From: a virus
Taxonomy: Duplodnaviria > Heunggongvirae > Uroviricota > Caudoviricetes
IMG/VR virus record: IMGVR_UViG_3300021404_000007
Coordinates: 1 to 64,000 of that record
Direction: 5' to 3' (one strand)
Length of the DNA: 64,000 nt
The notes beneath the pieces are model-generated. The model saw nothing but the letters and a program-made list of their open reading frames with translations, was not told the origin of the DNA and ran no database searches. A program made the translations under genes and the position numbers. This document shows, in pieces, positions 1 to 64,000 of the stretch. The first letter of the stretch is position 1, and every line of letters begins with the position of its first letter.

Positions 1-65
1 CCGGAGCGCGCCTTCAGGAGCGCCCAAGTTTTGGACCCCCTACCACCTGGGACAACACGCGGGAA

Positions 66-131
66 GCAACGCCAAACCCGTTGTGCCGCAAGGCATTTGG
101 GCAAACCCGTTGCGGCACAGTGCATTTGGCG
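66..131. repeat. Two tandem ~30-bp iteron-like direct repeats (AAACCCGTTG.G.C.CA..GCATTTGG).
   Basis: 68-98 and 101-131 are near-identical. Confidence 0.5.
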
Positions 132-605
132 CGTGGCGGCACGCTGGCCAGCAAATTTGCTGGCACCGGCACCGGCCAGCGGCACCGGCACGGCTGGCAG
201 TGTGTAGCGCGCTACCACATTGCGACGGGTAGGCGGCACAGCGCACAGCACCGGCACAGCATGGCCACCAGCGGCCAGCACAGCGCACAGCGTGCCAGCG
301 GCCAGCCTGGCAGCCGCTAGGCCACCAGCGGCCAGCACAGCAGGCCACCAGCGGCACTGCCAGCGCACGCCAGCGGCCAAAATGGGCCTGTTTTGTAGCA
401 ATGTTTGTACCAATTTTTGGCACCCGTTAAGCCGCCTACCTGGGAAAATGGCAAAAGCACCGCCCACCAGCGGCTAAACCGTCGCAATGTGGTAGCGCGC
501 TAGCGTATATTGGGTATTGCTAGCCCACCAGCGGCCAGCACCGGCCACCAGGCCGGTTAACCGGGCAGGCACCTACGCCAGCCCACACCAGTTAGGGGTT
601 ACACC

Positions 606-1052
606 ATGGCTAAGGCCACCAGCACCACCAGCACCGCCCGCAAGGCCACCAGCAAGGCACCGGCCAAACCAGCCCGTGCACTGCCCGTGCGCAAAGCGGC
701 ACAAACCGTTACCTGGCTGCCTAAAGGCAAGGGGCCACGCAATTGCGTGGGCACGGCTGGCAACCGCACCTACAAAATTACCGGCACGCCTGCAAGCGGC
801 TGGCTGGTAACGGCCAAGGTTGGCACCGGCCAGCCTAAGCCCCTAGCTGGTGGGCAACGGGTTACGTTTGCGGCTGCCTACGCGGCTGCCATTGCGGCCA
901 ACAGTGCGGCGGCACCCTTTGTGCCCAGCAAGGCCAAGGCACCGGCCAAGGCTGCCAGCAAGGCACCGGCCAAGCGTGCACCGGCCAAGGCACCGGCCAG
1001 CGTGCCAGCGGCCAGCACCGCCGGTAACGGCCAGCCCGGTAGTGCCGCGTAG
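606..1052 (+). CDS. Hypothetical Lys/Ala-rich (KAPAK repeat) histone-tail-like protein; possibly a spurious reading of the repeats.
   Basis: 148-aa ORF. The middle is protein-like, but codon usage is atypical and the ends fall on CCGGCCAAG repeats. Confidence 0.3.
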   Translation: MAKATSTTSTARKATSKAPAKPARALPVRKAAQTVTWLPKGKGPRNCVGTAGNRTYKITGTPASGWLVTAKVGTGQPKPLAGGQRVTFAAAYAAAIAANSAAAPFVPSKAKAPAKAASKAPAKRAPAKAPASVPAASTAGNGQPGSAA

Positions 1053-1530
1053 CTAGTGCGCACTACCCGCACCACCAGCACCGGCCAGCGTGTAACCCAC
1101 GCTGGCCGGTGCTGTGCCGTTTGCATGGTGGCCCCCGGCCAGCGTGCGCACAGCACAGCACCGGCCAAGGCATGTAGCGCACTACCACATTGCGACGGCA
1201 GCACAGCACCGGCCAGCGGCCAGCGTGCGCATGTAGCGCGCTACCACATTGCGACGGCAGCTAGCGGCACAGCTGTGCCGCACGCTGTGCGCACGCTGGC
1301 CGCTGGCCGGTGCGCTGGCACGCTGGCCGGTGCTGGCACGCCTGGCGGCACGCTGGCCGCGCGGCACGGCTGGCCGGTGCCACGCCAGCGGCCAGCGGCG
1401 CCACAGGCCAAGCCTCCCCAGCGCCAGCCGCGCTGGAAGCCCGCGCCGGCGAAGGCCTGGGCGCGGGAAGCGCCGGCGACGGCGCTGGAAGGTTCGCCCG
1501 GGAACGGGCGCGGGAAGGAGGTGAGAAGCA

Positions 1531-2019
1531 ATGACGGAAGGAAGGAAGCGGAACAAGAACCGTGGACAGAGCCGCCATTCCCTAGGGAAGCAGGTCGGCG
1601 AGGAACCAACTGGAATCGACGAGTCGGCCAGAGCGCGGATGAACGCGCCGCTGTTCGAGCAGCCGGGGACAAGTCAGCCGGGAAGGCCCAAGCAGAAGGC
1701 CTGGGTCAAGCGGGACCAGAGCCTGCCTGGAACGAGCCCCCGCGCAGAGCGGAGGCACCAGGACCAGGCGGCCATTGACCGGCTGGCGGCAATGAGCGAG
1801 GAAGAGGCCAGCGCGGAACTGGACCGCATGGTGGAGAACGAGAGGCGGGCCAAGGAGCGGAAGGCGAAGGGCATACCGGAGCCGAGGCTGCAGCTTGGAC
1901 GCCGGGACTACCAGTGGAAGTACTCCCGCGAGAAGGACGAGAACGGGGAGGTGGTGGCCGAGGAGGCCACCTACGAGGAGTACTGGGACGAGAACGGGCT
2001 GGACTTCAGGCCCGAATAG
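1531..2019 (+). CDS. hypothetical protein (charged, coiled-coil-like)
   Basis: 162-aa ORF with SD GGAAGGAGG 6 nt upstream of the ATG. Confidence 0.55.
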   Translation: MTEGRKRNKNRGQSRHSLGKQVGEEPTGIDESARARMNAPLFEQPGTSQPGRPKQKAWVKRDQSLPGTSPRAERRHQDQAAIDRLAAMSEEEASAELDRMVENERRAKERKAKGIPEPRLQLGRRDYQWKYSREKDENGEVVAEEATYEEYWDENGLDFRPE

Positions 2020-2111
2020 CCGGGACGCAGTCCGGGCCACATAGGAGAGGTATGAGCAGCGGGAAACGCCCGCGAGCACGGCGGCAAGGAGCCGCCGGCG
2101 ACTGGAAGGAG

Positions 2112-2231
2112 ATGGCAGTGAAGGAATGCGTGTGGATAGGCGAGTGCTGCTGGTGCGGACAAGAGGTGGGCTTCAACCACCTGTGCGAGGCGTACCTGGA
2201 CACGATTGGCGACGAGGAGATGGCGCTGTGA
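2112..2231 (+). CDS. small Cys-rich (CxxC) protein
   Basis: GGAGATGGCA start motif with an upstream GGCAAGGAGCCGCCGG box; its stop overlaps the next start (GTGA). Confidence 0.4.
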   Translation: MAVKECVWIGECCWCGQEVGFNHLCEAYLDTIGDEEMAL

Positions 2232-2581
2232 GCTGGTGGGAAGAGCCGACGCAGGCGCGAACGGTGCTGGTGAACGTGACGTACCAGGTTGAGGTGACCG
2301 TGGTGCACCCGGGACAGGACGACCGGCCGTTGGACGTGCAGACCCAGCGCGATGCCGAGATGGTGGTGCACGACGCGCTGCTCGCCCGCGATTGGGGCGG
2401 CTACACGATGCTGGGGAAGGCGTTCAGCCGGGCGAAGCTGAGCGGCTGGGATGCGGTGAGCGTGAAGATCGCGCACAAGCGACGCAGCACCGAGGCGGAC
2501 CGGCAACGACTGGAACGCGACGAGAAGTCGGTCAGGATCGGCAAGATGATGGCCGACAAGTGGGAAGCCGACCACAACTAA
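2228..2581 (+). CDS. hypothetical protein
   Basis: GTG start overlapping the previous stop (GTGA); in the frame of ORF 2126..2581. Confidence 0.55.
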   Translation: MSWWEEPTQARTVLVNVTYQVEVTVVHPGQDDRPLDVQTQRDAEMVVHDALLARDWGGYTMLGKAFSRAKLSGWDAVSVKIAHKRRSTEADRQRLERDEKSVRIGKMMADKWEADHN

Positions 2582-2696
2582 GACGTGAAAGGTCAAAAAC
2601 CGGGGTGGTACGAGCGGAAAGCCGCCGACCAGAGAACGCATGACCCCGACGGAAGCGTGGAGCTGGCAGAGCGCCGGTTCCCAAGGAAAAAAGGAG

Positions 2697-3158
2697 ATGG
2701 CAGTGAATGGAAAGAAGAAGTTGATCGTCGGAGGCGTGGTTGCCGGCGGTCTGATGATTGGAGCGGCTGGTCTGGTGCTCGGTGCAGGCATAGCGAAGGC
2801 CGACTTTCACCAGGACGTGCAGTTCATGGAGCTGCTGGACCAGCGCGGCATCGCGCTGACGAACAACAACACGTCATGGGGAACCGGCGTCTGCAACGGG
2901 CTGGACGAAGGGTTCACGCCCAAGCAGGAGGTTGACGCCGTGAGCACCAACTCGATGCTGACCACCAGCGATGCCATTTGGTTCGTGGTCAGCGCCGAGC
3001 ACGTGTACTGCTACCGACACTTCGGCCAGGACTACTTCACCAGCCAGCCGCTGATGCACGCGCCGAGGTTCGTGCCGCCGCCAGTGACGCAGGTGCCCAA
3101 CGACGGCATCGACCACGACACCGTGGTCAGCTACGACGGCAAGGGACACCGGAAATGA
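2697..3158 (+). CDS. DUF732-like membrane/secreted protein (N-terminal TM, conserved Cys pair)
   Basis: Preceded by GGCAGAGCGCCGG (2664-2676) and AAGGAGATGGCA. The protein resembles mycobacterial DUF732 proteins. Confidence 0.6.
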   Translation: MAVNGKKKLIVGGVVAGGLMIGAAGLVLGAGIAKADFHQDVQFMELLDQRGIALTNNNTSWGTGVCNGLDEGFTPKQEVDAVSTNSMLTTSDAIWFVVSAEHVYCYRHFGQDYFTSQPLMHAPRFVPPPVTQVPNDGIDHDTVVSYDGKGHRK

Positions 3159-3271
3159 GCCTGACCGTGTGGCTGGAGATCATCGCGGGCGTCGTGGTGT
3201 TCGGTGGCGCCGAGTACTTCGGGCAGTCGGCACTGGAACGCATCGACGCCGAGCGACACCGCAACGACTAG
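3155..3271 (+). CDS. small membrane protein (38 aa)
   Basis: ATGA overlap with the upstream stop; one hydrophobic helix. Confidence 0.4.
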   Translation: MSLTVWLEIIAGVVVFGGAEYFGQSALERIDAERHRND

Positions 3272-3281
3272 CGGTTGAGTG

Positions 3282-3310
3282 TGAGGGCCGGAGCATTTTG
3301 CTCCGGCCCT
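3282..3310 (+). terminator. stem-loop GGCCGGAGC-ATTTT-GCTCCGGCC
   Basis: Perfect 9-bp inverted repeat directly after the stop. Confidence 0.45.
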
Positions 3311-3352
3311 TGCGCTGAGCCGTGGCAGGAAGCCGCGACCGAGAAGAAGGAG

Positions 3353-3568
3353 ATGGCAATGAACACGACACAGGTTCAGGTGACCCAGCTGAAGCCGATG
3401 ACCAAGGAGCAGCTGCTCAAGCGGCAGATCAAGCGCATGCGAGCGCAGGAGATCGCGCTGACGCAGACCGGCGAAGGCTTCCGTGCCTCCTGCACGGCGC
3501 GCGTCATCGGTGAGTACCGACGCCTCCTGGAGGTGGAGCAGGCGAAGGCTCGCCGGCAGTCCGCGTAA
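3353..3568 (+). CDS. hypothetical protein (MAMNTTQ...)
   Basis: GGAGATGGCAATG start motif; upstream box GGCAGGAAGCCGCGACC. Confidence 0.55.
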   Translation: MAMNTTQVQVTQLKPMTKEQLLKRQIKRMRAQEIALTQTGEGFRASCTARVIGEYRRLLEVEQAKARRQSA

Positions 3569-3586
3569 CACGCGAAACCTCGCGTG

Positions 3587-3660
3587 CCAGAGCCTTCGGG
3601 CTCTGGGCTTCAACGTGGAATAAAAACCGGCAAAAGGAAAAAGTGAAGGAGAAACCAGTG
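3587..3660 (+). promoter_or_regulatory. Hairpin CCAGAGCC-TTCG-GGCTCTGG followed by an AT-rich island containing TTCAACGTGGAA (reverse complement of TTCCACGTTGAA).
   Basis: An AT-rich intergenic island in a 66% GC genome. The 12-mer is shared with 5831 and 11454. Confidence 0.45.
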
Positions 3661-3789
3661 GAACCAACAGAAACGCCGAGCGCGTGGCAATTGAAGTACC
3701 GAATCGAAAGCGCGCAGGAGCAAGTGGACGCAGGCGCGAAGGTCGAGGAGCGCCTGGTGGAGCTGCGCCGATTGGCTGGCGTGCGATGA
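3658..3789 (+). CDS. small hypothetical protein (43 aa)
   Basis: SD AAGGAG followed by GTG; the stop overlaps the next ATG. Confidence 0.3.
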   Translation: MEPTETPSAWQLKYRIESAQEQVDAGAKVEERLVELRRLAGVR

Positions 3790-4013
3790 GAAAGCTGACC
3801 GGAGCGCAGAAGCGCGTGATCGACAACGACGACGTGGCGTGGGTCGGCTGGGACGCGAAGAACCGGCCGGTGGTGAACGCCTACTACTTCGCCGGGTTCC
3901 TGCAACCGCGCGCGAAGGACCGGCGCAACGCTGAAGCGAAGCTGAAGACCTGGGCGATCAAGAAAGACGGTGACCCCACCGAAGTGTCAGAGCCCGTGAC
4001 GGGCATCGAGTGA
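3786..4013 (+). CDS. hypothetical protein
   Basis: ATGA overlap; 76-aa ORF. Confidence 0.5.
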   Translation: MRKLTGAQKRVIDNDDVAWVGWDAKNRPVVNAYYFAGFLQPRAKDRRNAEAKLKTWAIKKDGDPTEVSEPVTGIE

Positions 4014-4024
4014 AGGAGAAGGAA

Positions 4025-4366
4025 GTGGCAGATATCTATAGCGAGCCATACGGCGAGCCATACGTGAAAGGTCCGTCCATCGACAGCGAAGGCGGACAGG
4101 AATACCAGCGGGTTCACCCGGACGTGGCGAAGGCGCTGCGCGACCGGTTCGACGGCGGCTCAGCCTCGGTGTGGCACCCGGACAAACCGGGCGTGATCCT
4201 GAGCGACATCGAGAACTGGTGGGACGGACCACGCGAGGTGAAATACCTGGGCGACGGCGAGATGGAGTTCACCAACCCGTACAACGGCGACGTGGACAGG
4301 TTCAACCTGACCGGCTACTACGACCGCGAAGGCAACTTCACGGTGCGAGGCACAGAGCAGTACTGA
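4025..4366 (+). CDS. hypothetical protein (alternative GTG start at 4010)
   Basis: SD AAGGAG 6 nt before the GTG at 4025; the ORF frame is 4010..4366. Confidence 0.55.
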   Translation: MADIYSEPYGEPYVKGPSIDSEGGQEYQRVHPDVAKALRDRFDGGSASVWHPDKPGVILSDIENWWDGPREVKYLGDGEMEFTNPYNGDVDRFNLTGYYDREGNFTVRGTEQY

Positions 4367-4404
4367 CGGCAGAACGCCGCCAGAACGAGTGAGAGGAGAT
4401 TCCG

Positions 4405-4608
4405 ATGAAGCCGAAGAGAGCCCAGGTGGAGGAGGCACTCGCCACCGAGATTCGCAACGGCGACGTGGGCCGATGCTACGGGCTTGCACTCGCGCTGGCC
4501 ATCTTGGTGGATTCCAGCACCGACGAGGAGCTGTGGCGCGTCGCCGAGGCGAATGGCCTGATGGACGTGGCCGTCCCGATGTTCAAGTGGACCGTCGGGA
4601 GATCGTGA
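4405..4608 (+). CDS. hypothetical protein
   Basis: Preceded by GGCAGAACGCCGC (4369) and SD GAGAGGAG. Confidence 0.55.
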   Translation: MKPKRAQVEEALATEIRNGDVGRCYGLALALAILVDSSTDEELWRVAEANGLMDVAVPMFKWTVGRS

Positions 4609-4682
4609 CTGCAGGTTCGCCGACGGGTGGCACGTCGGCGTTCCTGTGGCCACGGCAGGAAGCCGTGACCGATGAGAAAGGG

Positions 4683-4853
4683 ATGGCAGATATGTGTAGT
4701 TGGGATTGCCCGAAATGCGGGGCGTGCGACCCGGATGTTGAGACGTTAACGACGCCGGGATTTACCGGAGCACCGATATACGTCATGAACTATTCGTGCT
4801 GCGGATATCAGGACGTGGACGCGAGCGCCGACAACATCGACGCGGCGCGATAA
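4683..4853 (+). CDS. small Cys-rich zinc-ribbon protein
   Basis: GGGATGGCAGATATG start motif; CPKCGAC...CCGY. Confidence 0.5.
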   Translation: MADMCSWDCPKCGACDPDVETLTTPGFTGAPIYVMNYSCCGYQDVDASADNIDAAR

Positions 4854-4938
4854 CCGAAATCAAAACCGGAAAAAACCTCTGGAAGGTCACCGAGCCCGGT
4901 CGTTAAGTCCCGACCGGATTTGAAGGAAAGGAAAGTCA

Positions 4939-5442
4939 ATGGATGATGCGCGCGATTATCAGATGGATCCCAGCCCGCCGGACGAACCGGAATGGATGGA
5001 GATTCCCGAAGTCCTGTTCAGCGAGCTGCTGGCAGCTTGCGATCCGGTTCCGCAGGTCATAACGGCCGAGCGGCGCAAACAGTTGGAGCGGCAGAAGGAT
5101 GCGGTGACCGACGTGAACCGCAGCCTGCTGGTGGCAATGGTCGAGTACTTCGACGGAGCAGACCTGTTCTGCGATCACGCCGTGGGCATCTGCTCATGCG
5201 TGGCGATTGCCGTGCATGAGGAGCTGAAGATGTTCCTCCAAGGGATGCTGACCTGCCGAGCGTGTAGCGGCGAAGGCATCACGTGGGACGAGGACAAGTT
5301 CAAGGTCGAGATCGCCAAGATTGCCGCGGCCGATGGAATCACCGAGGCCCAGGCGCGCGACATGTGCGGCGACGGTCCGGGGTTCGTCCAGTGCGAGACG
5401 TGCGGCGGCAACGGCGTCGTGCGCGTGAAGAAGGAGGGGTAA
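4939..5442 (+). CDS. hypothetical protein with DnaJ-type CxxCxGxG zinc-finger repeats (CRACSGEG, CETCGGNG)
   Basis: 167-aa ORF with an SD. The motif spelling matches the DnaJ central Cys-rich domain. Confidence 0.55.
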   Translation: MDDARDYQMDPSPPDEPEWMEIPEVLFSELLAACDPVPQVITAERRKQLERQKDAVTDVNRSLLVAMVEYFDGADLFCDHAVGICSCVAIAVHEELKMFLQGMLTCRACSGEGITWDEDKFKVEIAKIAAADGITEAQARDMCGDGPGFVQCETCGGNGVVRVKKEG

Positions 5443-5720
5443 TGCAGGCACTCAACCTCGTGGCCGGACTGCTTCTCATTGGCGTTGGGCTCACGGTCGC
5501 GTTCTTCCCGGTGTACTGGCTCGTGGTCAATCGACCCAAACCACCTCCGGCACCGCCACGTCCGATTGAGATCGTGAAGCTGCCGCCAGACTTCTGGTTG
5601 CCGGAAAAGCGCGCGGCACGGATGGAGCGGTACGCCCGCGAGGAGCGTGAGCAGCGGCGGCGTAACCGCGTCTACTCCAACGGTCGCATTGGCGTTCTTT
5701 TCTGGATGTTCCGGCGATGA
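5442..5720 (+). CDS. membrane protein (1 TM, Pro-rich, basic C-terminus)
   Basis: TAATG overlap with the upstream gene. Confidence 0.5.
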   Translation: MQALNLVAGLLLIGVGLTVAFFPVYWLVVNRPKPPPAPPRPIEIVKLPPDFWLPEKRAARMERYAREEREQRRRNRVYSNGRIGVLFWMFRR

Positions 5721-5809
5721 AGGAGTCATGCCACCACGTCTACCGCGTGGAGCGCCGGTGGTACGGACCGGTCTTGGTCTGCGTGCGGTGTGAAAAGGAG
5801 CGGCCATGA
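5717..5809 (+). CDS. tiny Cys/His zinc-ribbon-like peptide (30 aa)
   Basis: ATGA overlap; CHH...CVRC. Confidence 0.25.
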   Translation: MKESCHHVYRVERRWYGPVLVCVRCEKERP

Positions 5810-5906
5810 AGCTTGAGTGAAGCTTCAATTCCACGTTGAAATTAAAATTCAAAATTCAAAATTGAAGCTTTTTTTGTTCACAATTCAAACGCGAAAGGAA
5901 ATAGAG
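5810..5906 (+). promoter_or_regulatory. AT-rich island: hairpin AAGCTTCAATT...AATTGAAGCTT plus T7 (terminator-like) enclosing TTCCACGTTGAA and AATTCAAA direct repeats.
   Basis: Read directly from the sequence. Confidence 0.45.
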
Positions 5907-6179
5907 ATGGCAAAGAACATGCAGCGTATTGAGGACAGCGTTGACGACGAGGGTTACGTCGTGCACGGATACAGCCGGTGGGACTGCGAGAAGTGCGGAC
6001 AGGAAGTCCGGCGCTATCGCGGTTCCTACGACGCGAGCTGTGACTGTGGAGCGCAGTACAACGCGAGCGGTCAGCGTTTGCGCGATGACTGGCGCGAAAA
6101 CCCGAGCTGGGACGACGAGAACATCGGCGACCTCGAAGGCGATGAGATCGCCGCGCTGCGCAGAGCGGGTGAGCTGTGA
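5907..6179 (+). CDS. zinc-ribbon protein (CEKCGQE...CDCG)
   Basis: SD GGAAATAGAG; 90 aa. Confidence 0.55.
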   Translation: MAKNMQRIEDSVDDEGYVVHGYSRWDCEKCGQEVRRYRGSYDASCDCGAQYNASGQRLRDDWRENPSWDDENIGDLEGDEIAALRRAGEL

Positions 6180-6180
6180 C

Positions 6181-6348
6181 ATGCCGATCTTCAAGGAGGG
6201 CCAAATCGTCCAGTTCGGCAACATGCTGTTTCGCGTGGTTGGACCGGAGTGGAAGTCGCGCATGGATGGCAGGTGGGGAGTGATCCTGACCGACGAGCAC
6301 CGATCTTTCCGCGCGCCGGTCGCCAAGGTCAGCGCGGTGCAGAACTAG
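6181..6348 (+). CDS. hypothetical protein (55 aa)
   Basis: Start 2 nt after the upstream stop. Confidence 0.45.
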   Translation: MPIFKEGQIVQFGNMLFRVVGPEWKSRMDGRWGVILTDEHRSFRAPVAKVSAVQN

Positions 6349-6359
6349 CGTGAAGGACC

Positions 6360-7052
6360 ATGCGTGCGATGACGAAGGGACTGCTCGACTACTGGCTCAA
6401 GCCCGGACTTCGGACCGGCGAGGTGCTGTACGACTTATCCTGGCGTGGCTCAGGTCCGATGAACGGACAGCCGAGCAAGCGGCTGGTAGTCGAGCAGATC
6501 TTCGACAGGATCGGGCCGACGCAGATTGTGGAGACGGGCACCAACCGTGGGCTCACCACGGCGTACCTCGCGGGCTTCCCGGTTCGGGTGCACACCATCG
6601 AGCTGGACGAGCGGCTGTACGGCTACTCCACCATGCGGCTGCGTCACCACCACAACGTCACGCTGCACCTGGGCCGAAGCGTGGAGGTGCTGCGCGAGCT
6701 GAAGACGGAACCGCGGGTGCTGTTCTACCTCGACGCGCACGGCGATGCCGGGAACATGTGGGACAGCGTGGAGGTGCCGCTGCACGAGGAGCTGGTGGAG
6801 ATCTTCAGCCGCTGGCCCTCGCCGGTGGTTCTGGTGGACGACTTTCAGGTCCCGGGCGACAGCTACAGCTATCTCGACCGTGGACCGGGTCGGCGGCTCA
6901 CCCCGGAGATTCTCGGGGAGTTCGAGGGTCTGTCGCGCTGGTATCCCTCGGCGCCCGCCTATACGGAGCCGGGGATGAATACCGGCTGGATGGTCATGGG
7001 AAGCGACCACTCTGCGGTCCTGGACGGGATACACGGGCTGCGACGCGGGTAA
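6360..7052 (+). CDS. class I SAM-dependent methyltransferase (O-methyltransferase-like; motif I VETGTNRG, post-II FYLDAHGD)
   Basis: 230-aa ORF; the motif spacing resembles the caffeoyl-CoA O-MT / Methyltransf_24 family. Confidence 0.6.
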   Translation: MRAMTKGLLDYWLKPGLRTGEVLYDLSWRGSGPMNGQPSKRLVVEQIFDRIGPTQIVETGTNRGLTTAYLAGFPVRVHTIELDERLYGYSTMRLRHHHNVTLHLGRSVEVLRELKTEPRVLFYLDAHGDAGNMWDSVEVPLHEELVEIFSRWPSPVVLVDDFQVPGDSYSYLDRGPGRRLTPEILGEFEGLSRWYPSAPAYTEPGMNTGWMVMGSDHSAVLDGIHGLRRG

Positions 7053-7060
7053 GAGCGTGG

Positions 7061-7095
7061 TGCGAATACGCACAGCGCGCTGTGGTATAATGGTG
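7061..7095 (+). promoter_or_regulatory. promoter-operator module: 12-bp palindrome ACAGCGCGCTGT fused to an extended -10 TGTGGTATAAT
   Basis: Perfect palindrome 7072-7083 and TGGTATAAT 7083-7091. Related modules are at 12859, 15898, 37690 and 48925. Confidence 0.55.
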
Positions 7096-7161
7096 GCAGG
7101 CCCAACCATGCCCTGAAGCAGGTTGGGCCGAAGCTATGGCAGAACGCCGTAACGGAAGGAG

Positions 7162-7377
7162 ATGGCAATGGGAGGCGTAGTAGCGCGCGACCCGAACGGC
7201 AACAAGCTGGCCGAGCAGGACTATATCGAGGGCGGCTTTGAGCCCACGATGCTGGCCCTGAAGGCGAAGCTGGACGAGGCCAACGGCTGCGACAACCGCT
7301 TGATGCAAGGCGATGGACACGGTGGACCGATCCTGACGGGAGTCGCCGAGGTCGTCGGCCGGTGGGCGTTCCAGTGA
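7162..7377 (+). CDS. hypothetical protein (MAMGGVVARD...)
   Basis: GGCAGAACGCCGT box plus GGAGATGGCAATG. Confidence 0.55.
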   Translation: MAMGGVVARDPNGNKLAEQDYIEGGFEPTMLALKAKLDEANGCDNRLMQGDGHGGPILTGVAEVVGRWAFQ

Positions 7378-7553
7378 CGGACTACGACTGGCACAGCTGC
7401 CCGAAGTGCGGTGGTATCTGGCGGCTCAGCCCGTCGGGACCGCACCAGGAGTGGAGCTATGCGGATTCGGTGCGCGACGCCATGCGCCACGAGCCACGGG
7501 TGTGCATCGACTGCACGCTCAAGGAGCAGGGCGGGCCGTACGGCCCGATGTAG
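7374..7553 (+). CDS. zinc-ribbon protein (CPKCGG...CIDC)
   Basis: GTGA overlap. Confidence 0.5.
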   Translation: MTDYDWHSCPKCGGIWRLSPSGPHQEWSYADSVRDAMRHEPRVCIDCTLKEQGGPYGPM

Positions 7554-7591
7554 ACCACCCGGCAGAGCGCCGGTGGGGAAAGGAGTACGCG

Positions 7592-8443
7592 ATGAAGAGC
7601 ATGTGGACTGGGATGCTGGGATTCGGAATCGTGCAGATTCCGGTGAAGCTGTTCACGGCCACCGAGAACCATGATGTGGGGTTCCACTGGCACCACGGGC
7701 CGAAGTGCCTGGGGAATGTGGGTCTGGTCAAAACCTGCAAGAAGTGCCTGAAGCCGGTGGACCCCGGCGACATCCTCTCGGGCACCGAGGTGGACGGCAA
7801 GGTGGTGTTCGTCAGCGACGAGGAGAAGGCCAGCCTGGAAGCCGCGCAATCCAAGCAGATCGAGATTCTGGAGTTCGTGGGCGCGGGCGAGATCGATCCC
7901 ATCGAGTTTGAGAACACCTACTACGTGGGCACGGCCGAGGGCGAGAAGGCGTATGCGCTGCTGGCGCAGAGCATGGGCGGACTGACGGCGCTGGCCCGCT
8001 TCACCATGCGCGGCAAGACGCGGCGGGCCGCGCTGCGCGCCGTGGTCCGCGACGACCGGCTGGTGCTGATCCTGCACACGCTGCGCTGGCCGGACGAGGT
8101 TCGGGTGCCGGAGGTGCCGGGTCTGGGCGGCGATTACAGTGCGGCCGAGCTGAGGATGGCCAAGAAGGTTGTGCAGTCGATGGTGGAGAAGTACGACCCG
8201 AACGCCCTGGTGGACACCTACCAGGAACGGCTGCAGGAGCTGGTTGCGGCCAAGGCCGAGGGCGCCGAGTTCGTGGTAGAGCCCGCAGTGGAGTTGGACG
8301 CCAGTGACGTCAAGGACGTGCTGGCGCAGCTTGAGGCGTCAATCAGGGCGCATCCGGCTGGCAGGAAGAAGGTGGCCGCGAAGGCACCGGCTAAGAAAGC
8401 ACCGGCGAAGGCGCCGGTCAAGAGAAGGAAGGCAGTGGCATGA
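7592..8443 (+). CDS. ku: Ku (non-homologous end-joining DNA-end-binding protein) with a Lys/Ala-rich C-terminal tail
   Basis: The N-terminus MKSMWTGMLGFGIVQIPVKLFTATE matches the bacterial Ku signature (MRAIWKG.ISFGLV.IPVK...ATE). There is an internal CxxC pair and a KAPAKKAPAKAPVKRRK tail. It is preceded by GGCAGAGCGCCGG plus SD. Confidence 0.85.
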   Translation: MKSMWTGMLGFGIVQIPVKLFTATENHDVGFHWHHGPKCLGNVGLVKTCKKCLKPVDPGDILSGTEVDGKVVFVSDEEKASLEAAQSKQIEILEFVGAGEIDPIEFENTYYVGTAEGEKAYALLAQSMGGLTALARFTMRGKTRRAALRAVVRDDRLVLILHTLRWPDEVRVPEVPGLGGDYSAAELRMAKKVVQSMVEKYDPNALVDTYQERLQELVAAKAEGAEFVVEPAVELDASDVKDVLAQLEASIRAHPAGRKKVAAKAPAKKAPAKAPVKRRKAVA

Positions 8444-8592
8444 CCGTAGAGGAGATGGCAACCCGGTACGAGAGCCTGCGCCGTGCGGCGTCTGAGGCGA
8501 TCAGCGAGTTGCGGCGCTGGCAGGACGCCGACGACCCGGCCGACGTGAGCCATTCGATCGACAGCGCGATCCACATATTGGAGCGGGCGTGA
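8440..8592 (+). CDS. hypothetical protein (50 aa)
   Basis: ATGA overlap with Ku; GTGA overlap with the next gene. Confidence 0.4.
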   Translation: MTVEEMATRYESLRRAASEAISELRRWQDADDPADVSHSIDSAIHILERA

Positions 8593-8954
8593 GCACCCGG
8601 CGCGACCCGGCGGTGAAGACCGGGAAGTACCGGGGGTCGTGGGCGGTCTTCGAGGAGAACGCCCCGGTGGTCACCGGCCTCAGCCGCGACGAGGCCCGCT
8701 ACCACCGCAACCAGGTCATCAACCGGCGTGCGGAGGAGGCCCGGAAGCGGGTGGCCACCTGCGAGTACGAGTGGATCCGCAAGTGGGGTCGAATGCTGGG
8801 GTCGTATCAGTACTACATCGACGACCAGATCGCGCTGGCGCGCAGGGAACAGGCGCCGGCGAATGCCGTGCACAAGAACCAGGACGGCAGGTGGGTGACG
8901 ACGGACGAGATCACCAACGTGGAAGCACGGTTCGCGCTGGGGCTGCCGCTATGA
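8589..8954 (+). CDS. hypothetical protein
   Basis: 121-aa ORF, GTG start. Confidence 0.5.
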   Translation: MSTRRDPAVKTGKYRGSWAVFEENAPVVTGLSRDEARYHRNQVINRRAEEARKRVATCEYEWIRKWGRMLGSYQYYIDDQIALARREQAPANAVHKNQDGRWVTTDEITNVEARFALGLPL

Positions 8955-9145
8955 AGGACTGGCTGATGCAGAACTGGTTCGTCGGTTGGGTCGCGCTGGC
9001 GCTGTCGCCGATCTGGGTTGAGCTGCTGCGGCTGGGCGTGGTCCGGCTGTGGCGGGCGCGGGCCGTCCGGCGTAGGCGGCGGCTGCCGACCTGGGCGGAG
9101 CTGGAGCAGTTGCGCCGGGAGATGAATGCGCGTGGGTGGTTCTGA
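8951..9145 (+). CDS. membrane protein (64 aa)
   Basis: ATGA overlap; a TM helix and Arg-rich region. Confidence 0.45.
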   Translation: MKDWLMQNWFVGWVALALSPIWVELLRLGVVRLWRARAVRRRRRLPTWAELEQLRREMNARGWF

Positions 9146-9354
9146 TGATGGCCGACCGCCGCCGCGAGTTCAGCGGCACCAGCTCCACCGGCAGTCGTCA
9201 CGGGCTGCTGGCCGAGGAGAACAAGGAAGGCTTCCGGTTCACCGTAACCGGGGTCAACGGCAAGCGTCATGCCACAGTCAAGCTCAGCCGCGATGACGCG
9301 GCGGCACTGAGCGATTGGATTAGGAGAAGCAATGATGGACCTGGCAGAGCGTGA
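9145..9354 (+). CDS. hypothetical protein
   Basis: TGATG overlap. Confidence 0.4.
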   Translation: MMADRRREFSGTSSTGSRHGLLAEENKEGFRFTVTGVNGKRHATVKLSRDDAAALSDWIRRSNDGPGRA

Positions 9355-9526
9355 CCCACTGAAGGCGAAGCTGGCGGACAGGGTGCATGAGTTGGTGCGC
9401 AGTCTCGCAGTCGACGGCTTCGATGTTCAAGTGCTGCGGGCGGACAACCTGTGCACGCAGGTCAAGGTCAGGGGCGCGCAGGGACCGCCGCGCTGGTTCA
9501 CCGTGAAGCTGTCGGAGAACTACTGA
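9332..9526 (+). CDS. hypothetical protein
   Basis: SD AGGAGAAGCA followed by ATG. Confidence 0.5.
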   Translation: MMDLAERDPLKAKLADRVHELVRSLAVDGFDVQVLRADNLCTQVKVRGAQGPPRWFTVKLSENY

Positions 9527-9705
9527 TGGACGAGAACATCCTCGGCGTCAGCCAGCTATGGGCCGTCAGCTACCGCAAGCGTGAGGGTGGCCGGGCGACC
9601 AAGACGTTTGCCAACGAGGGTGAGGCCCGTGATTTCTACGGCTACGCCAGCGATGCAGACGCCGAGCTCTACGCCACACGGGTGTCGTGGGAGCAAGTGG
9701 ATTAA
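9526..9705 (+). CDS. hypothetical protein (59 aa)
   Basis: TGATG overlap. Confidence 0.4.
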   Translation: MDENILGVSQLWAVSYRKREGGRATKTFANEGEARDFYGYASDADAELYATRVSWEQVD

Positions 9706-9748
9706 CCGTGGACCCGGCAGAGCGCCGGTCCTAGAGAGGAGATGGCAA

Positions 9749-10057
9749 ATGACCGAGGTTCCCAAGCTGCTCCCGGAGAACCTACCGAGTAAGACCAAGG
9801 CACAGTTGATCGAGCTGTGCGAGCAGATGGCCCAGGACTGGCTGACGCTGAACGCGATCCACAACGCGCGGGCGGCCCACGCCGAATGGTGCAGCGAGTA
9901 CGAGGAGAGGCAGTACCACTACAACAAGGCGTTCAAGGTGCTGCAGCTGTTCCCTCGTAGTGCCGGGCTGCCGTTGACCGTTCTCGGGTTGTACGACTCA
10001 CGCGGTAACCCGCTGCGGCCAGGACAGTATGTCGGCGCCGCGCAGGCGAGGTTGTGA
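9749..10057 (+). CDS. hypothetical protein
   Basis: GGCAGAGCGCCGG box (9715) plus GAGGAGATGGCAAATG. The in-frame start is the second ATG. Confidence 0.55.
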   Translation: MTEVPKLLPENLPSKTKAQLIELCEQMAQDWLTLNAIHNARAAHAEWCSEYEERQYHYNKAFKVLQLFPRSAGLPLTVLGLYDSRGNPLRPGQYVGAAQARL

Positions 10058-10251
10058 TGGGTGACACGTCCACAGTGGTGGCGAGAATCCCGAACTGCGA
10101 CGTTTGCCGCCAGAGCGGGAAGGAGACGCCCGCCTACGCCGATGCGAAGCTCAACATCGGTCCTTGGGCGTACGTCTGCCGTGCACATTTCGACGGGTAC
10201 GGCTGCAGCCTCGGCCTCGGCCGGGGCCAGGAGTTGAAGCTAAGGAAGTAG
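10057..10251 (+). CDS. zinc-binding protein (CDVC...C...C)
   Basis: TGATG overlap. Confidence 0.5.
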   Translation: MGDTSTVVARIPNCDVCRQSGKETPAYADAKLNIGPWAYVCRAHFDGYGCSLGLGRGQELKLRK

Positions 10252-10281
10252 CCGCGGCACGGTGCCGCGACAAGGAAAGGG

Positions 10282-10677
10282 ATGGCAATGCCGAAGAAAG
10301 TACAGCCGACAGACCCGGCCACGAAGCCGACGGTGACGCTGCTGGCAACGATGCTGACAGAGCGGATGGCCGGTGACGAGATGAAGCTGGCGATCATTCA
10401 TGAAGTGGATCGCGGCCTCATGCAGGCGCAGGCCAGCGCGCTGATCTCGTATCTGGCCACGTTCAACCTGACGCCGGAGGCGGAGAAGGCGCGGGAGAAC
10501 GACGACCCGGTGACCGAGCCCGGCTTCTACAAGCACGAGGGCAAGGAGTACGAGGTGGTCACGGCGGATGCCGGACACCTGTACCCGGTGGACGTGGAGA
10601 CCGGACGATTCGCCAAGGGGTTGTTTCCCCGGCTGCGCGCCAGCGAGCGGGTGGCCCGGCTCAAGGTGGTGGGTTGA
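10282..10677 (+). CDS. hypothetical protein (MAMPKK...)
   Basis: GGGATGGCAATG start motif. Confidence 0.55.
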   Translation: MAMPKKVQPTDPATKPTVTLLATMLTERMAGDEMKLAIIHEVDRGLMQAQASALISYLATFNLTPEAEKARENDDPVTEPGFYKHEGKEYEVVTADAGHLYPVDVETGRFAKGLFPRLRASERVARLKVVG

Positions 10678-10856
10678 TGCCCGGCGTGCTGTACGAGGTG
10701 CCGGGGGAACGTGAGTTGCTGCTGGCCAAGATCGCGCGCGAGGAGCACCGACAGGAAGGCCGGCGCGACTTCATCGTGGAGATCCAGCGGTTCATCGACA
10801 CCAAGGACCGCGAGATCGCGAACCTGCGGGCCAGGTTGGAGCAGTTGGATGGCTGA
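10677..10856 (+). CDS. hypothetical coiled-coil protein
   Basis: TGATG overlap. Confidence 0.45.
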   Translation: MPGVLYEVPGERELLLAKIAREEHRQEGRRDFIVEIQRFIDTKDREIANLRARLEQLDG

Positions 10857-11214
10857 GCATCGCAAGGCATTCGACCTCGCGGTGGCCAGCGTGATCGTGA
10901 TCAACACCGGGCTGCTGGCGTGGGCGTGGCTGGACCCGGCACGCGAGGAGATCATCGACCACATCGAAACGGTGTGCCTGGCGTTCTTCGTGGTCGAGCT
11001 GGCGCTGCGGATACGCGGCCACGGGCTGCGGTTCTTCCGCACCGGATGGGGCGTGGCCGACACGCTCATCATCGGGCTGTCGTTGCTGCCGCTGCTGGGC
11101 GTCGATGTCTCGCTGCTGCGCGTGGCGCGACTGGCGCGGGTGTTCCATCTTGGCCGACACATCACGCACCTACGCCTGCTGCGTCTGATTCCGATGACAA
11201 GGAGGTCTGTATGA
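10849..11214 (+). CDS. isolated voltage-sensor-domain-like membrane protein (ion_trans S1-S4; S4 = LRVARLARVFHLGRHITHLRLLRL)
   Basis: Four predicted TM segments. The S2-like AFFVVELALRIRG, S3-like GWGVADTLIIGLSLLPLLG and an Arg-every-third-residue S4 are present, with no pore domain. Confidence 0.5.
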   Translation: MAEHRKAFDLAVASVIVINTGLLAWAWLDPAREEIIDHIETVCLAFFVVELALRIRGHGLRFFRTGWGVADTLIIGLSLLPLLGVDVSLLRVARLARVFHLGRHITHLRLLRLIPMTRRSV

Positions 11215-11447
11215 AAGCTGAGTTGATGTCGCGCACCTGCCAAATCATGTACCTGGCAGCCGCGCTGGCGAACCTGGTGCTGTTCTTCTATTTCCATGGA
11301 GACGGCAACAACATCGCCATCGCCGTGCTGCTCGGGGTGCTCATCATGAACCAGCGGGTGGTCGACCTCTGGCGCGGCGCATCCTTCGAGTGGCGAGCAG
11401 CCGCTGAGGCGTGGCGTCACGCAGCCGAGCGGACGGGGAGAGGGTGA
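11211..11447 (+). CDS. membrane protein (78 aa, 2 TM)
   Basis: ATGA overlap. Confidence 0.5.
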   Translation: MKAELMSRTCQIMYLAAALANLVLFFYFHGDGNNIAIAVLLGVLIMNQRVVDLWRGASFEWRAAAEAWRHAAERTGRG

Positions 11448-11506
11448 AAATTCCACGTTGAAACGCAAAATCCGGAAAATCTTGAAAATTTTTGAAGGTG
11501 GGCGAA
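11448..11506 (+). promoter_or_regulatory. AT-rich island with TTCCACGTTGAA and TTGAAA repeats
   Basis: Same 12-mer as at 5831 and (inverted) 3609. Confidence 0.45.
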
Positions 11507-11668
11507 ATGAAGTATCCAACGCCATGTGACGCCTGTGGAGCGCTGGTGGGTGAAGCGTGCCGCGAAGGCTGTCCGATCGCGCAGGTGCAAACGTCGCTCG
11601 ACGTAGACATGGGATCGGCAGAGCGCCGACCCAGTGAAGGGAGAAGTCACAATGGGATGGTTTGTTGA
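11507..11668 (+). CDS. small Cys-rich protein (53 aa)
   Basis: ATG after the AT-rich island; low-confidence start. Confidence 0.3.
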   Translation: MKYPTPCDACGALVGEACREGCPIAQVQTSLDVDMGSAERRPSEGRSHNGMVC

Positions 11669-11683
11669 GCCGGAGGTTGGCGT

Positions 11684-11998
11684 ATGAACGTCGACATCAT
11701 TCCGGAAGCGTTTTTGTGGTGCCGCGACGTGATGCACGCCTGGGACCCGTACACGGCGCGCGTGGCGCTCAACAAGGCTTCGCGTAGGCGCGAGATGCAC
11801 CAGGTGCTCATCTGCACGCGGTGCGGCACGCTCAAGACGCGGGTGATGACCCTGCAGGGCGAGACGTTGCGGAACAGCTACAGCTACCCGGACGGCTATC
11901 TGCAGAACGAGCAGGGTGCAATGACACCGGCAGACCGGGCGATGATCCGGCGTATCAACCTCAGAAAAGCCACCATCGTCGAGGCTGACAACGCATGA
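11684..11998 (+). CDS. hypothetical protein with a C-terminal CxxC
   Basis: GGCAGAGCGCCGA box at 11616; SD GGAGG. Confidence 0.5.
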   Translation: MNVDIIPEAFLWCRDVMHAWDPYTARVALNKASRRREMHQVLICTRCGTLKTRVMTLQGETLRNSYSYPDGYLQNEQGAMTPADRAMIRRINLRKATIVEADNA

Positions 11999-12345
11999 GA
12001 ATCAGCGCGAAGCCGGGTGAGGTGACGGTCGATATCGACGATCCGGTCCAGGCCGCCACTCTCATCAACGCCATATTGCACGGCGGCAAGAAGCAGAAGG
12101 CGCTGCCAGCGCCGAAGCCGAAGGTGCTGGCGCCGGCCGATGTCACCCTCACCAAGCAGATGCTGGAAACGTGGCAATGGCTGGTGGCGCACGACAGTGA
12201 GGGCGGCGTGACGTCTGCGCAGGTCGCAGCCGGGCTCAAACTCAACCAGTCGGCGGCAACGTGGCGGCTGAAGGAGTTGGTCGGAAAGGGCGTCGTCTAC
12301 CGGCTCAGCCGCGGCTACTACCGGCCCGGGGAGCGTGGTGACTGA
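11995..12345 (+). CDS. winged-helix DNA-binding protein (C-terminal MarR/ArsR-like wHTH)
   Basis: ATGA overlap; VTSAQVAAGLKLNQSAATWRLKELVGKGVVYRL. Confidence 0.5.
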   Translation: MRISAKPGEVTVDIDDPVQAATLINAILHGGKKQKALPAPKPKVLAPADVTLTKQMLETWQWLVAHDSEGGVTSAQVAAGLKLNQSAATWRLKELVGKGVVYRLSRGYYRPGERGD

Positions 12346-12620
12346 TGCACGGCGACGATTTGATCGAGGTCCAGCTCAAACAGCCGCACATGCAGATCAC
12401 GTTCCGGGTGGTGCGGGAAGACGGGTCCGCGTACGACGTTTACGCCGAATCGACGTCGATACGCGGCGCGCAGCGCGAGATCACCGGGAAGCTCATCAAA
12501 GACGGCTACCAGCCGCTCGGGCGATGGGACGGAACGGTGCGCAGATACCGGCGCCCGCTGGCCGGTCGAATCAAGGCAGCTGCGGCAGACGCCGTGGCTC
12601 ACGAAAGGAATGGGAAATGA
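12345..12620 (+). CDS. hypothetical protein
   Basis: TGATG overlap. Confidence 0.45.
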   Translation: MHGDDLIEVQLKQPHMQITFRVVREDGSAYDVYAESTSIRGAQREITGKLIKDGYQPLGRWDGTVRRYRRPLAGRIKAAAADAVAHERNGK

Positions 12621-12859
12621 CCGAACTGGACAGTGACGACGTGGCCAGCGCCTTCGAGAACGCTTTTGAGGCTATGGACCTGGGCCACCTGACGGCTATC
12701 GACGCTCTGACGCAGATCGCAACGGACATCGCCGGTGGCATCCCGGACGCGGCCGAGCGGCGCGCGTTCTTGGAGGCCTGCAACCTGCGTCGCGCCGAGG
12801 TGGACAAGGCCATGGACGCCATCTGCGCGGACATTATGGACTACACCCAAGGAACCTAA
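12617..12859 (+). CDS. hypothetical acidic protein
   Basis: ATGA overlap. Confidence 0.45.
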   Translation: MTELDSDDVASAFENAFEAMDLGHLTAIDALTQIATDIAGGIPDAAERRAFLEACNLRRAEVDKAMDAICADIMDYTQGT

Positions 12860-12880
12860 CAGCGCGCTGTGGTATAATTA
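12859..12880 (+). promoter_or_regulatory. palindrome ACAGCGCGCTGT plus TGGTATAAT promoter-operator module
   Basis: Same element as at 7072. Confidence 0.5.
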
Positions 12881-12932
12881 GGTAGCGGCGCAGCGCCGTG
12901 ACCAGGCAGAACGCCGGGAGAGGGAGATAGCA

Positions 12933-13115
12933 GTGGCTGACGATGAGAAGACCGCGTTGGACTTGGGCGCGATTGTGCGTGATCTCAAGACCGATTTCAA
13001 CGGCGATGTGCACGATGTCGAGTTGAGCTGGGGCACCAGCGACGGCAGATACGTCTGCCGCCAGCAGGGTGACAAATGGTCGTCGTTCTTCATACCCAAG
13101 GCGGCGACGAACTGA
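12933..13115 (+). CDS. hypothetical protein (60 aa)
   Basis: GGCAGAACGCCGG box plus GAGGGAGATAGCAGTG. Confidence 0.5.
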   Translation: MADDEKTALDLGAIVRDLKTDFNGDVHDVELSWGTSDGRYVCRQQGDKWSSFFIPKAATN

Positions 13116-13342
13116 TGTGGGACAGCTACGGCGAATACGTCGGCTGGCAGAACAGCGTGGCGCTGGCGAACGCCGGTAATGACTACGGGCCGCAGTTTGG
13201 TCCGGCCAATCCGCGCAGCTTCTACTACGAGCCGCAGCTGCTGGGCTGCGGCCACACCTCCGAGGACTGCGATGGCGTCGAATGTGGGCGGATCGTGCAG
13301 GAGCCGCCCGACCTGGACTACTGGCTTGGCCAGAACCCCTAG
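13115..13342 (+). CDS. hypothetical protein
   Basis: TGATG overlap. Confidence 0.45.
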   Translation: MWDSYGEYVGWQNSVALANAGNDYGPQFGPANPRSFYYEPQLLGCGHTSEDCDGVECGRIVQEPPDLDYWLGQNP

Positions 13343-13348
13343 ACCGGA

Positions 13349-13460
13349 CGCGCCCGTGCTCCCTGCCACGGCGCGGGCGCGTCCTCAAACCACCCCTCCG
13401 GCCCATCCCCCGGAGGGGTGTTTAGCGCCGGGGCGTCGATGAGAGAGGAAGCTCGTCGGC
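13349..13460 (+). terminator. three consecutive GC-rich hairpins
   Basis: GACGCGCCCG...CGGGCGCGTC; CCCCTCCGG...CCGGAGGGG followed by TGTTT; CCGGGGCG...CGCCCCGG. Confidence 0.5.
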
Positions 13461-13496
13461 GCCCCGGTGTATCAACCGAAAAAACGGAAGGAAATC

Positions 13497-13784
13497 ATGC
13501 CAAATGGATTAACGGCGACCGCCCCGATGGCGGTGCGCATCAGAATCAACGTGGCGCTGCGCAAGATGCCGTATAGCGGATTGCTGCCGTCGCCACCGCG
13601 CGGCGACGCGCTGCCGGACACCAGGGACGGCGATTCGGCCTATTACGAGTCGGTGGCCGAGTGGCTGGAAAGGCTGGCCGCGAAGCAGACCGAACACGTC
13701 GACAAGCACGAGGCCACCCGCAGCGAGCTGCTGGCGATGCGGACCCAGCGCGACGTGATCCGCGAGTTCCTGGGCACGAAATGA
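13497..13784 (+). CDS. hypothetical protein
   Basis: SD GGAAGGA. Confidence 0.5.
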   Translation: MPNGLTATAPMAVRIRINVALRKMPYSGLLPSPPRGDALPDTRDGDSAYYESVAEWLERLAAKQTEHVDKHEATRSELLAMRTQRDVIREFLGTK

Positions 13785-14185
13785 GCCCCGGCTACACCGC
13801 GGTGGTCATCCACCTGCCGAATAACGACGGCGTGGTGGAGATAGAGCGGATCACGGTCCCGGACGGTGATTTCGCCGGCCTGGGCTTCCTGCAGAAGATG
13901 GTCGGCGGCTACATCGAGCATGTGGCCAGCGCCGACGGCAGCCTCGACTTCTATTTGAATGAAGAAGGCAAGCTGCCGCCGAACAACCTGCCCATCAACA
14001 ACGTCGCCACTGATCTGCTGTGGGTCGTCAATCCGGCGTTTCGGGGCGTGGACGTCCTGGTGGGCAACGTCGTGCTCACGGGCCATGAAGGGCCGGAGAC
14101 GGCCAGCATCCCGGACGGGTGGTGGGAGCTACTGCAGCAGCAGAAGTGGCAGGTACCAGTGAAGTTCATCGAGGAGGGTAAATGA
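13781..14185 (+). CDS. hypothetical protein
   Basis: ATGA overlap; 134 aa. Confidence 0.5.
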   Translation: MSPGYTAVVIHLPNNDGVVEIERITVPDGDFAGLGFLQKMVGGYIEHVASADGSLDFYLNEEGKLPPNNLPINNVATDLLWVVNPAFRGVDVLVGNVVLTGHEGPETASIPDGWWELLQQQKWQVPVKFIEEGK

Positions 14186-14880
14186 CCGAACCGGAGTTCG
14201 ATCTCATCGAGTACGCGAAGGAGAAGGCGCGCGACAACGCCGAGTCGCTGGATGGGCCGGAGGACGACATCCTGCCGATCATGTTGTGGGTCGGCCCGCA
14301 TGGCATCGGGTTGATGCCGATGCACGAAGGCCTGCGGAACGAGCGCACCAAAGAGGCCATAGCGCAGGTGATGACGGCGACGCTGGCCGTCAGCCGCGCC
14401 ACGGCGGTGGTGATGACCACCACGGCGTGGATGGTGGTGGCACCAAGAGTGGAGGTCGGCGACCCGTTTAAGGACGTCAAGTTCCCGCTCAGCGAGAACC
14501 CGGATCGTACCGAGCATGTGGTGCTGATGTGCGTGAAGGAAGGAAAGGACATTCTCACCTCGGCGCCCGTGACCCGCTATCCGGACCGGCCGCCCACGCT
14601 GGGCGAGTGGGACAGCACGCCGCTGGGCACCAAAGACGGTGACAGCGCCAGGATGGGCGGGCGATTCGGCGACGCCATGCACCTGGGCATCGACTTCGCC
14701 AACAACATGCCGCCGGAGCTGATCGAGATTATCGAGGAGGGCTGGCAGGACGGCACGCAGGACGACCTGATCGGGCGGTTTTTGAAGGTGTACGCGGAAA
14801 CGAGGGGGATGCCGCAGACGCCCGCGGGCGTCATGGTCGTCGAGTTCCCGAAGGGTGACCCCAGCGGCTCAGGGGGGTAA
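14182..14880 (+). CDS. hypothetical protein (232 aa)
   Basis: ATGA overlap. Confidence 0.55.
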   Translation: MTEPEFDLIEYAKEKARDNAESLDGPEDDILPIMLWVGPHGIGLMPMHEGLRNERTKEAIAQVMTATLAVSRATAVVMTTTAWMVVAPRVEVGDPFKDVKFPLSENPDRTEHVVLMCVKEGKDILTSAPVTRYPDRPPTLGEWDSTPLGTKDGDSARMGGRFGDAMHLGIDFANNMPPELIEIIEEGWQDGTQDDLIGRFLKVYAETRGMPQTPAGVMVVEFPKGDPSGSGG

Positions 14881-14923
14881 ATCCGAGATTGGTCAGAGGC
14901 CCAAGCAAGAAGGAGGAAAACAG

Positions 14924-15094
14924 GTGAGCAGATTGAGGTGGCTGTGGCACAGGTACGTGCTGAAGCACGAAGTCGAACGGAAGGGAGCGATCCTGCCGGA
15001 CCGGCGCATCGGCGGCATCAACGTGTACGAGCAGGAGGTCTTCCGGGTGCCGATGGCGCACTGGGAGTGCTCCTGCGGCGAGACGTGGTTCTGA
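14924..15094 (+). CDS. hypothetical protein (C-terminal CSCG)
   Basis: SD AAGGAGGA followed by GTG. Confidence 0.45.
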   Translation: MSRLRWLWHRYVLKHEVERKGAILPDRRIGGINVYEQEVFRVPMAHWECSCGETWF

Positions 15095-15297
15095 TGGACG
15101 AACTGCAGTACCAGGACACCCCGGCAGACCCGAAGAAGTACCTGCCGAAGCAGGTGTGGCTGTACGAGGCGAAGCCCGCCAACGGGCGCTGGCAGGCACG
15201 CCAGAGCCTGAACGGGACGCTGCTCAAGTGCCAGTGGTTCGACACCGAGGAGCACGCGCAGGAGCAGTGCCGCAGATGGGAGCAGAAGCGCAAATGA
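15094..15297 (+). CDS. hypothetical protein
   Basis: TGATG overlap. Confidence 0.45.
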   Translation: MDELQYQDTPADPKKYLPKQVWLYEAKPANGRWQARQSLNGTLLKCQWFDTEEHAQEQCRRWEQKRK

Positions 15298-15476
15298 GGC
15301 ACAGCGTGGGCTACCGTGTCCGCACCTGGCGCTGGCGACGGTACTGGCAGCGGCGGGAGCGGGCGCAGTGGCCGAAGCCGCCGAGCGAGTATCAGCTGCA
15401 ACGGTTTTGGAACCAGGTGGTGCGCGAGACACGCGACGAGCGTGAGCACGCCCTGGAATCGCACAACTTGGACTAA
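15294..15476 (+). CDS. hypothetical Arg/Trp-rich protein
   Basis: ATGA overlap. Confidence 0.4.
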   Translation: MRHSVGYRVRTWRWRRYWQRRERAQWPKPPSEYQLQRFWNQVVRETRDEREHALESHNLD

Positions 15477-15487
15477 GGAGGTGAAAC

Positions 15488-15727
15488 ATGAAGACCTTGA
15501 ACCGCAACCGCACGCTGGCGCTGAAGGATGTCCGCCGGACCTTGGTGGCCATCGCTGAAGCGCCAACGCGCCTGGACCTGTACCGGGAGGCCGAAGTGCT
15601 GATGACGCAGGCGTTCTACCTGCGTGAGATGGCGACGGACACCATCACCAAGCGCGGCATTCTGTATCCGGCACACGACTGGGAGCACTACCGCGCGACA
15701 CTGAAGCAGGAGAGGGCGAGTGCATGA
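15488..15727 (+). CDS. hypothetical protein
   Basis: SD GGAGGTG. Confidence 0.5.
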   Translation: MKTLNRNRTLALKDVRRTLVAIAEAPTRLDLYREAEVLMTQAFYLREMATDTITKRGILYPAHDWEHYRATLKQERASA

Positions 15728-15876
15728 TCGACGCGCAGATGCTGGGCATGATCGTCAGCCAGATGATATTCGAGATGTTCGGCTTCGGGCCGAGCAGAAG
15801 CATCTGCGACGAGTTTGCCGAGAAGGTCATCCGGGAGGCCGAGGCTGTCAACTACCAGATAGAACTGCCTGAATAG
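15724..15876 (+). CDS. hypothetical small protein (50 aa)
   Basis: ATGA overlap. Confidence 0.35.
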   Translation: MIDAQMLGMIVSQMIFEMFGFGPSRSICDEFAEKVIREAEAVNYQIELPE

Positions 15877-15894
15877 TAACGCCACCCCCCTGCG

Positions 15895-15930
15895 AACGTG
15901 GTAGCGCGCTGTTATATAATGGTAGTTGCG
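15895..15930 (+). promoter_or_regulatory. GTAGCGCGCT palindrome plus TGTTATATAAT extended -10
   Basis: Variant of the promoter-operator module. Confidence 0.45.
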
Positions 15931-15981
15931 GTAACGCACAGGCCACCGGCATGACGCCGCTGGAGAAAGGTGGAGCAGCAG

Positions 15982-16539
15982 ATGACTGCACCCGAGGATG
16001 GCAAGAAACCAGAACCGGCCCCGCATGAGTCGGGGTTGAGAGCAGCGAGGAAGGAGAGGGCTGCCGCCACCAAGGCGGCAGCCAAGAAGGCGCCACCGCA
16101 CAACGTGACGCACATCAACAGCGCCAAGAGCGCGGCCAAGACGCCCGCGAAGAAGGCGGCAGCCAAGAAGGCGCCGGCCAAGAAAGCCCCGGCCAAGACG
16201 GTTGCAGCCGTCCCCAAGGCGCCGGTGCTGCGCGACGCGGACCACCCGTGGTACAGCCGCACCAGCTATACGGCGCGGCCCGGCCAGAAGCTGTATGAGG
16301 CGACGGGTGAAAGCGGCCAAATTGCCGTGCGGTCGTTCCCCACGGTGATGACGCACGCGGTGAGCGTGGCGTATGTGAACTACCCAGGCGAGAGGGCTGA
16401 GTACATCCGCAAGGGTGTGATCTACAGCTTCTACCCCAACGCCGAGGCCGCGGAGAAGATCGCCAGCAAGCTCAACAAGGACCCGGACCACGCCAAGGTT
16501 GTCGAGGTGCGCGAGTACAGGGGACAAGGGGAGAAGTAA
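15982..16539 (+). CDS. protein with an N-terminal Lys/Ala-rich (AAKKAPAKKAPAK) histone-H1/HupB-like tail plus a C-terminal globular domain
   Basis: 186 aa with typical high-GC codon usage. Confidence 0.55.
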   Translation: MTAPEDGKKPEPAPHESGLRAARKERAAATKAAAKKAPPHNVTHINSAKSAAKTPAKKAAAKKAPAKKAPAKTVAAVPKAPVLRDADHPWYSRTSYTARPGQKLYEATGESGQIAVRSFPTVMTHAVSVAYVNYPGERAEYIRKGVIYSFYPNAEAAEKIASKLNKDPDHAKVVEVREYRGQGEK

Positions 16540-16718
16540 TGACACACCCACACATTGAGAAGGCCGAGGAGCTGCTGGCCAAGGCAGCCACGCAGCTCTT
16601 CGAGGGCTCGATGGAGTGGCAGGAAGCCTTGGTGACCCTCCTGACGGCCAACACCGAGGCGACCCTGGCCGTGGCAATCGAGCTGCGGGCCCTACGACAA
16701 GGAGGGATGAGGAGCTAG
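16539..16718 (+). CDS. hypothetical protein (59 aa)
   Basis: TAATG overlap. Confidence 0.4.
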   Translation: MTHPHIEKAEELLAKAATQLFEGSMEWQEALVTLLTANTEATLAVAIELRALRQGGMRS

Positions 16719-17335
16719 TGGAAAACCCGTACTGGGATGCCGTGAAGGACCATGTGGTCACGGGCCACCTGTTCGGCGAGACCCAACAGGTGCAGCGATG
16801 GGACTTCAGCGGCGGCAAGCTCAGTATCGACGGCTACCCGGAGCGCAGCGAGTGGGTGCACAACTGCAGCTGGACTATCACGGATCCCGACAGCATCGAG
16901 TTCGTCGCCAAGTACGCGCAGGAGGGGTTGGTCGACCCGATGGCCGGGACCGGCTATTGGGCTTACGTGCTGGGCCAGCTCGGGGTCGATGTCGTGTGCT
17001 ACGACAAGGCGCCGGGGGACAACGAGTGGCACATCGACGGCAAGACACACGTCGACATGACCGCGATGGACGGCTGGGACTCGGTGGCGCTGCACCAGGA
17101 CCGGACGCTGCTGCTGTCCTGGCCGCCCTACGACGAGGACGTGGGCACCCGCATCCTGGCCGCGTACCAGGGCCAGCGCGTCATCTACATGGGCGAGGGA
17201 GTGGGCGGCTGCACCGGCGACTCGGACATGCACGACCAGCTCGACCAGTGGTGGCACGCACTGGACGAGCGGGTGCCCGTCCAGTGGGAGGGGCTGCACG
17301 ACCGCATCACCATCTACGAGAGGAGAGAGGTATGA
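16718..17335 (+). CDS. DNA methyltransferase, amino-MTase gamma-like (motif I DPMAGTGYW, motif IV SWPPY)
   Basis: GTG start overlapping the upstream stop. (D/N/S)PPY and FxGxG motifs are in I-before-IV order. Confidence 0.5.
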   Translation: MENPYWDAVKDHVVTGHLFGETQQVQRWDFSGGKLSIDGYPERSEWVHNCSWTITDPDSIEFVAKYAQEGLVDPMAGTGYWAYVLGQLGVDVVCYDKAPGDNEWHIDGKTHVDMTAMDGWDSVALHQDRTLLLSWPPYDEDVGTRILAAYQGQRVIYMGEGVGGCTGDSDMHDQLDQWWHALDERVPVQWEGLHDRITIYERREV

Positions 17336-17748
17336 CCCTGAAGGGCCCCGCGCCGAGGCCTTGTGAATCGTGCCCGTACCGGCTCGACGTGCCGTCCGGG
17401 GTGTGGAACGCCGAGGAGTACGAGAAGCTGCGGGACTACGACAACCCCCTGATCGCGCAGCCATGCGCCGTGTTCCAGTGCCACCAGACCGGCCGGGATG
17501 ACCGCAACGGGCGGCTGTGCGCGGGCTGGGTCGCGGTGCACGGTGACGACCTGCTGATCCTGCGCCTGGGTGTGGCGCAGGGTGGCATCGACCCGGCGGT
17601 GATGAGCTACAGCACCGACGTGCCGCTGTTCGAGTCCGGCACCGAGGCGGCTGAGCACGGTGAGCGGGACATCGAACACCCCGGCAAGCGGGCCAGGGAG
17701 ATGGTGGCCAAGATCGTGGCCAGCCGCGACGACGTGAGGTTCGGATGA
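17332..17748 (+). CDS. hypothetical Cys-rich protein
   Basis: ATGA overlap; 138 aa. Confidence 0.5.
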   Translation: MTLKGPAPRPCESCPYRLDVPSGVWNAEEYEKLRDYDNPLIAQPCAVFQCHQTGRDDRNGRLCAGWVAVHGDDLLILRLGVAQGGIDPAVMSYSTDVPLFESGTEAAEHGERDIEHPGKRAREMVAKIVASRDDVRFG

Positions 17749-17954
17749 GCCGGGCGTGGCGCCATGTCCGCTGCCCGACCTGTGGTGCGGCACCCGGTAT
17801 GCGCTGCCAGACCGAGACTGGACGGCCTGCCAACCAGCCGCACCTGTCACGGCACGACTTGGCCATCGAATACCTGTGGTCGAACGAACCCTTTCCGGAG
17901 TCGCACCTACGCCCTATCAAGACGGTCTACCTACCAGGAGATGCACATGAGTGA
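17745..17954 (+). CDS. zinc-ribbon protein (CPTCG...C)
   Basis: ATGA overlap. Confidence 0.5.
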   Translation: MSRAWRHVRCPTCGAAPGMRCQTETGRPANQPHLSRHDLAIEYLWSNEPFPESHLRPIKTVYLPGDAHE

Positions 17955-18156
17955 GACGTTGCCGCGCACCTTTGAGTGCGCGGTGTGCCACGAGACGTTC
18001 GAGGTCGACCCGGACTTCACAGCGGAGATGGCCCGTGCCGAATACGAGGAGCTGCACCATCAGCCCTTCCCCGGCATGGACAAGGTGGGCATCACCTGCG
18101 ACGACTGCGCCGTGGAGGTCATCGAGTGGGCGAAGGGGAAGGGGCTGCTGCCGTGA
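17947..18156 (+). CDS. zinc-binding protein (CAVC...CDDC)
   Basis: 8-nt overlap (ATGAGTGA). Confidence 0.5.
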   Translation: MSETLPRTFECAVCHETFEVDPDFTAEMARAEYEELHHQPFPGMDKVGITCDDCAVEVIEWAKGKGLLP

Positions 18157-18752
18157 AGACGGATCCGCACATGGGCATGAATGACGTACCCGACTGCCTG
18201 CGTAACCGGCCCTTCGACGAGCGGCGCAAGCTACCGGTCCCGTTCGTGCATGACACGCTGGACGGGCAGTGGGATTTCACCGCCGTCCTGGCTCAGCGGC
18301 TGGTGGACTGCATCAAGCACCGGCTCTGCGGCCAGTGTGGTGAGCCGCTGGGCTGGTGGATCGCGTTCCTCGGTGGCCCGGTGTCGGCATTGACGGGTGT
18401 TTACAGCGACCCGCCGATGCATGAGGAGTGCGGTCGCGCGGCGCTGAACCTGTGCCCGCACATCAACCGGGTCACCATGAAGCGCGCCACCAAGGGAACG
18501 CTGCCGGGACCGCGTACCCATGCACCGGAGGCGATCATGGACCGCACCCGCGTGTGGGTGCTGACGATCACCCGCGACTACCGGGTGGAGATGCAACCCA
18601 ACCGGGTGCCGCTGCTGGTCGCCAAGTCCATCAAACGTAGATACGGCTGGCGTAACCGTGAAGACGCACCGGGTCTGGTCGAGATGGCCGAGGCCGAACT
18701 ATTCGACGCCTTGGCGGTAGCCAGGGACTACGTGAGGAGGACCTACGAATGA
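18153..18752 (+). CDS. hypothetical protein (199 aa)
   Basis: GTGA overlap. Confidence 0.5.
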   Translation: MKTDPHMGMNDVPDCLRNRPFDERRKLPVPFVHDTLDGQWDFTAVLAQRLVDCIKHRLCGQCGEPLGWWIAFLGGPVSALTGVYSDPPMHEECGRAALNLCPHINRVTMKRATKGTLPGPRTHAPEAIMDRTRVWVLTITRDYRVEMQPNRVPLLVAKSIKRRYGWRNREDAPGLVEMAEAELFDALAVARDYVRRTYE

Positions 18753-19003
18753 AGACGCTCCCCCACATGGCGGTGGCGGCGGTCGCCGCGGCGCTGCCGG
18801 ACGTGGCGCTGCTGCTCGCGGTGCGCCGCCGGTGGCTGCCGCGCGACCATCCGGTCATCCGGGTCCATGCGTGGCTGCACCAGAGCGGCTGGGGGTTTGT
18901 CTTGGCCGGCTTGCTCGGCTGGGGGAGTCACCTCGTGGCAGATCGCCTGACGAGGCACAACACCGCACCCGGTGTGCGGTCGAGGAGAGGATGGAAATGG
19001 TAG
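18749..19003 (+). CDS. membrane protein
   Basis: ATGA overlap; 2 TM. Confidence 0.5.
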   Translation: MKTLPHMAVAAVAAALPDVALLLAVRRRWLPRDHPVIRVHAWLHQSGWGFVLAGLLGWGSHLVADRLTRHNTAPGVRSRRGWKW

Positions 19004-19362
19004 GCGAGACAGTCCCGCACGACGGCCTGATGATGACGGAAACCAGCACCGACGACGAGGTGCGGGTCATCAGGATCATCGGTCTGATCAACGGCGGCAA
19101 GACGGCGTTCGACGGGCAGTACCTGGTGCAGTACGACCCCGGCCGCGGCGGTGTGGAGCCGGTGACCGGCAGGCCGATGCTGTGCCACATGGTCACCCAC
19201 CCGGACGTGGAGCAGGCCACCAAGTACTCCGTCACGGACGCGGTCAAGGTGTGGCAGGCGGTGGACCCGCGCCACCCGGTGCGAGCGGACGGCAAGCCCA
19301 ACCGCCCGCTGACCGCCTTCAGTGTGGAGATCATGCCGCCGGACGCGGAGCCGTTCCTGTGA
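18991..19362 (+). CDS. hypothetical protein
   Basis: SD GAGGAGAGG. Confidence 0.5.
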   Translation: MEMVGETVPHDGLMMTETSTDDEVRVIRIIGLINGGKTAFDGQYLVQYDPGRGGVEPVTGRPMLCHMVTHPDVEQATKYSVTDAVKVWQAVDPRHPVRADGKPNRPLTAFSVEIMPPDAEPFL

Positions 19363-20117
19363 TCGTGCTGCTGCACAGCGGTGGACTTGACTCGCATGTG
19401 TGTTTCTTGATGCACCCAGACTGGAAGCCGGTGTACGTGGCACACGGCAGCGAGAACGAGGAGGCCGAGCTCAAGGCGCTGACCGACCTGCAGGAGCTGG
19501 ACCCGCGCTTCCGGGTGGTGGTGCTCCGGGCGGTGACTGGCGCCGCCAGGCACGACGGCCACATCGCCCACCGGAACCTGCTGCTGCTGACCACCGCGCT
19601 GGCCGTGTTTCCCATGGCGGAAGCCGTGGCCTTTGGTGCCCTGCTGGGTGAGGGATCGGGCGACAAGAGCCGGGCCTTCTGCCGTGCCACCGAGCGGGTG
19701 TGGCGGCTGAGCGAGGGCCGCAATGTCAAACTGTTGCGCCCGCTACGGCACATGACCAAGGCGCGTGCGCTGCGGCACGGTATGGCACTGCCGGGTGGAC
19801 GTGGGCTGGCTGTAACGACAAGCTGCTACCACGGCACGCACTGTGGGCGGTGTCAAGCCTGCTTCCGGCTGGGCATTGCCCGCTACCTGTGCGGGCTGGA
19901 CGCGGTGCCGCCGAAGCTACCGGCCGAGACGCTGGGGATACAGGCCACGCTGGAAGCGACCCCGGTGCGGCGCTGGCCCGCGCTGGCGCTGGCGAACGTG
20001 GACGTGCTGCGGGCGTACGCCCTCGCACGGCTGCGGCGGAACCTGGCCAAGCCGTACATCGGCGCCGGGCCACAGAGCTTAGGTCGGCATGGTGCCGACC
20101 GGGAGAGGGAGAAATGA
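19359..20117 (+). CDS. queC: 7-cyano-7-deazaguanine synthase QueC
   Basis: N-terminal PP-loop LLHSGGLDS; C-terminal Zn site SCYHGTHCGRCQACFRLGIA; 252 aa. Confidence 0.75.
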   Translation: MIVLLHSGGLDSHVCFLMHPDWKPVYVAHGSENEEAELKALTDLQELDPRFRVVVLRAVTGAARHDGHIAHRNLLLLTTALAVFPMAEAVAFGALLGEGSGDKSRAFCRATERVWRLSEGRNVKLLRPLRHMTKARALRHGMALPGGRGLAVTTSCYHGTHCGRCQACFRLGIARYLCGLDAVPPKLPAETLGIQATLEATPVRRWPALALANVDVLRAYALARLRRNLAKPYIGAGPQSLGRHGADREREK

Positions 20118-20401
20118 AACACGGTAACCGGAGCGAAGTGCAAAGCCGGGGGTGGTGGGTCAACTGGAAGTGGGCCGTGCTGATCATCGGCTGGGTATGG
20201 ATCATCGGTGTGTTCTGCGGCATGGCCGTGGCCCGCGCCGACGACGGTGACGACGACACCACCAAGGCCAGCATCTGCACGGCGTGGAACCTGGGGGAGT
20301 CGCCGGGGCAGATCGCCGATCAGCTGCACCAGGGCCAGCCGCGGTTTCCGATCTGGACGACCACCCGGCAGACCTGGGACACGTTGCAGGAGGGCTGCTG
20401 A
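20114..20401 (+). CDS. membrane protein
   Basis: ATGA overlap. Confidence 0.45.
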   Translation: MKHGNRSEVQSRGWWVNWKWAVLIIGWVWIIGVFCGMAVARADDGDDDTTKASICTAWNLGESPGQIADQLHQGQPRFPIWTTTRQTWDTLQEGC

Positions 20402-20406
20402 GTGAC

Positions 20407-21021
20407 ATGACGAATCCGGAGCTGATCCGTGCCGCACGGGCCAGCTTGTCCCAGCATTTCGACCGGCCTCCACTGGACATGGGCGTGGAGGCCGGGATCG
20501 TGTGGGCCATCGTGGCGTCGCCCGGCACCGGGGTCAACGGGTACGCGCTCGTCCCGGCCGAGGGCCACCCGTGGTCCACCGGGTTTCCGGGCGACGAGGA
20601 CATGTATGTCGACCGGGATCGATCACGTAAGAACCTACGGCTGTTCTGGGAGATCCAGAAGCGCAAGGGTGGCGGCACCGCGCCCGAGGACATGGGCAAG
20701 GTGTTCGAGGAGATGGCGCAGACCGAGGGCTACGAGAAGATGCCCAGCGACAACCTGGACGACTACCTCGTCGTGCACGGCGGCGTGACGTACTACCACC
20801 ACCCGTGGGTCGGGTTCGACACCGGGCACGCCTGGGATATCTGGGGACCGGAGTACGACCCGCACGGCATCAGCGCCCGGTTCGCGTCGGTGGACCACAA
20901 GTGGGACGTGCACTGGACACCGGAGCTGGTGGCCGAGGAAGCCAAGCGGCTGGCCCGGCAGCTGGCCGAGATTGGGGTGTTGGAGAAGAACTTGGAGATC
21001 GAGGAGGAAAAGGATCGGTGA
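20407..21021 (+). CDS. hypothetical protein (204 aa)
   Basis: ATG 6 nt after the upstream stop. Confidence 0.5.
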   Translation: MTNPELIRAARASLSQHFDRPPLDMGVEAGIVWAIVASPGTGVNGYALVPAEGHPWSTGFPGDEDMYVDRDRSRKNLRLFWEIQKRKGGGTAPEDMGKVFEEMAQTEGYEKMPSDNLDDYLVVHGGVTYYHHPWVGFDTGHAWDIWGPEYDPHGISARFASVDHKWDVHWTPELVAEEAKRLARQLAEIGVLEKNLEIEEEKDR

Positions 21022-21335
21022 AGGTGTGTCGCTACCCGCTAGACGTGCTGGGGCATCAGGTGCTCAAGCTGCCGCTGTCCACCCAGCCGCTGTCGGTCTC
21101 GCTGGCCTGGCGGAAGGAAGGGCTGATCGACCTGTGGGCGCTGGTGCCGGAGGTGGCACCGCTGGTGTCCTACGACTTTTACGTGGTGCCCAGCGACGAC
21201 ACCATGCCAGCCGAGCTGAGTAGGCATGGGATGCACGCGGTGGGTGAGATGTTCATCGGCACCGTCGTCACGCCGGGCCACCTGGTCCAGGGCGAAACCG
21301 ACGTGTGGCACGTATTCCTGGGGCCACCCCAGTGA
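21018..21335 (+). CDS. hypothetical protein
   Basis: GTGA overlap. Confidence 0.45.
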   Translation: MKVCRYPLDVLGHQVLKLPLSTQPLSVSLAWRKEGLIDLWALVPEVAPLVSYDFYVVPSDDTMPAELSRHGMHAVGEMFIGTVVTPGHLVQGETDVWHVFLGPPQ

Positions 21336-21374
21336 TAGAGACCTGCGGCAGGGAGCCGCCGGGGAAGGGAAGAG

Positions 21375-21710
21375 ATGAAGAAGTCAGAAATCATCAGGCA
21401 GGCGGCGGGCCGCGTGCGGCATGTGGCCGGTGGCCAGCGTGTCTGCTACTGCACACCGAGCCGGGAGATGGTGCTCAGCATCCAGGACGTCGCCATGAAC
21501 AACCTGCCGGTCGCCGAGCGGGCCGTGATCCCCAGCCTGATGGGGATGGTGGCGCAGAAGCTGCGCGAGGTGACCGGCCGCACCGGCAAGGGGGAGTCGC
21601 TGCGCGAGTTCGACACCGAGGACACCGACGCGGCTTACGCGCTGACCGACCGCGTTGTGGAGGAGGCGTTTGAGAAGGCAGCCGTGATGTACGAGGAGCA
21701 CGGAGACTAG
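21375..21710 (+). CDS. hypothetical protein
   Basis: SD GGGAAGGGAAGAG. Confidence 0.5.
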   Translation: MKKSEIIRQAAGRVRHVAGGQRVCYCTPSREMVLSIQDVAMNNLPVAERAVIPSLMGMVAQKLREVTGRTGKGESLREFDTEDTDAAYALTDRVVEEAFEKAAVMYEEHGD

Positions 21711-21718
21711 TGACGGCG

Positions 21719-21762
21719 CGGGCGCCGGTCCGGCTGACTGGGACCGGCGCCCGCGTCGCCCA
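21719..21762 (+). terminator. GC-rich hairpin GCGGGCGCCGGTCC...GGACCGGCGCCCGC
   Basis: 14-bp perfect inverted repeat after the stop. Confidence 0.45.
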
Positions 21763-21860
21763 ACCATAGACCTTGGCAAGAGAAGGACAACTGGTCCACT
21801 CAATGCCGGAGGAAAAGACCTGGGGCACAACGCCGCAGGCGATGAAGAAGAAAGGGCATC

Positions 21861-22670
21861 ATGCCTGAATCACCAACACAAGTCATCCGACGGGTCGGCA
21901 CCGAGAGGCTGCTCATCCCGATCATCGGCACAGCGCCGCTGATCATGCACCGTTGGAGCGAGAAGGCGCGGCGAGAGCTGCTCGAATCGCAACAGGGCAA
22001 GAAGAAGATCAAGACGCCGCTGGACCCGCAGGCCGAGTACGAGGCGTCCAGCTACCGCATCGAGGGTGTTGAGGTACCGATCCTAGGCCGGGACCCCCGG
22101 ACGCCGGTCGAAACCCACAGCACGGAATCGCAGGCGCGACGGAACGCGGAGGACGCTGAGCGTGGGCGTGACCCGCAGATGGCACCCATCGAGACCGTCG
22201 AGGGGCCCGTCTACGGGTTCCCCGCCCTGGCGTTCAAGAGCGCCACGGTGGAGACGTTCCGGTTCTTCGACAAGTCCGTGACCAAGGTCATGCTGCAGCA
22301 GTCCCTGTATTTCAAGGGCGTCTTCTCCAAGTCCGAACCGATGAGCCTGGTGCGCATCTACGGCGAGCCGCAGATGCGAGAGGACATCGTCACGGTGGGT
22401 ATGGGCACCCAGCCCCGCTACCGTGCGGAGTTCGAGGAGTGGCGAGCCGTGCTGGACGTGCGGTACGTGACGGCCACGCTGGACCCTGGCACCGTGCTCA
22501 ACCTGATTGAATCCGGCGGCATGTTCGTCGGGGTGGGCGAGTGGCGCCCGGAGAAGTCAGGGGAGTCCGGCACGTATGAGATCGACGACACCCGTGAGGT
22601 GGTGGCCGTGCAAGAGGGCGGCGACGAGACACCACTTGAGCCCACAACGGCAGCGAAGGCACGCCGGTGA
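21861..22670 (+). CDS. hypothetical protein (269 aa)
   Basis: Long ORF after a terminator; function not recognised. Confidence 0.55.
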   Translation: MPESPTQVIRRVGTERLLIPIIGTAPLIMHRWSEKARRELLESQQGKKKIKTPLDPQAEYEASSYRIEGVEVPILGRDPRTPVETHSTESQARRNAEDAERGRDPQMAPIETVEGPVYGFPALAFKSATVETFRFFDKSVTKVMLQQSLYFKGVFSKSEPMSLVRIYGEPQMREDIVTVGMGTQPRYRAEFEEWRAVLDVRYVTATLDPGTVLNLIESGGMFVGVGEWRPEKSGESGTYEIDDTREVVAVQEGGDETPLEPTTAAKARR

Positions 22671-23155
22671 GCGAGCCGCACGACGAACTGGAAACAGTCG
22701 GGCTGCCCAGCGTAGCCATCGCCGTGTTCGAGGACGCGGCGGATCGTGGTGTCCTCGATGGCGAACTGCTGCACGACGAGTTCGCGCAGGAGGATCATCC
22801 GCTGCACAACTACCTGGAGTGGGATGACGCCAAGGCCGCACGGGCTCACCGTGTCGACCAGATCAACGGCATGGTGCGCAAGGTCAAGTACCAGTGGTGG
22901 GTGGACGACCGGCCCAAGCGGGTGCGGCGCTTCATCTCGCAGAAGTACACCGGGAACATCGAGCGGCTCAACGGCTACACGCGCATCGAGGACGTGGTGC
23001 GTAACCCGCTGCAGACGAAGATCATGCTGCGGGAGCTGAAGAAGAAACTTCGGGAGCTGCAGGATCGCTACGGCGACTTGGAGGAGTTCACGGAGATGAT
23101 TCAGGGGCTGCTGCCCAACGGTGACGACGACGACGGGCAGGAGGCAACCGGGTAA
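22667..23155 (+). CDS. hypothetical protein
   Basis: GTGA overlap. Confidence 0.5.
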   Translation: MSEPHDELETVGLPSVAIAVFEDAADRGVLDGELLHDEFAQEDHPLHNYLEWDDAKAARAHRVDQINGMVRKVKYQWWVDDRPKRVRRFISQKYTGNIERLNGYTRIEDVVRNPLQTKIMLRELKKKLRELQDRYGDLEEFTEMIQGLLPNGDDDDGQEATG

Positions 23156-23162
23156 AGACCCT

Positions 23163-23203
23163 CGCGTGGCCCGTTCACCCTCGGGGCGGGCCACGCGAGC
23201 CTC
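23163..23203 (+). terminator. 13-bp stem hairpin CTCGCGTGGCCCG...CGGGCCACGCGAG
   Basis: Directly after the stop of 22667..23155; precedes the repeat expanse. Confidence 0.5.
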
Positions 23204-25760
23204 GGCTTGGCGGGCTTCGTCTCGGCGGGGCATGGCAGGGCTCGGGCGGCTCGGCTTGGCAGGCTGGGATGGCCCGTCCCGGCAGGTCCTGGCTTGGCGC
23301 GTCAGGCGTGGCAAGGAGGGCGGTACCGGCTGGGCGGTTCGTGGCTCGGCAGGCAGGTCCAGGCATGAATCGGCTCGGTGGGCCCGGCTCGGCAGGCAGG
23401 GCTTGGATGGCTGCGGTTGGAGGGCTTGGCGTGGCAGGCATGGCCAGTCCGGGGTGGGCTTTGCAGGGATGGCTCGGCGAGGTTGGCATGGCAGGCATGT
23501 CGTGGATGGCTTGGACAGCGCGGCCGGGCTCGGGTGGCAGGCCAGTCTTGGCGAGGACGGCGCGGCGCGTCCGGTCCCGGCAGGCTCGGCAGGGTGGGAT
23601 GGCCAGGAATGGTAGGCGTGGCACGGCAGGCTTGGCTAGCGATGGCGTGGCTCGAATGGCGAGGCCGGCTGGGCTAGGTCGGCTCGGCGGGGTCTGCTCG
23701 GCATGGCTGCCAGGGCTCGGCCCGGTCTGCTCGGCTTGGCTGGGCAGGCGGGTCTGGGCGAGGCAGGGTCCGCTTGGCGAGGCAGGTAGGGCTAGGCAGG
23801 TCTGGGCGAGGAGGGCTCGGCTTGGCGAGGCAGGCGCGGGAGGCATGGCGAGGTCGGCTGGGATGGCGGCGCTTGGAGGGCATGGCAGGCGTGGCAAGGA
23901 GTGGCTCGGCTTGGCTCGGTGGGCGTGGCAGGCATGGTTGGCGGGGCGCGACGTGGACGGCATTGGCGGGGCAGCGCCCGGCAGGCGAGGAGTGGCGCGT
24001 CTTGGCCCGGATGGCCGGGCAGCCTTGGCCCGTCCCGTCCCGGCGTGACGGCGCAAGGCCAGGCATGGCTCGGCACGGCAGGCGAGGTAGGCGAGGGCGG
24101 CTTGGGTGGCACGGCGCGGCGTGACCAGGCAGGCATGTCCCGGGTGGCATGGCGGTGGTCCGCACGGCTCGGCAGGCGTGGCGCGTCTTGGTTGGCTTGG
24201 AAGGCACGCTGGGCACGGCAGGGCAGGCTCGGCATGGTTGGCGCTGCAGGGATGGCGGGGCTTGTCCTGGGCAGGCGGGGCAAGGATGGGTGGTTGGCGC
24301 GGCACGGCGTGGCTCGGCACGGCAGGCTAGGCACGGCTTGTCCCGGGCGGCGGGGCGAGGACGGCTCGGCTCGGCAGGCTAGTCGAGGGCGGTTGGCGCG
24401 GTTGGCTCGGCAGGCACGGCATGTCTTGGGCGGCTGGGCTTGCTTGGCACGGCTTGGCATGGCAGGCGTGGCGAGAGGTGGCGCGGAGGGCTGGTCGCGG
24501 AGGGCGCGGCAGGCGAGGCTAGGCGGGGAAGGCGCGGGCGGCGGGGTCGGCGCGGCAGGCACGGTTGGCGAGGCTGGGATGGATGGCTTCGCACGGCAAG
24601 GCAGGCGAGGCTTGATGTGGCTAGGCCCACATGGCGCGGCTCGGCAGGCGCGGGAGGCATGGCGCGGGCGGCATGGCTTGGACCGGCACGGCGTTGGCAG
24701 GCACGGTCGGCGCGGCGGGGCGGGGATGGATGGCGCGTCCTGGTGGGGCCTGTCAGGCGCGGTGGGCTTGGCAGGGATGTCCGGTCTTGGAGCGCAGGCT
24801 CGGTAGGCGTGGAAGGCAAGGTCGGCGCGGCCGGGCAGGCTAGGCAGAGCGCGGATGGCTGGGCGTGGCGGGCCTCGGCTCGGCAGGCTGGGCAGGGATG
24901 GCAGAGCTGGTCCCGGCATCGGTCGGCTGGGCGCGGCGCGGCGTGGCAAGGCAGGCATGGAGTGGCACGTTTGGCGAGGCCGGGATGGCAGGCAAGGTAG
25001 GCCCGGTCCGCTTGGCTTGGCTGGGCAGGCGAAGCGCGGCTAGTCCGGTCAGGGCTTGGCATGGGAGGCCCGGCAGGTGAGGCGGGGCGTTGCTAGGACG
25101 GCAGTGCCAGGCTTGCCAGGCAAGGCGTGGATGGAGTGGACGGTTGGCGAGGCGCGGCAGGCAAGGTCCGTCCGGGCTGGGCTAGCTTTGCGGGTCGCGG
25201 CTAGTCCGGGCAGGCGGGGCTAGGCAGGGACGGGCTCGGAGGGCTCGGTCGGCGCGGCAGGGCGGGGCGGGGCGGGGCAGGCGCGGCTCGGCATGGTCGG
25301 CTTCGGATGGCTCGGCTTGGCAGGCATGGTCGGCTGGGATGGCTAGCGTTGGCGTGTCGCGGTCGGGCTCGGCGGTCTTGGCTAGGCCCGGATGGTTCGG
25401 GCGGGCATGTCCCGGCAGGCGACGCGAGGCAAGGTAGGCGTGGAAGGCATGGCGAGGCCGGGCAGGCAGGGCTTTGCTTGGTTGGCTTGGTTGGCGATGC
25501 CCGGCATGGCAGGCATGGCTTCGCTCGGCGAGGCAGGAACCGGCTAGGCGTGGCTGGGCTCGGCAGGCTCGGCCGGTCACAGCAACGGCAGGGCATGGCC
25601 AGGCGGGGCAGGCACGGCAGGGCAATGCTTGGATGGCGCGGCCGGGCTTGGCTGGGCGGGGCAGGCAGGTCAAGGCTAGGGCGGCATGGCTCGGCCCGGT
25701 TGGCAGGCGGGGCTCGGCGGTTCGGGGTCGGCTCGGCAGGGCAGGGCACGGCAGGCGCGA
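23204..25760. repeat. G-rich degenerate short-period repeat expanse, block 1 (GGCNNGGC words; period about 4-5 / about 9 nt).
   Basis: Dominant words are GGCAGGCATGGC, GGCTCGGC and GGCTTGGC. The + strand is about 49% G versus about 23% C. Open reading frames appear in all six frames (an artefact). Confidence 0.7.
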
Positions 25761-25774
25761 AAGGAACGAGCGTG

Positions 25775-26014
25775 ATGGAACACGATCTGAACGGGCGGCG
25801 CACGCCACAAGTGCTCACTGACGAGCACAAAGACGGGTCGCTGTGGATCAATCACCGCGACGAAATCTGGGCTTGGGTGCACGACGATTGGCGGATGCTC
25901 CGCAACAGCGGACTGTGGTCGGGAATCGGCCTCTATAGCGGCGAGTCGCAGATGCGCGCTGCTGGTCCGTTCACCGAAGTTGACTTCGCCAAGCTGTCGG
26001 GCGGGCTGGGCTAA
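25775..26014 (+). CDS. hypothetical protein (79 aa) embedded between the repeat blocks
   Basis: SD GAAAGGAACGAG followed by ATG. Normal composition; Trp-rich. Confidence 0.55.
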   Translation: MEHDLNGRRTPQVLTDEHKDGSLWINHRDEIWAWVHDDWRMLRNSGLWSGIGLYSGESQMRAAGPFTEVDFAKLSGGLG

Positions 26015-26470
26015 GCACGGTTGGCTTGGCAGGCAGGGCTTGGTAGGCAGGGCATTGGCAGGGCTTGGTAGGCGTGGCTCGGCAGCGGCTGGCAGGCAAG
26101 GCCCGGTGTTGGCCAGGCGTGACTGGTCTTGGCTCGGCAGGCAAGGCTCGGTCGGCTTGGGCTGGAAGGCCCGGCATGGCCGGGTAGGTCCCGGCAGGCA
26201 TGGCTCGGACGGCTAGGTCGGCTCGGCGTGGCCTGGCGCGGCAGGCATGGACAGGGAGTTGGGGCATGGCTGGTCGAGGCAAGTCCTGGCCTGGCCCGGC
26301 AGGCGGGGCAGCGGCTTGGCCCGAATTGGCATGGATGGCAGGGACGGCGCGGCACGGCAGGCGAGGCGTGATGTGGCCCGACGTGGCCTGGTTAGGCGAG
26401 GCGGGGTGAGGCCCGGCAGGCCCGGCTGGGCAAGGGGTGGCTAGGAAGGCCTGGCTCGGCTTGGCAGGCA
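26015..26470. repeat. G-rich repeat expanse, block 2
   Basis: Same GGC-periodic words as block 1. Confidence 0.65.
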
Positions 26471-26504
26471 TGGCAAGAAACAAGAAACAAGAAAGGAAGT
26501 ACAG

Positions 26505-26864
26505 GTGAGAGGCGAACTAACGATCAACGTGCGGAGGACTGAGCTGCTGGAAGCCCTGAAAGAGAACCGTGATCTGCACGGTGCCGCCTTCGAGAAGGCG
26601 AAGGCCGGCTACGTCAGGGTCGAGCGGCGGCACCTACTGGAGGCACTGGACCGGCTGGACCGGGGCGAGATGATCAACCGCATCCTCGGCAACGTGCCGC
26701 CGGAAAACCACACGTCGGACTACGACGACGCCATCGACATGATGATGTGGTCCACCGACGACATCGTGGAGCTGACGCAGCAGCAGTTCAAGCAGTACGT
26801 CAAGGACGACTGGGGCTGGAAGAACCAGTGGGTCACGTCCAACAGCATGTACCTGGAGGCGTAG
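26505..26864 (+). CDS. hypothetical protein
   Basis: SD AGGAAG followed by GTG. Confidence 0.5.
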   Translation: MRGELTINVRRTELLEALKENRDLHGAAFEKAKAGYVRVERRHLLEALDRLDRGEMINRILGNVPPENHTSDYDDAIDMMMWSTDDIVELTQQQFKQYVKDDWGWKNQWVTSNSMYLEA

Positions 26865-26872
26865 CAGCAGCG

Positions 26873-27529
26873 ATGGACCGGCCGTGCTCCCGGTGCGGGA
26901 AGGTGGAGCAACTGCGCCGGGGGCTCTGTCACGCCGACTATGAACGTGACCGCCGTGCTGGCCGCATCGAATCGCTGGTGTCGGCACAGCAGACCCGCAA
27001 CCACCTCGTGTGGTTGCGGGTCAACGGCTGGCGCTACCGGGAGATAGCGCGGGCCGCGGGCATCAACCGCTCCCAGCTGGCCAGGGTGTTCGCCGGGCGC
27101 CAGCTGATCAATGTCAAGACGGCCAACCGCATCTGCGCCATCGACCCGACCACCCGCTCCGAGTACATCAGGTTGGCCTGGGACACCCGGCGGGAGAACG
27201 CGGCCAGGCGTGCCTGGGACCACAGCTATGAGGGCTTACGGGCGTCGTTCGAGCAGCGCCATCCCGTCGTCGTTCCGGTACCCAAGCCGGGAGAGTGGAC
27301 GCGCGCCGCGCTGTGCGCGCAGGTGGACAACGAGATGTTCTTTCCGGAGAAGGGGGGCGCCACCCGGCACGCCAAGCGGATATGTCTCGGCTGCGAGGTG
27401 CGTGAGAAGTGCCTGGAGTTCGCCCTCGACAACGAGATCCGGCACGGCGTGTTCGGTGGCTTTTCGGATCGGGAACGGCTGCGGCTCGCCGCAGCGCGTC
27501 GCGGCCGGGGCAAGGACGGCGGCGCATGA
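26873..27529 (+). CDS. WhiB-like (Wbl) Fe-S regulator fused to an N-terminal Cys-cluster / HTH extension
   Basis: The C-terminus CAQVDNEMFFPEKGG...CLGCEVREKCLEFAL...GVFGG matches the Wbl signature. The N-terminus carries CSRCG...CHADYE and an HTH-like WRYREIARAAGINRSQLARV. Confidence 0.65.
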   Translation: MDRPCSRCGKVEQLRRGLCHADYERDRRAGRIESLVSAQQTRNHLVWLRVNGWRYREIARAAGINRSQLARVFAGRQLINVKTANRICAIDPTTRSEYIRLAWDTRRENAARRAWDHSYEGLRASFEQRHPVVVPVPKPGEWTRAALCAQVDNEMFFPEKGGATRHAKRICLGCEVREKCLEFALDNEIRHGVFGGFSDRERLRLAAARRGRGKDGGA

Positions 27530-27536
27530 TGGGGAG

Positions 27537-27722
27537 ATGTCCAAGATACGTCCCGACGCCCCGGTGTCCATTGGCTGTGCGATCTGCCTCAACACCCGGG
27601 GAACGCGCACGCCAGCGACCACGGTGGTGCATGGATACGCTGTTTGTGACCAGCATGTGGAGCTGGCCGAGCAACCTGGGTTCTCCACGTCGCTCATGGA
27701 ACGCCGGCTTAACCCGCTGTGA
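27537..27722 (+). CDS. zinc-ribbon protein (61 aa)
   Basis: CAIC...C; frame of ORF 27111..27722. Confidence 0.45.
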   Translation: MSKIRPDAPVSIGCAICLNTRGTRTPATTVVHGYAVCDQHVELAEQPGFSTSLMERRLNPL

Positions 27723-28105
27723 CCACCGACGTCTTCGACGACACCCCGGAGGGTGCGCCGCCGTTCCCGCGCACGCAGGCCAGCCTGCAGTCCGAGGCGA
27801 TGCGCAAGCTGCTCACCAGCAACGAGTACCGGGCGCTGCGCAAGCAGTTCCGCTTCGACGAGGAGCACCGCTGGGTGGGCAAGCGCCAGGGCGCTCCGTG
27901 CTGGCTGTGCGGCGGGGACATCGACTACCGGCTGTCCTACCCGCACCCGTACTCGTGGAGCCTGGACCACGCGCTGACCGTGAAGGAGCGGCCGGACCTG
28001 GCGCTCGACCGCAACAACTTCCGCAGCAGTCACCTGGACTGCAACCGGCAGCGCGGCACCGACGACCCGAAGCTGGACATCGGCAACCCCAGCGAGATTT
28101 GGTAG
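27719..28105 (+). CDS. HNH endonuclease
   Basis: CWLCGG...H..H...LDH...N...H.DCN motif order; GTGA overlap. Confidence 0.65.
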   Translation: MTTDVFDDTPEGAPPFPRTQASLQSEAMRKLLTSNEYRALRKQFRFDEEHRWVGKRQGAPCWLCGGDIDYRLSYPHPYSWSLDHALTVKERPDLALDRNNFRSSHLDCNRQRGTDDPKLDIGNPSEIW

Positions 28106-28159
28106 TGGAGTGCGCTGGCGTATATGCCCTGGTGGCCTGCCCAAGCAACCACACCACCC

Positions 28160-28215
28160 CACCCCCGCACTCCACGCAGCGGCCAAATAAGCGGCTGTTT
28201 TTACTGCGCTTTTGC
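28160..28215. terminator. conserved element CCGCACTCCACGCAGCGGCCAAATAAGCGGCTGTTTTT between convergent gene blocks
   Basis: A near-identical element lies at 43174-43213; the T-run follows it. Confidence 0.45.
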
Positions 28216-28482
28216 GGTGGCCGCTAGCCCATGGCGGGCTACGAGATCCCCACCGACATCACCAGCGCCCGGTATGCCGGAGCCCTGGTAGCTAACCGAG
28301 TTGGGCGCCTCGTCGCGGTTGAGGGCCAGGGACATGGTGATCCCGAGCCCGATGTGCGAGCGGCTGGTGTGCCAGTTGATCAGCGAGCCGCCCCAGCCGA
28401 TGGCCCGCAGCCGACCCAGCTCCTCGTACAGCTGGTCGACCGTAACTTCCTTGACCGTGAACTCCATGTGTAGTGGGTCCAT
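28201..28482 (-). CDS. hypothetical protein
   Basis: TAATG overlap with the upstream gene. Confidence 0.45.
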   Translation of the reverse strand: MDPLHMEFTVKEVTVDQLYEELGRLRAIGWGGSLINWHTSRSHIGLGITMSLALNRDEAPNSVSYQGSGIPGAGDVGGDLVARHGLAATAKAQ

Positions 28483-28670
28483 TACTCCGGCTTCCTCCAT
28501 ACTTCGTCGAAGGCGACCCGCAGGCAGTCCGGGCACACCCACCTCACTTTCACGCGCTCCATGCTGCCCAGCGCATCCCCCACCTCGATCTCCCCGGTGG
28601 GGGTTAGGGCGATGTGATCCCGCCAGTGTGTGCAGCTGGGATCGGCGCCGCTGAACGGCGTCTCACTCAT
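28482..28670 (-). CDS. zinc-ribbon protein (CPDC)
   Basis: ATGA overlap with the SPFH gene. Confidence 0.45.
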   Translation of the reverse strand: MSETPFSGADPSCTHWRDHIALTPTGEIEVGDALGSMERVKVRWVCPDCLRVAFDEVWRKPE

Positions 28671-29635
28671 GGCTTGGGCAGCTGAATGAGCGGGGTGCCG
28701 CCGATCTGGCCCGCACATCCGGCGGCGTCGTTCGGGCGGTGCTGCGCCACCGCCTCCTGGATGCAGTTGAATATCGCGATGGTCAGGTCCGGCTTGGGCT
28801 GCGACGCCCGCTGGATCGCCGCGTCACGCTGCTGCTCGGCGGTCTTCACGTCCTGCGCGGCGTTCATCGTCTCCTGCACCTTCTGGTTGTAGGCGTCGAT
28901 GCGCTGCTGGGTCTGCTGGTCGTAAAAGATGCCCTGAATACGCACGTCGATGATCTCGATGTCCTGGCCCACCGCGCCCTGCAGGTCGGCCTTTACCTCG
29001 TTGGCCATCCCCGGCAGGTCCGCGCCCTGCGCCGGTGCCGTCTGCTGCGCCGGTGCCCCCGGCTGGACGGCAGCCGCTGCCGCCAGCACCTGCGGGTTGA
29101 ACTTGGCGAAGGTCTTGCTCAGCGCTACCTGCTCCTGGCGGTCCACCAGCTGTTGCTTGATGGTGTCGAACACGTCCCGGCCACCGTAGTCCTGGAACAG
29201 CTTCGGGGCCGCGCCCTCCCGCAGCCGCCAGTTGAGGTTGGCGTTGACGTAGGCCATCGAGTTGTTCGCCAGCCGCACGCCGATGGCCGCCGGGTTGCCG
29301 TTGGCTCCGATGCCCTTGGCGGCGTCGTCGTAGCTGTTGGACTCGAACGCCTGCAACTGGATCGCTTCGCTCAGCTCACTGACCTGATCCCACGGTGCGT
29401 GCCAGCACGGGCCCGCACCGCACACGCCGATGGGCCTGCCGAAGTGCGTCTTGATTCCGACGTTGCGGGTGTCCACCCGGTCGTAGGCACTGATGACGGT
29501 GCACACCACGGCGAGGAAACCGGCCACGACGAACACCCCGGCACCGACCCAACGGGAGTCCGGGAAGGGCAGCGCGAGCAGAGCCAGCGCGGCCACCACG
29601 TACAGGAAGATGGCAACCATGAACCAACCAGGCAC
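28667..29635 (-). CDS. SPFH/band-7 (HflK/C-like) membrane protein
   Basis: N-terminal TM helices followed by a band-7-like core and a Gln/Ala-rich coiled-coil; SD AAAGGA plus GTG. Confidence 0.55.
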   Translation of the reverse strand: MPGWFMVAIFLYVVAALALLALPFPDSRWVGAGVFVVAGFLAVVCTVISAYDRVDTRNVGIKTHFGRPIGVCGAGPCWHAPWDQVSELSEAIQLQAFESNSYDDAAKGIGANGNPAAIGVRLANNSMAYVNANLNWRLREGAAPKLFQDYGGRDVFDTIKQQLVDRQEQVALSKTFAKFNPQVLAAAAAVQPGAPAQQTAPAQGADLPGMANEVKADLQGAVGQDIEIIDVRIQGIFYDQQTQQRIDAYNQKVQETMNAAQDVKTAEQQRDAAIQRASQPKPDLTIAIFNCIQEAVAQHRPNDAAGCAGQIGGTPLIQLPKP

Positions 29636-29636
29636 T

Positions 29637-30107
29637 CTATTTCCTTTCTAGAAAGCCCCAGCGCGCGCCGGAGCGGATTCGTGAGACTGTTGACTGGTTA
29701 ACACCGAAAATGTCGGCTAGCGCCTGTTGGCTCAGGGCCGACGATCTAATTACGAACGCATCGGCAGCGGTGAGTTTTGCGTGACCACGCTGCCGCTTGA
29801 CCATTTCTCGCATGTTCTGCCTCTGCGTCCCAGCATGTAGATGCGTGGGTTGTACGCAGATGGGCCGGTCACAGGAATGGAGCACCCGCTGCCCAGGAGG
29901 AATTGGTCCGTGGTAGATGCGGTAGGAAGCGTGGTGTGCCAACACGTTTTGGCGAGCTACCCAAAACTGCCCGTATCCACCCTCTCGATTTGTTGAGCCA
30001 GTCCAGTCCCAGCATCCTTCGCGATCGGATGGAGCAGGCGGTGGCTCTCCTGGCATAAACCAGGCGAACACTTCTGGCTCGCTCAGGCCAACTGGCCGTC
30101 GCGGCAT
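29637..30107 (-). CDS. HNH homing endonuclease with a C-terminal HTH
   Basis: GYGQFWV...HHASY...LHSCDRPICVQPTHL; upstream GGCAGAGCGCCGG box. Confidence 0.65.
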   Translation of the reverse strand: MPRRPVGLSEPEVFAWFMPGEPPPAPSDREGCWDWTGSTNREGGYGQFWVARQNVLAHHASYRIYHGPIPPGQRVLHSCDRPICVQPTHLHAGTQRQNMREMVKRQRGHAKLTAADAFVIRSSALSQQALADIFGVNQSTVSRIRSGARWGFLERK

Positions 30108-30203
30108 GAATAATCCTTTCGTCCCACTCCGGCGCTCTGCCGGATGCAGTTTATTGTACCGCGCTGTTAGAAAGGCTTATGTGACACCCGGAGGGTGTGT
30201 TGG

Positions 30204-30617
30204 CTAGTGCGGCTCCGGCTCCGGTTCGGGCTCTGGTTCCGGTTCTGGTTCTGGTTCAGGCTCCGGTTCTACCGGCGGGTCGACGGGTGGTTCCACCGGG
30301 GGCTCGACCGGCGGCTCCACCGGCGGTGCCTCGTCGCCCTGCCGCTTGCCGGTGGGGCGCCCGAGGAAGACGAACTTGCGGCTGCCCTGGATGAGGCCGG
30401 GGAGCACGTCGTACTGCACGCCGTTGACGTAGGCCAGCCAGTGCCCGGAGGCGTCGAACTCGAAGTCCTCCCCGGCGCCGATCACCTCGTTGGTCTTCAG
30501 CTCGGCCAGCAACACCGGGCCCATGTCACCGGGCTGCCCCAGCGTCCCTCCCTGCCAGAGGAGGCTGTTGTCCTCCTGGCGCCATACCAGCTGTAGACCT
30601 TCTCCGGCTCCGGACAT
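30204..30617 (-). CDS. protein with a C-terminal (PPVE)4-(PE)12 tandem repeat tail
   Basis: SD AAGGAAG; 12-bp and 6-bp tandem repeats at 30209-30330. Confidence 0.5.
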   Translation of the reverse strand: MSGAGEGLQLVWRQEDNSLLWQGGTLGQPGDMGPVLLAELKTNEVIGAGEDFEFDASGHWLAYVNGVQYDVLPGLIQGSRKFVFLGRPTGKRQGDEAPPVEPPVEPPVEPPVDPPVEPEPEPEPEPEPEPEPEPEPH

Positions 30618-30720
30618 CGCTCCACTTCCTTTGTGTCGGTTGCGCTTATCATGCGCCACACCTCTCCGACACACCGTGCGACACGGGGGCGGCGCGGACG
30701 AATAATGGGAAACTTGACGG

Positions 30721-31095
30721 GTGACGGAGTGCTGGAAGAGGGTGCTGGGCTGGCCCGGCTATGAGGTCAGCGACCAGGGCAACGCCCGGTCGGTGGACCG
30801 GATGGTGGACGGCAGGTACTCCCTCAACGGCAAGCAGAGCACCCGGTTCATCGCGGGCAAGCCGCTCACCCCGGTGCCGCACAAGAACGGCACGCCTGCG
30901 GTCAATCTCTGGCGCGGCAACGTGTGCACCCAGGTTCCGATCCGGCGGCTGATGCTGCTGGCCTTCGTCGGCCCACAGCCGCGGGGCATGGACGCGGTGA
31001 ACATCGACGGCGACACCACCAACAACGACCTGGGCAACCTGTGCTGGGACTGGAAGATGAGCGACCGGCGGCGCCGGATGGTTGGGCTGCGCTAA
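30721..31095 (+). CDS. NUMOD4-motif homing-endonuclease-associated protein
   Basis: WKRVLGWPGYEVSDQGNARS matches NUMOD4. Confidence 0.5.
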   Translation: MTECWKRVLGWPGYEVSDQGNARSVDRMVDGRYSLNGKQSTRFIAGKPLTPVPHKNGTPAVNLWRGNVCTQVPIRRLMLLAFVGPQPRGMDAVNIDGDTTNNDLGNLCWDWKMSDRRRRMVGLR

Positions 31096-31472
31096 TGCCC
31101 ATACGGCCGGAGAACAAGAATCGCTACCCGAAGAACTGGACGGACATCAGCAACTACATCCGGTTTGAACGTGCCGGCGGTCAGTGTGAGTGTGCGGGCG
31201 AATGTGGCCGGGGGCATCAGGGACGGTGCCCGAACCGGCACGGCCAGCCCGCGTACAACACCGGCAGCGTGGTCATACTGACCGCCGCGCACCTGGACCA
31301 CACACCGGAGAAGTGTGGGGAGGACGACCTGAAGGCGATGTGCCAGGGCTGCCATCTGGCCTACGACGCCGACCACCACGCGCAGACGGCACGGCGCACG
31401 CGCGAGCGCGAGCTGGCCAAGGCCGGGCAGCTGCCGCTGATCCCGATACTCGACCTACAGGAGCTGGAATGA
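31095..31472 (+). CDS. HNH endonuclease
   Basis: CECAGECGRGHQGRC...LTAAHLDH...CQGCHLAYD; TAATG overlap. Confidence 0.6.
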   Translation: MPIRPENKNRYPKNWTDISNYIRFERAGGQCECAGECGRGHQGRCPNRHGQPAYNTGSVVILTAAHLDHTPEKCGEDDLKAMCQGCHLAYDADHHAQTARRTRERELAKAGQLPLIPILDLQELE

Positions 31473-31542
31473 ATGCGTGGGTGGGCGTCTTCTCCGGGGC
31501 CATTCTGCTGGCGTTTCTGGTGGCCGCGCTGAGGAGCAGGTC

Positions 31543-31725
31543 GTGAGCATCGAGGCGTTGCGGGACATCGCCCGCACGGCCGGGGCCGAGCATGAGCAGC
31601 AGTACCTGCATGGCGGCTGCCCGGAGTGCGGCATCTTCTACGACCCGGAGTTCCCCTGGCAGCACACGGCCGGATGCAGCCGGGCCACCAAAGCCGAGCC
31701 AGCGCGAAAGGAACGCTATGCCTAG
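31543..31725 (+). CDS. zinc-ribbon protein (CPECG...C)
   Basis: GTGA overlap. Confidence 0.4.
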   Translation: MSIEALRDIARTAGAEHEQQYLHGGCPECGIFYDPEFPWQHTAGCSRATKAEPARKERYA

Positions 31726-31885
31726 CTTCCGTTGCCCGGACTGCGACCAGTTTGTGCCGGTGAAGTGGGATGCCAAGCAGCGATGCTGGAAGTTCTGGCC
31801 GCACGGCCCGAATGAGAAGCGGTGCACGGCCAGCGGGAAGCTGGCCCGGCCGCGTGGCGGCGACGCCAGTATGAACACGAAGTAG
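31718..31885 (+). CDS. zinc-ribbon protein (CPDC...C)
   Basis: SD AAAGGAACG. Confidence 0.45.
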   Translation: MPSFRCPDCDQFVPVKWDAKQRCWKFWPHGPNEKRCTASGKLARPRGGDASMNTK

Positions 31886-31912
31886 CGACCATTTGTTTGC
31901 CATTAGCAATAC
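31883..31912 (+). promoter_or_regulatory. conserved 27-bp element TAGCGACCATTTGTTTGCCATTAGCA (copy 1) plus an AT-rich promoter-like region with inverted repeat AATACT...AGTATT around TATAAT
   Basis: Copies at 33417 (forward) and 35813 (inverted). Confidence 0.5.
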
Positions 31913-31982
31913 TCACTATTATTGCTATAATAGTATTGTCTGGCAAAGCGCCGGGCATGAAAAAAGAGAGGATACTCTTGTA

Positions 31983-32426
31983 ATGAGCACTGAAATTGAG
32001 CGTCCGTGGGTTCCCACGGAGCTGCAGCCCTCCAAGAGGCACAATGACGAGGCTGCTCAGCTTCGTATTGCCTTCAGGGAAGCCTGGGAGATCAACCCTG
32101 AGAACTTCCAGGGCAAGCAGACCTCGGCGGACAATGATGAGTCGACACGCCTGGGCCTCATGGGATCGGTGGCGTTCGACAAGGCGGACGTTGCCCGGTT
32201 GCTCAGCAACCACATACGGAGTGCACATCCAGACTGGTCGACAGCAGCGCTGACCCCAGCCGCAATTGCGCGCCGCATCCACTGGGCCGCCGACGACGCT
32301 GGGGTGGCCCGGAATGCGATCATCGCCGCGAAGGCCGAGTACAAGTCTGTCGAGGCCCAGCCGGTGGACGAGCCGGGACCAGACTCCGATGGCGAGAATG
32401 AGTCGCCGGAGAACCCGGAGAGCTAA
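31983..32426 (+). CDS. hypothetical acidic protein
   Basis: SD GAGAGGA. Confidence 0.5.
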   Translation: MSTEIERPWVPTELQPSKRHNDEAAQLRIAFREAWEINPENFQGKQTSADNDESTRLGLMGSVAFDKADVARLLSNHIRSAHPDWSTAALTPAAIARRIHWAADDAGVARNAIIAAKAEYKSVEAQPVDEPGPDSDGENESPENPES

Positions 32427-32489
32427 GGCCTGGCGGCGGGGTGGGTGCGGGTGTCAGCTCGCGCCACCCCGCAACCGGAAGGAGGGTTA

Positions 32490-33422
32490 ATGGATATCGA
32501 GGAGTTTGTCCGGATCGAGAAGCGGATCGACGCCGCTGTTGAGCGTCAGGCCGAGGCGGAGGTATTGCACGCAGACGCCGTTCGAGAGGAGCTGCGCGCC
32601 CGTTGGGAGTCGGGAAGGGAGATGCTGGCCGAGCGCAAGGGGAAGCAGCTACCCAAGGGGAGGCTGGACAAACTAGTCGAGGCCACCGGCAAGAGTCAGC
32701 GCGAGCTGGGCTACCGGATGCAGTTTGCTGAGCGGTATCCCACCGAGGATGAAGTTTGCAGCGCGTTGCAAACTTTCACATCATGGCGGCAGGTGTGTAA
32801 GAGTTTGCCGAAGCTGAGTGATGCCAAGCCGCCGGCACCGAGGCCGCGCAAGAAGTCTGAGGAGATACAGCCCGAGGTGGCCGCTAAGCTAGACGCTGCC
32901 GCGAGGGAGGGCACCAGACTCAACGTCACAGAGACGGCCGCAGAGTTGGGGACATCGACAATGCCGGTGCGGGAAGCCTTACTCCGTGAGGAGGGTAGGG
33001 CCGAGGGGAGGGCCGAGGCGGGGCCGCTGGCTTGGGACACAATCCCGGGTAACCAGCGCGACAAGCTGGACAGGGCGAAGGCTTCCATTCGCCGGGAACT
33101 TGAGCGGGAGTTTCGCGCCCGGCTACTGGCGGAGGTCGACCAGTACAAGGCCCAGTGTGATGCCAACGTCGCAGCCTACAAGGCGAAGCTCAATGTCGAT
33201 GCTCAGCGTGAGAGGGCTCAGCGGGACGAGGAGCGGAAGCGCTACCAGTTGACCATCGAGGTCTACCGCGCCAAGGGTCTGATCACGCCGGATGAGTACA
33301 ACATCATCCGGTCCTGCCTGCACCCGGACAGCCGCGGCTCGGTGACCGACGAGAAGTTGGCGGCAGCGTTCCGCGTGTTCAATGATTCACGGATCAGGAC
33401 GCTGCTTGTCAAAGAAAAGTAG
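32490..33422 (+). CDS. hypothetical coiled-coil protein (310 aa)
   Basis: SD GGAAGGAGGG. Confidence 0.55.
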   Translation: MDIEEFVRIEKRIDAAVERQAEAEVLHADAVREELRARWESGREMLAERKGKQLPKGRLDKLVEATGKSQRELGYRMQFAERYPTEDEVCSALQTFTSWRQVCKSLPKLSDAKPPAPRPRKKSEEIQPEVAAKLDAAAREGTRLNVTETAAELGTSTMPVREALLREEGRAEGRAEAGPLAWDTIPGNQRDKLDRAKASIRRELEREFRARLLAEVDQYKAQCDANVAAYKAKLNVDAQRERAQRDEERKRYQLTIEVYRAKGLITPDEYNIIRSCLHPDSRGSVTDEKLAAAFRVFNDSRIRTLLVKEK

Positions 33423-33446
33423 CGACCATTGGTTTGCCATTAGTAT
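33417..33446 (+). promoter_or_regulatory. conserved element TAGCGACCATTGGTTTGCCATTAGTA (copy 2)
   Basis: Begins at the stop codon. Confidence 0.5.
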
Positions 33447-33461
33447 GTGCTAGAGTAATGC

Positions 33462-34364
33462 GTGTTCTACCGGGACTTGTCGGTACCTGGTGCTAACGTC
33501 AAACGCATGTCACATCCAACCATACTGCCTGGTACGCCCGAGCACTCTCGACTGATTTCACCATCCAAGATTCCCTCTATTTGCGGTATTTCCCGTTGGG
33601 AGTCTCAATACACCTGCTGGCACCGCATGAAAGGACTGCTGGACCCGAAGCCGCCGCAGGACATCTTCACCGTTGGCCTGGCGTTCGAGCCCGCGCTGGC
33701 CTACCTGTGGAAGTCGGAGAATCCCGGCTGGCGGCTCTCACCCGGTGAGGTGCAGTACGTCACCGACCGGTTCGGCTTCCCGGCCTGTGCCACCATCGAC
33801 CGGCGGGCCAGTAGGGGCAAGGCGCGCAAGGTGGTCGAGTTCAAGATCGCCCACCACACCGACGAGTGGGGCGACGTCAATCTTGAGGGCGACTGCCCGA
33901 CCGACTACGCCCTACAGGTGATGGCGCAGATGGTGCTCACCGGCCTCTACAAGCAGAACGCCGACCTGATGGTGATGGGCCCGTTCTTCAAGCACCGCAC
34001 CTACCACGTCAAGTACGACGAGGCGGTGGCCCGGTGGATGATCCAGGAGTGCCAGCGGTTCTACGCCAGCCTGGACGGTGACGTGCCGCCGGACCTGGAC
34101 GACAGCACCAGCACCTACGCGGCGGTGCGTGAGCTGCACCCGGACATCACGCCCGGCCTGAAGGTGGAGATACCCGAGGCGCTGGCGCAGGACTACCACA
34201 CCGCACACGCCGAGAGCAGTGCGGCCGAGCGCACGCTGCGCGGCCTGAAGTCGAAGATCCTGGCCACCGTCGGCAGCGCGCAGTACGTGGTGTGCAACGG
34301 CGAGGTGGTGGCCGCCCGGCAGCCGCACGCGAGGGGCGGCGTGGCGCTGGTGAGGAAGCCATGA
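33462..34364 (+). CDS. YqaJ/RecE-like PD-(D/E)XK exonuclease (alternative start ATG 33507)
   Basis: LISPSKIPSICGISRWESQYTCWHRMKG matches the YqaJ N-terminal motif. Confidence 0.65.
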   Translation: MFYRDLSVPGANVKRMSHPTILPGTPEHSRLISPSKIPSICGISRWESQYTCWHRMKGLLDPKPPQDIFTVGLAFEPALAYLWKSENPGWRLSPGEVQYVTDRFGFPACATIDRRASRGKARKVVEFKIAHHTDEWGDVNLEGDCPTDYALQVMAQMVLTGLYKQNADLMVMGPFFKHRTYHVKYDEAVARWMIQECQRFYASLDGDVPPDLDDSTSTYAAVRELHPDITPGLKVEIPEALAQDYHTAHAESSAAERTLRGLKSKILATVGSAQYVVCNGEVVAARQPHARGGVALVRKP

Positions 34365-34666
34365 GGGAGTACTACAACACCAACCGGGAGAGCGGGGACA
34401 CGCTGGCCACCAGTGTCACCCAGGCACGCAACCAGCGGCTCACCATCCTGGCGTTCTTCGAGCGCCACCCGGACACCCTCTTTGCGCCGCACGAGATACA
34501 GCGCCGGGTGTTGCCCACCGCGCCTCTCACGTCGGTGCGCCGGGCCATGACGAACCTGACCGAGGAGGGCCGGTTGGAGAAGACCCACGAGATGGAGCGC
34601 GGCAGCTACGGGAAGCAGGTACACCGCTGGCGGCTGCGCCAGGAGGAGTCCGAGTACCTGTGGTGA
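34361..34666 (+). CDS. winged-HTH DNA-binding protein
   Basis: ATGA overlap; between the exonuclease and RecT. Confidence 0.5.
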   Translation: MREYYNTNRESGDTLATSVTQARNQRLTILAFFERHPDTLFAPHEIQRRVLPTAPLTSVRRAMTNLTEEGRLEKTHEMERGSYGKQVHRWRLRQEESEYLW

Positions 34667-34824
34667 TTAGCACTCTGCGTTGGCGGCTGCCAAGTTCTAT
34701 GAGTTTTGTAGGTAACGACCGGATTACGGGCGTAGGTTCTCACTACCTCGACCTGTTTACCTGGTCGTCGCCCATTAAAAAACGTCACCGCATACGGCGG
34801 TGGAGTGAGAAAGGGTGATGAACA

Positions 34825-35784
34825 GTGTCAGAGAACACCACATCGGAAGTGGCGCCTGTTAGCCAGGAGCCCGAGTTTACCGTTGCTGAAATTACCGAGC
34901 CGACCACCGGCGCACTGCGCCGGCTGGAAGCCGAAGTGGCCGCGCTGGACAAGGCGTACCACTGGGCCAAGGCGATGAGTAAGACCACGATGGTGCCCGA
35001 GCACTTCCAGTACAACCACAAGCCACGGGGTTGCACGGACCCGCTGGGCGAGGTAGCTACCTACAACCTGGCCGCGGCGGTCATGTACGGCATCGAGATC
35101 GGCCTGTCTGCCATGCAGGCCGCGCAGAACGTCTTTGTCGTGCACGGCAAGCCCGCCGTCTACGCCCGCACGATGGCCGCACAGGTGCGTGCCGCCGGGT
35201 ACGTCATCGAGCCGGTGGAGGAATCCGACGAGCGGTGCGTGTGGAAGGGGCTGCGCGACGGCACCTGGGCCTTCTCGGAATGGAGCATCGAGCGCGCCGC
35301 GCAGGCGGGTTACACCGCCAACGAGCGGTACACGAAGAACCCGCAGGAGATGTTGCGCGCCAAGTGCATTGCCGAGGTGTGCCGCATCAAGTACCAGGAC
35401 GTGCTGCTGGGCATGGCGTACAGCGTGGAGGAGTTGCAGCTCGAAGAGTCCACCGTGCAGCGGGTGGTTCGCCAAGGCCCACGCGGCACCTCCGCGCTAC
35501 GTCAGCTGGCCTCGATGAGCAATGACATAGCCGCCGCGCCCGAACCTGCCGCTGGCCCAGAGCCCGAGACTGAGCCAGCGCCAGAGGGCAACGCGCCGAG
35601 CAGTGAGCAGCTTATCGAAATCCGCAAGCTCTACAAGGCCAAGGGCTTCACGGGGCAGGCCATGCTGGACGAGCTGACGCAGTACCTGCAGCGCGAGGCG
35701 CCCATCACCAGGCTCACGTTCCTCACCTTTGACGAGGCTGCCGACGTGATCGCGCACCTGACCGAGCCGGTGGCAGATGCGTAA
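34825..35784 (+). CDS. recT: RecT-family single-strand annealing protein
   Basis: 319 aa. The RecT-like core sits next to the exonuclease, as in the Che9c gp60/61 arrangement. Confidence 0.6.
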   Translation: MSENTTSEVAPVSQEPEFTVAEITEPTTGALRRLEAEVAALDKAYHWAKAMSKTTMVPEHFQYNHKPRGCTDPLGEVATYNLAAAVMYGIEIGLSAMQAAQNVFVVHGKPAVYARTMAAQVRAAGYVIEPVEESDERCVWKGLRDGTWAFSEWSIERAAQAGYTANERYTKNPQEMLRAKCIAEVCRIKYQDVLLGMAYSVEELQLEESTVQRVVRQGPRGTSALRQLASMSNDIAAAPEPAAGPEPETEPAPEGNAPSSEQLIEIRKLYKAKGFTGQAMLDELTQYLQREAPITRLTFLTFDEAADVIAHLTEPVADA

Positions 35785-35812
35785 CGGACAAACGGTTACG
35801 AATGCGGCGTAC

Positions 35813-35840
35813 ACGCGGTACGCTACTAATGGCAAACATT
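35813..35840 (-). promoter_or_regulatory. conserved element (copy 3, inverted): GCTACTAATGGCAAACA
   Basis: Reverse complement of TGTTTGCCATTAGTAGC. Confidence 0.45.
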
Positions 35841-35860
35841 GCGCAGGAGGTGTTAGTACC

Positions 35861-35910
35861 TATTACTGAAAGAAGCCGCGGCGCCGGGAGTGAGAGTCCT
35901 AAGCGCCGCG
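35861..35910 (+). terminator. rho-independent terminator AAGAAGCCGCGGCGC...GCGCCGCGGCTTCTTTT
   Basis: 15-bp stem plus T-tract. Confidence 0.65.
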
Positions 35911-35979
35911 GCTTCTTTTCATCCATCCATACAAGAGTGAGGATACCAGAGATGCGTTTAGAAGAAAGCGCAACACTCA

Positions 35980-36858
35980 ATGTGGTTTAACGTCGATGAC
36001 AAGCTACACAGTTCTCCCGGCTGCACCATGCTTCCTAAGCGGTCGCGCGCCCATGCCATAGGTGTGTGGACGCTCTGCGGCAGCTGGTCGTGCGATCACC
36101 AGACCGATGGTTACGTGCCCGATGAGGTATTCGAGGGCTTCGGTGGCACCCCACGGATTCGGCAGTATCTGACCGCCGCCGCGTTCCTCCGCGACGACTG
36201 CAGTGAGGTTGTACTTACGGCGCAGTCGTGCCGTATCCGAAGTGCAGACAAGGTACAGGCCGAGCGCAGTGCAACTGCAACGCGAGTGCATAACCACCGC
36301 ACTCGCACCAAGAATGGCGTTGACCTGGGGGAACAGGTCGGCGTAACGCCGTTACATGGTGAGAGTGGTAACGGTGCTGGGCCTCCGTTACCTGGCCCCA
36401 GTGGTCGTGGTTATGGGAATGGTTTGGTAACTAACCCACCACCTTCTCAAGCTGAGTTGTTACCTAAGTCGGGTACGGCACTAGCGCGACCGACGATGGA
36501 CATTTCCCGGCTGTGCGGCAACGACCCACAGCCGCCGCAACCGCCGCCGCCCGACCGGCACATCCCGGCAGAGGCCAACGAGCTGGTCAAGGCGGCGGTG
36601 CCCGCCTCGGTGTGGGGCAATCAGAAGACCCGCTGGGGTCTGCTGACGCAGACGGCCACGCTGCTCAACGGCGGTGCCGACGAGGCCGACGTGCGGGCGG
36701 CGCTGCAGACGTGGGTGTCGACGCCGGATGTCTACCCCGGCCATCTCCCGCACATGATGACCGAGGTCATCAAACGTCGCACCAACGGCAGAACGCTGCA
36801 GGGTGCCGATAAGAAGGCTGCCGATTGGCAGTCACTCAAGAGAAGGGATACCGAATGA
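35980..36858 (+). CDS. hypothetical protein (292 aa; start uncertain)
   Basis: Long ORF; weak SD. Confidence 0.45.
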   Translation: MWFNVDDKLHSSPGCTMLPKRSRAHAIGVWTLCGSWSCDHQTDGYVPDEVFEGFGGTPRIRQYLTAAAFLRDDCSEVVLTAQSCRIRSADKVQAERSATATRVHNHRTRTKNGVDLGEQVGVTPLHGESGNGAGPPLPGPSGRGYGNGLVTNPPPSQAELLPKSGTALARPTMDISRLCGNDPQPPQPPPPDRHIPAEANELVKAAVPASVWGNQKTRWGLLTQTATLLNGGADEADVRAALQTWVSTPDVYPGHLPHMMTEVIKRRTNGRTLQGADKKAADWQSLKRRDTE

Positions 36859-37421
36859 TTACCCGTAACAACGTCATCGACGCGCTGACTAAGTGCTCGG
36901 GCTACAACGCTCGCAACACGCCGGTTCCGAGCGACATCGTGGTGGAGGCGTGGTTGGAGCATTTCAGTCAATTCCCCGATGTGACCGGTCAAGACCTACT
37001 GGACGCGGTTCGTGATTACTTCACCAGAGAGCATGACGACCGGCTAGTTGAGCCGGTCACCATAGGCATCCTGGCCCGCAAGTATTCCGTAGACCGGGTA
37101 GAGCGCAGCGATCTGGATTCTGCGGAACGGCTGGCGCATGAGGCGCTGTGTGACTCCAAGGCTGCTGAGGAGGACTTGGCCATCGAGTCGGCTGCAGCCA
37201 TCCACCGGCATGCCGTCGAGAGCTACGCCCAGCGGTTCGGGATCAGCGGCGCCGAGGCCGAGGCGCGGATGAAGCGCAGCATGGACGCCCGCAACGAACT
37301 GGACGCCAAGGCCATCGAGGTGGCCCACCGCCGCCAGTCAGCCCCACCGGCTCCGGTGCCGTGCCCGGACTGCGGCAGCACCGCCGTGCCGTGCCCGTGC
37401 GAGGCCGACAGTGTCGGCTGA
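36855..37421 (+). CDS. hypothetical protein (C-terminal CPDCG...CPC)
   Basis: ATGA overlap. Confidence 0.5.
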   Translation: MITRNNVIDALTKCSGYNARNTPVPSDIVVEAWLEHFSQFPDVTGQDLLDAVRDYFTREHDDRLVEPVTIGILARKYSVDRVERSDLDSAERLAHEALCDSKAAEEDLAIESAAAIHRHAVESYAQRFGISGAEAEARMKRSMDARNELDAKAIEVAHRRQSAPPAPVPCPDCGSTAVPCPCEADSVG

Positions 37422-37510
37422 GAAGCCGCTGGCCGCTGCGTGCATCCAACCCGCTGCGCAGCGGCCAGCCCACCCCCGAAACGCCCCCACCGTCCACGAG
37501 GAGTCGAACA

Positions 37511-37684
37511 ATGACGTGCTGTGTATGCCTGAGTAATTACGCGGGGCCGTGCTCCATTTGCCCGGAGTGCCTGCTGACGATTTATCCCCACGGTGCGACC
37601 CACTGGCTGCGGCAGAGCTTCCGCAACCCGCTGGCCCCGGCGATGCCCGAATTGACACTGGCCAAGCCGCTGCTCCCGCTGTGA
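37511..37684 (+). CDS. Cys-rich zinc-finger protein (CCVC...CSICPEC)
   Basis: SD GAGGAG. Confidence 0.45.
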   Translation: MTCCVCLSNYAGPCSICPECLLTIYPHGATHWLRQSFRNPLAPAMPELTLAKPLLPL

Positions 37685-37720
37685 ATATGCTGTACCGCGC
37701 TACCGCATAGCGTGGTACAA
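37685..37720 (+). promoter_or_regulatory. nested palindromes TGTACC...GGTACA around an extended -10 TGGTACAAT
   Basis: Read directly from the sequence. Confidence 0.45.
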
Positions 37721-37770
37721 TGGTGCGGTAACCGCTACGGCAGTACGCCGAGCAAAGCTACACGCAGGAG

Positions 37771-38307
37771 ATGGCAGAAATGGGAGAAGGGGAGACCCCG
37801 CAGTTTGTTGCGCGCTACGCCAGCCAAGTCGTCACCGGCACCACCTTCGCCGAGGTAGGTGACACGCTGGCTGAGCGTGGTTTCGACATGGCACGCGCTA
37901 CGGCTACCGCCCAGGGCGTTCTGTTGGTGCCGCATACCGACCGCAGCCGCCAGGCAGCACATCTGTATCAAGAGCTGGTGCCGGTGGAGCAGGCGCCCAA
38001 GCCGGTGATCCCGGTGCAGCTGGACGTGGCCACGGCGATGCTGGCCGGCGCCGAGGTCGAGTCCGGGTTCCGTGACGGCGCGGCACTGGCCTGCCGTGAC
38101 TGCGGTGCCGTGCATCCCGAGGGGGTGGTCTGTGTCATCCCGATCATGTACGAGATGCAGTGCTGCACCGAGCGCACCTACCCGCACCACGGGCCGCATG
38201 AGCACCGTGTCAACGGCAGGGTGACACACCGCTGGGTGGAGGAGTTGGTCATCACCGACCTGGCTTTCAACGGCTATCAACCAATAGATGAGGAGGAGAT
38301 GGGATGA
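37771..38307 (+). CDS. hypothetical protein (alternative start 37780)
   Basis: CAGGAGATGGCAGAAATG motif. Confidence 0.5.
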   Translation: MAEMGEGETPQFVARYASQVVTGTTFAEVGDTLAERGFDMARATATAQGVLLVPHTDRSRQAAHLYQELVPVEQAPKPVIPVQLDVATAMLAGAEVESGFRDGAALACRDCGAVHPEGVVCVIPIMYEMQCCTERTYPHHGPHEHRVNGRVTHRWVEELVITDLAFNGYQPIDEEEMG

Positions 38308-38672
38308 GCAGTGCCTACCGACTAGAGGAGCAGTACACGGCGTGCAGCCGGGGCTGCTTCGCGTGCGGCCCGTTCGGTGAGCGGTTCTACAACCATGAGG
38401 GCACCGGCTGCTGCGGCAGCACGAAGTGCGATGGCACCGCGTGGAGTCGGCAGCTTAGCCAGTGGCTCAAGGTCGAGCGGCAGGTAGCCCTCCCGCTGTG
38501 GTGCGCGGCCGAGAAGGAGTGGGGTGAGCGGCTGGCCGCGTGGGTGGCTGCCGAGCAGGAGTACCTCGCGGAGCTACGCAGCCGCCCCGCCGCCCGCGTG
38601 CGCCATGTACGGCGCGAGGAGCAGTTCGACAAGGATCCGCAGAAGGTGCGCGCCCAGCAGAAGGCGCGATGA
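38304..38672 (+). CDS. hypothetical Cys-rich protein
   Basis: ATGA overlap. Confidence 0.5.
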   Translation: MSSAYRLEEQYTACSRGCFACGPFGERFYNHEGTGCCGSTKCDGTAWSRQLSQWLKVERQVALPLWCAAEKEWGERLAAWVAAEQEYLAELRSRPAARVRHVRREEQFDKDPQKVRAQQKAR

Positions 38673-38774
38673 GAAACCTCGGCGGGGTGTCCCGCCGATG
38701 TGGCCCCCGGCGGGGCTGGGTCTTGGAGCTGCCATCTTCTCCCTGGTCCCGCCGGGCTGGCCGGAAGGAGCAGC

Positions 38775-38945
38775 GTGACCGAAACCCCTGAGTTCGACAC
38801 CCTCGTCAACGCCGAGGGCAAGTACCGCTGGGTCTACAACAACCCCGTCACGGGTGAGCAGCGGGTGGGCCCGAAGCTGCACAAGACGAAGGCCCTCGCC
38901 ATCCGCGCCGGGAAGGAATGGCTGGCGACGAGGAAGAAGAAGTGA
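38775..38945 (+). CDS. hypothetical protein (56 aa)
   Basis: SD GGAAGGAG followed by GTG. Confidence 0.45.
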   Translation: MTETPEFDTLVNAEGKYRWVYNNPVTGEQRVGPKLHKTKALAIRAGKEWLATRKKK

Positions 38946-39142
38946 TCCCCGCAGTCGGGGCCACCGTGCGGGTCACGGGCATCATGCCCGACGACCCGTG
39001 CCCGATGGAGGTGGGTGCCACCGGCACCGTGCTCGGCATCGGTGCCGAGATACAGGGCCGCACGCAGATCGACGTCAAGTGGGCCAACGGGCGCACGCTG
39101 TTCCTGCTGGACACCGACCCGTTTGTGGTGCTGGATGAGTGA
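38942..39142 (+). CDS. hypothetical protein
   Basis: GTGA overlap. Confidence 0.45.
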   Translation: MIPAVGATVRVTGIMPDDPCPMEVGATGTVLGIGAEIQGRTQIDVKWANGRTLFLLDTDPFVVLDE

Positions 39143-39278
39143 CTTCATCGAGTGGGAGATCGAGGAGCCGGTGGTGCCGCCGTGCATCAACTGCGATGCG
39201 CCCGGCGATGTGCCGTGCGACGAGGACTGCGAGAACAAGGATTTCCGGGATGCCCAATTTGAGGAAGGCGAGGAATGA
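39135..39278 (+). CDS. small acidic Cys-rich protein
   Basis: 8-nt overlap. Confidence 0.4.
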   Translation: MSDFIEWEIEEPVVPPCINCDAPGDVPCDEDCENKDFRDAQFEEGEE

Positions 39279-39517
39279 GGAAACAAATGGATAGCCAGGA
39301 GCTGATCGCCACGATGCTCTCCCACGGTGACGTCAACGGCGCGGCTGCGGTCTTCGCGGCCGAGGTGCACAACCAGTTCCAGACCGACGACCTCAATGAT
39401 GCGGTCCGGATCATCAACGAATGCCTGCCGGACGACCCGCAGCTGCGCCGCAACGTCATCGCCAGGATGCCGAAGATAGAGGTGGTGCCCGGTACGCCGG
39501 ACCAGCCCGAAGCGTGA
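39275..39517 (+). CDS. hypothetical protein
   Basis: ATGA overlap. Confidence 0.5.
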   Translation: MRKQMDSQELIATMLSHGDVNGAAAVFAAEVHNQFQTDDLNDAVRIINECLPDDPQLRRNVIARMPKIEVVPGTPDQPEA

Positions 39518-39945
39518 TTACGCTCTGCCCACTCTGCGACGGCACCGTCACGGTGTTCGCTGACGGCAGAATGGCCAGCCACCGCACCAGCACGGGTGAG
39601 CGCTGTGCGCTCAGTCAGCGGGTGGCACCGCCGTGGGACGAGCGCAACACCCGCGAGGCGGTGCCGGGGCGCAGCGGCGGGCGGTGTGAGTGGTGCAAGA
39701 AACGGCGTGCGACCGAGATGCACCACCGCAAGAACCGCAGCCAGGGGGGTGAGTGGAACCCGGCCAACATCCTGCACCTGTGCAACGAGTGCCATCGCCG
39801 CTGCACCCTCAACCGCAGCTGGGGCCGTGCGCTCGGCCTGGTCGTCCGGCAGTACGAGAACCCGGAAACGGTGGTGGTGGTGTGCGAGGACCTGACCACC
39901 TTTCAACCCACGTCGATGGTGACGAGAAAGCGGGGGCGCCGATGA
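39514..39945 (+). CDS. HNH endonuclease
   Basis: CEWC...HH..N...N.LHLCNECH. Confidence 0.6.
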   Translation: MITLCPLCDGTVTVFADGRMASHRTSTGERCALSQRVAPPWDERNTREAVPGRSGGRCEWCKKRRATEMHHRKNRSQGGEWNPANILHLCNECHRRCTLNRSWGRALGLVVRQYENPETVVVVCEDLTTFQPTSMVTRKRGRR

Positions 39946-40166
39946 GGGGTATCGGCGTGCGGCAGCGCGCGATCCTGACCGCGATGGCCCGGCACGGCGG
40001 CGTCTGGCCAGCGGACTGGAAGATCCGCTACGACGAGCGGGCGGTGTTCGACAGTCTGGAACGCCGCGGTGCCATCGAGCGGGTGGATGCGGTGACGCCG
40101 TTCGACCGGGACTTCACCTACCAGTTCACAACCGAACCGCAACGAGAGAGGGAGAGGGTCTATTGA
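39942..40166 (+). CDS. hypothetical protein
   Basis: ATGA overlap. Confidence 0.45.
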   Translation: MRGIGVRQRAILTAMARHGGVWPADWKIRYDERAVFDSLERRGAIERVDAVTPFDRDFTYQFTTEPQRERERVY

Positions 40167-40390
40167 TCGGCGACGAATTGTTTGCCTGGCAGGTCCAGGA
40201 GCCCGATGGCCGGTGGTCGATGGTGGCAGCCGGTATCGACTCCGATACGCAGATGCCGTTGATCCACCGCAGCCTCGACATCATGGAGAGGTTTCGGCCC
40301 ATTGCGGAGCTGCACGCGAGGACGACGAACCAGCCGCTGCGGCTGGCAAAGTTCTCGCTGGCGACCGTGTTGGAGGGGCCGCGTGAGTGA
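40163..40390 (+). CDS. hypothetical protein (TTG start; uncertain)
   Basis: Frame of ORF 40163..40390. Confidence 0.35.
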   Translation: MIGDELFAWQVQEPDGRWSMVAAGIDSDTQMPLIHRSLDIMERFRPIAELHARTTNQPLRLAKFSLATVLEGPRE

Positions 40391-40703
40391 CGACTGGCTG
40401 CCCACCAACGAGGCGATGGCCTACCTGGGCGTGAAGCAGGCACAGAGCATGCCGATGTGGACGAACCGGCCACCGGCCAGCCGCCGGTCCGTCTCGCCCG
40501 GACGGGTGACGTACAAGCCCATCCGGGTGCAGAAGCGGGGCAACCGGAAGTTCTACTTCAAGCCCGATCTGGATGCCTACCTGGCGTTCCAGTCGGCTCG
40601 GGCCAAGAGCCAGGCGGCGCTGGCGCTGCATAAGCCGGTCCGGGTCTGCGCCGCGTGCGGCAAGCGGTGGCCGTGCCAGGAGTACAGGCAGGCCGAGCGA
40701 TGA
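40383..40703 (+). CDS. HTH DNA-binding protein (Xis/MerR-like)
   Basis: NEAMAYLGVKQAQS helix-turn-helix; 8-nt overlap. Confidence 0.5.
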   Translation: MSDDWLPTNEAMAYLGVKQAQSMPMWTNRPPASRRSVSPGRVTYKPIRVQKRGNRKFYFKPDLDAYLAFQSARAKSQAALALHKPVRVCAACGKRWPCQEYRQAER

Positions 40704-41143
40704 ACTACGGACTGGCCGGTACCAGTGCCTCGATGCTGGAATCCATCCGGGTGGAGCGCCGCTGCTGGGCCAACTCCAACAAGTCCGTCGCGCTGGCGTG
40801 CTTCGCCGTGCGCTGGCACACGCCGGGGCACCAGCTGGTCACCGACCAGAAGTCCTTCGACTTCGGCGAGCTGATCGAGCTGCCGGATGGCAGTGTGCCC
40901 ATGCTCACCGCCATCTTCGACCCGGATGCGGAGCCGCCGGACAACGTGATCCTGGCGCACGTCTACCTGCTGCGGGTCAACGCGGACGACGGGTTCCCGG
41001 ACGTGGTGGCCCGGCTGATCGTGCAGACCGAGCGCACCGAGCCGGACCAGCCGTTCGTGCTGAGCGGAGAGCTGGCCGAGAGCGGCGACAACATCTACCC
41101 GCTGGAGATCCACGAAGCACCCGTACCGGAGAGGGACCAATGA
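40700..41143 (+). CDS. hypothetical protein
   Basis: ATGA overlap. Confidence 0.5.
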   Translation: MNYGLAGTSASMLESIRVERRCWANSNKSVALACFAVRWHTPGHQLVTDQKSFDFGELIELPDGSVPMLTAIFDPDAEPPDNVILAHVYLLRVNADDGFPDVVARLIVQTERTEPDQPFVLSGELAESGDNIYPLEIHEAPVPERDQ

Positions 41144-41649
41144 ACCTGCCGCTGCCCTACGATGCCGAGTTCGCGTTCTGGCAGGCGTGCGCCGGGTCGT
41201 TCGGCGCCTGGGTGCCCGTGCAGCCCGTGTACGAGCACGCCGACATTTGGGACCGGCTGGTGGACCCGATCTTCGAGCGCCCGATGTACTTCGACCGGCA
41301 GGGCACGCCGATCACCATGCGCCAGTGGGCGCTGCTGCGGCAGCGGGGGCTGGACCCGGACGGCCACTTCGGGCCCAACTCCTACGTGCGCATCGGCGAG
41401 GACAAGATCGACGCCACCACCACCGTGTCCACGGTGTGGCTGGGCATGGACCACGGGTTCAACTACGGCATGGTCGAGCACTACCGTCCGGTCATCTTCG
41501 AGACCATGATCTTCGGCGGTGAGTACGACGACTACATGCGCCGGTACTGCTCCGAGGAGGAGGCGCGGGCGGGCCACGACGAGGCGGTGGGCGATCTGCT
41601 CGTCTGCCTGGAACCGTGGTGGCGGCGCGGCTTGGATCGCGATGAGTAA
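41140..41649 (+). CDS. hypothetical protein
   Basis: ATGA overlap. Confidence 0.5.
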   Translation: MNLPLPYDAEFAFWQACAGSFGAWVPVQPVYEHADIWDRLVDPIFERPMYFDRQGTPITMRQWALLRQRGLDPDGHFGPNSYVRIGEDKIDATTTVSTVWLGMDHGFNYGMVEHYRPVIFETMIFGGEYDDYMRRYCSEEEARAGHDEAVGDLLVCLEPWWRRGLDRDE

Positions 41650-42776
41650 TGGCCAGAATCCTGGTCCACCCCCAACGTGTCGCCCGCTATGGCGACCACT
41701 ATGCGCTGGGAACCCGGTGGCGCTGGTGGCGCTGCCGCCTGTTGCCCGACGAGCGCAACGAGCTGCTCTACCAGTCCTACGACGACCCGATGCAGCCGCG
41801 CGAGGCCAGCGTCATCTTCAACCGCGACGACCCGGTGGAGTTCGTTGACCCGCCGGCCGTGGTCATCACCGTGCTGTACCCGGAGCTTCAGGACATCAAC
41901 TACGGCAGCGGCGCCCTCACCACCATGATGACGCGCGGGCCGAGTGCCGAGTGCGACCTGGTGTGGCACCAGTGCCCCGGCCCGCGCTGGATGCCGCTGC
42001 CGGGCGACACCTGCCAGCTGGGGGAGTACCGGATCGAGTCGGTGGATCCCGGCAGCCGCCGCCCGCGCCACAGCACGCAGATGCTGCGGCACCCGCACCT
42101 GCCGGTGCTGCCCGCTCCGGAGGTCACCAGCAGTGTTGAGGAGACGGTGGCGCTCACCCGCCAGCAGATCGCCGCCATGTACGACGTGCCGCTGGCGGTG
42201 ATCGCGCCCGAGCAGGTGGCGCCCAGCTCGTCGCTGGACGCCTACCTGGACGCCATGCTGCGCGGCGTGGAGGAGTTCCGGGCGAACCAGATGCGCAACC
42301 CCACCATCGTGCTGATCAACCTGGAAGACTACCGGCGGATAGTGGAACTGGCGCGGCAGCGGGCTGAGCTGCTCTCCTTCATGGGCAACCCGCCGCAGGA
42401 CCTGATCGGCGACCGGCTGACCGTGTTCGGCTTGGAGGTGCGGGCCGAGCGGCTCATCCCTCCCGGCCAGGTGCTGCTGATCGGTGAAGGAGGTCGCACC
42501 ACCGTCACGGTGCGCCCGGACTACGCCCCCGGCGGCGTGCGTCCCCGGCGGATGCCGCCGTCAGCCGGTGTGCGTGCCAAGCAGTCCCTCTACCTCAACC
42601 CCGAAGACCAGGTGCTCGACGACATCGACCTGCTCGTCAATGAGCAGGTGCGCGGTGGCCCGGTGGACGACTACCGGGTCGACCGCTACCCGAAGTGCAA
42701 GCACTGCCCGCACCAATGGCACGGGCTGTGCTGCGAGCACTGCGACTGCCTGGGCGAGTTGGAGGAGGAGGTATGA
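41649..42776 (+). CDS. hypothetical protein (375 aa) with a C-terminal Cys/His cluster
   Basis: TAATG overlap; CKHCPHQWHGLCCEHCDC. Confidence 0.55.
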   Translation: MARILVHPQRVARYGDHYALGTRWRWWRCRLLPDERNELLYQSYDDPMQPREASVIFNRDDPVEFVDPPAVVITVLYPELQDINYGSGALTTMMTRGPSAECDLVWHQCPGPRWMPLPGDTCQLGEYRIESVDPGSRRPRHSTQMLRHPHLPVLPAPEVTSSVEETVALTRQQIAAMYDVPLAVIAPEQVAPSSSLDAYLDAMLRGVEEFRANQMRNPTIVLINLEDYRRIVELARQRAELLSFMGNPPQDLIGDRLTVFGLEVRAERLIPPGQVLLIGEGGRTTVTVRPDYAPGGVRPRRMPPSAGVRAKQSLYLNPEDQVLDDIDLLVNEQVRGGPVDDYRVDRYPKCKHCPHQWHGLCCEHCDCLGELEEEV

Positions 42777-43153
42777 GGGCACTGATCGGCGCCACCGCCG
42801 TCATCGGCTTGGTGGCCGTGGTGGCGGGGTGCGACGACGACAGCATCACGGCGCAGTGCGTGCAGGAGGACGGGCACTACTGGTGGGGGGATCACCCGAC
42901 GGTGGTGCGCGATGAGGACTGCACCAACCACGTCGCCGACGACAACGGGTTCTTCGTGTGGGGTGGCCATCAGTACCGCTACTACTACGGCAGCCGGGGC
43001 TCTCTCGGCTCCCGCCCGATGGGCGGCTCCCTGGCCTACCCCGGCGACGAGGACGAGGACGGCTACGCGCCCTCGGTGCGCACCGGCTCCGGCAAATCCA
43101 TCACCCGTGGCGGGCTGGGAGGTGCCGGGGGGCGGCCCAGTGCGGGCGGGTAA
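42773..43153 (+). CDS. putative lipoprotein (lipobox VAGC)
   Basis: ATGA overlap; signal peptide plus Cys. Confidence 0.5.
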   Translation: MRALIGATAVIGLVAVVAGCDDDSITAQCVQEDGHYWWGDHPTVVRDEDCTNHVADDNGFFVWGGHQYRYYYGSRGSLGSRPMGGSLAYPGDEDEDGYAPSVRTGSGKSITRGGLGGAGGRPSAGG

Positions 43154-43159
43154 CCCACC

Positions 43160-43245
43160 ACACCAGGCACCCGCCGTACTCCACGTAGGGGGCAAATAAG
43201 CCGGTGTTTTTTTGGCCTGCCTAGCTGGCACTATGCGGCCAGCGG
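43160..43245. terminator. second copy of the conserved element CCGTACTCCACGTAGGGGGCAAATAAGCCGGTGTTTTTTT
   Basis: Lies between the convergent + and - blocks. Confidence 0.45.
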
Positions 43246-43803
43246 CTAGGCCTCCATGTGCAGCTGCTGAATCAGCGAGATCTCGTACGGTTGCAGGTGC
43301 CCGCGGGTCGCCACTGTAGTCGTCATGGTGGCCGGCGACTTGACCCCGCGCAGCTTCATGCACGAGTGCTCGGCGGTGATTAGACAGGTGGCCCCGGACG
43401 GAGACAGCATGTGCATGAGGGAGTCCACCACCTGCTGCCCGATCCGCTCCTGCACCTGTAGCCGGGCGGCGTAGGCGTAGACCAGCCGGGTGAGCTTGGA
43501 CAGGCCGACGATGCGCTGGCCGGTGTGCGGGCGGTAGGCGACGGTGGCGCGGCCGAGGATGGGCAGCAGATGGTGCGCGCACGTGCTCTGTACGTCTATA
43601 CCCGCCTGGACGATGAGCCCCGGATCGCGCGGCGCCGGAAATGTCGTCTGAAGGTAATCCTCTGGATTCTCCTGGTAGCCCCAAAGCTGGTCCTTGAGCG
43701 ACTTGGCCACGCGAGCAGGAGTGTCGGCGGTGTGCTCGCCCTCGTCGACCCCCAGCGCGTCGAGAAGGAGCTTGACCGCGCTCTTGACGTCATCGGTTTC
43801 CAC
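43246..43803 (-). CDS. folE: GTP cyclohydrolase I (FolE)
   Basis: CAHHLLP active-site motif; T-fold size (185 aa). Confidence 0.7.
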   Translation of the reverse strand: METDDVKSAVKLLLDALGVDEGEHTADTPARVAKSLKDQLWGYQENPEDYLQTTFPAPRDPGLIVQAGIDVQSTCAHHLLPILGRATVAYRPHTGQRIVGLSKLTRLVYAYAARLQVQERIGQQVVDSLMHMLSPSGATCLITAEHSCMKLRGVKSPATMTTTVATRGHLQPYEISLIQQLHMEA

Positions 43804-44284
43804 AACGCATCTCCTGGTCCGCGTCGTTGTGCGTGAACAGTTGGTTGCGCTTGGTCACCGCCGCCAGCTCGGCGGCTCCCTTACTGGCGTACCGGCCGAG
43901 GTAGTAGGTGTGGTGGTTGTGCCGCACCACCGCCTCCCACGCTCCCCGGTGCCACCGCACGCCCCGGACCTGTGAGCGGCTGTTGCGCCGCTCCCCGGCC
44001 AGGTTCTCCATGTTCTGCTTGTGCGTCACCGGCCGCAGGTGGTCCGGGTTCACGCAGATCTTCGGGCAGTGCCGGTGGTGGTCCACCAGTCCGGTCGGCG
44101 GTGCGCCGTGCACGAAGGCCCAGGCGTTGCGGTGCGCCTGCCAGGTGCCGAACACCCGGTTGTCGAACTTCCCGTAGCCGCGGCCATCCACGCACGCCGT
44201 CCACAGCCAGCATCGGGTTCCCAGCACCGGGTTGATCGGACCCTGCTTGTTCACCTTCGCCCAGAACCGTTCGGCCGGTGTCAC
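43790..44284 (-). CDS. HNH homing endonuclease with an AP2 DNA-binding domain
   Basis: CWLWT..GYGKF...HHRHCPKICVNPDHL; GVRWHRGAWEAVV. Confidence 0.65.
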   Translation of the reverse strand: MTPAERFWAKVNKQGPINPVLGTRCWLWTACVDGRGYGKFDNRVFGTWQAHRNAWAFVHGAPPTGLVDHHRHCPKICVNPDHLRPVTHKQNMENLAGERRNSRSQVRGVRWHRGAWEAVVRHNHHTYYLGRYASKGAAELAAVTKRNQLFTHNDADQEMRCGNR

Positions 44285-44348
44285 GGCGCCCGCCCGTGTA
44301 ACGTCGCGCCGGTGATCCGTTGGCTGCGTTCCCTTTTCGACTCCACCA

Positions 44349-45056
44349 TCAGGTTCCTCGTTGGTCGCCGAACGCCAGTATTTGCAGCCGGTGCGAGCAG
44401 TTCACCCGTAGCCGGATCGATTCCTCGACAATGGCGCCGAATGACTCCTGGAGGTGAGCGGTGTCGGTACCTTCCGGCATCATCCAGACATTCCACCTTG
44501 GCCAGCCGTGCCGGTCGGCCAGCGACACGGCTTCTTTGACGTCCTGTGCGTTGCGCACCACGAACTTCAGGCAGGTGAACCGCAGCTTGATGTGCTGCGG
44601 CCACTCGGCCAGCTCGGGATTCTGGCCCGGCTTGTGCGTGGTGTTGGAGAGCTTGGGCGAGATGGAGTAGTGCCGGACGAACGTCTGCGTAGCCTCGCTC
44701 GGCGCCAGCGTGCCGTTGGTTTCCACCGAGATGAACTTGTCCTTGCCCGCCAGTGCGCGCAGCAGCACCTCCCACTCCGGATTCTTCTGGTGCATCAGCG
44801 GCTCGCCGCCGGTCAGGATGACCTCGTTGACCTCCGGGTCCACCAGCCGCACGATGCTGGCCGGGCTCATCCGGGTGATCTCCTCTTTCAGGTCGTAGAA
44901 GCGGGAGTCCCAGGTGTATGCCGAGTCGCAGACCCAGCCGCCCGCGTAGCCGCAGGAGAGGTTGCAGCCGCCGAAGCGGATGAACGCGCACAGGCGGCCG
45001 GCGCGCGGCCCCTCGCCCTGGATGCTGGTGAACGCCTCCACCACCGGCAGCGTCAT
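44349..45056 (-). CDS. queE: 7-carboxy-7-deazaguanine synthase QueE (radical SAM)
   Basis: FGGCNLSCGYAGGWVCD Cys cluster; 235 aa. Confidence 0.7.
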   Translation of the reverse strand: MTLPVVEAFTSIQGEGPRAGRLCAFIRFGGCNLSCGYAGGWVCDSAYTWDSRFYDLKEEITRMSPASIVRLVDPEVNEVILTGGEPLMHQKNPEWEVLLRALAGKDKFISVETNGTLAPSEATQTFVRHYSISPKLSNTTHKPGQNPELAEWPQHIKLRFTCLKFVVRNAQDVKEAVSLADRHGWPRWNVWMMPEGTDTAHLQESFGAIVEESIRLRVNCSHRLQILAFGDQRGT

Positions 45057-45511
45057 GTGCCCGCACCCGTCAGCACGACGTGCGGCAGCGGCCCGGAGTC
45101 GGATATCGACGGGAACCAGGTGGCCGTGTTGTCCGGCCCCTCCCGCAGCTCGACCGAGAGCAGCGGCGCCTTGGGCAGCGCGCGTCGGCTGTGCTTGGCG
45201 ATCTCGGCGGCGATGGCCTCGGTGGTGGGCTGCCCGATCAGCGCGTAGTACTTCAGCTTCCCGGCGCGCAGGTAGCCGATGAACTCGTCCTCGCGGTCGA
45301 TGATGAACCCGTGGTCGAACAGCGTGGCGATCATCGCGCGCAGCTTCTCTTTGACGGCGCCGAACTCCAGCGGGTCGCCGACATCCTGGGCGTAGGTCCA
45401 GGTGACGTGGAAGGTATGGCCGTGGATATTACGACATTTGGCGCCCGGCCCGGTGAGCCCGAGGATGCGATGCCCGGCGGCGAAGTGGGTACGTACCGAA
45501 ATGGTGCTCAT
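45053..45511 (-). CDS. queD: 6-carboxy-5,6,7,8-tetrahydropterin synthase QueD
   Basis: FAAGHRI...GKCRNIHGH motif; ATGA overlaps on both sides. Confidence 0.7.
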   Translation of the reverse strand: MSTISVRTHFAAGHRILGLTGPGAKCRNIHGHTFHVTWTYAQDVGDPLEFGAVKEKLRAMIATLFDHGFIIDREDEFIGYLRAGKLKYYALIGQPTTEAIAAEIAKHSRRALPKAPLLSVELREGPDNTATWFPSISDSGPLPHVVLTGAGT

Positions 45512-46413
45512 GAGTACACCTGCTCTCCCCGTGCCAGCTTGGCCACGGTCTCGATGTGCTGCGGATGGCCGTCCACCAGGTACAGGATCGGGCCGGTGAA
45601 ATCCTCTGCCCAGCCGCCGAGGCGACCCCACTTGGGCGACGGCACCGGGTTGTGCCGGTGGAAGTAGCGCAGCTGCTGCTCCTGCACGCTGGCCGAGAGC
45701 GCCGATAGCCGCACCATCATCAGCCGGTTGTGCGGTGCGCTGGTGGAGACTTCGCTCGGGTTCACCCCGTAGTGATCGCGCAGCAGGCACGCGATGTCCT
45801 GGCTGTAGGTGCCGCGCCCGTTCAGGTCGATGCTGTGCACCTTGCCCTGCCGCTGCGGGTCGCGCAGGTGCAGCCGCCCGTAGCGGTAGCTGGACCCCCA
45901 GCCGGAGGAGTCCACACTGAAGAACGGCAGCCGCAGGTGGCTCTTGTTGGCCAGCCCCCAGCCGTGGAACCGGACGTGCGGGTGGTTGTCCCGCGCGTAC
46001 TTGAAGCAGGCCACCATCCACCGGAACTTCTCCTGGATGCCCGCGTCGACCAGCGCCATGCCGCCCAGCCCGATGAAGTCCACGCCGCGCTCGACGTAGT
46101 AGTCCATGGTTTCCGGCCGCTCGCGCAGGTGGATGGTGGGTACACCGGGGATACCGGCGTCCACCATCTCGTTCCAGTTGTACTTGCTCGTCTCGGCGTT
46201 GCCGGTGATGTCGAGGCTGGCGATCCACGAGATGCGGTGGTGGTACATCTGCGCCCACGTCACCAGGTTCCTCGTCTCCACCGGCTTGCCCAGCGTGCGC
46301 AGGCTGACGGCGCCGGAGTCGGCGGCGATCCGGCACGGGGCCAGCCTGTCCAGGTCGTACTTGTGGTAGTACGCGAAGGACACCAGCAGGTTGCGCGGCG
46401 GTGCGATGGTCAC
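45508..46413 (-). CDS. dpdA: DpdA-like 7-deazaguanine DNA transglycosylase (TGT family)
   Basis: TGT-like fold, IAADSGAV and VDFIGLGGMA; position in the preQ0 operon; GTGA overlap. Confidence 0.55.
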   Translation of the reverse strand: MTIAPPRNLLVSFAYYHKYDLDRLAPCRIAADSGAVSLRTLGKPVETRNLVTWAQMYHHRISWIASLDITGNAETSKYNWNEMVDAGIPGVPTIHLRERPETMDYYVERGVDFIGLGGMALVDAGIQEKFRWMVACFKYARDNHPHVRFHGWGLANKSHLRLPFFSVDSSGWGSSYRYGRLHLRDPQRQGKVHSIDLNGRGTYSQDIACLLRDHYGVNPSEVSTSAPHNRLMMVRLSALSASVQEQQLRYFHRHNPVPSPKWGRLGGWAEDFTGPILYLVDGHPQHIETVAKLARGEQVYS

Positions 46414-46760
46414 GGTATCGCCCAGCTGATGTCGTCCGGCAGGTGCAGGTCGTCGGGCAGGTCCACGTCCTTGCGCCCGCTGATCACCACCGTGCCGTAG
46501 AAGTGCACCCAGCCGTTCACCGGCTCCGTGCGCCCGCTGGGGTTCAGTTCGTGCCACAGCTTGGTCGCGGTGTCGTTGCGCGGCGGCATTGCGCCACTCC
46601 AGATGTGGGTGTACCAGAACAGCACGTTGCCCACCTCGGTGCTGGCGCTGTCCAGGTCGGCGCCGATGATGCCCTGTAGCCGCTGCACGAAGCCGGTCAG
46701 GTCGAAGGGCTGCACCTCCAACGGACCGAGAATGGGGTGGATCACCAGCGCCAGCATCAT
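46410..46760 (-). CDS. hypothetical protein (116 aa) in the deazaguanine operon
   Basis: ATGA overlap with the GT gene. Confidence 0.5.
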   Translation of the reverse strand: MMLALVIHPILGPLEVQPFDLTGFVQRLQGIIGADLDSASTEVGNVLFWYTHIWSGAMPPRNDTATKLWHELNPSGRTEPVNGWVHFYGTVVISGRKDVDLPDDLHLPDDISWAIP

Positions 46761-47386
46761 CGCTTCAGCAGCTCGCGCATGACCTCGGGCTTGCCGTAGG
46801 CGAACTGGTACAACTTCCAGCGGCTGCGGGTGGTGGCCGCGGTGGGTTCCCTGTCGTTCTCGTGGTCGAACGACCAGGCGATGCCCTCCACCCGTTCCAC
46901 CGCCGCCAGTGTCTCGGCGGCTGCCTTGAACGCCTTGTCCTCGTAGCCCCACACCGCGCCGAAGCGCTCGTCGTAGCCGCCCAGCCACCAGAACAGATCG
47001 GACGCGCACACCAGGATGCCGCCGGCCGCGTCGTACTTGGTGAAGCACGGTTCCACCACGTACAGGTCGTCCAGGTCGTAGGCCACCGCCTCGGCTGGCA
47101 TCGCCCGGTAGCGGGTGAAGGGGTAGACCACGGCACCGCCGTTGGCCAGGTCCACCGCCCGCCGCAGCGCGGGCATCTCACACACCGTGTCGGCGTCCGC
47201 GATGATGACGATTTCCGCCGCCGCCGACTTCACCGCGTTGTTGCGCGCCTGGCTGCGGTGGAAGGGCTGCGTGGGTTCGCTGTCGCCGAGGTAGACCGGG
47301 TAGTCTGCCCAGAACTCCATGGCGCGGTAGAAGGCGGGCAGCCGGGTGGGCTGCGCCCGCCACGGGATGCAGACGGCAACCCGCAT
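46757..47386 (-). CDS. GT-A fold glycosyltransferase (GT2/GT7-like; DxD ADADT; WGYEDKAF)
   Basis: 209 aa; TGATG overlap with the ParB-like gene. Confidence 0.5.
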   Translation of the reverse strand: MRVAVCIPWRAQPTRLPAFYRAMEFWADYPVYLGDSEPTQPFHRSQARNNAVKSAAAEIVIIADADTVCEMPALRRAVDLANGGAVVYPFTRYRAMPAEAVAYDLDDLYVVEPCFTKYDAAGGILVCASDLFWWLGGYDERFGAVWGYEDKAFKAAAETLAAVERVEGIAWSFDHENDREPTAATTRSRWKLYQFAYGKPEVMRELLKR

Positions 47387-47955
47387 CAGATGCCCAGCAG
47401 GGCGTTCATCGCCGTGGTGTCGTTCTCGAACTCGTCCCGGTGCTTCTTCCACGCCGCCAGCGTCGGGGTGTCCACCACCAGCAGCAGGCGGCTCATGAAG
47501 TCCTCGTCGCCCAGCGGGCCACCCGCTTCGTTCTCCAACTCGTCCAGGTCCGGCGCACCGGCCAGCATCTCCTGCAGCATCTGCACGTAGTCCTCGTCGA
47601 AGCCGGTGCCTTCCAGGGTGTCGATCTTGAGCAACACCTCCAGCAGGGCTTCCATGTCCGGGCCGGGGCCAAGCTCGGCAATCCTGTTGTCCGCCAACAG
47701 GATCTTGCGTGCGCTCGTCTCGTCGGCATCCACCATGTCCACCCGTAGTGTCTTGAGTTTGAGGCCCTTGGCCGCCTGCCAGACGTGGTGCCCGGCCAGG
47801 ATGGTGCCGTCCTTGTTGACCACCACGCTGCGGTACTGGCCGTGCTGTTCCAGGCTCTCGGTAATGGCGTTCACGTCGCCACGGTTCGGGTTCTCCGGGT
47901 GTGGATGCAGCTTGCCGACAGGCATTTCCTTCTGGCCCATGAATGTGACTGTCAC
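47386..47955 (-). CDS. ParB-like nuclease-domain protein (possible DpdB analogue)
   Basis: HPHPENPNRGD ParB/Srx box. Confidence 0.55.
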   Translation of the reverse strand: MTVTFMGQKEMPVGKLHPHPENPNRGDVNAITESLEQHGQYRSVVVNKDGTILAGHHVWQAAKGLKLKTLRVDMVDADETSARKILLADNRIAELGPGPDMEALLEVLLKIDTLEGTGFDEDYVQMLQEMLAGAPDLDELENEAGGPLGDEDFMSRLLLVVDTPTLAAWKKHRDEFENDTTAMNALLGI

Positions 47956-48066
47956 AGGGGCAGCGTAGAGCTAACCCTCGATTCACCATGCGCGCCACGC
48001 CTGTTTGGAATCGGTTCGTCACATTGCCGTTTGTAGACACGCACAAGAACTGGGACAATTGGTGGT

Positions 48067-48261
48067 ATGTCCGAACAGAGCCAGGCGTACCTCGACATCG
48101 TGGGTGGTGTCGAGCGCAGCTGGCCGCGTGCCTATGACGGCGTGATCGCGCTTGTTTGCCCGAACTGCGGTGCCGACCCGATGGAGCTGTGCACCAACCC
48201 GATCACCCGGTTGCCGCGCAAGTCACCCTGCATCCTTCGGGTGGCCCGCGGCTGTGGCTGA
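48067..48261 (+). CDS. possible small Cys-rich protein; overlaps the repressor 3' end
   Basis: 64-aa ORF; weak. Confidence 0.25.
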   Translation: MSEQSQAYLDIVGGVERSWPRAYDGVIALVCPNCGADPMELCTNPITRLPRKSPCILRVARGCG

Positions 48262-48714
48262 CCGCTTACCGTCGCCCTCCCATGGGCGCGGCTTGCGCAG
48301 TATCGCCTCCTTGTAGACCAGCACCACGCCCGGCACCGCATCGGCCACGCGCTGCGCGACCATGCGGTGCCAGCTGGCGCTGAACTTCCCGCCGTTGTCC
48401 AGCTTGCGCTTCGGGTCGCTGCGGTACTCCTCGTCGGTGCGGTAGACGGAGAGCGTGGCCTCGCCGCTGCTGCGGGTTTTCAGCAGGTCCTGGTACTTGG
48501 CCACCAGGACGGAGACAACCTGGGCGGTCTCCTCGTACACATCGTCCAGGCGCCCGGCGAAACGGTTGGGGATGTCCTCGCCGCCGTTCTCCATCCGGGA
48601 CAGGCGACGGCCATCGCACATCAGGTAACGCGCCATCCACCCCTGGGACAGACCGAGATACTCGCGCATGGATCGGAACTCGGCGCCGGTGATGGCGGGC
48701 AGCGTTTCGGTCAT
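48223..48714 (-). CDS. XRE-family HTH repressor (candidate immunity repressor)
   Basis: N-terminal TGAEFRSMREYLGLSQGWMARYL helix-turn-helix; divergent from the cro-like gene. Confidence 0.6.
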   Translation of the reverse strand: MTETLPAITGAEFRSMREYLGLSQGWMARYLMCDGRRLSRMENGGEDIPNRFAGRLDDVYEETAQVVSVLVAKYQDLLKTRSSGEATLSVYRTDEEYRSDPKRKLDNGGKFSASWHRMVAQRVADAVPGVVLVYKEAILRKPRPWEGDGKRSATAAGHPKDAG

Positions 48715-48869
48715 GGCGTCACGGTAGCTTTCGCGCGGTGAGACACCATCTTGCCGTCCTTGCGGACCCGGACCCAGGCCCCGCACATCGGGCACTCCAT
48801 GGTCCAGGCACCGTGCGGCGCCCTCAGTGTAAGTTGTTGCGGTCCAGGACAAATCGGTCGTTGCGGCAT
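48711..48869 (-). CDS. zinc-ribbon protein (CPMCG), first gene of the leftward transcript
   Basis: Upstream GGCAGAGCGCCGG box (reverse complement at 48889-48901). Confidence 0.45.
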   Translation of the reverse strand: MPQRPICPGPQQLTLRAPHGAWTMECPMCGAWVRVRKDGKMVSHRAKATVTP

Positions 48870-48914
48870 GTCAAAACCCCTTCTCAGCCCCGGCGCTCTG
48901 CCGGGCCCAACCCT

Positions 48915-48950
48915 GAATATACCACAGCGCGGTGTGGTATAATAACGGTA
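48915..48950. promoter_or_regulatory. switch operator: inverted repeat TATACCACA-N6-TGTGGTATA carrying face-to-face -10 boxes (TGTGGTATAAT on + and TGTGGTATATT on -)
   Basis: Read directly from the sequence. Confidence 0.55.
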
Positions 48951-48977
48951 TGGCGCAAACGGGTGTGGTGTCGGCAG

Positions 48978-49226
48978 GTGGCTAACAAGCCGAAGCCGCC
49001 GCCCGACGTGGAGGAGCACTGGCGCAAGGTGCTCCGTGAGGCCACCGTCGAGCTGCAACGCAAGCGCGCCGAGGCATTGCGGGCCGAGCATTTCCAGCGC
49101 ATGTGCGTGCGCGATTCGTTTGACGCCGGCCTTTCCGTGACGCCCATTCGTGAGGAAACCGGGCTGACGGTGAGTCGCCTGTACCAGATCAAGCGGGGCA
49201 CGCGAGGGGGGTCCGGGGGGAAGTAG
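48978..49226 (+). CDS. Cro/Xis-like HTH protein
   Basis: TGLTVSRLYQIKRG; GTG start. Confidence 0.5.
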   Translation: MANKPKPPPDVEEHWRKVLREATVELQRKRAEALRAEHFQRMCVRDSFDAGLSVTPIREETGLTVSRLYQIKRGTRGGSGGK

Positions 49227-49271
49227 ACCTACGCGCGGCAGAGCGCCGCGCGGGGAGGAAGGGTTGGTGAG

Positions 49272-49535
49272 ATGTCAGATACGCCAATGCCGTGGGACAT
49301 TCCGGGCGCCCCACAGCCAGGTGACTACCTAACACGCGAGCCAGAAGACCACGTGCCCGGTGACAAGCGCCCCGGCACCTACGTCATCCCCGCACACCTG
49401 GCGCACGGCGACAAGGTCGCGCTGGGCGCCAACCGGGACGTGGCCACCGTGGTCGGCAGCCACGTGATGCCCGAGGACCGGGTGCTACTGGTGCTGGAAG
49501 TCCCGGCTGAAGCATTGTTCCGGTTAGAGAAATGA
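49272..49535 (+). CDS. hypothetical protein
   Basis: GGCAGAGCGCCGC box plus SD. Confidence 0.55.
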   Translation: MSDTPMPWDIPGAPQPGDYLTREPEDHVPGDKRPGTYVIPAHLAHGDKVALGANRDVATVVGSHVMPEDRVLLVLEVPAEALFRLEK

Positions 49536-49641
49536 GCCCCGCGGCGGCACTCCGGTTCCGGGTGGTGCCGGTCAAAACCAGCCGGGAACCTAACACCCTG
49601 CTGGTACCGGAGTGCCGTCGCGGCCACCGAGAAGGACAGAC

Positions 49642-49851
49642 ATGAAACTTGCCATCAGCCAAGCCGGGCGACTGCACCGGCCCGGCTGCCGACATGCGCT
49701 GGGCGCCCCGCCGTGGGAGTGGGCGTACGGCAAAAACCGCGTGGAGGCTCTGCAGGCCGCGCTTGACCACGGCTGGACGGCGTGTGCCCACTGCCGCCCC
49801 TTCAGCATCGAACGCGACCAGCAGCTGGAATCGAAAGGAAACGCCCCATGA
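49642..49851 (+). CDS. Ada-type Zn-binding-domain-like protein (HRPGCRHA...CAHCRP)
   Basis: SD GAAGGA. Confidence 0.45.
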   Translation: MKLAISQAGRLHRPGCRHALGAPPWEWAYGKNRVEALQAALDHGWTACAHCRPFSIERDQQLESKGNAP

Positions 49852-50039
49852 GCTACACCGATCCGGCCCCGTCTATCACCTGCCCGGTATGCAAGCGGAC
49901 CAGCTACCACCCGATGGATGTGGAGATGGGCTGGTGCGGCTACTGCCACGGCTACACGTCCCACGTCGATACGTTGGAGGTGGCCAAGCGGTTCCTGCGC
50001 GAGGCGGCGGCTAAGGCGCCCGATGTCACTGACGACTAA
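49848..50039 (+). CDS. zinc-ribbon protein
   Basis: ATGA overlap; CPVC...CGYCHG. Confidence 0.5.
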   Translation: MSYTDPAPSITCPVCKRTSYHPMDVEMGWCGYCHGYTSHVDTLEVAKRFLREAAAKAPDVTDD

Positions 50040-50268
50040 GCGAACGCTGATTGCCACGCTGGCGCTGGCCCTCACGATCTGGTGCGGGTACACGCTGGTG
50101 TCCTACGCCATCGAAACGCCGCACTGGATAGCGCGGATACCGTACAACCCGTTCTGGGGTCCCCTGCACGCCACCTGGGTCATCGCCAACATGGTGCTGA
50201 ATTGGGTGGTGGGACGCCTGTGGCTGCGCATCCTGGTGCTGATGATCACGCTGCGCGATGATGACTGA
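50023..50268 (+). CDS. membrane protein
   Basis: 2 TM. Confidence 0.45.
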   Translation: MSLTTKRTLIATLALALTIWCGYTLVSYAIETPHWIARIPYNPFWGPLHATWVIANMVLNWVVGRLWLRILVLMITLRDDD

Positions 50269-50506
50269 CGACGCCCGCTGGGAGCGCCGCTGCCGACACG
50301 TCTTCGCGCTGTTGCGCGAGGCCGGTATCGCCGAGCGGGAGCAACGCCTGAATCTGTTCCGCTGGATCGTGGCCGACCCCACCATCAGCAGCACCAACGA
50401 CCTGAACGAGCGGGAGCTGGTGCTGATCGCCGACATGCTCACCACCTGGAAGCGTGCCGGCGAACTGGAATCCAACGCACGAGAACACGCGAGAGGAGAA
50501 CTGTGA
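50258..50506 (+). CDS. hypothetical protein
   Basis: 82-aa ORF. Confidence 0.45.
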   Translation: MMTDDARWERRCRHVFALLREAGIAEREQRLNLFRWIVADPTISSTNDLNERELVLIADMLTTWKRAGELESNAREHARGEL

Positions 50507-50844
50507 GCGACGATCCGTTTCAGGGCGAGGAATGGGCTGGGTTTGCCGAGCATGTCATCGTAGAACTCATCCCGAAGATCGACCAGTCGGCCATTGCCAT
50601 CTCACTGGTGCCCGGCGGCAACAAGACGGACGTGAAGTTCGCCGTCGAGCTGGGCTTCATGATCATGCTGGACAAGCCCATCATCGCCGTGGTCGCACCG
50701 GGTGCCAAGGTGCCGCGCAAGCTCGCCAAGGTGGCCGACGAGATCGTGGAGGGCGACCTGGACGACGAGAACATGCAGAAGCGGCTGCACGCCGCCATCG
50801 ACCGGACCATCAAGAAGGCACAGAGGACGAAGAAGGATGGCTAA
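50503..50844 (+). CDS. nucleoside 2-deoxyribosyltransferase-like (DUF4406-type) protein
   Basis: GTGA overlap; VELGFMIMLDKPIIAV resembles the NDT-like core. Confidence 0.35.
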   Translation: MSDDPFQGEEWAGFAEHVIVELIPKIDQSAIAISLVPGGNKTDVKFAVELGFMIMLDKPIIAVVAPGAKVPRKLAKVADEIVEGDLDDENMQKRLHAAIDRTIKKAQRTKKDG

Positions 50845-51115
50845 GCCGGAGAACGTTCGGGTCTACCGCAAGGACACCGGCGAGACGGTGCACTGCGAGC
50901 TGCTCCACCAGGGTGTCGACGACGAGGGAATGGACAACTGGCTGGTGGCCGGGGTCGAGTTCCGGGCCGGTCTGGACGAGCTGCAGATCGACGTGCTGCC
51001 GCCCATGACCGGCATCAGCTTCGCCGGGCCCTTCAACACCGGATTCTCCATGCAGTACCAGGAGAAGGACGACGATGCCGGGGGAGAGGATGGCGATGAT
51101 GGGGTTCATCAATGA
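50840..51115 (+). CDS. hypothetical protein
   Basis: Overlaps the next gene by 40 nt. Confidence 0.45.
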   Translation, partial: AKPENVRVYRKDTGETVHCELLHQGVDDEGMDNWLVAGVEFRAGLDELQIDVLPPMTGISFAGPFNTGFSMQYQEKDDDAGGEDGDDGVHQ

Positions 51116-51395
51116 TCTCTTCGGGAAGCTGGAAGAGTACGGCGGCAACCCGCTGCAGCCGACCCAACGGTTACGGATCGACGGCTTACCGGCGGTGCCC
51201 GAGGGGTTTGAGTGGCTCGTCTACCGGGACCAAACCACCGGTACGGTGCATGTTGAGCTGTACGATCCCGACCCGATGGTGTGCAGCTACGGCCAACTCG
51301 ACAGCGGCGATCCTGACGACGTGCGCGCCTATGCCCAACGAATCTACGACGCGAGGTTCGATCGGTACGAGGAGAAGGACGACGATGCCGGGTAA
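51075..51395 (+). CDS. hypothetical protein
   Basis: TIR GAGGAGAAGGACGACGATGCCGGG. Confidence 0.45.
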   Translation: MPGERMAMMGFINDLFGKLEEYGGNPLQPTQRLRIDGLPAVPEGFEWLVYRDQTTGTVHVELYDPDPMVCSYGQLDSGDPDDVRAYAQRIYDARFDRYEEKDDDAG

Positions 51396-51606
51396 GCCGT
51401 TCTGGCGCCAGTTCCCGGACAAGTGCTGCGCCGAGGTCATCCGTGCCGGTGAGCTGCAACCGTGCGACAAGACCGCCATCGCTGTCACCGTCGATTCCGA
51501 GGACGGGCATTGGTGGCCGGTGTGCCCGCACCACTCGCGCGCCCGGCAGATGGTGCCGCTGGCCGATCTGATCGCTGAGTTGGAGCGCACGACACGTAGC
51601 GCATAA
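51385..51606 (+). CDS. hypothetical Cys-rich protein
   Basis: A second copy of the same TIR. Confidence 0.45.
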   Translation: MPGKPFWRQFPDKCCAEVIRAGELQPCDKTAIAVTVDSEDGHWWPVCPHHSRARQMVPLADLIAELERTTRSA

Positions 51607-51635
51607 GCAAGACGCGGCGGCTGGGATCGTGGAGC

Positions 51636-51845
51636 ATGTGCTCCATGCCCGGCCGTTTTGCTCACGCCAAGTGGATCCTCACCGCGCTCACCATAATCGT
51701 GTGCGCCACATGGCTCGCCACTTTCGTGGCCCGGATTCTCCACCATAGCTACGAGGGCAGCGCGGCGGTGGACACCGCAATGCTGCTGCTGCTCGGGTTC
51801 TGGTTCGGCTCCTCCGCGATGTCCCGCAAGGAGGAAGAAGCGTGA
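51636..51845 (+). CDS. small membrane protein (2 TM)
   Basis: 69-aa ORF. Confidence 0.45.
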   Translation: MCSMPGRFAHAKWILTALTIIVCATWLATFVARILHHSYEGSAAVDTAMLLLLGFWFGSSAMSRKEEEA

Positions 51846-52345
51846 CCGTCACATCGCTGGCGCTGCTGATCGGTATTGCGGCAGCCATCTTCGTCGTCGG
51901 GGTGGCCGCAGAGCAGGCGTGGATGCGCCGGCCGGGTGAGGAGAGTAAGACGCGCCCGTTGCTCACCCGGCGCCTCAACGTGGCGCTGTCGGTGTTCTTC
52001 ACCCTGGTGGCGCTGACGGTAAGCGTCGACCTGATCGTGCTGCAGAACAGGTTCAACCATTACGTGGACGTGACGCTGCCGCGTGACGCGGCGCTGGAAA
52101 AGTGCAACACGCAGACGATCACGGTGTTGGAGGCGTGGGTGCAGGACCAGATCAACCGCGACCGCAGCGTGGAGGCCCGCGACGAGGCCGAGCTGGCGGT
52201 GCTGGACCGGCTGATCGCGGCGCAGCAGCCGAACCTGGACGAGCTGGTGCGCTGGCGGGTGACGGTGGAGAACGACCGCACGGTGCGCGCCGCCAACAGT
52301 GCGACCGAGCCCAGCCTGCCGACCTGCCTGCCCGCCAAGAGCTAG
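51842..52345 (+). CDS. membrane protein (2 TM plus coiled-coil)
   Basis: GTGA overlap. Confidence 0.5.
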   Translation: MTVTSLALLIGIAAAIFVVGVAAEQAWMRRPGEESKTRPLLTRRLNVALSVFFTLVALTVSVDLIVLQNRFNHYVDVTLPRDAALEKCNTQTITVLEAWVQDQINRDRSVEARDEAELAVLDRLIAAQQPNLDELVRWRVTVENDRTVRAANSATEPSLPTCLPAKS

Positions 52346-52971
52346 TGCTGCGGACCTGGGGGTGGCCCCATAGCCTCTGTGGGCGGTGGCGGCGTTATTA
52401 CGCCCTGGTATACCTCAGCTGGTAGCGGCGGTGGCGGCGGTGGTGGACCTGGCGGTGGCCCGGTGCCGGGCGGGGGCGGCGGGGGTTCGTCCGGCGGCGG
52501 TGGCGGAGGTATGGGCTGTAGACCCTTGGGTGGCCACTGGTCCAGCGGGGTGGGTCCGGTCAGCGCGCCCGGCACCATCCAGCCATCGGGGATGACGTCC
52601 GGGTCCATCAGCCGCGGGTGGTCTGGTTCGCCGGGGAAAACGCGCCAGCAGTTCCAGACGTGCGCGATGGGCCCGAAGCCACCCCACTCGCAGTGGATGT
52701 GGCCGGTGGAGGCGAACTCGAAATCGCAGTAGCCGCCGCCCGCGCCGATCACGTTGACGCCGGTACCCACGCCGGGGCACAGGTAGAGCAGGCTCTCGTC
52801 GGCACCCAAGGAAGACCCGAGCAGCGCGCCGCTGACGACGCCACTGCCGATGCCACCGGGGATGATCGGGATGGGTGGCAGCAGCGGGTCAGCCTTGGCG
52901 TCCGGGCTGGTGAACATCAGGCAGCCCACGCACACGCCGACCAGGCCAACAATGAGCCGCCGCAGTCTCAT
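52342..52971 (-). CDS. secreted or lipo- protein with a poly-Pro C-terminal region
   Basis: Signal peptide and PPPPPPDEPPPPPP. Confidence 0.5.
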   Translation of the reverse strand: MRLRRLIVGLVGVCVGCLMFTSPDAKADPLLPPIPIIPGGIGSGVVSGALLGSSLGADESLLYLCPGVGTGVNVIGAGGGYCDFEFASTGHIHCEWGGFGPIAHVWNCWRVFPGEPDHPRLMDPDVIPDGWMVPGALTGPTPLDQWPPKGLQPIPPPPPPDEPPPPPPGTGPPPGPPPPPPPLPAEVYQGVITPPPPTEAMGPPPGPQH

Positions 52972-53195
52972 TCATCGGCCCAATACTTGCCGGGTCGTTC
53001 CTTTTCGATCTGCCGGCGAAGCCAGTCCACCTCGGCCGCGAGTCGCTCACGCTCTGTATCGGTTGGGGGCGGTGGGGCAGCGGAGCTTTTGCCGGAGAGT
53101 TTCAGCGTCATAAACGTGCTGATGATCGTCGCAAGCCCACTGCTGCCCAGCGCCCCTAAGAGCGCCGCGATGTCGGGAACCGATGGCGCAGCCAT
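52968..53195 (-). CDS. hypothetical protein
   Basis: 75-aa ORF; ATGA overlap. Confidence 0.4.
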   Translation of the reverse strand: MAAPSVPDIAALLGALGSSGLATIISTFMTLKLSGKSSAAPPPPTDTERERLAAEVDWLRRQIEKERPGKYWADE

Positions 53196-53500
53196 GAGAA
53201 CCAGGTATCACGTTTCACATTGCCTCGACTTAGTTTCTTCCACCGCGCTTCGTCGGGCGCCCACTCGAAATAGCAGCTGCGCCCGTACTGGTCGAGAAAC
53301 AAGACACCCAGCGCCATGAATATGCAGCCCATCGCGATATAGAACCAATTGCGCCAATCCCCCCAATACATCTCATTCCAGAACTCCCTGATGATGTGCG
53401 TCCTGCCGAACATGTAGCCGCTCCACCACAGGCAGAACAGCGCCGACCACCGGCCGCGTTTGATCGGCGCCCCGGCAAACCATTCCTGGCGCTGCATCAT
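53156..53500 (-). CDS. membrane protein (Trp-rich, 2 TM)
   Basis: ATGA overlap with the upstream gene. Confidence 0.45.
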   Translation of the reverse strand: MMQRQEWFAGAPIKRGRWSALFCLWWSGYMFGRTHIIREFWNEMYWGDWRNWFYIAMGCIFMALGVLFLDQYGRSCYFEWAPDEARWKKLSRGNVKRDTWFSWLRHRFPTSRRS

Positions 53501-53904
53501 CGCCGTCGTCCGATCACGCCGTCCTTGTCGAGGTCCACGCCGGTCACGTCCTCGGCGGTGGCCGTGTTCGATGTCAGCCACACCGCGATGGGCGTGATGA
53601 AGGCGATGGACACGGTGATGATGTGCGCCACGTTCTCCGGCCAGAAGTCCTGGCCGAGCAGGGTGTTGAGAATAATGAGCGCACCGCCGGCAATCGCGGT
53701 GACGGCCTTCCAGGAGGTGGCGATCACCAGCTGCCACTTCGAGGGTGGCTTCTCGTCCTCGTCCTCCTTGGGTACGGGCACCGGTGCTGGAGCCGGTGCC
53801 CGTCCACCGGGCGGACGGTAGCCCGGTTGGTCCTCCGGCCGGTCCGACTCATACGGCCCCGGCTGGTAGCTGGGCGGCGGGATGCCGCGTATCGGGGAAC
53901 CCAT
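53497..53904 (-). CDS. holin-like protein (Pro-rich N-terminus plus 2 C-terminal TM), immediately downstream of lysin A
   Basis: TGATG overlap with lysA. Confidence 0.45.
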   Translation of the reverse strand: MGSPIRGIPPPSYQPGPYESDRPEDQPGYRPPGGRAPAPAPVPVPKEDEDEKPPSKWQLVIATSWKAVTAIAGGALIILNTLLGQDFWPENVAHIITVSIAFITPIAVWLTSNTATAEDVTGVDLDKDGVIGRRR

Positions 53905-55358
53905 CAGCGTGGCGGGGTTCGGGGGAACTTGGAGGTGATGCTCTGAGTCGGCTTGTACTGCTCCGGGATCAGCGAGTAGACGTGCGCGGCCCACTCGTTA
54001 CCGGCGTCGACCTGCTGCTGGATCAGGGCAATGGCGCTCTGGTCGCCGATCATGGCGCGGTGCTCGATGAACATGGTGTGCACCATGCCGTCGTCGTTCC
54101 ACCACAGGTCGGCGGCAGCCCAGATCGCGCCCTCGCTGGGCGGCTTGTACTCGGACAGCGACACCCGCTTGCCGTAGATCGCGTCCCACACCGCGAGCAG
54201 CTTGTCGTGCTCCTCCTGGGTGAGTCCCGGCCCGGCCGGACCTGGCTCGGGTGGTACCGGCGTCGGGGTGGGCGGGGTCGGGGTGGGCACACCGGAGGGT
54301 GCCATCGCGCACAGGTAGCCCTTGGGCGGGATCAGGGTGGCCACCTGATCGAAGCTGCACCAGTACTCAAACGGGTTGAACCCGGAGTCGGCGATCCAGC
54401 AGGCCCGCTGGCTGGGGTTGTCGTCGTAGCCCATGCAGGACACGTAGTGGTAGACCACGCCGCCGCCGTAGCTCGGGCTGGTCGAGCCCTTGATGCCGCG
54501 TGGGTAGTTGGCCGGTGGCGCGACCCAGTTCATCACCAGCCCGTAGCCGCCGTTGATGCTGTTGGTCAGGTCGGCCCACAGCTTGTCCTTCTGCTGCTGG
54601 GTGGGCGGGTCCTGTTGTAGCCAGGTGGTCGCGTACTGCCCGTCCGGCAGGTACTTCTTCATCACCGGGGTGATCTGGTCGATGCTGTCGGTGCCGCCCT
54701 CGTGCGTGCCGATCTGATTCACCAGGTCCATCTCGGACACGATGATGCCGTGGCCGTTGAGGACGATCTGCGCGGCTGCCGGGCCGCAGTCCCAGTACGT
54801 CTCCTGCGGCACCACGCTGCTGTCGTACGGCAATACCACTTCACCCACGAGTTCCCCTCCTCCTTCACCATCAGGCGGGGCACCGCCGTCGCCGCAGTTG
54901 CCCGGCTCGGCCGGGCACGGCGCGTCCTTCAGCCTGGCGTAGTAGTCCTGGGCCTCCGGGTACCGCTCGTCGTAGCGCGCCGGGTAGGCGCTGCGCTGCA
55001 CCATGTCGGCCCAGCCGCCGGGGGTGGTCGCGTCGGTGTTGTAGTCCTGGTCGCCGATGCGCTGGTTGACCAGGCTGTCGTAGAACAGGCCGGCACTCTG
55101 CGCCGGGTCCATGCGTTGCGCGCAGGTGCCCCACCATTCGGCGCGCTGCTGGAAGACGCCCACGCTGTTGTAGTCGCTGCCCATGGCGTCGTATGGAAAG
55201 GTCAGGCTCTCCGGGTCGCCCTGGTTGGCGTACATCGTCAGGTTGGACTCCACCAGGCCAGTCGCTATGGCGATCTGGATGCCCTTCTGAGTGATGCCGC
55301 GGCGCTTACCCTCATGGATGATCGCAATGGCGATCCCGTCCTTGGTGTAATACGCCAC
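53904..55358 (-). CDS. lysA: lysin A (endolysin): N-terminal glycosidase-like, central C39-like Cys peptidase (YWDCGPAAAQIVL), C-terminal wall-binding region
   Basis: Multi-domain architecture typical of mycobacteriophage LysA; GTG start. Confidence 0.65.
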   Translation of the reverse strand: MAYYTKDGIAIAIIHEGKRRGITQKGIQIAIATGLVESNLTMYANQGDPESLTFPYDAMGSDYNSVGVFQQRAEWWGTCAQRMDPAQSAGLFYDSLVNQRIGDQDYNTDATTPGGWADMVQRSAYPARYDERYPEAQDYYARLKDAPCPAEPGNCGDGGAPPDGEGGGELVGEVVLPYDSSVVPQETYWDCGPAAAQIVLNGHGIIVSEMDLVNQIGTHEGGTDSIDQITPVMKKYLPDGQYATTWLQQDPPTQQQKDKLWADLTNSINGGYGLVMNWVAPPANYPRGIKGSTSPSYGGGVVYHYVSCMGYDDNPSQRACWIADSGFNPFEYWCSFDQVATLIPPKGYLCAMAPSGVPTPTPPTPTPVPPEPGPAGPGLTQEEHDKLLAVWDAIYGKRVSLSEYKPPSEGAIWAAADLWWNDDGMVHTMFIEHRAMIGDQSAIALIQQQVDAGNEWAAHVYSLIPEQYKPTQSITSKFPRTPPR

Positions 55359-55416
55359 GCTCGGATGGTCGCACGCTTATGCGACAGCGCAATGAATATT
55401 GCCGGTGTGTCGGGCC

Positions 55417-55620
55417 TCAACCACCTGTGAGGCGCGCCAGGATGGCCTGTTGCATCTGCGGCTGCATATGCTGCGCCATCATCGCGGCCACCGCACCGGC
55501 CAGCCGTTCGACCTTGCCGGTCTGCTCGGCGTGCAGCCACGCCATCAGGGCGAGGTCGTTCTCCAACTTGGTGATGCGGGCGTCGGTGGCCGATCCGTTG
55601 CGGGTCTGTGTTGCGGTCAT
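55417..55620 (-). CDS. hypothetical protein
   Basis: 67-aa ORF. Confidence 0.4.
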   Translation of the reverse strand: MTATQTRNGSATDARITKLENDLALMAWLHAEQTGKVERLAGAVAAMMAQHMQPQMQQAILARLTGG

Positions 55621-55811
55621 GGTTTGTCTGTCCAGCTTCCTACCTCGTCGTAGCTGGCGTAATGGCCACCGCGATCAATGGTCATCACGCCCCAGTCGTG
55701 GTTGCCGTTGGGGTCGGGGATGTTGGTGCGCACCGCGACCGCCTGGGAATCGGGGTCCTGCTTGACCGCGCCGGGCTGGTATTCAGGCGGCGTGGGGGTG
55801 GGGTTAGTCAT
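55617..55811 (-). CDS. hypothetical protein
   Basis: ATGA overlap. Confidence 0.4.
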   Translation of the reverse strand: MTNPTPTPPEYQPGAVKQDPDSQAVAVRTNIPDPNGNHDWGVMTIDRGGHYASYDEVGSWTDKP

Positions 55812-56184
55812 GTAACACCGGATCCGGGTTGAGGGGTTTGACTTCTTCTTCGGTGATGTCGTGCAGCGCGATGGTGCCGGGCTCGACCAGCACCAGCGGG
55901 TGCGCCAGCTTCTGTGCCGTGACGAAGTTGGGCCGATGGGCGTTGTGGCAGTAGATGATCCACGCCCACTCTCCGGCGGGCACGTCGATGACGGCGCGGC
56001 CACGCAGCTGCCCGGCCTGGTTCAACTCCCAGGTGATCGAGCCGCGCGCATAGTCGGTGGTGAAGATGGGCTCCTCGCCGTTGGACTTGATCGCGCCCGC
56101 GTAGGTGGGCCACACCACCGCCGAGAGGATGCCGTCGCCGAGCCCCGGCAGCACCGTGTCTGTTGGGAAAGGAAAATCCGTCAC
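55804..56184 (-). CDS. hypothetical protein
   Basis: GTGA overlap. Confidence 0.5.
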   Translation of the reverse strand: MTDFPFPTDTVLPGLGDGILSAVVWPTYAGAIKSNGEEPIFTTDYARGSITWELNQAGQLRGRAVIDVPAGEWAWIIYCHNAHRPNFVTAQKLAHPLVLVEPGTIALHDITEEEVKPLNPDPVLHD

Positions 56185-56390
56185 CGTTTCCCACCCAGCA
56201 CGTTCTTCATGATGTCGTTGATGATCTTGTCGTCGAACTTGCCGGGGATGATGCCGCCGACGGTGGTGGCGATGGCCTTCACCACCGCCTCGATCAGCAC
56301 CGGCATCTGTTTCTCAATGGCATCGGACACCGCCTTGGTGACGGCGGGGGCCAGCGCGGCGACCAGCTTGTCGATCAGCTTCTGCAACAT
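56181..56390 (-). CDS. hypothetical protein
   Basis: 69-aa ORF. Confidence 0.45.
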   Translation of the reverse strand: MLQKLIDKLVAALAPAVTKAVSDAIEKQMPVLIEAVVKAIATTVGGIIPGKFDDKIINDIMKNVLGGKR

Positions 56391-56749
56391 CAGGTCTGAG
56401 TGTAGGTCGGCGTGACAACCAGCTGGCCCTGCGCCGACATGACCACGCTGGTGATGCTGGCCTTGTCAATCATGGTGTTACCCGTGGCGGCACTGGCCAG
56501 CAGGATGAAGGTGTAGGTCGCTGCGGCCACGTTGATGGTGACCGCAGACCCGTTCGACACCCCACCGGAGCCAGCCGTCCAGGTGGTCTGCTGGCGGGCG
56601 TAGGTGGGGCTGCCGCCGGAGGCTTCGTTGGCCGGGGTGCTGGTGGTACCGGGGTCGCCGGTGCACACCCCGATCCAGGTTCCCAGCGCCGCGTAGGCAT
56701 TAGCGAGCGACTGTCTGGTAGTGGCAACTGCGATGGCCATAGCGGTCAT
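56390..56749 (-). CDS. hypothetical (tail-associated?) protein
   Basis: 119-aa ORF. Confidence 0.45.
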   Translation of the reverse strand: MTAMAIAVATTRQSLANAYAALGTWIGVCTGDPGTTSTPANEASGGSPTYARQQTTWTAGSGGVSNGSAVTINVAAATYTFILLASAATGNTMIDKASITSVVMSAQGQLVVTPTYTQT

Positions 56750-56794
56750 CCTCTCATTCGGTTACTGATTACCTGCGGATTTGCAGTCCATGTT

Positions 56795-57832
56795 TTAGGT
56801 CCATTCGACGCGGGTGAACCCGAGGCCGCCGACGCCGCGGGTGCCGTTGGTGGAGCCCACACCACCGCCACCTCCACCGCCACCGGGCGTGCCTCCGGTG
56901 CCGCCGTTGCCGCCGGTCGTCGCGCTTCCGCCGCCACCGCCGCCGCCGGAACCGGCGTTGGGTGCGACCGCGTTCACGGGGGAGCCACCCGTACCGCCGT
57001 TGACGGCCCCGGCCCCACCGCCCGCGACGGTGGTGGAGCTACCGCCCGCCGAGCCGGGAGTCGGGGTGCTCGGACCGTTACCACCGGCCCCACCGCCGCC
57101 CGGAATGTTGTTGGCGGCGGCGGCAGCGTTGGAGGGCGGGCTGGTGGTGGTGGAAGCGTTGGCTCCCGGGCTGCCGTTTCTCAGGACAGGGGTGAAACCC
57201 GAGGCGCCGGTAGCCGATGCCACGCCGCCAGCGCCGCCAATCGCCCCGGTGCTCACACCGTTGTTCCCCGCACCACCGACGCGGGCCTGAAGGAGGATGC
57301 CCACGGCGTTGGATTGGAACGCCACGGCACCGGCCACGCCGCCGCCGCTGACCGTGTAGGCGGGTCCGAGCGACGCGACGGGGATGAACACCCGGTCCAT
57401 CCGGCCACCACCGCCACCGCCCGCGCCCGCGAACGTACTGCTGGCACCGCCGCCGTTACCGCCGCCGCCGATGAGGGTGACCCAGCAGCCCTGAGTGCCC
57501 ACCGGCACCGGCTGGTTGCTGCGGGCGATGTTGTCCTCGGTGAACGGGGTGAACACAATGGTCGCGGTGGCCGTCAGCGACCCGCTACCGTCCAAGGGGG
57601 CCGGGACAGTGGAGTAGACCGGCATGACGGGGGCGTTCAGCACACCCGTACCCGAGAGGGCCGGGGCAGCCGACTGGCTGGGGACGACGTGGGCAGTGAG
57701 CGCGCCGGACCCGGCCAGCGCACCCAGCGCCGCGAAGCGTTCCAGGATCACTGCCGCAAGTGACCCGTTACCCGCCAGGGCTGGCTGGGCAGAGGCTCCG
57801 ATGAAGGCGTTGGCCGAGAGGGTGCCGCCCAT
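56795..57832 (-). CDS. glycine-rich minor tail protein (CWVTLIGGGG motif)
   Basis: Poly-Gly blocks; paralogue of the next gene; C-terminal ...FTRVEWT. Confidence 0.6.
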   Translation of the reverse strand: MGGTLSANAFIGASAQPALAGNGSLAAVILERFAALGALAGSGALTAHVVPSQSAAPALSGTGVLNAPVMPVYSTVPAPLDGSGSLTATATIVFTPFTEDNIARSNQPVPVGTQGCWVTLIGGGGNGGGASSTFAGAGGGGGGRMDRVFIPVASLGPAYTVSGGGVAGAVAFQSNAVGILLQARVGGAGNNGVSTGAIGGAGGVASATGASGFTPVLRNGSPGANASTTTSPPSNAAAAANNIPGGGGAGGNGPSTPTPGSAGGSSTTVAGGGAGAVNGGTGGSPVNAVAPNAGSGGGGGGGSATTGGNGGTGGTPGGGGGGGGVGSTNGTRGVGGLGFTRVEWT

Positions 57833-57833
57833 C

Positions 57834-59594
57834 TCACACCCACTCGATCAGGGTGTAGCCGGGTCCACCGGGTCCACCGGGTCCGGCGGTCGTTCCGGCT
57901 CCACCGCCGCCGCCACCGGCGCCCCACTGACCGCCGGTACCGCCCGTCCCGCCAGTGCCGTTCACCCCCGAGCCGCCACCGGCACCCGAACCACCTACTC
58001 CGGCACCGGCATTCGTCGCGCTGCCGCCGCCAGCGGCGCCGGGCGAACCACCCGCGCCCTGACCGCCGGCGCCGCTGGCTGGCGTCGTACCGACGTTGGC
58101 GACACCGCCGCCTCCACCGCCGCCCGCGCAGCCACTCCCGTTCGCTGCGCCCGCACTGGCCCCGCCGCCGGTGCTGGTTCCAGGGCTGCCGGTGCCGCCC
58201 GCCGTGCCGTTGGCGACGGGCACCCCGGTAATCCCGCTTGTGGTCGCGGTGCCACCGGCACCGCCGCTGCCGCCGCCGCCCAGACCGGCGTTACCTCCGG
58301 TAGCGCCACCGCCTGCGGTGAGGACGACGCTGCCGGAGGAGAACGACGATGCGGTACCGGCAACGGCCGAGCCACCCGGCGCACCGACCGCCACCGAATA
58401 CGTGCTGCCCAGGCTGGCCACCGGGACGAAGAACCGCTGGACCATGGCCGCGCCGCCGCCGCCGCCTCCGCCGCCGCGGTTCGTGCCCGCCTGCGAGGCG
58501 ATACCGGGACTGCCGCCGCCGCCGCCGCCGATCAGCGTCACCCAGCAGCCGGTGGCACCGGCCGGTCGTGCCCGGTTGGTCCACGGCTGGTTGGTCTCGT
58601 TGAACAGGCCGCGCACGGCGGCGCTCAGGGTGCCCACACTGGACAGCGCGGCAGGACGCGAGAGGGTCCGGACAGCGGTGGCGGTCAAGGTGCCGCCACC
58701 GGCCAGCGCGGGCGCTGCGCGGAAGAGTGGCAACACCAATGCCGACAGCACGCCCGCACCGGCCAGCGGTGGGGCGACGGTGTAGAGCTGCATGACGGTG
58801 ACGGCCACGGTGCCCTCGCCGCCGGTCGCGCCCGGCTGCGGGTAGATCTGCGAGAGCAGGGTGATCAGCGCGCCGTTGCCGGAGTAGCCGGCTGCCTGCA
58901 GATAGGCGCCGACCGCCTGCGCGCCCAGCGCACCGGAGCCGTAGAGGTTGGCCAGGATGGAGAACAGCTGGTTGGCCTGTGCCGCCAGCGCACCGTTGCC
59001 GGTGAGCGCGACCACGGCCTGATAGATCGGCACCACCACCCCGGCCGACAACGTGCCGCTGCTCAGCAGGTGCGCGGCCACCGGGGTGAGTACCGACAGG
59101 ATGGTGCCGACCAGCTGGCCGTTGCTGCTGAAGGCGGCGAGCTGGGTGTAGATCTGATACCACCACGCGCTCAGGCCGTCGCCCTGCGAGAACCCACCCT
59201 CGACAGCGGCGAACAGTGATCCCTGGCCGGAGAAGTCGGGCATGATCGCGGCCGGAATGGAGGCCCCGGCTTCCAGCGTGCCGCCGCCGGACCGGGCCAG
59301 CGCCAGCGCGTAGATCTGCAGGAACTGCGCGGCCAGCGCACCGTTGCCGGTGAGTGCGGCAGCCAGCGGGACGATGGGCGAGATGCCCGGTGCGGTGAGC
59401 GCGCCGCGCCCGGAGAACTGCGGGAACAGAGTCAGCTGCACCTGCATCACCTGGGCCACCAGCGAGCCGCTGCCGGTGAACAGCGCGTAGGTGCCGCGCG
59501 TCCAGCCCTGCACCGGGACGGTACGGGTGACAGGGCTGGTCGCCCACCCCTGCTGATTCTGGGCGGCCGACGCGGGGGTGGTGACCCAGGCCAA
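57834..59594 (-). CDS. glycine-rich minor tail protein (paralogue)
   Basis: CWVTLIGGGGGGS plus poly-Gly; C-terminal YTLIEWV. Confidence 0.6.
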   Translation of the reverse strand: MAWVTTPASAAQNQQGWATSPVTRTVPVQGWTRGTYALFTGSGSLVAQVMQVQLTLFPQFSGRGALTAPGISPIVPLAAALTGNGALAAQFLQIYALALARSGGGTLEAGASIPAAIMPDFSGQGSLFAAVEGGFSQGDGLSAWWYQIYTQLAAFSSNGQLVGTILSVLTPVAAHLLSSGTLSAGVVVPIYQAVVALTGNGALAAQANQLFSILANLYGSGALGAQAVGAYLQAAGYSGNGALITLLSQIYPQPGATGGEGTVAVTVMQLYTVAPPLAGAGVLSALVLPLFRAAPALAGGGTLTATAVRTLSRPAALSSVGTLSAAVRGLFNETNQPWTNRARPAGATGCWVTLIGGGGGGSPGIASQAGTNRGGGGGGGGAAMVQRFFVPVASLGSTYSVAVGAPGGSAVAGTASSFSSGSVVLTAGGGATGGNAGLGGGGSGGAGGTATTSGITGVPVANGTAGGTGSPGTSTGGGASAGAANGSGCAGGGGGGGVANVGTTPASGAGGQGAGGSPGAAGGGSATNAGAGVGGSGAGGGSGVNGTGGTGGTGGQWGAGGGGGGAGTTAGPGGPGGPGYTLIEWV

Positions 59595-59599
59595 GAGGG

Positions 59600-59887
59600 T
59601 TACCCGATCTCAGGCCAGTCGAGGGTGGGGGAGAGGTCGTTGTGCTGCGCGCCGTTGGGGTGGGTGACGCGCCAGATCAGGATGCCCTCCTCCTCCACCC
59701 GGTGCGCCACCATGCCGGTGGCCTCGTCGCGCCGGATGGTGCCCGGTGGGTCACCGGCCTGCGTGGCGTTCCACGCGGTCAGCACCTTCTGGATTTGCGC
59801 CGGGGTGAGTTCGTCGCCCACCTGCTCGGAGATGGCGGCCACCATGCTCGAGGTCTGGTTGGGGTCGTTCAGGTCGATGGTTGCCAC
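59600..59887 (-). CDS. hypothetical protein
   Basis: 95-aa ORF. Confidence 0.45.
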   Translation of the reverse strand: MATIDLNDPNQTSSMVAAISEQVGDELTPAQIQKVLTAWNATQAGDPPGTIRRDEATGMVAHRVEEEGILIWRVTHPNGAQHNDLSPTLDWPEIG

Positions 59888-59895
59888 CGTTCCTC

Positions 59896-62800
59896 CTAGT
59901 TGTAGCTCAGGTTCATCAAGGCGACCTCGAAGTAGCAGGAGGTCCCGGTGGCGTCGCCGGTCAGGCAGTTGCTCATTGCCGTGCTGGCCACCGTGCCCGG
60001 TGTCAGGGTGTCACCCGCCAGGCAGTAGACCAGCGCCAGGCCCTCCGCGCCGTTCGCCGAGTTAGCGGAGAACGAGCCGTCTGCGAAGGCGCCCCCCATC
60101 TGCCTGATGACTTGGCCGTTCTTGCTCAGGCTCGGATTCATCTTGGCGCCGCCGGGGATGTTGTTGACGTTGTAGCGCACGTTGACCAGGTAGGTGCCCT
60201 CGATGCCGATGGTCAGTGTGGCGTTGGCCGGGTTGAACGACATGTCGCCAGAGCAGAAGTCCTGGGTGTCGAAGAAGTTGGTGGCCAGCGTGGCGCTGCC
60301 GGTGGGTACGTTGACGGTGCCGCCGGTGCGGTAGGCGCGGAACGAGGAGCCCTTGACGGTGGGCGGCACGTTGTCGGCTGCGCTGACCGCCGAGCCGTCG
60401 CCGGGTGCCGCGTTGCCGCCGCCCACCACGTCGCCCATGAACCCCCACTTGCGGAACCCGGCGCCGAACTGGCTGGTGGTTCCGGTTTCGGTGTAGTCGA
60501 TGACCGGGGTGGTACCGGACAGCACCTGGTAGCGGCGCGGGTTGCCGCCCACCCCCGCCAGTAGCCAGATGGTGGTGTTGACCGGCATCGCGGTGGCGGC
60601 TTTGAAGATGGTGCGGGCGCCCGCCACCACACAGCCCAGCTCGGCGAAGTAGCCGAGGATGCCGTTGGTGGTGAACTTGGCGTACACGTAGTTCTGCGGG
60701 TTGGACAGGCTGCTGGCGCGGGCGACGAGATAGTTGGCGCCGGACTGGCCACCGGAGAAGCCGGGGCCGGAGGACACGGTGGCGCCGAGGCGCTGGTAGT
60801 CGCTGTCGGTGTCTTCGGTGTTGAAGATGAAGATGCCGGTCCGGTTGCCGTTGCCGGGGGTGGTCCAGTGCGCCACCCCGTTGTTGATGCCGCAGGTGGC
60901 CGTCCCGGTGCCGGAGTAGGTGGTGGTGAACACCGAGGGCAGCGTGCCGGAGTTGGGTAGGCCGTTGAAGTTGACCGCATCGAACGTGCCGGAGTTGTTG
61001 TTGCCGGTGGTGTTCTGCATCAAGCCCTGGATGGCTTGGCCGTTCTGCACCACCGAGTTGAAGATGCCGAACATGGCGCTGTTGGCGATGGCCTGGGTGA
61101 ACCCGCTGCCGTTGACGGTGGTGCCGCCGAAGTTGTTGGTAATGCCGTCGATGACCGAGCCCAGGTCCGGGATGTTGAGGTGGGTGAGCTGGCTGGTCGG
61201 GATCTGCAGGATGTTCAGCGCGCCGGTAATGATCTTGCTGGCGTCCAGGCCGGGTATGGAGATGGCGGGCAGCAGCGGGATGTTGACGATGTTGCCGAGC
61301 TGGCTGGCGTCGAACAAACCACCGGACCCGATGTTGCCCAGCCGGGTGGTGATCGGCGCCAGCGCCGCACTGATGGACGAGAAGCTGCCCAGGCCCAGGT
61401 TGTTGACCAGGCTGATGAGGTCGGTCTGCAGCGCCCGCGCCAGCACGGCGGTGTTGAGGTTGGACAGGGAGCCCACCAGCCCCGACGTGAACCCCTGATC
61501 GAACAGGTTGGTCTTGGTGATGCTGCCGTCATCCCAGTGCAGGGTTCCGGCGGTGGCCGCCGGTAGCACGGTGAGCTGCAGGCGCACGCTGTCCACGTTG
61601 TTGGGGACGGTGTAGCTGCCGGAGAGCTGAATCCAGCCGGAGCTGGCGGCCGGGCTGGAAATGATCTGCAGGTCGGTGGTGGACACCAGAGCACCGGCCA
61701 GGTAGGCGATGACGGACAGCTTGTAGCAGGCGCCGGTGCCGCTGGCGCCGCTCCACTCGACCCAGTGCGAGCAGGCCAGCACATGTGTGTTGGCCACCGG
61801 GGTCGGCGGGTCGGAGAGTAGCTGTCTCAAGGTGCCGTTGGCGATCACCTTGACCGAGCCGGTGCCGTCGGCGGTGTGCGTAACGGTGCTGTCCCACGTC
61901 CATGCCCCGGTCACGTCGTTCACGCTGGCGGCGGTGGCGTAGGTCGGGTTCGCCAGCATGTTGGGCGCGATGTTGCCCACGGACCCCACCGGGATCAGCG
62001 GCAGCAGCCACTGCTGGAACTGGCCGCTGACGATCTTGGTGGCGTCCAGACCGGGAATCTGCAGCGTGTTGAACAGACCAGTCACGATCTTGCTGGCGTC
62101 CAGGCCCGGTATCTGCAGGGCGTTGAGGACGCCGGTGACGATCTTGCTGGCGTCCAGGTTGGGAATCTGCGGGACGGTGAAAACGCCCGAGATGATTTTG
62201 GTGGCATCCAAGCCGGGGATTTGCAGGGCGTTGAACAGGCCGCTGACGATCTTCGATGCGTCCAGGTTGGGAATCTGGCCCGTCCCGAAGATGCCGGTGA
62301 TGATCTTGCTGGCGTCCAGGCCGGGCACGTTGCCGGGGAACAGCAGGCTGGTCAACGGGTTCAGTGGGGCCAGCAGGTTGGTCGGGTTGATCATGCTGGT
62401 GATGAAGTTCTCCACCGCCGTGACCTCGTTGAACAGGTCGGTGGCGAAGTCCGCCGGGTTGCCCAGCATCGCGGTCAGGTTGGTGAAGAACTGGTCCACG
62501 TCGTCGGCGGTGCCACTGCCCGGCGGGAAGCCCAGCGCCGCGAGGATGGCGTCGATGACATCCTGCGCGCCGCCGACGATGCCGGAGATGACATCCATCG
62601 CCAGGTTCTCGATCGGGATGAAACCCGTGACCCCGGCCGAGCCGGTGGCATCGCTGATCAGCATGGCGATCAGGTTGGTGGGCTTGATCATCGTGGTGAT
62701 GAGGTTGATGATCGCTTCCCCGGCATCGAACAGATCGGTGGCGATGTTGGCCGGGTTGCCCAGCATGTCCAGCAGGTCCGTGAACAGCTTGTTGACATCC

Positions 62801-63336
62801 TCGGTGGTGCCGCTGCCGGGCGGGAAACCGAGGGCGGCCAGGATGGCGTCGATGAGCGACTGTGCGCCGCCCACCACCTCCGCGATCAGGTCCATGGCCA
62901 GGTTTTCCAGCGGGATGAAGCCGGTCAGACCCAGCGATCCGGTGGCGTCAGCGATCAGCATCGCGATCATGTTGGTGGGCTTCAACATGGTCTCGATGAA
63001 GTTCTCGATGGCCGCGATGGGATCGAAGTTGGGGTCCAGCGGGTTCAGCTCGCCGAGGAACTTCATCACGTTGCCGAAGAAGGTGACGATGTTCTCGAAG
63101 GTGCCCAGCACCTCGCTGCCCACCTGTAGCGGATCGGTGGGCATCGGCAGCCCGAGGATGCCGCAGATGATCGTCTCGAACGCGGTGATCAGGCTGCTGC
63201 CGGGAACCTGGGCCTGCTTGCCGATGATGTCTTCGATACCGGCGTCGAGCTGTTGCAGCGGGCTCTTGTCAACCTGGAAGAGGTTGCTGCCCTGAATCGA
63301 ACCGCTGCCCGCAAAGAGGTCGACTGCCCCGGCCAC
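59896..63336 (-). CDS. large minor tail / tail fibre protein with 20-aa tandem (IPxLDASKIVxGxFNxLQ) repeats
   Basis: 1146 aa; repeats encoded by 60-bp tandem units around 62030-62340. Confidence 0.6.
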   Translation of the reverse strand: MAGAVDLFAGSGSIQGSNLFQVDKSPLQQLDAGIEDIIGKQAQVPGSSLITAFETIICGILGLPMPTDPLQVGSEVLGTFENIVTFFGNVMKFLGELNPLDPNFDPIAAIENFIETMLKPTNMIAMLIADATGSLGLTGFIPLENLAMDLIAEVVGGAQSLIDAILAALGFPPGSGTTEDVNKLFTDLLDMLGNPANIATDLFDAGEAIINLITTMIKPTNLIAMLISDATGSAGVTGFIPIENLAMDVISGIVGGAQDVIDAILAALGFPPGSGTADDVDQFFTNLTAMLGNPADFATDLFNEVTAVENFITSMINPTNLLAPLNPLTSLLFPGNVPGLDASKIITGIFGTGQIPNLDASKIVSGLFNALQIPGLDATKIISGVFTVPQIPNLDASKIVTGVLNALQIPGLDASKIVTGLFNTLQIPGLDATKIVSGQFQQWLLPLIPVGSVGNIAPNMLANPTYATAASVNDVTGAWTWDSTVTHTADGTGSVKVIANGTLRQLLSDPPTPVANTHVLACSHWVEWSGASGTGACYKLSVIAYLAGALVSTTDLQIISSPAASSGWIQLSGSYTVPNNVDSVRLQLTVLPAATAGTLHWDDGSITKTNLFDQGFTSGLVGSLSNLNTAVLARALQTDLISLVNNLGLGSFSSISAALAPITTRLGNIGSGGLFDASQLGNIVNIPLLPAISIPGLDASKIITGALNILQIPTSQLTHLNIPDLGSVIDGITNNFGGTTVNGSGFTQAIANSAMFGIFNSVVQNGQAIQGLMQNTTGNNNSGTFDAVNFNGLPNSGTLPSVFTTTYSGTGTATCGINNGVAHWTTPGNGNRTGIFIFNTEDTDSDYQRLGATVSSGPGFSGGQSGANYLVARASSLSNPQNYVYAKFTTNGILGYFAELGCVVAGARTIFKAATAMPVNTTIWLLAGVGGNPRRYQVLSGTTPVIDYTETGTTSQFGAGFRKWGFMGDVVGGGNAAPGDGSAVSAADNVPPTVKGSSFRAYRTGGTVNVPTGSATLATNFFDTQDFCSGDMSFNPANATLTIGIEGTYLVNVRYNVNNIPGGAKMNPSLSKNGQVIRQMGGAFADGSFSANSANGAEGLALVYCLAGDTLTPGTVASTAMSNCLTGDATGTSCYFEVALMNLSYN
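62030..62340 (-). repeat. about 5-7 tandem 60-bp coding repeats inside the tail protein gene
   Basis: Units: GATCTTGCTGGCGTCCAGGCCCGG... Confidence 0.55.
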
Positions 63337-63338
63337 GG

Positions 63339-63971
63339 CTACCCGCCTCGGGCGGGCGCGACCGGGGTCACTTGGACGAACACCTGGGCGTCCACCGGGT
63401 TGAACGTGTAGATGCCCTCCGCACCGTCGTTGTAGAGGTTGACGTAGATGGTGGCCTGCTGCGGGTTGGTGTGGTTGGCGGGCACCACCGCCAGCCCGTT
63501 CGCCGGGGTGATGGCGTTGGTCGGGTTACCCGGCGTGGAGTAGTGCGGCATGATGTTGACTTCGCCCAAGGTGTTGCCGAAGCCGCGGCCGACCTGCTGG
63601 CCCGTGGTCGGGTCGCCCAGCAGCACCTCGCAGCCGATCTGCAGCGGGTCCGCGCTCAGTTCCAGGCCGAAGGCACCGATGTGGCCCCACACAATCGGGG
63701 TCCACGGGAAGGGCTGGGCCGGCAGCACGAACGAGCCGATGGCCGCGCGCTGGGAGAGGCCGGAGAAGCTGGTGAAGGCGTTCTCCGGCATCGAGTACGG
63801 GCTGGGGATCAGCTGGCTGATCGACACCGGCACCCAGATGGGGTAGTTGTTCCCGTCCGTGGTGAAGCGGCCGGTGAAGCCCAGCACGTCACCGGCCACC
63901 GGCGGCGTGCTCAGGTCAACGTCGGAGGCCACCGCGATGGCCGGACCCGGACCCTGTGGGCCGGGCGGCAC
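63339..63971 (-). CDS. minor tail protein (tail genes continue beyond the window end)
   Basis: 210-aa ORF; GTG start 3 nt after an upstream stop. Confidence 0.5.
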   Translation of the reverse strand: MPPGPQGPGPAIAVASDVDLSTPPVAGDVLGFTGRFTTDGNNYPIWVPVSISQLIPSPYSMPENAFTSFSGLSQRAAIGSFVLPAQPFPWTPIVWGHIGAFGLELSADPLQIGCEVLLGDPTTGQQVGRGFGNTLGEVNIMPHYSTPGNPTNAITPANGLAVVPANHTNPQQATIYVNLYNDGAEGIYTFNPVDAQVFVQVTPVAPARGG

Positions 63972-64000
63972 GGCTAGCTGGAACAGCTGCGTGGGGAACA

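What the first reader, a model, noticed from the sequence alone, without database searches (positions are those of the whole stretch)
10849..11214. Stand-alone voltage-sensor domain (S1-S4) protein
A 122-aa protein has four TM segments. The last is a textbook S4 with Arg at every third position (LRVARLARVFHLGRHITHLRLLRL). It also has S2-like (AFFVVELALRIRG) and S3-like (GWGVADTLIIGLSLLPLLG) segments of the ion_trans family, but no pore (S5-P-S6). Isolated VSDs (Hv1 or VSP-like) are rare in bacteria and essentially undescribed in phages. It is followed, ATGA-coupled, by another small 2-TM protein. The function could be membrane depolarisation sensing, lysis timing or superinfection exclusion.
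Basis: partly seen in the sequence, partly recalled or inferred. Interest (0 to 1): 0.7.

Follow-up and report, generated by a model that had tools for sequence, protein, structure and literature searches.

The report
Phage-borne stand-alone voltage-sensor protein
A mycobacteriophage-like genome encodes a 121-residue protein that is just the voltage-sensing half of a bacterial sodium channel, with no pore. It belongs to a previously undescribed family found mainly on phages and conjugative-type elements of Actinobacteria, in which the fourth gating arginine is always a histidine, which suggests a voltage-gated proton path.

Summary

It is not an orphan. About 85 clusters of 80-232-aa VSD-only proteins score above all full-length bacterial sodium channels. 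They come only from metagenomes and MAGs. Of about 16 contexts examined, all but one are phage-like, prophage-like or conjugative-type (next to Ku, or to ArdC-N with a TrwC relaxase in one locus). No member was found in GenBank phages, PLSDB, IMG/VR or BFVD.

The gating machinery is conserved: I16, N19, F47, E50, D71 and R91/R94/R97. The R4 position is always His (H100), followed by R103, H104 and H107. The nearest full-length channels have R, L and D at those three His positions.

The VSD identity is essentially certain. The mechanism is inferred: a depolarisation-activated His-mediated proton path, as in human TPTE and Arg-to-His mutants. The proposed use is for the element to sense or collapse the proton-motive force, for example for exclusion. 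The downstream 2-TM gene is not a conserved partner.

The parts
10849..11214 (+). Gene for the 121-aa stand-alone voltage-sensor domain (S1-S4 plus a short S4-S5-linker-like tail)
10867..10932 (+). S1 (about residues 7-28), with I16 (hydrophobic constriction) and N19
   Evidence: Model helix 2-28. I16 is present in 78/86 and N19 in 79/86 family members. N19 aligns with the S1 Asn of NavMs.
10957..11022 (+). S2 (about residues 37-58), with F47 (charge-transfer-centre Phe) and E50 (intracellular negative cluster)
   Evidence: F47 and E50 are invariant in 86/86. They align with the F and E of the NavMs 'IFIVEISLKI' segment.
11044..11097 (+). S3 (about residues 66-83), with D71 (intracellular negative cluster), I75 and P81
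   Evidence: D71 and P81 are invariant in 86/86. D71 aligns with the S3 Asp of NavMs.
11110..11184 (+). S4 and the linker-like helix (about residues 88-112): R91, R94, R97, H100, R103, H104, H107, R109, R112
   Evidence: Sequence. R91/R94/R97/H100 align with R1-R4 of NavMs. Family signature LLRVARLARxxHLxRHxxHLR.
11146..11148 (+). Codon CAT for His100, at the R4 position of S4
   Evidence: Read from the sequence. His in 84/86 aligned sequences; the two exceptions are truncated true channels. It is Arg in 27 of the 28 full-length relatives whose S4 the pattern located.
10677..10856 (+). Upstream 59-aa coiled-coil-like ORF, overlapping the VSD start by 8 nt. A possible partner, conserved in three phage lineages.
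   Evidence: The '(D)REIANLRA' C-terminal motif is shared by the window, L003, L006 and L024 ORFs immediately upstream of the VSD gene. No Pfam or PHROG assignment.
11211..11447 (+). Downstream 78-aa 2-TM ORF, ATGA-coupled. It is lineage-specific and is not a pore domain.
   Evidence: Translation. No Pfam hit. No similarity to a BacNaV or to the pore-domain HMM. Present only in the 98%-identical relatives L003-L005; other lineages have unrelated downstream genes.
7406..8443 (+). Ku-like DNA-end-binding gene. This is recurrent synteny context, not part of the protein.
   Evidence: PHROG 4873, E 1.7e-61. Ku lies 0-2.4 kb upstream of the VSD gene in the window, L001, L002, L010 and L024/L025.

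Best explanation
SHOWN. The gene encodes a genuine, selectively maintained stand-alone voltage-sensor domain (S1-S4). It descends from the VSD of actinobacterial BacNaV-type channels and was truncated just after S4. It belongs to a coherent family of about 115-160-aa proteins, found mainly on phages, prophage-like regions and conjugative-type elements of Mycobacterium-like Actinobacteria. All parts of the voltage-sensing machinery are conserved: the hydrophobic constriction (I16, F47, I75), the inner acidic pair (E50, D71) and three Arg gating charges. The fourth gating position is invariably His. An Arg and two more His follow (H100, R103, H104, H107), and the three His fall on one helix face.

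INFERRED. At the strongly negative resting potential of the host, S4 sits down and the protein is silent. When the membrane depolarises, S4 moves outward. H100 then enters the constriction between E50/D71 and F47 and shuttles protons between the inner and outer water crevices. The same happens when Arg is replaced by His in Shaker and Ci-VSP, and in human TPTE, whose natural S4 His is required for a voltage-activated proton current. H104 and H107 would extend the relay to the cytoplasm or add pH sensitivity. The result is a depolarisation-activated proton leak that locks the cell in a de-energised state, acting as a 'PMF fuse'.

MORE SPECULATIVE. Because the gene sits among early or establishment genes (Ku, ArdC-N), the element may use this to block PMF-dependent entry of competing DNA (superinfection or entry exclusion, or abortive infection). 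Alternatively it may sharpen PMF-dependent timing events.
For: VSD identity:
- Pfam Ion_trans 58.5 bits (cutoff 25), S1-S4 half only.
- NavMs VSD E 3e-14, with residue-by-residue alignment of N19, F47, E50, D71 and R1-R4.
- Foldseek top hits are NavMs/NavAb VSDs, TMq 0.57-0.72.

No pore: profile coverage stops at position 117 of 241. The pore-domain HMM is negative in the window and in all VSD loci, but positive on a control channel.

Family:
- An exhaustive hmmsearch lists about 70 short proteins among the best 150 hits.
- About 85 short clusters outrank all 271-332-aa channels.
- F47, E50, D71, P81 and R91 are invariant, and H100 is present in 84/86.
- Full-length relatives read LLRLARLARVVRVVRLLPDLR where the family reads LLRVARLARxxHLxRHxxHLR.

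Purifying selection: dN/dS 0.15-0.47.

Mobile-element context:
- Ku-linked phage arrays.
- ArdC-N-linked loci, one of which also carries a TrwC relaxase.

Precedent for His-mediated proton conduction:
- TPTE H207 is essential for a voltage-dependent H+ current, and inserting His into Dr-VSP reproduces it (PMC10651576).
- Histidine-scanning results for Shaker and Ci-VSP (PMC13095418).
- An isolated Shaker VSD conducts cations.

Loss of membrane potential impedes further phage entry.
Against: - There are no functional data of any kind. Proton conduction is inferred only from one conserved residue and analogy.
- The model has only moderate confidence, especially in S4 (mean pLDDT 67.7; 53-62 over residues 81-110). 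The position of H100 relative to F47 was not checked in coordinates.
- A single neutral or titratable residue at R4 could simply tune voltage range or pH dependence without conduction.
- A PMF-collapsing protein expressed early would also harm the phage's own replication unless tightly gated.
- The gene is about 43 kb from the lysis cassette (LysA at 53904-55358).
- It does not match any known defence or exclusion model.
- One locus (L031) looks chromosomal, with no obvious mobile-element genes.
- Some members are fused to an extra TM plus an extracytoplasmic DUF732 domain. This fits a sensor-with-effector logic better than a channel.
Confidence: 0.4

Rival explanations
1. It is a non-conducting voltage (and possibly pH or metal) sensor that controls a separate partner protein in trans. 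S4 movement repositions the His/Arg-rich linker-like helix (R103-H104-x-x-H107-L-R109). That helix then binds or releases a phage or host protein, such as the upstream coiled-coil protein, a DUF732-type envelope protein or a host membrane enzyme. This resembles the way VSPs couple S4 to an effector through the linker.
For: - The retained tail corresponds to the start of the S4-S5 linker, the element that couples VSDs to effectors in channels. It is as conserved as S4 itself: R103, H104 and R109 are each present in at least 90% of members.
- A 60-aa coiled-coil ORF is translationally coupled upstream in three phage lineages.
- Natural fusions of VSD, an extra TM and DUF732 exist (P0175). DUF732 genes lie near VSD genes in L015, L024 and L033.
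- H100, H104 and H107 at i, i+4, i+7 would also suit a Zn2+ or pH-sensing site.
Against: - No partner is universal. The upstream ORF is absent or different in L001 and in the ArdC-linked loci, and downstream genes differ in every lineage.
- This model does not explain why the R4 position specifically is invariably His rather than Arg.
Confidence: 0.3
2. It is a lysis-timing device. The VSD acts as a holin-, pinholin- or antiholin-like element that senses the fall in membrane potential and accelerates or synchronises holin triggering at the end of infection.
For: - Holin triggering by membrane de-energisation is established knowledge (my own, not tested here).
- It is a small multi-TM phage protein.
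- A depolarisation-activated proton leak would give all-or-none behaviour.
- The best, though non-significant, BFVD neighbour is a Gordonia phage holin (E 1.4, TM 0.43).
Against: - The gene lies among early-type small genes near Ku, about 43 kb from, and on the opposite strand to, lysin A at 53904-55358.
- Members occur next to ArdC-N, in one locus with a TrwC relaxase, on conjugative-type elements that do not lyse cells.
- The BFVD match is not significant.
Confidence: 0.1
3. It is a decoy or dominant-negative subunit. The free VSD associates with host voltage-gated channels or other VSD-binding host proteins and disables them as part of host takeover.
For: It is 40-50% identical over its aligned portions to the VSDs of full-length actinobacterial-type BacNaV channels, so it could in principle dock on their pore domains.
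Against: - In tetrameric channels each VSD is covalently tethered and domain-swapped, so a free VSD has no vacant site.
- As far as I know, mycobacteria do not carry BacNaV channels. This is my own knowledge and was not tested here.
- The family-specific His triad has no explanation in this model.
Confidence: 0.05
4. It is a decaying remnant of a captured sodium-channel gene with no function of its own.
For: Only that it looks like a truncated channel, and that automatic pipelines call it 'voltage-gated sodium channel'.
Against: - About 85 clusters share the same truncated architecture in different genomic contexts.
- Functional residues are invariant.
- dN/dS is below 0.5.
- It has its own ribosome-binding site and translational coupling.
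- It carries family-specific derived residues not seen in channels.
Confidence: 0.02

Closest known systems
Voltage-sensor domain of bacterial sodium channels (BacNaV: NavMs, NavAb; actinobacterial homologues such as P0229, P0239, P0253)
   Same: This is the closest relative by sequence (about 30% identity to NavMs, 40-50% over aligned portions to actinobacterial channels) and by fold. It shares the S1 Asn, the S2 Phe/Glu, the S3 Asp, R1-R3 and the short S3-S4 loop.
   Different: The phage protein has no S5-P-S6 pore and no C-terminal coiled coil. R4 is His, and two further His replace the L and D of the 'LLPDLR' linker. It is encoded on mobile elements.
Human TPTE / voltage-sensing phosphatase VSD with a natural S4 histidine (Sutton et al. 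2012, as summarised in PMC10651576 and PMC13095418)
   Different: There is no phosphatase domain. TPTE is eukaryotic, so the two arose independently. Positional equivalence of H100 with TPTE H207 was not tested by alignment here.
Hv1 (HVCN1) voltage-gated proton channel
   Different: - The phage protein has no S4 Trp in an RxWRxxR motif.
- It has Asn, not Asp, at the conserved S1 polar position.
- It has no coiled-coil dimerisation tail.
- Hv1 conducts through an Asp-Arg selectivity filter, not a His.
- Hv1 is reported to be absent from prokaryotes.
Arg-to-His S4 mutants of Shaker and Ci-VSP (histidine scanning; gating-pore or omega currents)
   Same: They share the same chemistry. A His at a gating-charge position turns the VSD into a voltage-dependent proton transporter or pore when that position occupies the hydrophobic constriction.
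   Different: Those are laboratory mutants of full channels or enzymes. Here the His is natural, invariant and sits in a minimal protein.
Phage lambda RexB, and holins/pinholins (phage membrane proteins that depolarise the cell)
   Same: This is a functional analogy only. They are small multi-TM, phage-encoded proteins whose action is to dissipate membrane potential for exclusion or lysis timing (my own knowledge).
   Different: There is no sequence or structural relationship: PADLOC and PHROG gave no match, and the BFVD holin hit is not significant. None of them has a canonical S4 voltage sensor.
Chlorovirus Kcv miniature K+ channels
   Same: Both are viral genes encoding one isolated module of the voltage-gated channel architecture (PMC12332018, listed).
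   Different: Kcv is the pore module alone in eukaryotic viruses. This is the complementary sensor module alone in a bacteriophage.

Membership tests
[quoted passage not shown] | Profile match above the curated threshold | tested here: met
   58.5 bits against a gathering cutoff of 25, E 7.5e-16, profile positions 2-117 of 241.
[quoted passage not shown] | Four-helix S1-S4 bundle | tested here: met
[quoted passage not shown] | S4 with basic residues at every third position | tested here: met
   R91, R94, R97, H100 and R103, then R109 and R112. R91-H100 align with R1-R4 of NavMs.
[quoted passage not shown] | Charge-transfer centre: S2 aromatic residue plus S2 and S3 acidic residues | tested here: met
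   F47, E50 and D71 align with the NavMs equivalents and are invariant in 86/86 family members.
[quoted passage not shown] | Actual voltage-dependent S4 movement (gating charge) | not testable with these tools
   Requires electrophysiology or voltage-clamp fluorometry.
Bacterial voltage-gated sodium channel (BacNaV/NaChBac family) | S5-P-loop-S6 pore domain with a selectivity filter | tested here: not met
   The protein ends 21 residues after H100. The Pfam match stops at position 117 of 241. A pore-domain HMM finds nothing in the window or in the other VSD loci, but does detect the control channel in L030.
Bacterial voltage-gated sodium channel (BacNaV/NaChBac family) | Four Arg gating charges R1-R4 | tested here: not met
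   R4 is His in the window protein and in all true family members. It is Arg in 27 of the 28 full-length relatives whose S4 the pattern located.
Hv1 voltage-gated proton channel | S4 signature with a conserved Trp (RxWRxxR) | tested here: not met
   S4 reads SLLRVARLARVFHLGRH and contains no Trp. The review notes that this Trp is absent from prokaryotic S1-S4 segments.
Hv1 voltage-gated proton channel | Mid-S1 Asp selectivity filter | tested here: inconclusive
   The conserved polar S1 residue is Asn19 (79/86), and no Asp lies in mid-S1. No direct alignment to Hv1 was made, so positional equivalence is not proven.
Hv1 voltage-gated proton channel | C-terminal coiled-coil dimerisation domain | tested here: not met
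   Only about 9 low-confidence residues follow the last helix.
Voltage-sensing phosphatase (VSP/TPTE) | PTEN-like phosphatase domain after S4 | tested here: not met
   The total length is 121 aa, and no second Pfam domain is found.
Voltage-sensing phosphatase (VSP/TPTE) | His at the distal S4 gating position that confers proton current (TPTE H207) | tested here: inconclusive
   His occupies R4 by alignment to NavMs. Equivalence to TPTE H207 was not aligned here. The function of H207 is taken from PMC10651576.
Known phage holins / anti-phage defence membrane proteins | Match to PHROG lysis families or PADLOC defence models | tested here: not met
   There is only a weak PHROG hit of unknown function (E 0.038) and no PADLOC hit. 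The BFVD holin match has E 1.4.

The most novel reading that the evidence does not exclude
Actinobacterial phages and conjugative-type elements have independently produced a minimal (about 120 aa) voltage-gated proton conduit. They did so by cutting the sensor off a sodium channel and replacing the fourth gating arginine with histidine, in convergence with eukaryotic Hv1 and TPTE. They use it as a membrane-potential-triggered switch that collapses the proton-motive force, either to exclude competing DNA or to commit the cell. This would be the first stand-alone voltage sensor, and the first voltage-gated proton path, known in prokaryotes or their viruses.
Probability: 0.3. Interest if true: 0.9.

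Novelty: new variant of a known kind. Interest (0 to 1): 0.78.

Why it matters
Voltage-sensor domains without a pore (Hv1, VSP/TPTE, TMEM266) are regarded as eukaryotic inventions. A 2023 review states, after database searches, that every prokaryotic VSD is attached to a pore and that no Hv-type channel exists in bacteria or archaea.

This finding shows a coherent, selected family of pore-less VSDs in the prokaryotic mobilome. Its signature, an invariant His at R4, is the change known to turn VSDs into proton paths.

If the mechanism holds, several things follow:
- It gives bacterial electrophysiology a natural voltage-gated proton conductance.
- It gives phage biology a new way of reading or resetting host membrane energisation.
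- It gives biophysics one of the smallest natural VSDs for structural and gating studies.
- It gives synthetic biology a compact bacterial voltage-sensing part.

Even if it does not conduct, a sensor-only protein on phages and conjugative-type elements implies that these elements monitor host membrane potential.

Tried and rejected
- Megablast of the region and of 24 kb of the window against GenBank phages found no relevant match, so the phage is new at the DNA level.
- tblastn of the protein and of a family consensus against GenBank phages gave only MT835812. On inspection that is a full-length 234-aa channel with four Arg in S4, on an 'unverified' faecal scaffold, and is not a family member.
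- An IMG/VR scan with alignment A1 gave 57 pattern matches, none confirmed.
- PLSDB tblastn with the ArdC-linked member found only full-length 'ion transporter' genes.
I replaced it with a hand-built degenerate DNA pattern for R.AR.AR..H..RH..HLR. Of 17 matches, 4 are real, all in Mycobacterium or Actinomycetota MAGs. This pattern recognises only about 37% of family members, so the count is a lower bound.
- Split-channel idea (sensor and pore as separate genes): rejected. The downstream 2-TM protein has a 6-residue loop, no P-loop and no similarity to BacNaV pore domains, and no pore domain is found anywhere in the window or related loci.
- The downstream 2-TM gene as a conserved partner: rejected.
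- PADLOC and NCBIfam gave nothing useful.
- The promoter and terminator scan around the gene was uninformative.
- The afdb50 structure library was unavailable.
- Literature searches for phage or prokaryotic VSD-only proteins found no prior description.

Full report
**1. The observation**

Window 10849-11214 (+) is an ATG-initiated ORF of 121 codons plus TGA.
- A GGAG lies 7 nt upstream of the start.
- The ORF overlaps the stop of the preceding 59/60-aa ORF by 8 nt.
- Its own stop overlaps the ATG of a 78-aa ORF (ATGA), which is preceded by AGGAGG.
- Third-position GC is about 0.8 for the enclosing ORF, typical of the window's real genes.
- The protein has four helices (model helices 2-28, 30-61, 66-83 and 88-107). 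The loop charges fit the canonical N-in VSD topology.
- The S4 register is R91-R94-R97-H100-R103-(T106)-R109-R112, so the fourth position is His, not Arg.
- The periodicity by itself is only about a 1% event in shuffles. The case rests on homology.

**2. What it is**

Sequence and structure searches agree that it is a voltage-sensor domain (VSD):
- Pfam Ion_trans (PF00520) is hit at 58.5 bits (cutoff 25, E 7.5e-16), but only over profile positions 2-117 of 241, the S1-S4 half.
- Against all PDB sequences, the best matches are the voltage sensors of the bacterial sodium channel NavMs (E 3e-14, channel residues 15-121). Eukaryotic Nav/Cav repeats and NavAb follow.
- That alignment pairs N19, F47, E50, D71 and R91/R94/R97/H100 with the S1 Asn, the charge-transfer-centre Phe, the inner acidic pair and R1-R4 of NavMs.
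- An AlphaFold2 model built on 86 family sequences has moderate confidence (mean pLDDT 67.7, lower in S4).
- Foldseek returns NavMs/NavAb VSDs (TMq 0.57-0.72, probability 1.0).

There is no pore:
- The protein stops 21 residues after H100.
- The downstream 2-TM ORF has a 6-residue loop and no similarity to BacNaV pore domains.
- An HMM of actinobacterial BacNaV pore domains finds nothing in the six-frame translation of the window or of any related locus. It does detect the one true channel included as a control.

**3. It belongs to a family**

- A first search found 8 short homologues of 104-144 aa.
- An exhaustive profile search of 1.84 billion representatives returned about 70 proteins of 99-250 aa among the best 150. 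They are interleaved only with four-repeat eukaryotic channels, whose scores sum four domains.
- A profile search of the 5.8-billion-protein collection listed about 85 short clusters (80-232 aa, 104-182 bits). These outrank every full-length 271-332-aa BacNaV (104 bits or less, carrying PF08016 plus PF00520).
- In an 86-sequence alignment, F47, E50, D71, P81 and R91 are invariant. I16, N19, F62, G84, L90, A93, R94, A96, R97, H100, R103, H104 and R109 are each present in at least 90%.
- The only two sequences without H100 (P0226, P0227) are truncated genuine channels that carry the channel-type linker.
- The nearest full-length channels read LLRLARLARVVRVVRLLPDLR where the family reads LLRVARLARxxHLxRHxxHLR. 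The derived characters are therefore R4 to His, L to His and D to His.
- The longer members still match only the VSD half of Ion_trans. One (P0175) carries an extra TM helix and a Pfam-confirmed extracytoplasmic DUF732 domain, and several others have a similar extra-TM extension.
- Pairwise dN/dS is 0.15-0.47.
- The family is therefore a selected lineage derived from actinobacterial BacNaV sensors, not a set of broken genes.

**4. Where it lives**

The window is a phage:
- It encodes minor tail proteins, lysin A, Ku, RecE/RecT, a ParB-like protein and a 7-deazaguanine cluster.
- It is 66% GC.
- Lysin A is 48-56% identical to those of Mycobacterium phages, and Ku is about 35% identical to Cluster-J-type phages such as Omega.
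- It has no DNA-level match to any deposited phage.
- The exact protein occurs on a 100,945-bp JGI/ENA contig, where a pipeline named it 'voltage-gated sodium channel'.

Relatives sit in several kinds of context:
- Phage-like arrays of small genes, repeatedly 0-2.4 kb downstream of Ku: window, L001, L002, L010 and L024/L025.
- Immediately after, and often overlapping, an ArdC-N antirestriction-type gene: L027, L029, L032 and L033. L027 also has a TrwC relaxase.
- One apparently chromosomal site, L031.

Searches of reference collections:
- A motif scan of 185,579 species-representative genomes found only four true members, all in MAGs of Mycobacterium or Actinomycetota. The motif recognises only about 37% of the family.
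- No member is present in 50,697 GenBank phage records, PLSDB, IMG/VR, BFVD structures, PADLOC or NCBIfam.

Neighbouring genes:
- A 60-aa coiled-coil ORF with a shared '(D)REIANLRA' motif is translationally coupled upstream in three phage lineages.

**5. How it most likely works**

Shown: every element needed for voltage sensing is conserved, and no effector domain is present.

Inferred: the invariant His at R4 is the key.
- Literature summarised in two reviews shows that Arg-to-His substitutions at S4 gating positions convert VSDs into voltage-dependent proton carriers or pores. This happens when that position occupies the hydrophobic constriction (Shaker, Ci-VSP).
- Human TPTE's natural S4 histidine (H207) is required for a depolarisation-activated proton current, and transferring it into zebrafish VSP reproduces the current.
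- Isolated VSDs cut from channels can conduct.
- In BacNaV activated states, R4 sits at or just below the constriction, paired with the inner Glu/Asp (NavAb section).

I therefore propose the following sequence:
1. At the host's negative resting potential the sensor is down and silent.
2. On depolarisation, H100 moves between E50/D71 and F47 and shuttles protons. R103 takes over the inner acidic site.
3. H104 and H107, on the same helix face as H100, extend the relay or add pH sensitivity.

The outcome would be positive feedback: a partial or transient depolarisation becomes a sustained loss of proton-motive force.

The gene travels with early or establishment functions (Ku, ArdC-N) on both phages and conjugative-type elements, and loss of membrane potential slows entry of further phage genomes. 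The most economical biological reading is exclusion of competing DNA or an abortive switch. A role in PMF-dependent timing is an alternative.

I put about 0.95 on the VSD identity and family, about 0.35-0.4 on proton conduction, and less on the specific biological role.

The main rival (about 0.3) is a non-conducting sensor that controls a partner through the conserved linker-like helix. The DUF732 fusions and the coupled coiled-coil ORF support it. The lysis-timer, decoy and remnant models are less likely for the reasons given under rivals.

**6. Comparison with what is known**

- By descent it is a BacNaV-type voltage sensor. It fails membership of BacNaV channels because it has no pore and R4 is not Arg.
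- It works like, but is not a member of, Hv1: it has no S4 Trp, no mid-S1 Asp and no coiled coil.
- The same applies to VSP/TPTE, because it has no phosphatase domain.
- The functional analogy to lambda RexB or to holins is conceptual only.
- It is the mirror image of chlorovirus Kcv: the sensor module alone rather than the pore module alone.

**7. Novelty and verdict**

I found no description of stand-alone VSDs in prokaryotes or phages. A recent review explicitly states that none are known.

I class the finding as a new variant of a known kind. It is a pore-less VSD, newly seen in the prokaryotic mobilome, with an independent origin and a distinctive His signature.

Interest is 0.78. The finding is real and well supported at the level of identity, surprising to channel specialists, and directly testable. 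Its function remains inferred.

Noticed in passing
window 43246-46557 (- strand): A 7-deazaguanine (queuosine-type) DNA-modification cluster: GTP cyclohydrolase (43246-43803), a QueE-like radical SAM protein (44349-45056) and a DpdA/TGT-like transglycosylase (45508-46557). The phage probably hypermodifies its DNA.
   Followed up: partly
window 7406-8443 (+); 33462-35784 (+); 47386-47955 (-): A Ku-like end-binding protein, a RecE/RecT recombination pair and a ParB-like protein. Ku is about 35% identical to the Ku of Cluster-J-type mycobacteriophages such as Omega.
   Followed up: partly
window 11448-11530: A markedly AT-rich intergenic stretch (gaaaattccacgttgaaacgcaaaatccggaaaatcttgaaaatttttgaagg) directly after the 2-TM gene, in a 66% GC genome. 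It may be a promoter or regulatory region. In the close relative L003 the gene call reads through the equivalent region.
   Followed up: no
L010 427-1709: A CRISPR-like array: 18 copies of a repeat of about 37 nt, with 71-74-nt spacing. It abuts and slightly overlaps the 3' end of the Ku-VSD gene pair on a 525-kb Actinomycetota MAG contig. The C-terminal tail of the annotated 227-aa VSD protein (P0171) is partly translated repeat.
   Followed up: partly
P0175; L015 2912-3397; L024 2832-3260; L033 8623-9018: P0175 is a fusion of the VSD, a fifth TM helix and an extracytoplasmic DUF732 domain. Several other members carry a similar extra-TM extension not confirmed by Pfam. Separate DUF732 genes recur near VSD genes. 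This hints at a functional link between the sensor and this mycobacterial envelope domain.
   Followed up: partly
L027 8677-10351; L032 7100-8420; L033 6879-8408; L029 721-1934: A recurrent module of ArdC-N followed by the VSD, preceded in L027, L032 and L033 (not L029) by a 31-codon ORF. L027 also carries a TrwC relaxase 2.5 kb downstream.
   Followed up: partly
L030 (MT835812.1 16494-17198): An 'UNVERIFIED Bacteriophage sp.' scaffold from human faeces encodes a full-length 234-aa BacNaV-like channel next to a multi-TM membrane-protein ORF (not characterised). It may be bacterial DNA rather than phage DNA.
   Followed up: partly
window 9746-10057 and L006 1058-1285: A small protein with a 'MAQDW..LNAIHN..W CSEYEERQ' motif lies upstream of the VSD gene in the window but downstream of it in L006. 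This shows local gene shuffling around a conserved neighbourhood.
   Followed up: no

Follow-up and report, generated by a model that had tools for sequence, protein, structure and literature searches.

The G-rich GGC/GGT expanse at positions 23204-25759 and 26016-26476 (47-49% G) of the window, the 64-kb stretch of phage DNA analysed here, is very probably the array of guide RNAs (vrRNAs) of a VIPR (Viral Interference Programmable Repeat) system encoded by the phage. Such systems, described only recently in phages, resemble CRISPR and silence genes under the direction of guide RNAs (bioRxiv 10.64898/2026.04.26.720920). We base this identification on the association of the array with two adjoining genes, the homology of one of their products to Vipr, the GGY/NN anatomy of the repeats, their regular junctions, the decoding of one unit to a CBASS cyclase gene, and the lack of both self-targets and a stable RNA fold. 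Published vrRNAs consist of tandem YNNGG pentamers in which a conserved GGY alternates with a hypervariable NN, and the arrays occupy intergenic stretches next to vipr and share its strand; guides hold 9-16 repeats in a constant 5-nt register and end in a tail, a ribozyme or a staggered junction, while natural targets are coding sequences read by a 1-nt skip rule in which the skipped base is the wobble position (bioRxiv 10.64898/2026.04.26.720920). VIPR is known only from 2026 preprints, which present it either as a weapon used between phages, satellites and prophages or as a system by which hosts counter viruses (bioRxiv 10.64898/2026.04.26.720920, 10.64898/2026.04.26.720927). The present locus has a RAMP-type Vipr, the residues that contact GGY, GGY/NN repeats, and a same-strand intergenic array beside vipr.

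Composition and periodicity of the array

Block A of the array (23204-25759, + strand, 2556 nt) comprises about 50 units bounded by GGC-A-GGC junctions and is 48.6% G and 25.2% C. Block B (26016-26476, + strand) has about 9 units of the same structure and a like composition (46.6% G, 25.2% C); the whole window, for comparison, is 35.5% G and 30.5% C. These figures bear out the extreme G-richness given in the preliminary description. Its view of the expanse as non-coding and strand-asymmetric was likewise upheld. The density of GGCNNGGC reached 34-61 per kb within the expanse versus 0-5 per kb elsewhere, on the + strand only. All 16 matches to GGYNNGGYNNGGYNNGGYNNGGY fell within the expanse, where shuffles lead one to expect 0.05.

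The autocorrelation of GGC was maximal at a lag of 5, indicating a basic period of 5 nt supplemented by 4-nt steps, and the 427 GGY triplets of block A gave 192 steps of 5 nt and 88 of 4 nt. The lags of 9, 10 and 14 result from adding such steps together, and the period of about 9 nt given in the preliminary description is imprecise. The NN dinucleotides have an entropy of 3.7-3.8 of 4 bits. Superimposed on the short steps is a period of about 48 nt, missed in the preliminary description, which equals the median spacing of the GGC-A-GGC junctions, and this punctuation divides the two blocks into approximately 60 guide-sized units. The array is the largest VIPR array among those encountered in our analysis, and is roughly ten times longer than the characterised VIPR examples.

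The array starts 49 nt past the stop codon of the accessory gene, on the + strand like vipr. Between this gene and the array lies a hairpin (23163-23203, + strand; -37.7 kcal/mol, z = -3.1) previously described as a terminator. The hairpin itself is well supported, and its role as a terminator is unproven: it has no U-tract and a terminator scan did not call it, attenuator or processing signal being other candidate roles. The array itself showed no structure beyond that of shuffled sequence (RNA folding z = +0.18 for block A and -0.36 for block B), which fits the expectation for a single strand coated by protein. We saw no conserved 3' tail or pseudoknot of the SUSP1-vrRNA type in this array, an Rfam search of the window at gathering thresholds returned no family, hammerhead included, and a search for tRNA and tmRNA genes returned none. 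Tandem Repeats Finder reported only short, poor local arrays within the expanse (periods 5-53 nt, 58-92% matches) and no near-identical repeats alternating with unique spacers, in agreement with the earlier statement that this is not a canonical CRISPR.

Open reading frames occur in all six frames of the expanse, as noted before, and none has the GC3 pattern of the genome. Long ORFs on both strands might be read as evidence for a repeat protein; such ORFs arise in the array because A and T are scarce, and a 5/4-nt period cannot hold a reading frame. The same period, the six-frame ORFs and the failure of every one of them to pass the GC3 filter speak against PGRS or collagen-like coding, which had already been dismissed. 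An assembly artefact was also considered; the array recurs, at ~97% identity, in assemblies made independently from five other samples. That the expanse encodes a repeat protein or is an artefact is therefore scarcely conceivable.

The vipr gene and its neighbours

The gene at 21861-22670 (+ strand, 269 aa) encodes a Vipr protein, a Cas7-like RAMP protein that, judged from its sequence, would coat guide RNAs. This assignment draws on profile, hhalign, structure model and contact residues. A profile of 43 members of the Vipr family matched PDB 36pp_D, 'SUSP1 Vipr protein' (E = 9.3e-9), and hhalign of the window's Vipr family against SUSP2 Vipr gave a probability of 96% (E = 1.4e-9); the resemblance to the SUSP type is confined to the C-terminal half. 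The AlphaFold2 model of the window protein (pLDDT 84) had Csm3/Cas7 subunits as its best Foldseek matches (E = 4e-5). Vipr has been described as a minimal RAMP with an RRM core, a glycine-rich loop and a thumb, and in the SUSP1 protein GGY is gripped by R138, D177, W178 and R179 (bioRxiv 10.64898/2026.04.26.720920). R188, E227, W228 and R229 of the window protein align to these four residues, D being replaced by E, and both R188 and the G-loop GVGEWRP are invariant across the alignment of 43 sequences. No alignable counterpart of H17 of SUSP1 Vipr was obtained in the window protein.

The start of the following gene, a vap-like accessory gene (22667-23155, + strand, 162 aa), overlaps the vipr stop codon. 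Its position is that of the vap accessory genes that adjoin vipr, of which six classes, predicted to be DNA-binding or enzymatic, have been distinguished (bioRxiv 10.64898/2026.04.26.720920). The protein has no detectable relation to SUSP vap1, its family profile matched only noise in PDB and Pfam, and a search for related loci in IMG/VR with the protein gave no match. A word-index protein search retrieved only 2 close relatives, and the family was obtained only through local phmmer/jackhmmer searches of the loci derived from the DNA pattern described below. No other cas gene was noticed among the annotated flanking genes.

The two array blocks are separated by a small gene (25775-26014, + strand, 79 aa) preceded by an AAAGGA ribosome-binding site, and the earlier impression of an ordinary gene splitting the expanse holds good. 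It has homologues at 79, 72 and 64% identity and no Pfam or PHROG match. Compared with variant L002, one of the population variants of this locus, it differs at 1 of 240 positions while its flanks differ at ~3%.

Recurrence of the locus in other viruses

Scanning IMG/VR with a bare DNA pattern, GGCNNGGCNNGGCNNGGCNGGCNNGGC, we found at least 120 loci. Among the matches listed, a homologue of Vipr was present at 84 of 120 array loci and a homologue of the accessory protein at 86 of 120, and the contigs belong to unrelated viruses of 43-73% GC. In the loci that were read directly, including L068 and L077, the two genes adjoin the array on its G-rich strand. The same layout of vipr, accessory gene and array is repeated in the Gordonia phages UmaThurman and Ecliptus, and in the latter the cassette is located within the tail gene block. 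The array stands beside both genes in at least 84 of 120 listed unrelated contigs, which argues against a one-off expansion and disposes of the earlier suggestion of a recently expanded minisatellite. Among the 4-nt steps of the other arrays, too, GGC-A-GGC predominates (833 occurrences); junction spacing there peaks at 35-65 nt, and the medians of individual arrays are 39, 44, 49, 54 and 59 nt. A megablast search of positions 21000-28500 against 50,697 phage records gave no match, and synteny was therefore taken from the protein and pattern searches.

These observations bear on whether the expanse acts as DNA, for instance as a G-quadruplex, an R-loop tract, or a packaging, origin or partition site, all of which had been put forward in the preliminary description. 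The extreme G skew of the non-template strand and the dense GG runs are what such an element might show. However, a GGY followed by two free bases is precisely what has been published as the RNA ligand of Vipr, the product of a neighbouring gene, which leaves little place for a G-quadruplex or R-loop element. The array moreover travels with vipr and vap and not with terminase, replication or partition genes, the Ecliptus cassette sits among tail genes, and one unit decodes to a foreign gene, which structural DNA would have no reason to do. We consider a DNA-level element very unlikely. The proposal of a protein-binding array came closest; the level and the role were misplaced, since the evidence points to an RNA product coated by the adjoining RAMP protein. 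A TRAP-like RNA-binding array, pac/cos, iterons, Chi-like sites and a Rho-related G-rich or C-rich strand bias were also entertained, and were dropped once Vipr had been identified.

Decoding of the units and their targets

Only 4 of the 48 junction-to-junction units of this array keep the strict 5-nt register, so that the canonical code can be applied to just two long units, one of which has a target. The latter, at 26356-26417 (+ strand), is a complete in-register unit of 11 NN dinucleotides, and with 1-nt skips it decodes to GAnGTnGTnCCnGTnCTnTAnGAnGGnGAnCC. This pattern has exact matches (11/11 NN) at 88 loci, 59 in metagenome contigs and 29 in genome contigs, mostly from Actinomycetota; by our own estimate about 0.1 hit would be expected by chance. 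In every one of the 88 the match falls, in frame, on DVVPVLY[ED]G[ED]P, a conserved motif of type III CBASS cyclases, and the matches represent 58 distinct sequences that vary at every skipped position (an example of a 32-nt target site is GATGTCGTGCCGGTGCTCTACGAAGGCGACCC). The target protein corresponds to the PADLOC cyclase PDLC00808 (E = 5e-115), and the target operons also hold HORMA, TRIP13 and a SAVED-nuclease effector. Going by this sequence correspondence, part of the array probably serves the phage to shut down an immune operon of its host. No guides aimed at genes of host defence are described in the VIPR papers (bioRxiv 10.64898/2026.04.26.720920, 10.64898/2026.04.26.720927).

Just one further long unit keeps the strict 5-nt register (25508-25564, + strand, 10 NN). 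Its pattern is ATnTTnTCnGAnAGnCCnTAnGTnTGnTC; neither this unit nor unit 26356-26417 gave any hit in IMG/VR. With flexible decoding, unit 24270 had one in-frame 10/10 match in IMG/VR, to VDTVANTIFP in an ORF with a thymidylate-synthase fold on a contig of 62% GC, which is suggestive, although ~0.05-0.1 such hits are expected by chance. Unit 25607 had no hits in IMG/VR, and we judged both the 7 hits of unit 26193, all in one family of 34% GC phages, and the 2 hits of unit 24508 to be at chance level. When the other units were compared with the 88 CBASS loci using strict windows, split sub-runs with gaps, or a flexible parse at 80% or more of NN positions, no further match was found. There was also no sign of self-targeting: no match with 3 or fewer mismatches occurred in the 64-kb window of the ~101-kb contig, and no decoded unit reached an NN match of 80% or more in the window flanks.

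Register breaks and population variants

Strict register is the rule in other arrays, where it is kept by 499 of 554 units (90%), so that a large part of the present array may have decayed or may follow some other reading rule. It is possible, if somewhat doubtful, that we are dealing with a VIPR array by descent that is now largely a decayed relic, in which most units have lost their function through frequent 1-nt breaks of the register and only a handful, 26356-26417 among them, remain active; its size would then stem from slippage or duplication under relaxed selection and not reflect a large working guide library. The low proportion of in-register units is what such decay would produce, and the close variants are consistent with it: numerous indels separate them (121 gap columns over 2.9 kb), a 157-nt array block is duplicated in L002, and the CBASS-matching unit itself is disrupted in L002 and L003. 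None of the six decoded units that were scanned in IMG/VR had a convincing target there. The additional 4-nt steps, however, are non-random, being specific words of the form GG[A/T]NGGC whose frequency per kb is 20-40 times that of other arrays, and a flexible (Y)NNGG parse still yields 8-11 NN per unit. Constraint also remains visible, since the 48-nt junction spacing is upheld and, between block A and variant L002, substitution rates are 1.0% at GG and 1.4% at Y versus 4.6% at other positions, the GGY triplets changing 3-4 times more slowly than the variable NN positions.

A different view, which we put forward tentatively and at somewhat short of even confidence, is that the ~60-guide array of this ~100-kb actinophage is an RNA-guided anti-defence library directed at wobble-proof, conserved protein motifs of host immune genes, with pyrimidine-less 4-nt 'NNGG' units as part of its code. 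Binding would then silence the immune operon during infection, the case seen being the catalytic strand of type III CBASS cyclases across Actinomycetota. Such 4-nt units lacking the pyrimidine are a repeat grammar not described for VIPR, and their frequency is what this locus adds to the known repeat structure.

Proposed mechanism and comparison with known systems

As a VIPR array, the + strand of the expanse would be transcribed with or after the vipr-vap operon, and cleavage or delimitation of the transcript at GGC-A-GGC would yield about 60 units, each some 48 nt long, as the periodicity of the junctions suggests. Homology and the conserved contact residues predict that one Vipr protomer would bind each (Y)NNGG repeat, sequestering GGY and leaving NN exposed, an arrangement that has been shown for SUSP1 Vipr (bioRxiv 10.64898/2026.04.26.720920, 10.64898/2026.04.26.720927). 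By analogy with the published mechanism, the exposed NN would read double-stranded DNA as NNxNNx, passing over one base in three, the one that occupies the wobble position of the codon, and the bound filament would block transcription. Unit 26356-26417 is complementary to the type III CBASS cyclase motif of Actinomycetota and would presumably silence it. Most of the other units, being off the strict 5-nt register, would be either decayed or read through an undescribed tolerance for 4-nt 'NNGG' units.

The closest known relatives are the type II VIPR loci of Escherichia phage SUSP1 and a Pseudomonas fulva prophage, which like this locus combine a small RAMP Vipr and an accessory gene with same-strand intergenic GGY/NN RNAs. 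They also share with it phage encoding, the residues that contact GGY, and 1-nt skip reading with the skipped base at the wobble position. The SUSP-type vrRNAs, in contrast, are discrete units of ~100 nt, mostly GGT, with a conserved 3' tail/pseudoknot, whereas here ~3 kb of continuous GGC units carry no tail, and the accessory proteins are unrelated in sequence. Published VIPR targets are satellites, prophages and other VIPRs, and the sole target identified here is the CBASS cyclase. According to the legend of a supplementary figure of the preprint, guides in staggered arrays abut without tails (fig. S18, bioRxiv 10.64898/2026.04.26.720920). The GGC-A-GGC 4-nt step found every 8-11 units here and in the arrays we surveyed would fit such a junction and may be its equivalent. 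The window array further has many extra 4-nt 'NNGG' steps, which are rare in the other surveyed arrays.

The backbones of class 1 CRISPR-Cas complexes, Cas7/Csm3 filaments on crRNA, have the RAMP fold in common with Vipr, in accordance with the best structural matches of the window protein. In both, one protomer is placed per short interval of RNA, bases are flipped out periodically, and the target is set by the guide RNA. The guide information here differs in being non-contiguous (2 of every 5 nt), and there are no identical repeats with spacers. Vibrio phage ICP1 reportedly encodes a CRISPR-Cas system against the PLE island of its host. That system is a canonical type I-F CRISPR-Cas with DNA cleavage and spacer acquisition. 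The likeness is that a phage carries a system directed by RNA guides against an anti-phage element of its host; in the present case, nuclease-free silencing by a VIPR filament would apply, and the target is a conserved CBASS protein motif. Acb1 and Acb2 are proteins that counter CBASS by degrading or sequestering its cyclic nucleotide signal. The presumed outcome, neutralisation of CBASS during infection, would be the same, whereas the guide would intervene at an earlier step, when the cyclase operon is transcribed.

The only detectable target of the guide is the most conserved peptide of the CBASS cyclase, so that one guide covers cyclases of many genera. If silencing is real, phages possess an RNA-programmable means to switch off bacterial immune operons. 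This would represent a new class of counter-defence and an instance, occurring in nature, of guides designed to be "wobble-proof". Annotators currently enter arrays of this kind as hypothetical proteins, gp40 of Gordonia phage UmaThurman being one instance.

Identification of the expanse as a VIPR array

The G-rich expanse on the + strand (block A, 23204-25759; block B, 26016-26476) is very probably the guide-RNA (vrRNA) array of a Viral Interference Programmable Repeat (VIPR) system, accompanied by vipr and vap genes. Such systems were already known, though described only recently in two 2026 preprints (bioRxiv 10.64898/2026.04.26.720920 and 10.64898/2026.04.26.720927). As reported there, Vipr is a minimal RAMP protein that polymerises on vrRNAs of 9-16 YNNGG repeats, one protomer per repeat; the protein holds GGY, leaving the NN dinucleotides to pair with DNA, which is read as NNx with the skipped base usually at the codon wobble position, and the Vipr-vrRNA complex silences transcription. 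The same preprints distinguish seven types and several array architectures, and give satellites, prophages and other VIPRs as known natural targets. By analogy, the expanse would be transcribed and processed, Vipr would load the resulting RNAs, and the loaded complex would silence its target.

The extreme G-richness noted in the preliminary description was confirmed, with G at 48.6% in block A (C, 25.2%) and 46.6% in block B against a window mean of 35.5%. The GC skew (0.27-0.31) is limited to 23-26 kb of the window, and the GGC-type motif occurs on one strand only and in the expanse region alone. A period of about 9 nt had been proposed; the GGC periodicity is real but is better described as 5-nt units interspersed with occasional 4-nt ones. 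The 361 GGC triplets of block A give autocorrelation maxima at lags 5, 9/10, 14, 19 and 24, their consecutive spacing is 5 nt in 194 cases and 4 nt in 60, and gaps of 9, 10, 14 and 15 nt are summed steps with one degenerated triplet. A recently expanded minisatellite had been one earlier suggestion; Tandem Repeats Finder sees just short, poor local arrays, so the repeats do not form a clean minisatellite. Open reading frames do occur in all six frames, as had been described, and none carries the GC3 signature of the genome. The feature at 23163-23203, previously called a terminator, is indeed a hairpin but lacks a U-tract, and the array RNA itself folds no better than shuffled sequence. An assembly artefact was ruled out, since near-identical phage assemblies from five other samples each carry the array at ∼97% identity.

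The family profile of the first gene (vipr, 21861-22670, 269 aa) matches one solved structure, PDB 36pp, "SUSP1 Vipr protein" (E = 9.3e-9). Independent checks back the identification: among PDB structures, Csm3/Cas7 subunits match the AlphaFold2 model of the window protein best (pLDDT 84 for the model), hhalign against SUSP2 Vipr gives 96% probability, and the residues reported to grip GGY, R138, D177, W178 and R179, align to R188, E227, W228 and R229 of the window protein, all four invariant in its family. The second gene (22667-23155, 162 aa) we treat as vap by position and co-occurrence only. Its product matched no Pfam family, and a comparison with one vap, SUSP vap1, detected no similarity. 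Its predicted model has a weak winged-helix resemblance, in agreement with the published prediction of a DNA-binding winged-helix or HTH fold for part of the vap proteins (bioRxiv 10.64898/2026.04.26.720920).

Recurrence of the module in other phages

Scanning IMG/VR with the bare DNA pattern GGCNNGGCNNGGCNNGGCNGGCNNGGC returned at least 120 loci, many with clustered matches, on contigs ranging from 43 to 73% GC. The vipr family was present in 84 of the 120 listed loci (phmmer) and the accessory family in 86 (jackhmmer). The preliminary description had proposed a synteny comparison with related phages; the expanse proves to belong to a module that recurs in other viral loci. Two of these read directly, L077 and L068, have the gene order of the window: a first gene ending in the glycine-rich motif ...GxGEGRPDS...GWGTF, a next gene bearing PLHxxFEWDD..AA..YR..QAR.LIR, and G-rich arrays on the coding strand between and after both.

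Array versions of ∼300 nt each were found in the cultured Gordonia phages UmaThurman and Ecliptus. In UmaThurman (NC_031249) a CDS annotated "gp40 hypothetical protein" (5620-5943) consists of a GGC/GGT pentamer array flanked by gp39 (Vipr homologue) and gp41 (accessory homologue); the annotation most likely mistakes a vrRNA array for a coding sequence. That cassette directly follows the repressor and excise genes. The vipr-array-vap cassette of Ecliptus (OP820472, 5143-6456), preceded by two HTH genes, lies in the tail block, with the tail assembly chaperone gene on one side and the tape measure gene on the other, an insertion which suggests that the module may be mobile.

Organization of the array

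The NN dinucleotides between triplets spaced by 5 nt are almost random (entropy 3.7-3.8 of 4 bits), and constraint is unequal: strain variants differ at 1.0% of GG and 1.4% of Y positions against 4.6% of all others. The word GGC-A-GGC accounts for half of the 4-nt steps, with 59 copies at a median spacing of 48 nt. It also predominates among the 4-nt steps of other arrays (833 occurrences), where its spacing clusters at 35-65 nt and the medians of single arrays are 39, 44, 49, 54 and 59 nt, or 7-11 pentamers. bioRxiv 10.64898/2026.04.26.720920 describes "staggered" arrays with 1-nt overlaps, and we infer that GGC-A-GGC words would similarly mark guide boundaries. The window array would then hold about 60 guide-sized units over 2.6 + 0.46 kb. 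None of the 238 G-rich tracts called by a density scan of the retrieved loci is longer, the runner-up measuring 1.8 kb.

Distances between junctions are strict multiples of 5 nt in only 4 of 48 window units, compared with 499 of 554 in other arrays. The extra 4-nt steps are GG[A/T]NGGC-type words (GGATGGC, 17 copies; GGTTGGC, 13; GGTCGGC, 12), per kb 20-40 times commoner here than elsewhere. They are not random indels; they are units with GG and NN but without the pyrimidine. A parse tolerating (Y)NNGG yields 8-11 NN per unit, and the out-of-register units may be functional. Three features make the window array an extreme and unusual VIPR member: its length, the Y-less units it contains, and the lack of detectable similarity between its accessory protein and SUSP vap1.

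A unit complementary to CBASS cyclase genes

Only two long units keep strict register, 26356-26417 and 25508-25564. The former, decoded as GAnGTnGTnCCnGTnCTnTAnGAnGGnGAnCC, had no match in IMG/VR but returned 59 matches in JGI metagenome contigs and 29 in GTDB genomes, 22 of the latter from Actinomycetota; for 22 specified bases we estimate a chance expectation of about 0.1 match. All 88 are perfect in-frame matches, each encoding DVVPVLY[ED]G[ED]P in a single protein family, and they comprise 58 distinct sequences with variation at every skipped position. PADLOC (PDLC00808, E = 5e-115) and Pfam (SMODS) identify the target protein as a CBASS oligonucleotide cyclase. With its neighbours HORMA, TRIP13, a SAVED-nuclease effector and a CapH/CapP-like regulator, it forms a type III CBASS operon. 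The match ends coincide exactly with GGC-A-GGC junctions on both sides, which supports reading these words as guide boundaries.

Such a guide to a host CBASS cyclase suggests that the array may serve RNA-guided anti-defence. As targets of phage VIPRs, neither CBASS nor other host defence genes are mentioned in bioRxiv 10.64898/2026.04.26.720920 or 10.64898/2026.04.26.720927. No CBASS target site was found within the window itself. In the close strain variants L002 and L003 the unit is broken by substitutions and a 1-nt insertion, so that guide content varies among closely related strains.

The other unit in strict register had no match in IMG/VR, matches of flexibly decoded units in IMG/VR scans were at chance level or, at most, single and suggestive, and no other window unit matched the 88 CBASS loci. 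One flexibly decoded unit (24270) has a perfect 10/10 NN in-frame match (VDTVANTIFP) within an ORF of 336 aa (L218, 8989-9999, +) that weakly resembles thymidylate synthase, from a viral contig of 62% GC; the match is suggestive and could be due to chance. Separately, 842 guide windows from other arrays gave 11 matches to CBASS loci where 4.7 were expected. A guide of another locus, L124 (- strand, array unit offset 1627), matches 9/9 consecutive NN in frame on FDAAHELGH (L207, 2671; L192, 1997), the HExxH motif of an M78/ImmA-like (CapP-like) regulator gene beside CBASS operons.

Genomic context and strain variation

The surrounding genes are those of a phage (Ku-like protein, RecE/RecT, endolysin, minor tail protein, WhiB-like regulator and HNH endonuclease). 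No close cultured phage at the DNA level was found among phage records, and the window is 99.9% identical to a 100,945-bp metagenome contig (L001). Against this contig, 19 differences fall within 200 nt (13924-14119) of one DUF3846-family gene, 16 of them at third codon positions; the cluster resembles a short tract exchanged between strains by recombination.

The ordinary small gene said to divide the expanse is borne out: it lies on the + strand at 25775-26014, encodes 79 aa, is nearly invariant between strains and has three clear homologues (79, 72 and 64% identical). In addition, its residues 23-55 match repeated segments of two long proteins, 10 stretches in one and 5 in the other. Directly after the final array unit stands a perfect (CAAGAAA)x3 tandem repeat (26474-26494), just upstream of the ribosome-binding site and GTG start of the gene at 26505. 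An HTH ORF with a C-terminal WhiB domain follows (26747-27529, +; Pfam Whib, E = 6e-21); its actual start probably lies further downstream, since the longest reading overlaps the preceding gene (26505-26864). Elsewhere, a QueC-like protein (19359-20117, +; phrog_1550) and a queuine tRNA-ribosyltransferase/DpdA-like protein (45508-46557, -; phrog_7068, E = 1e-116) suggest that the phage DNA may carry a 7-deazaguanine modification.
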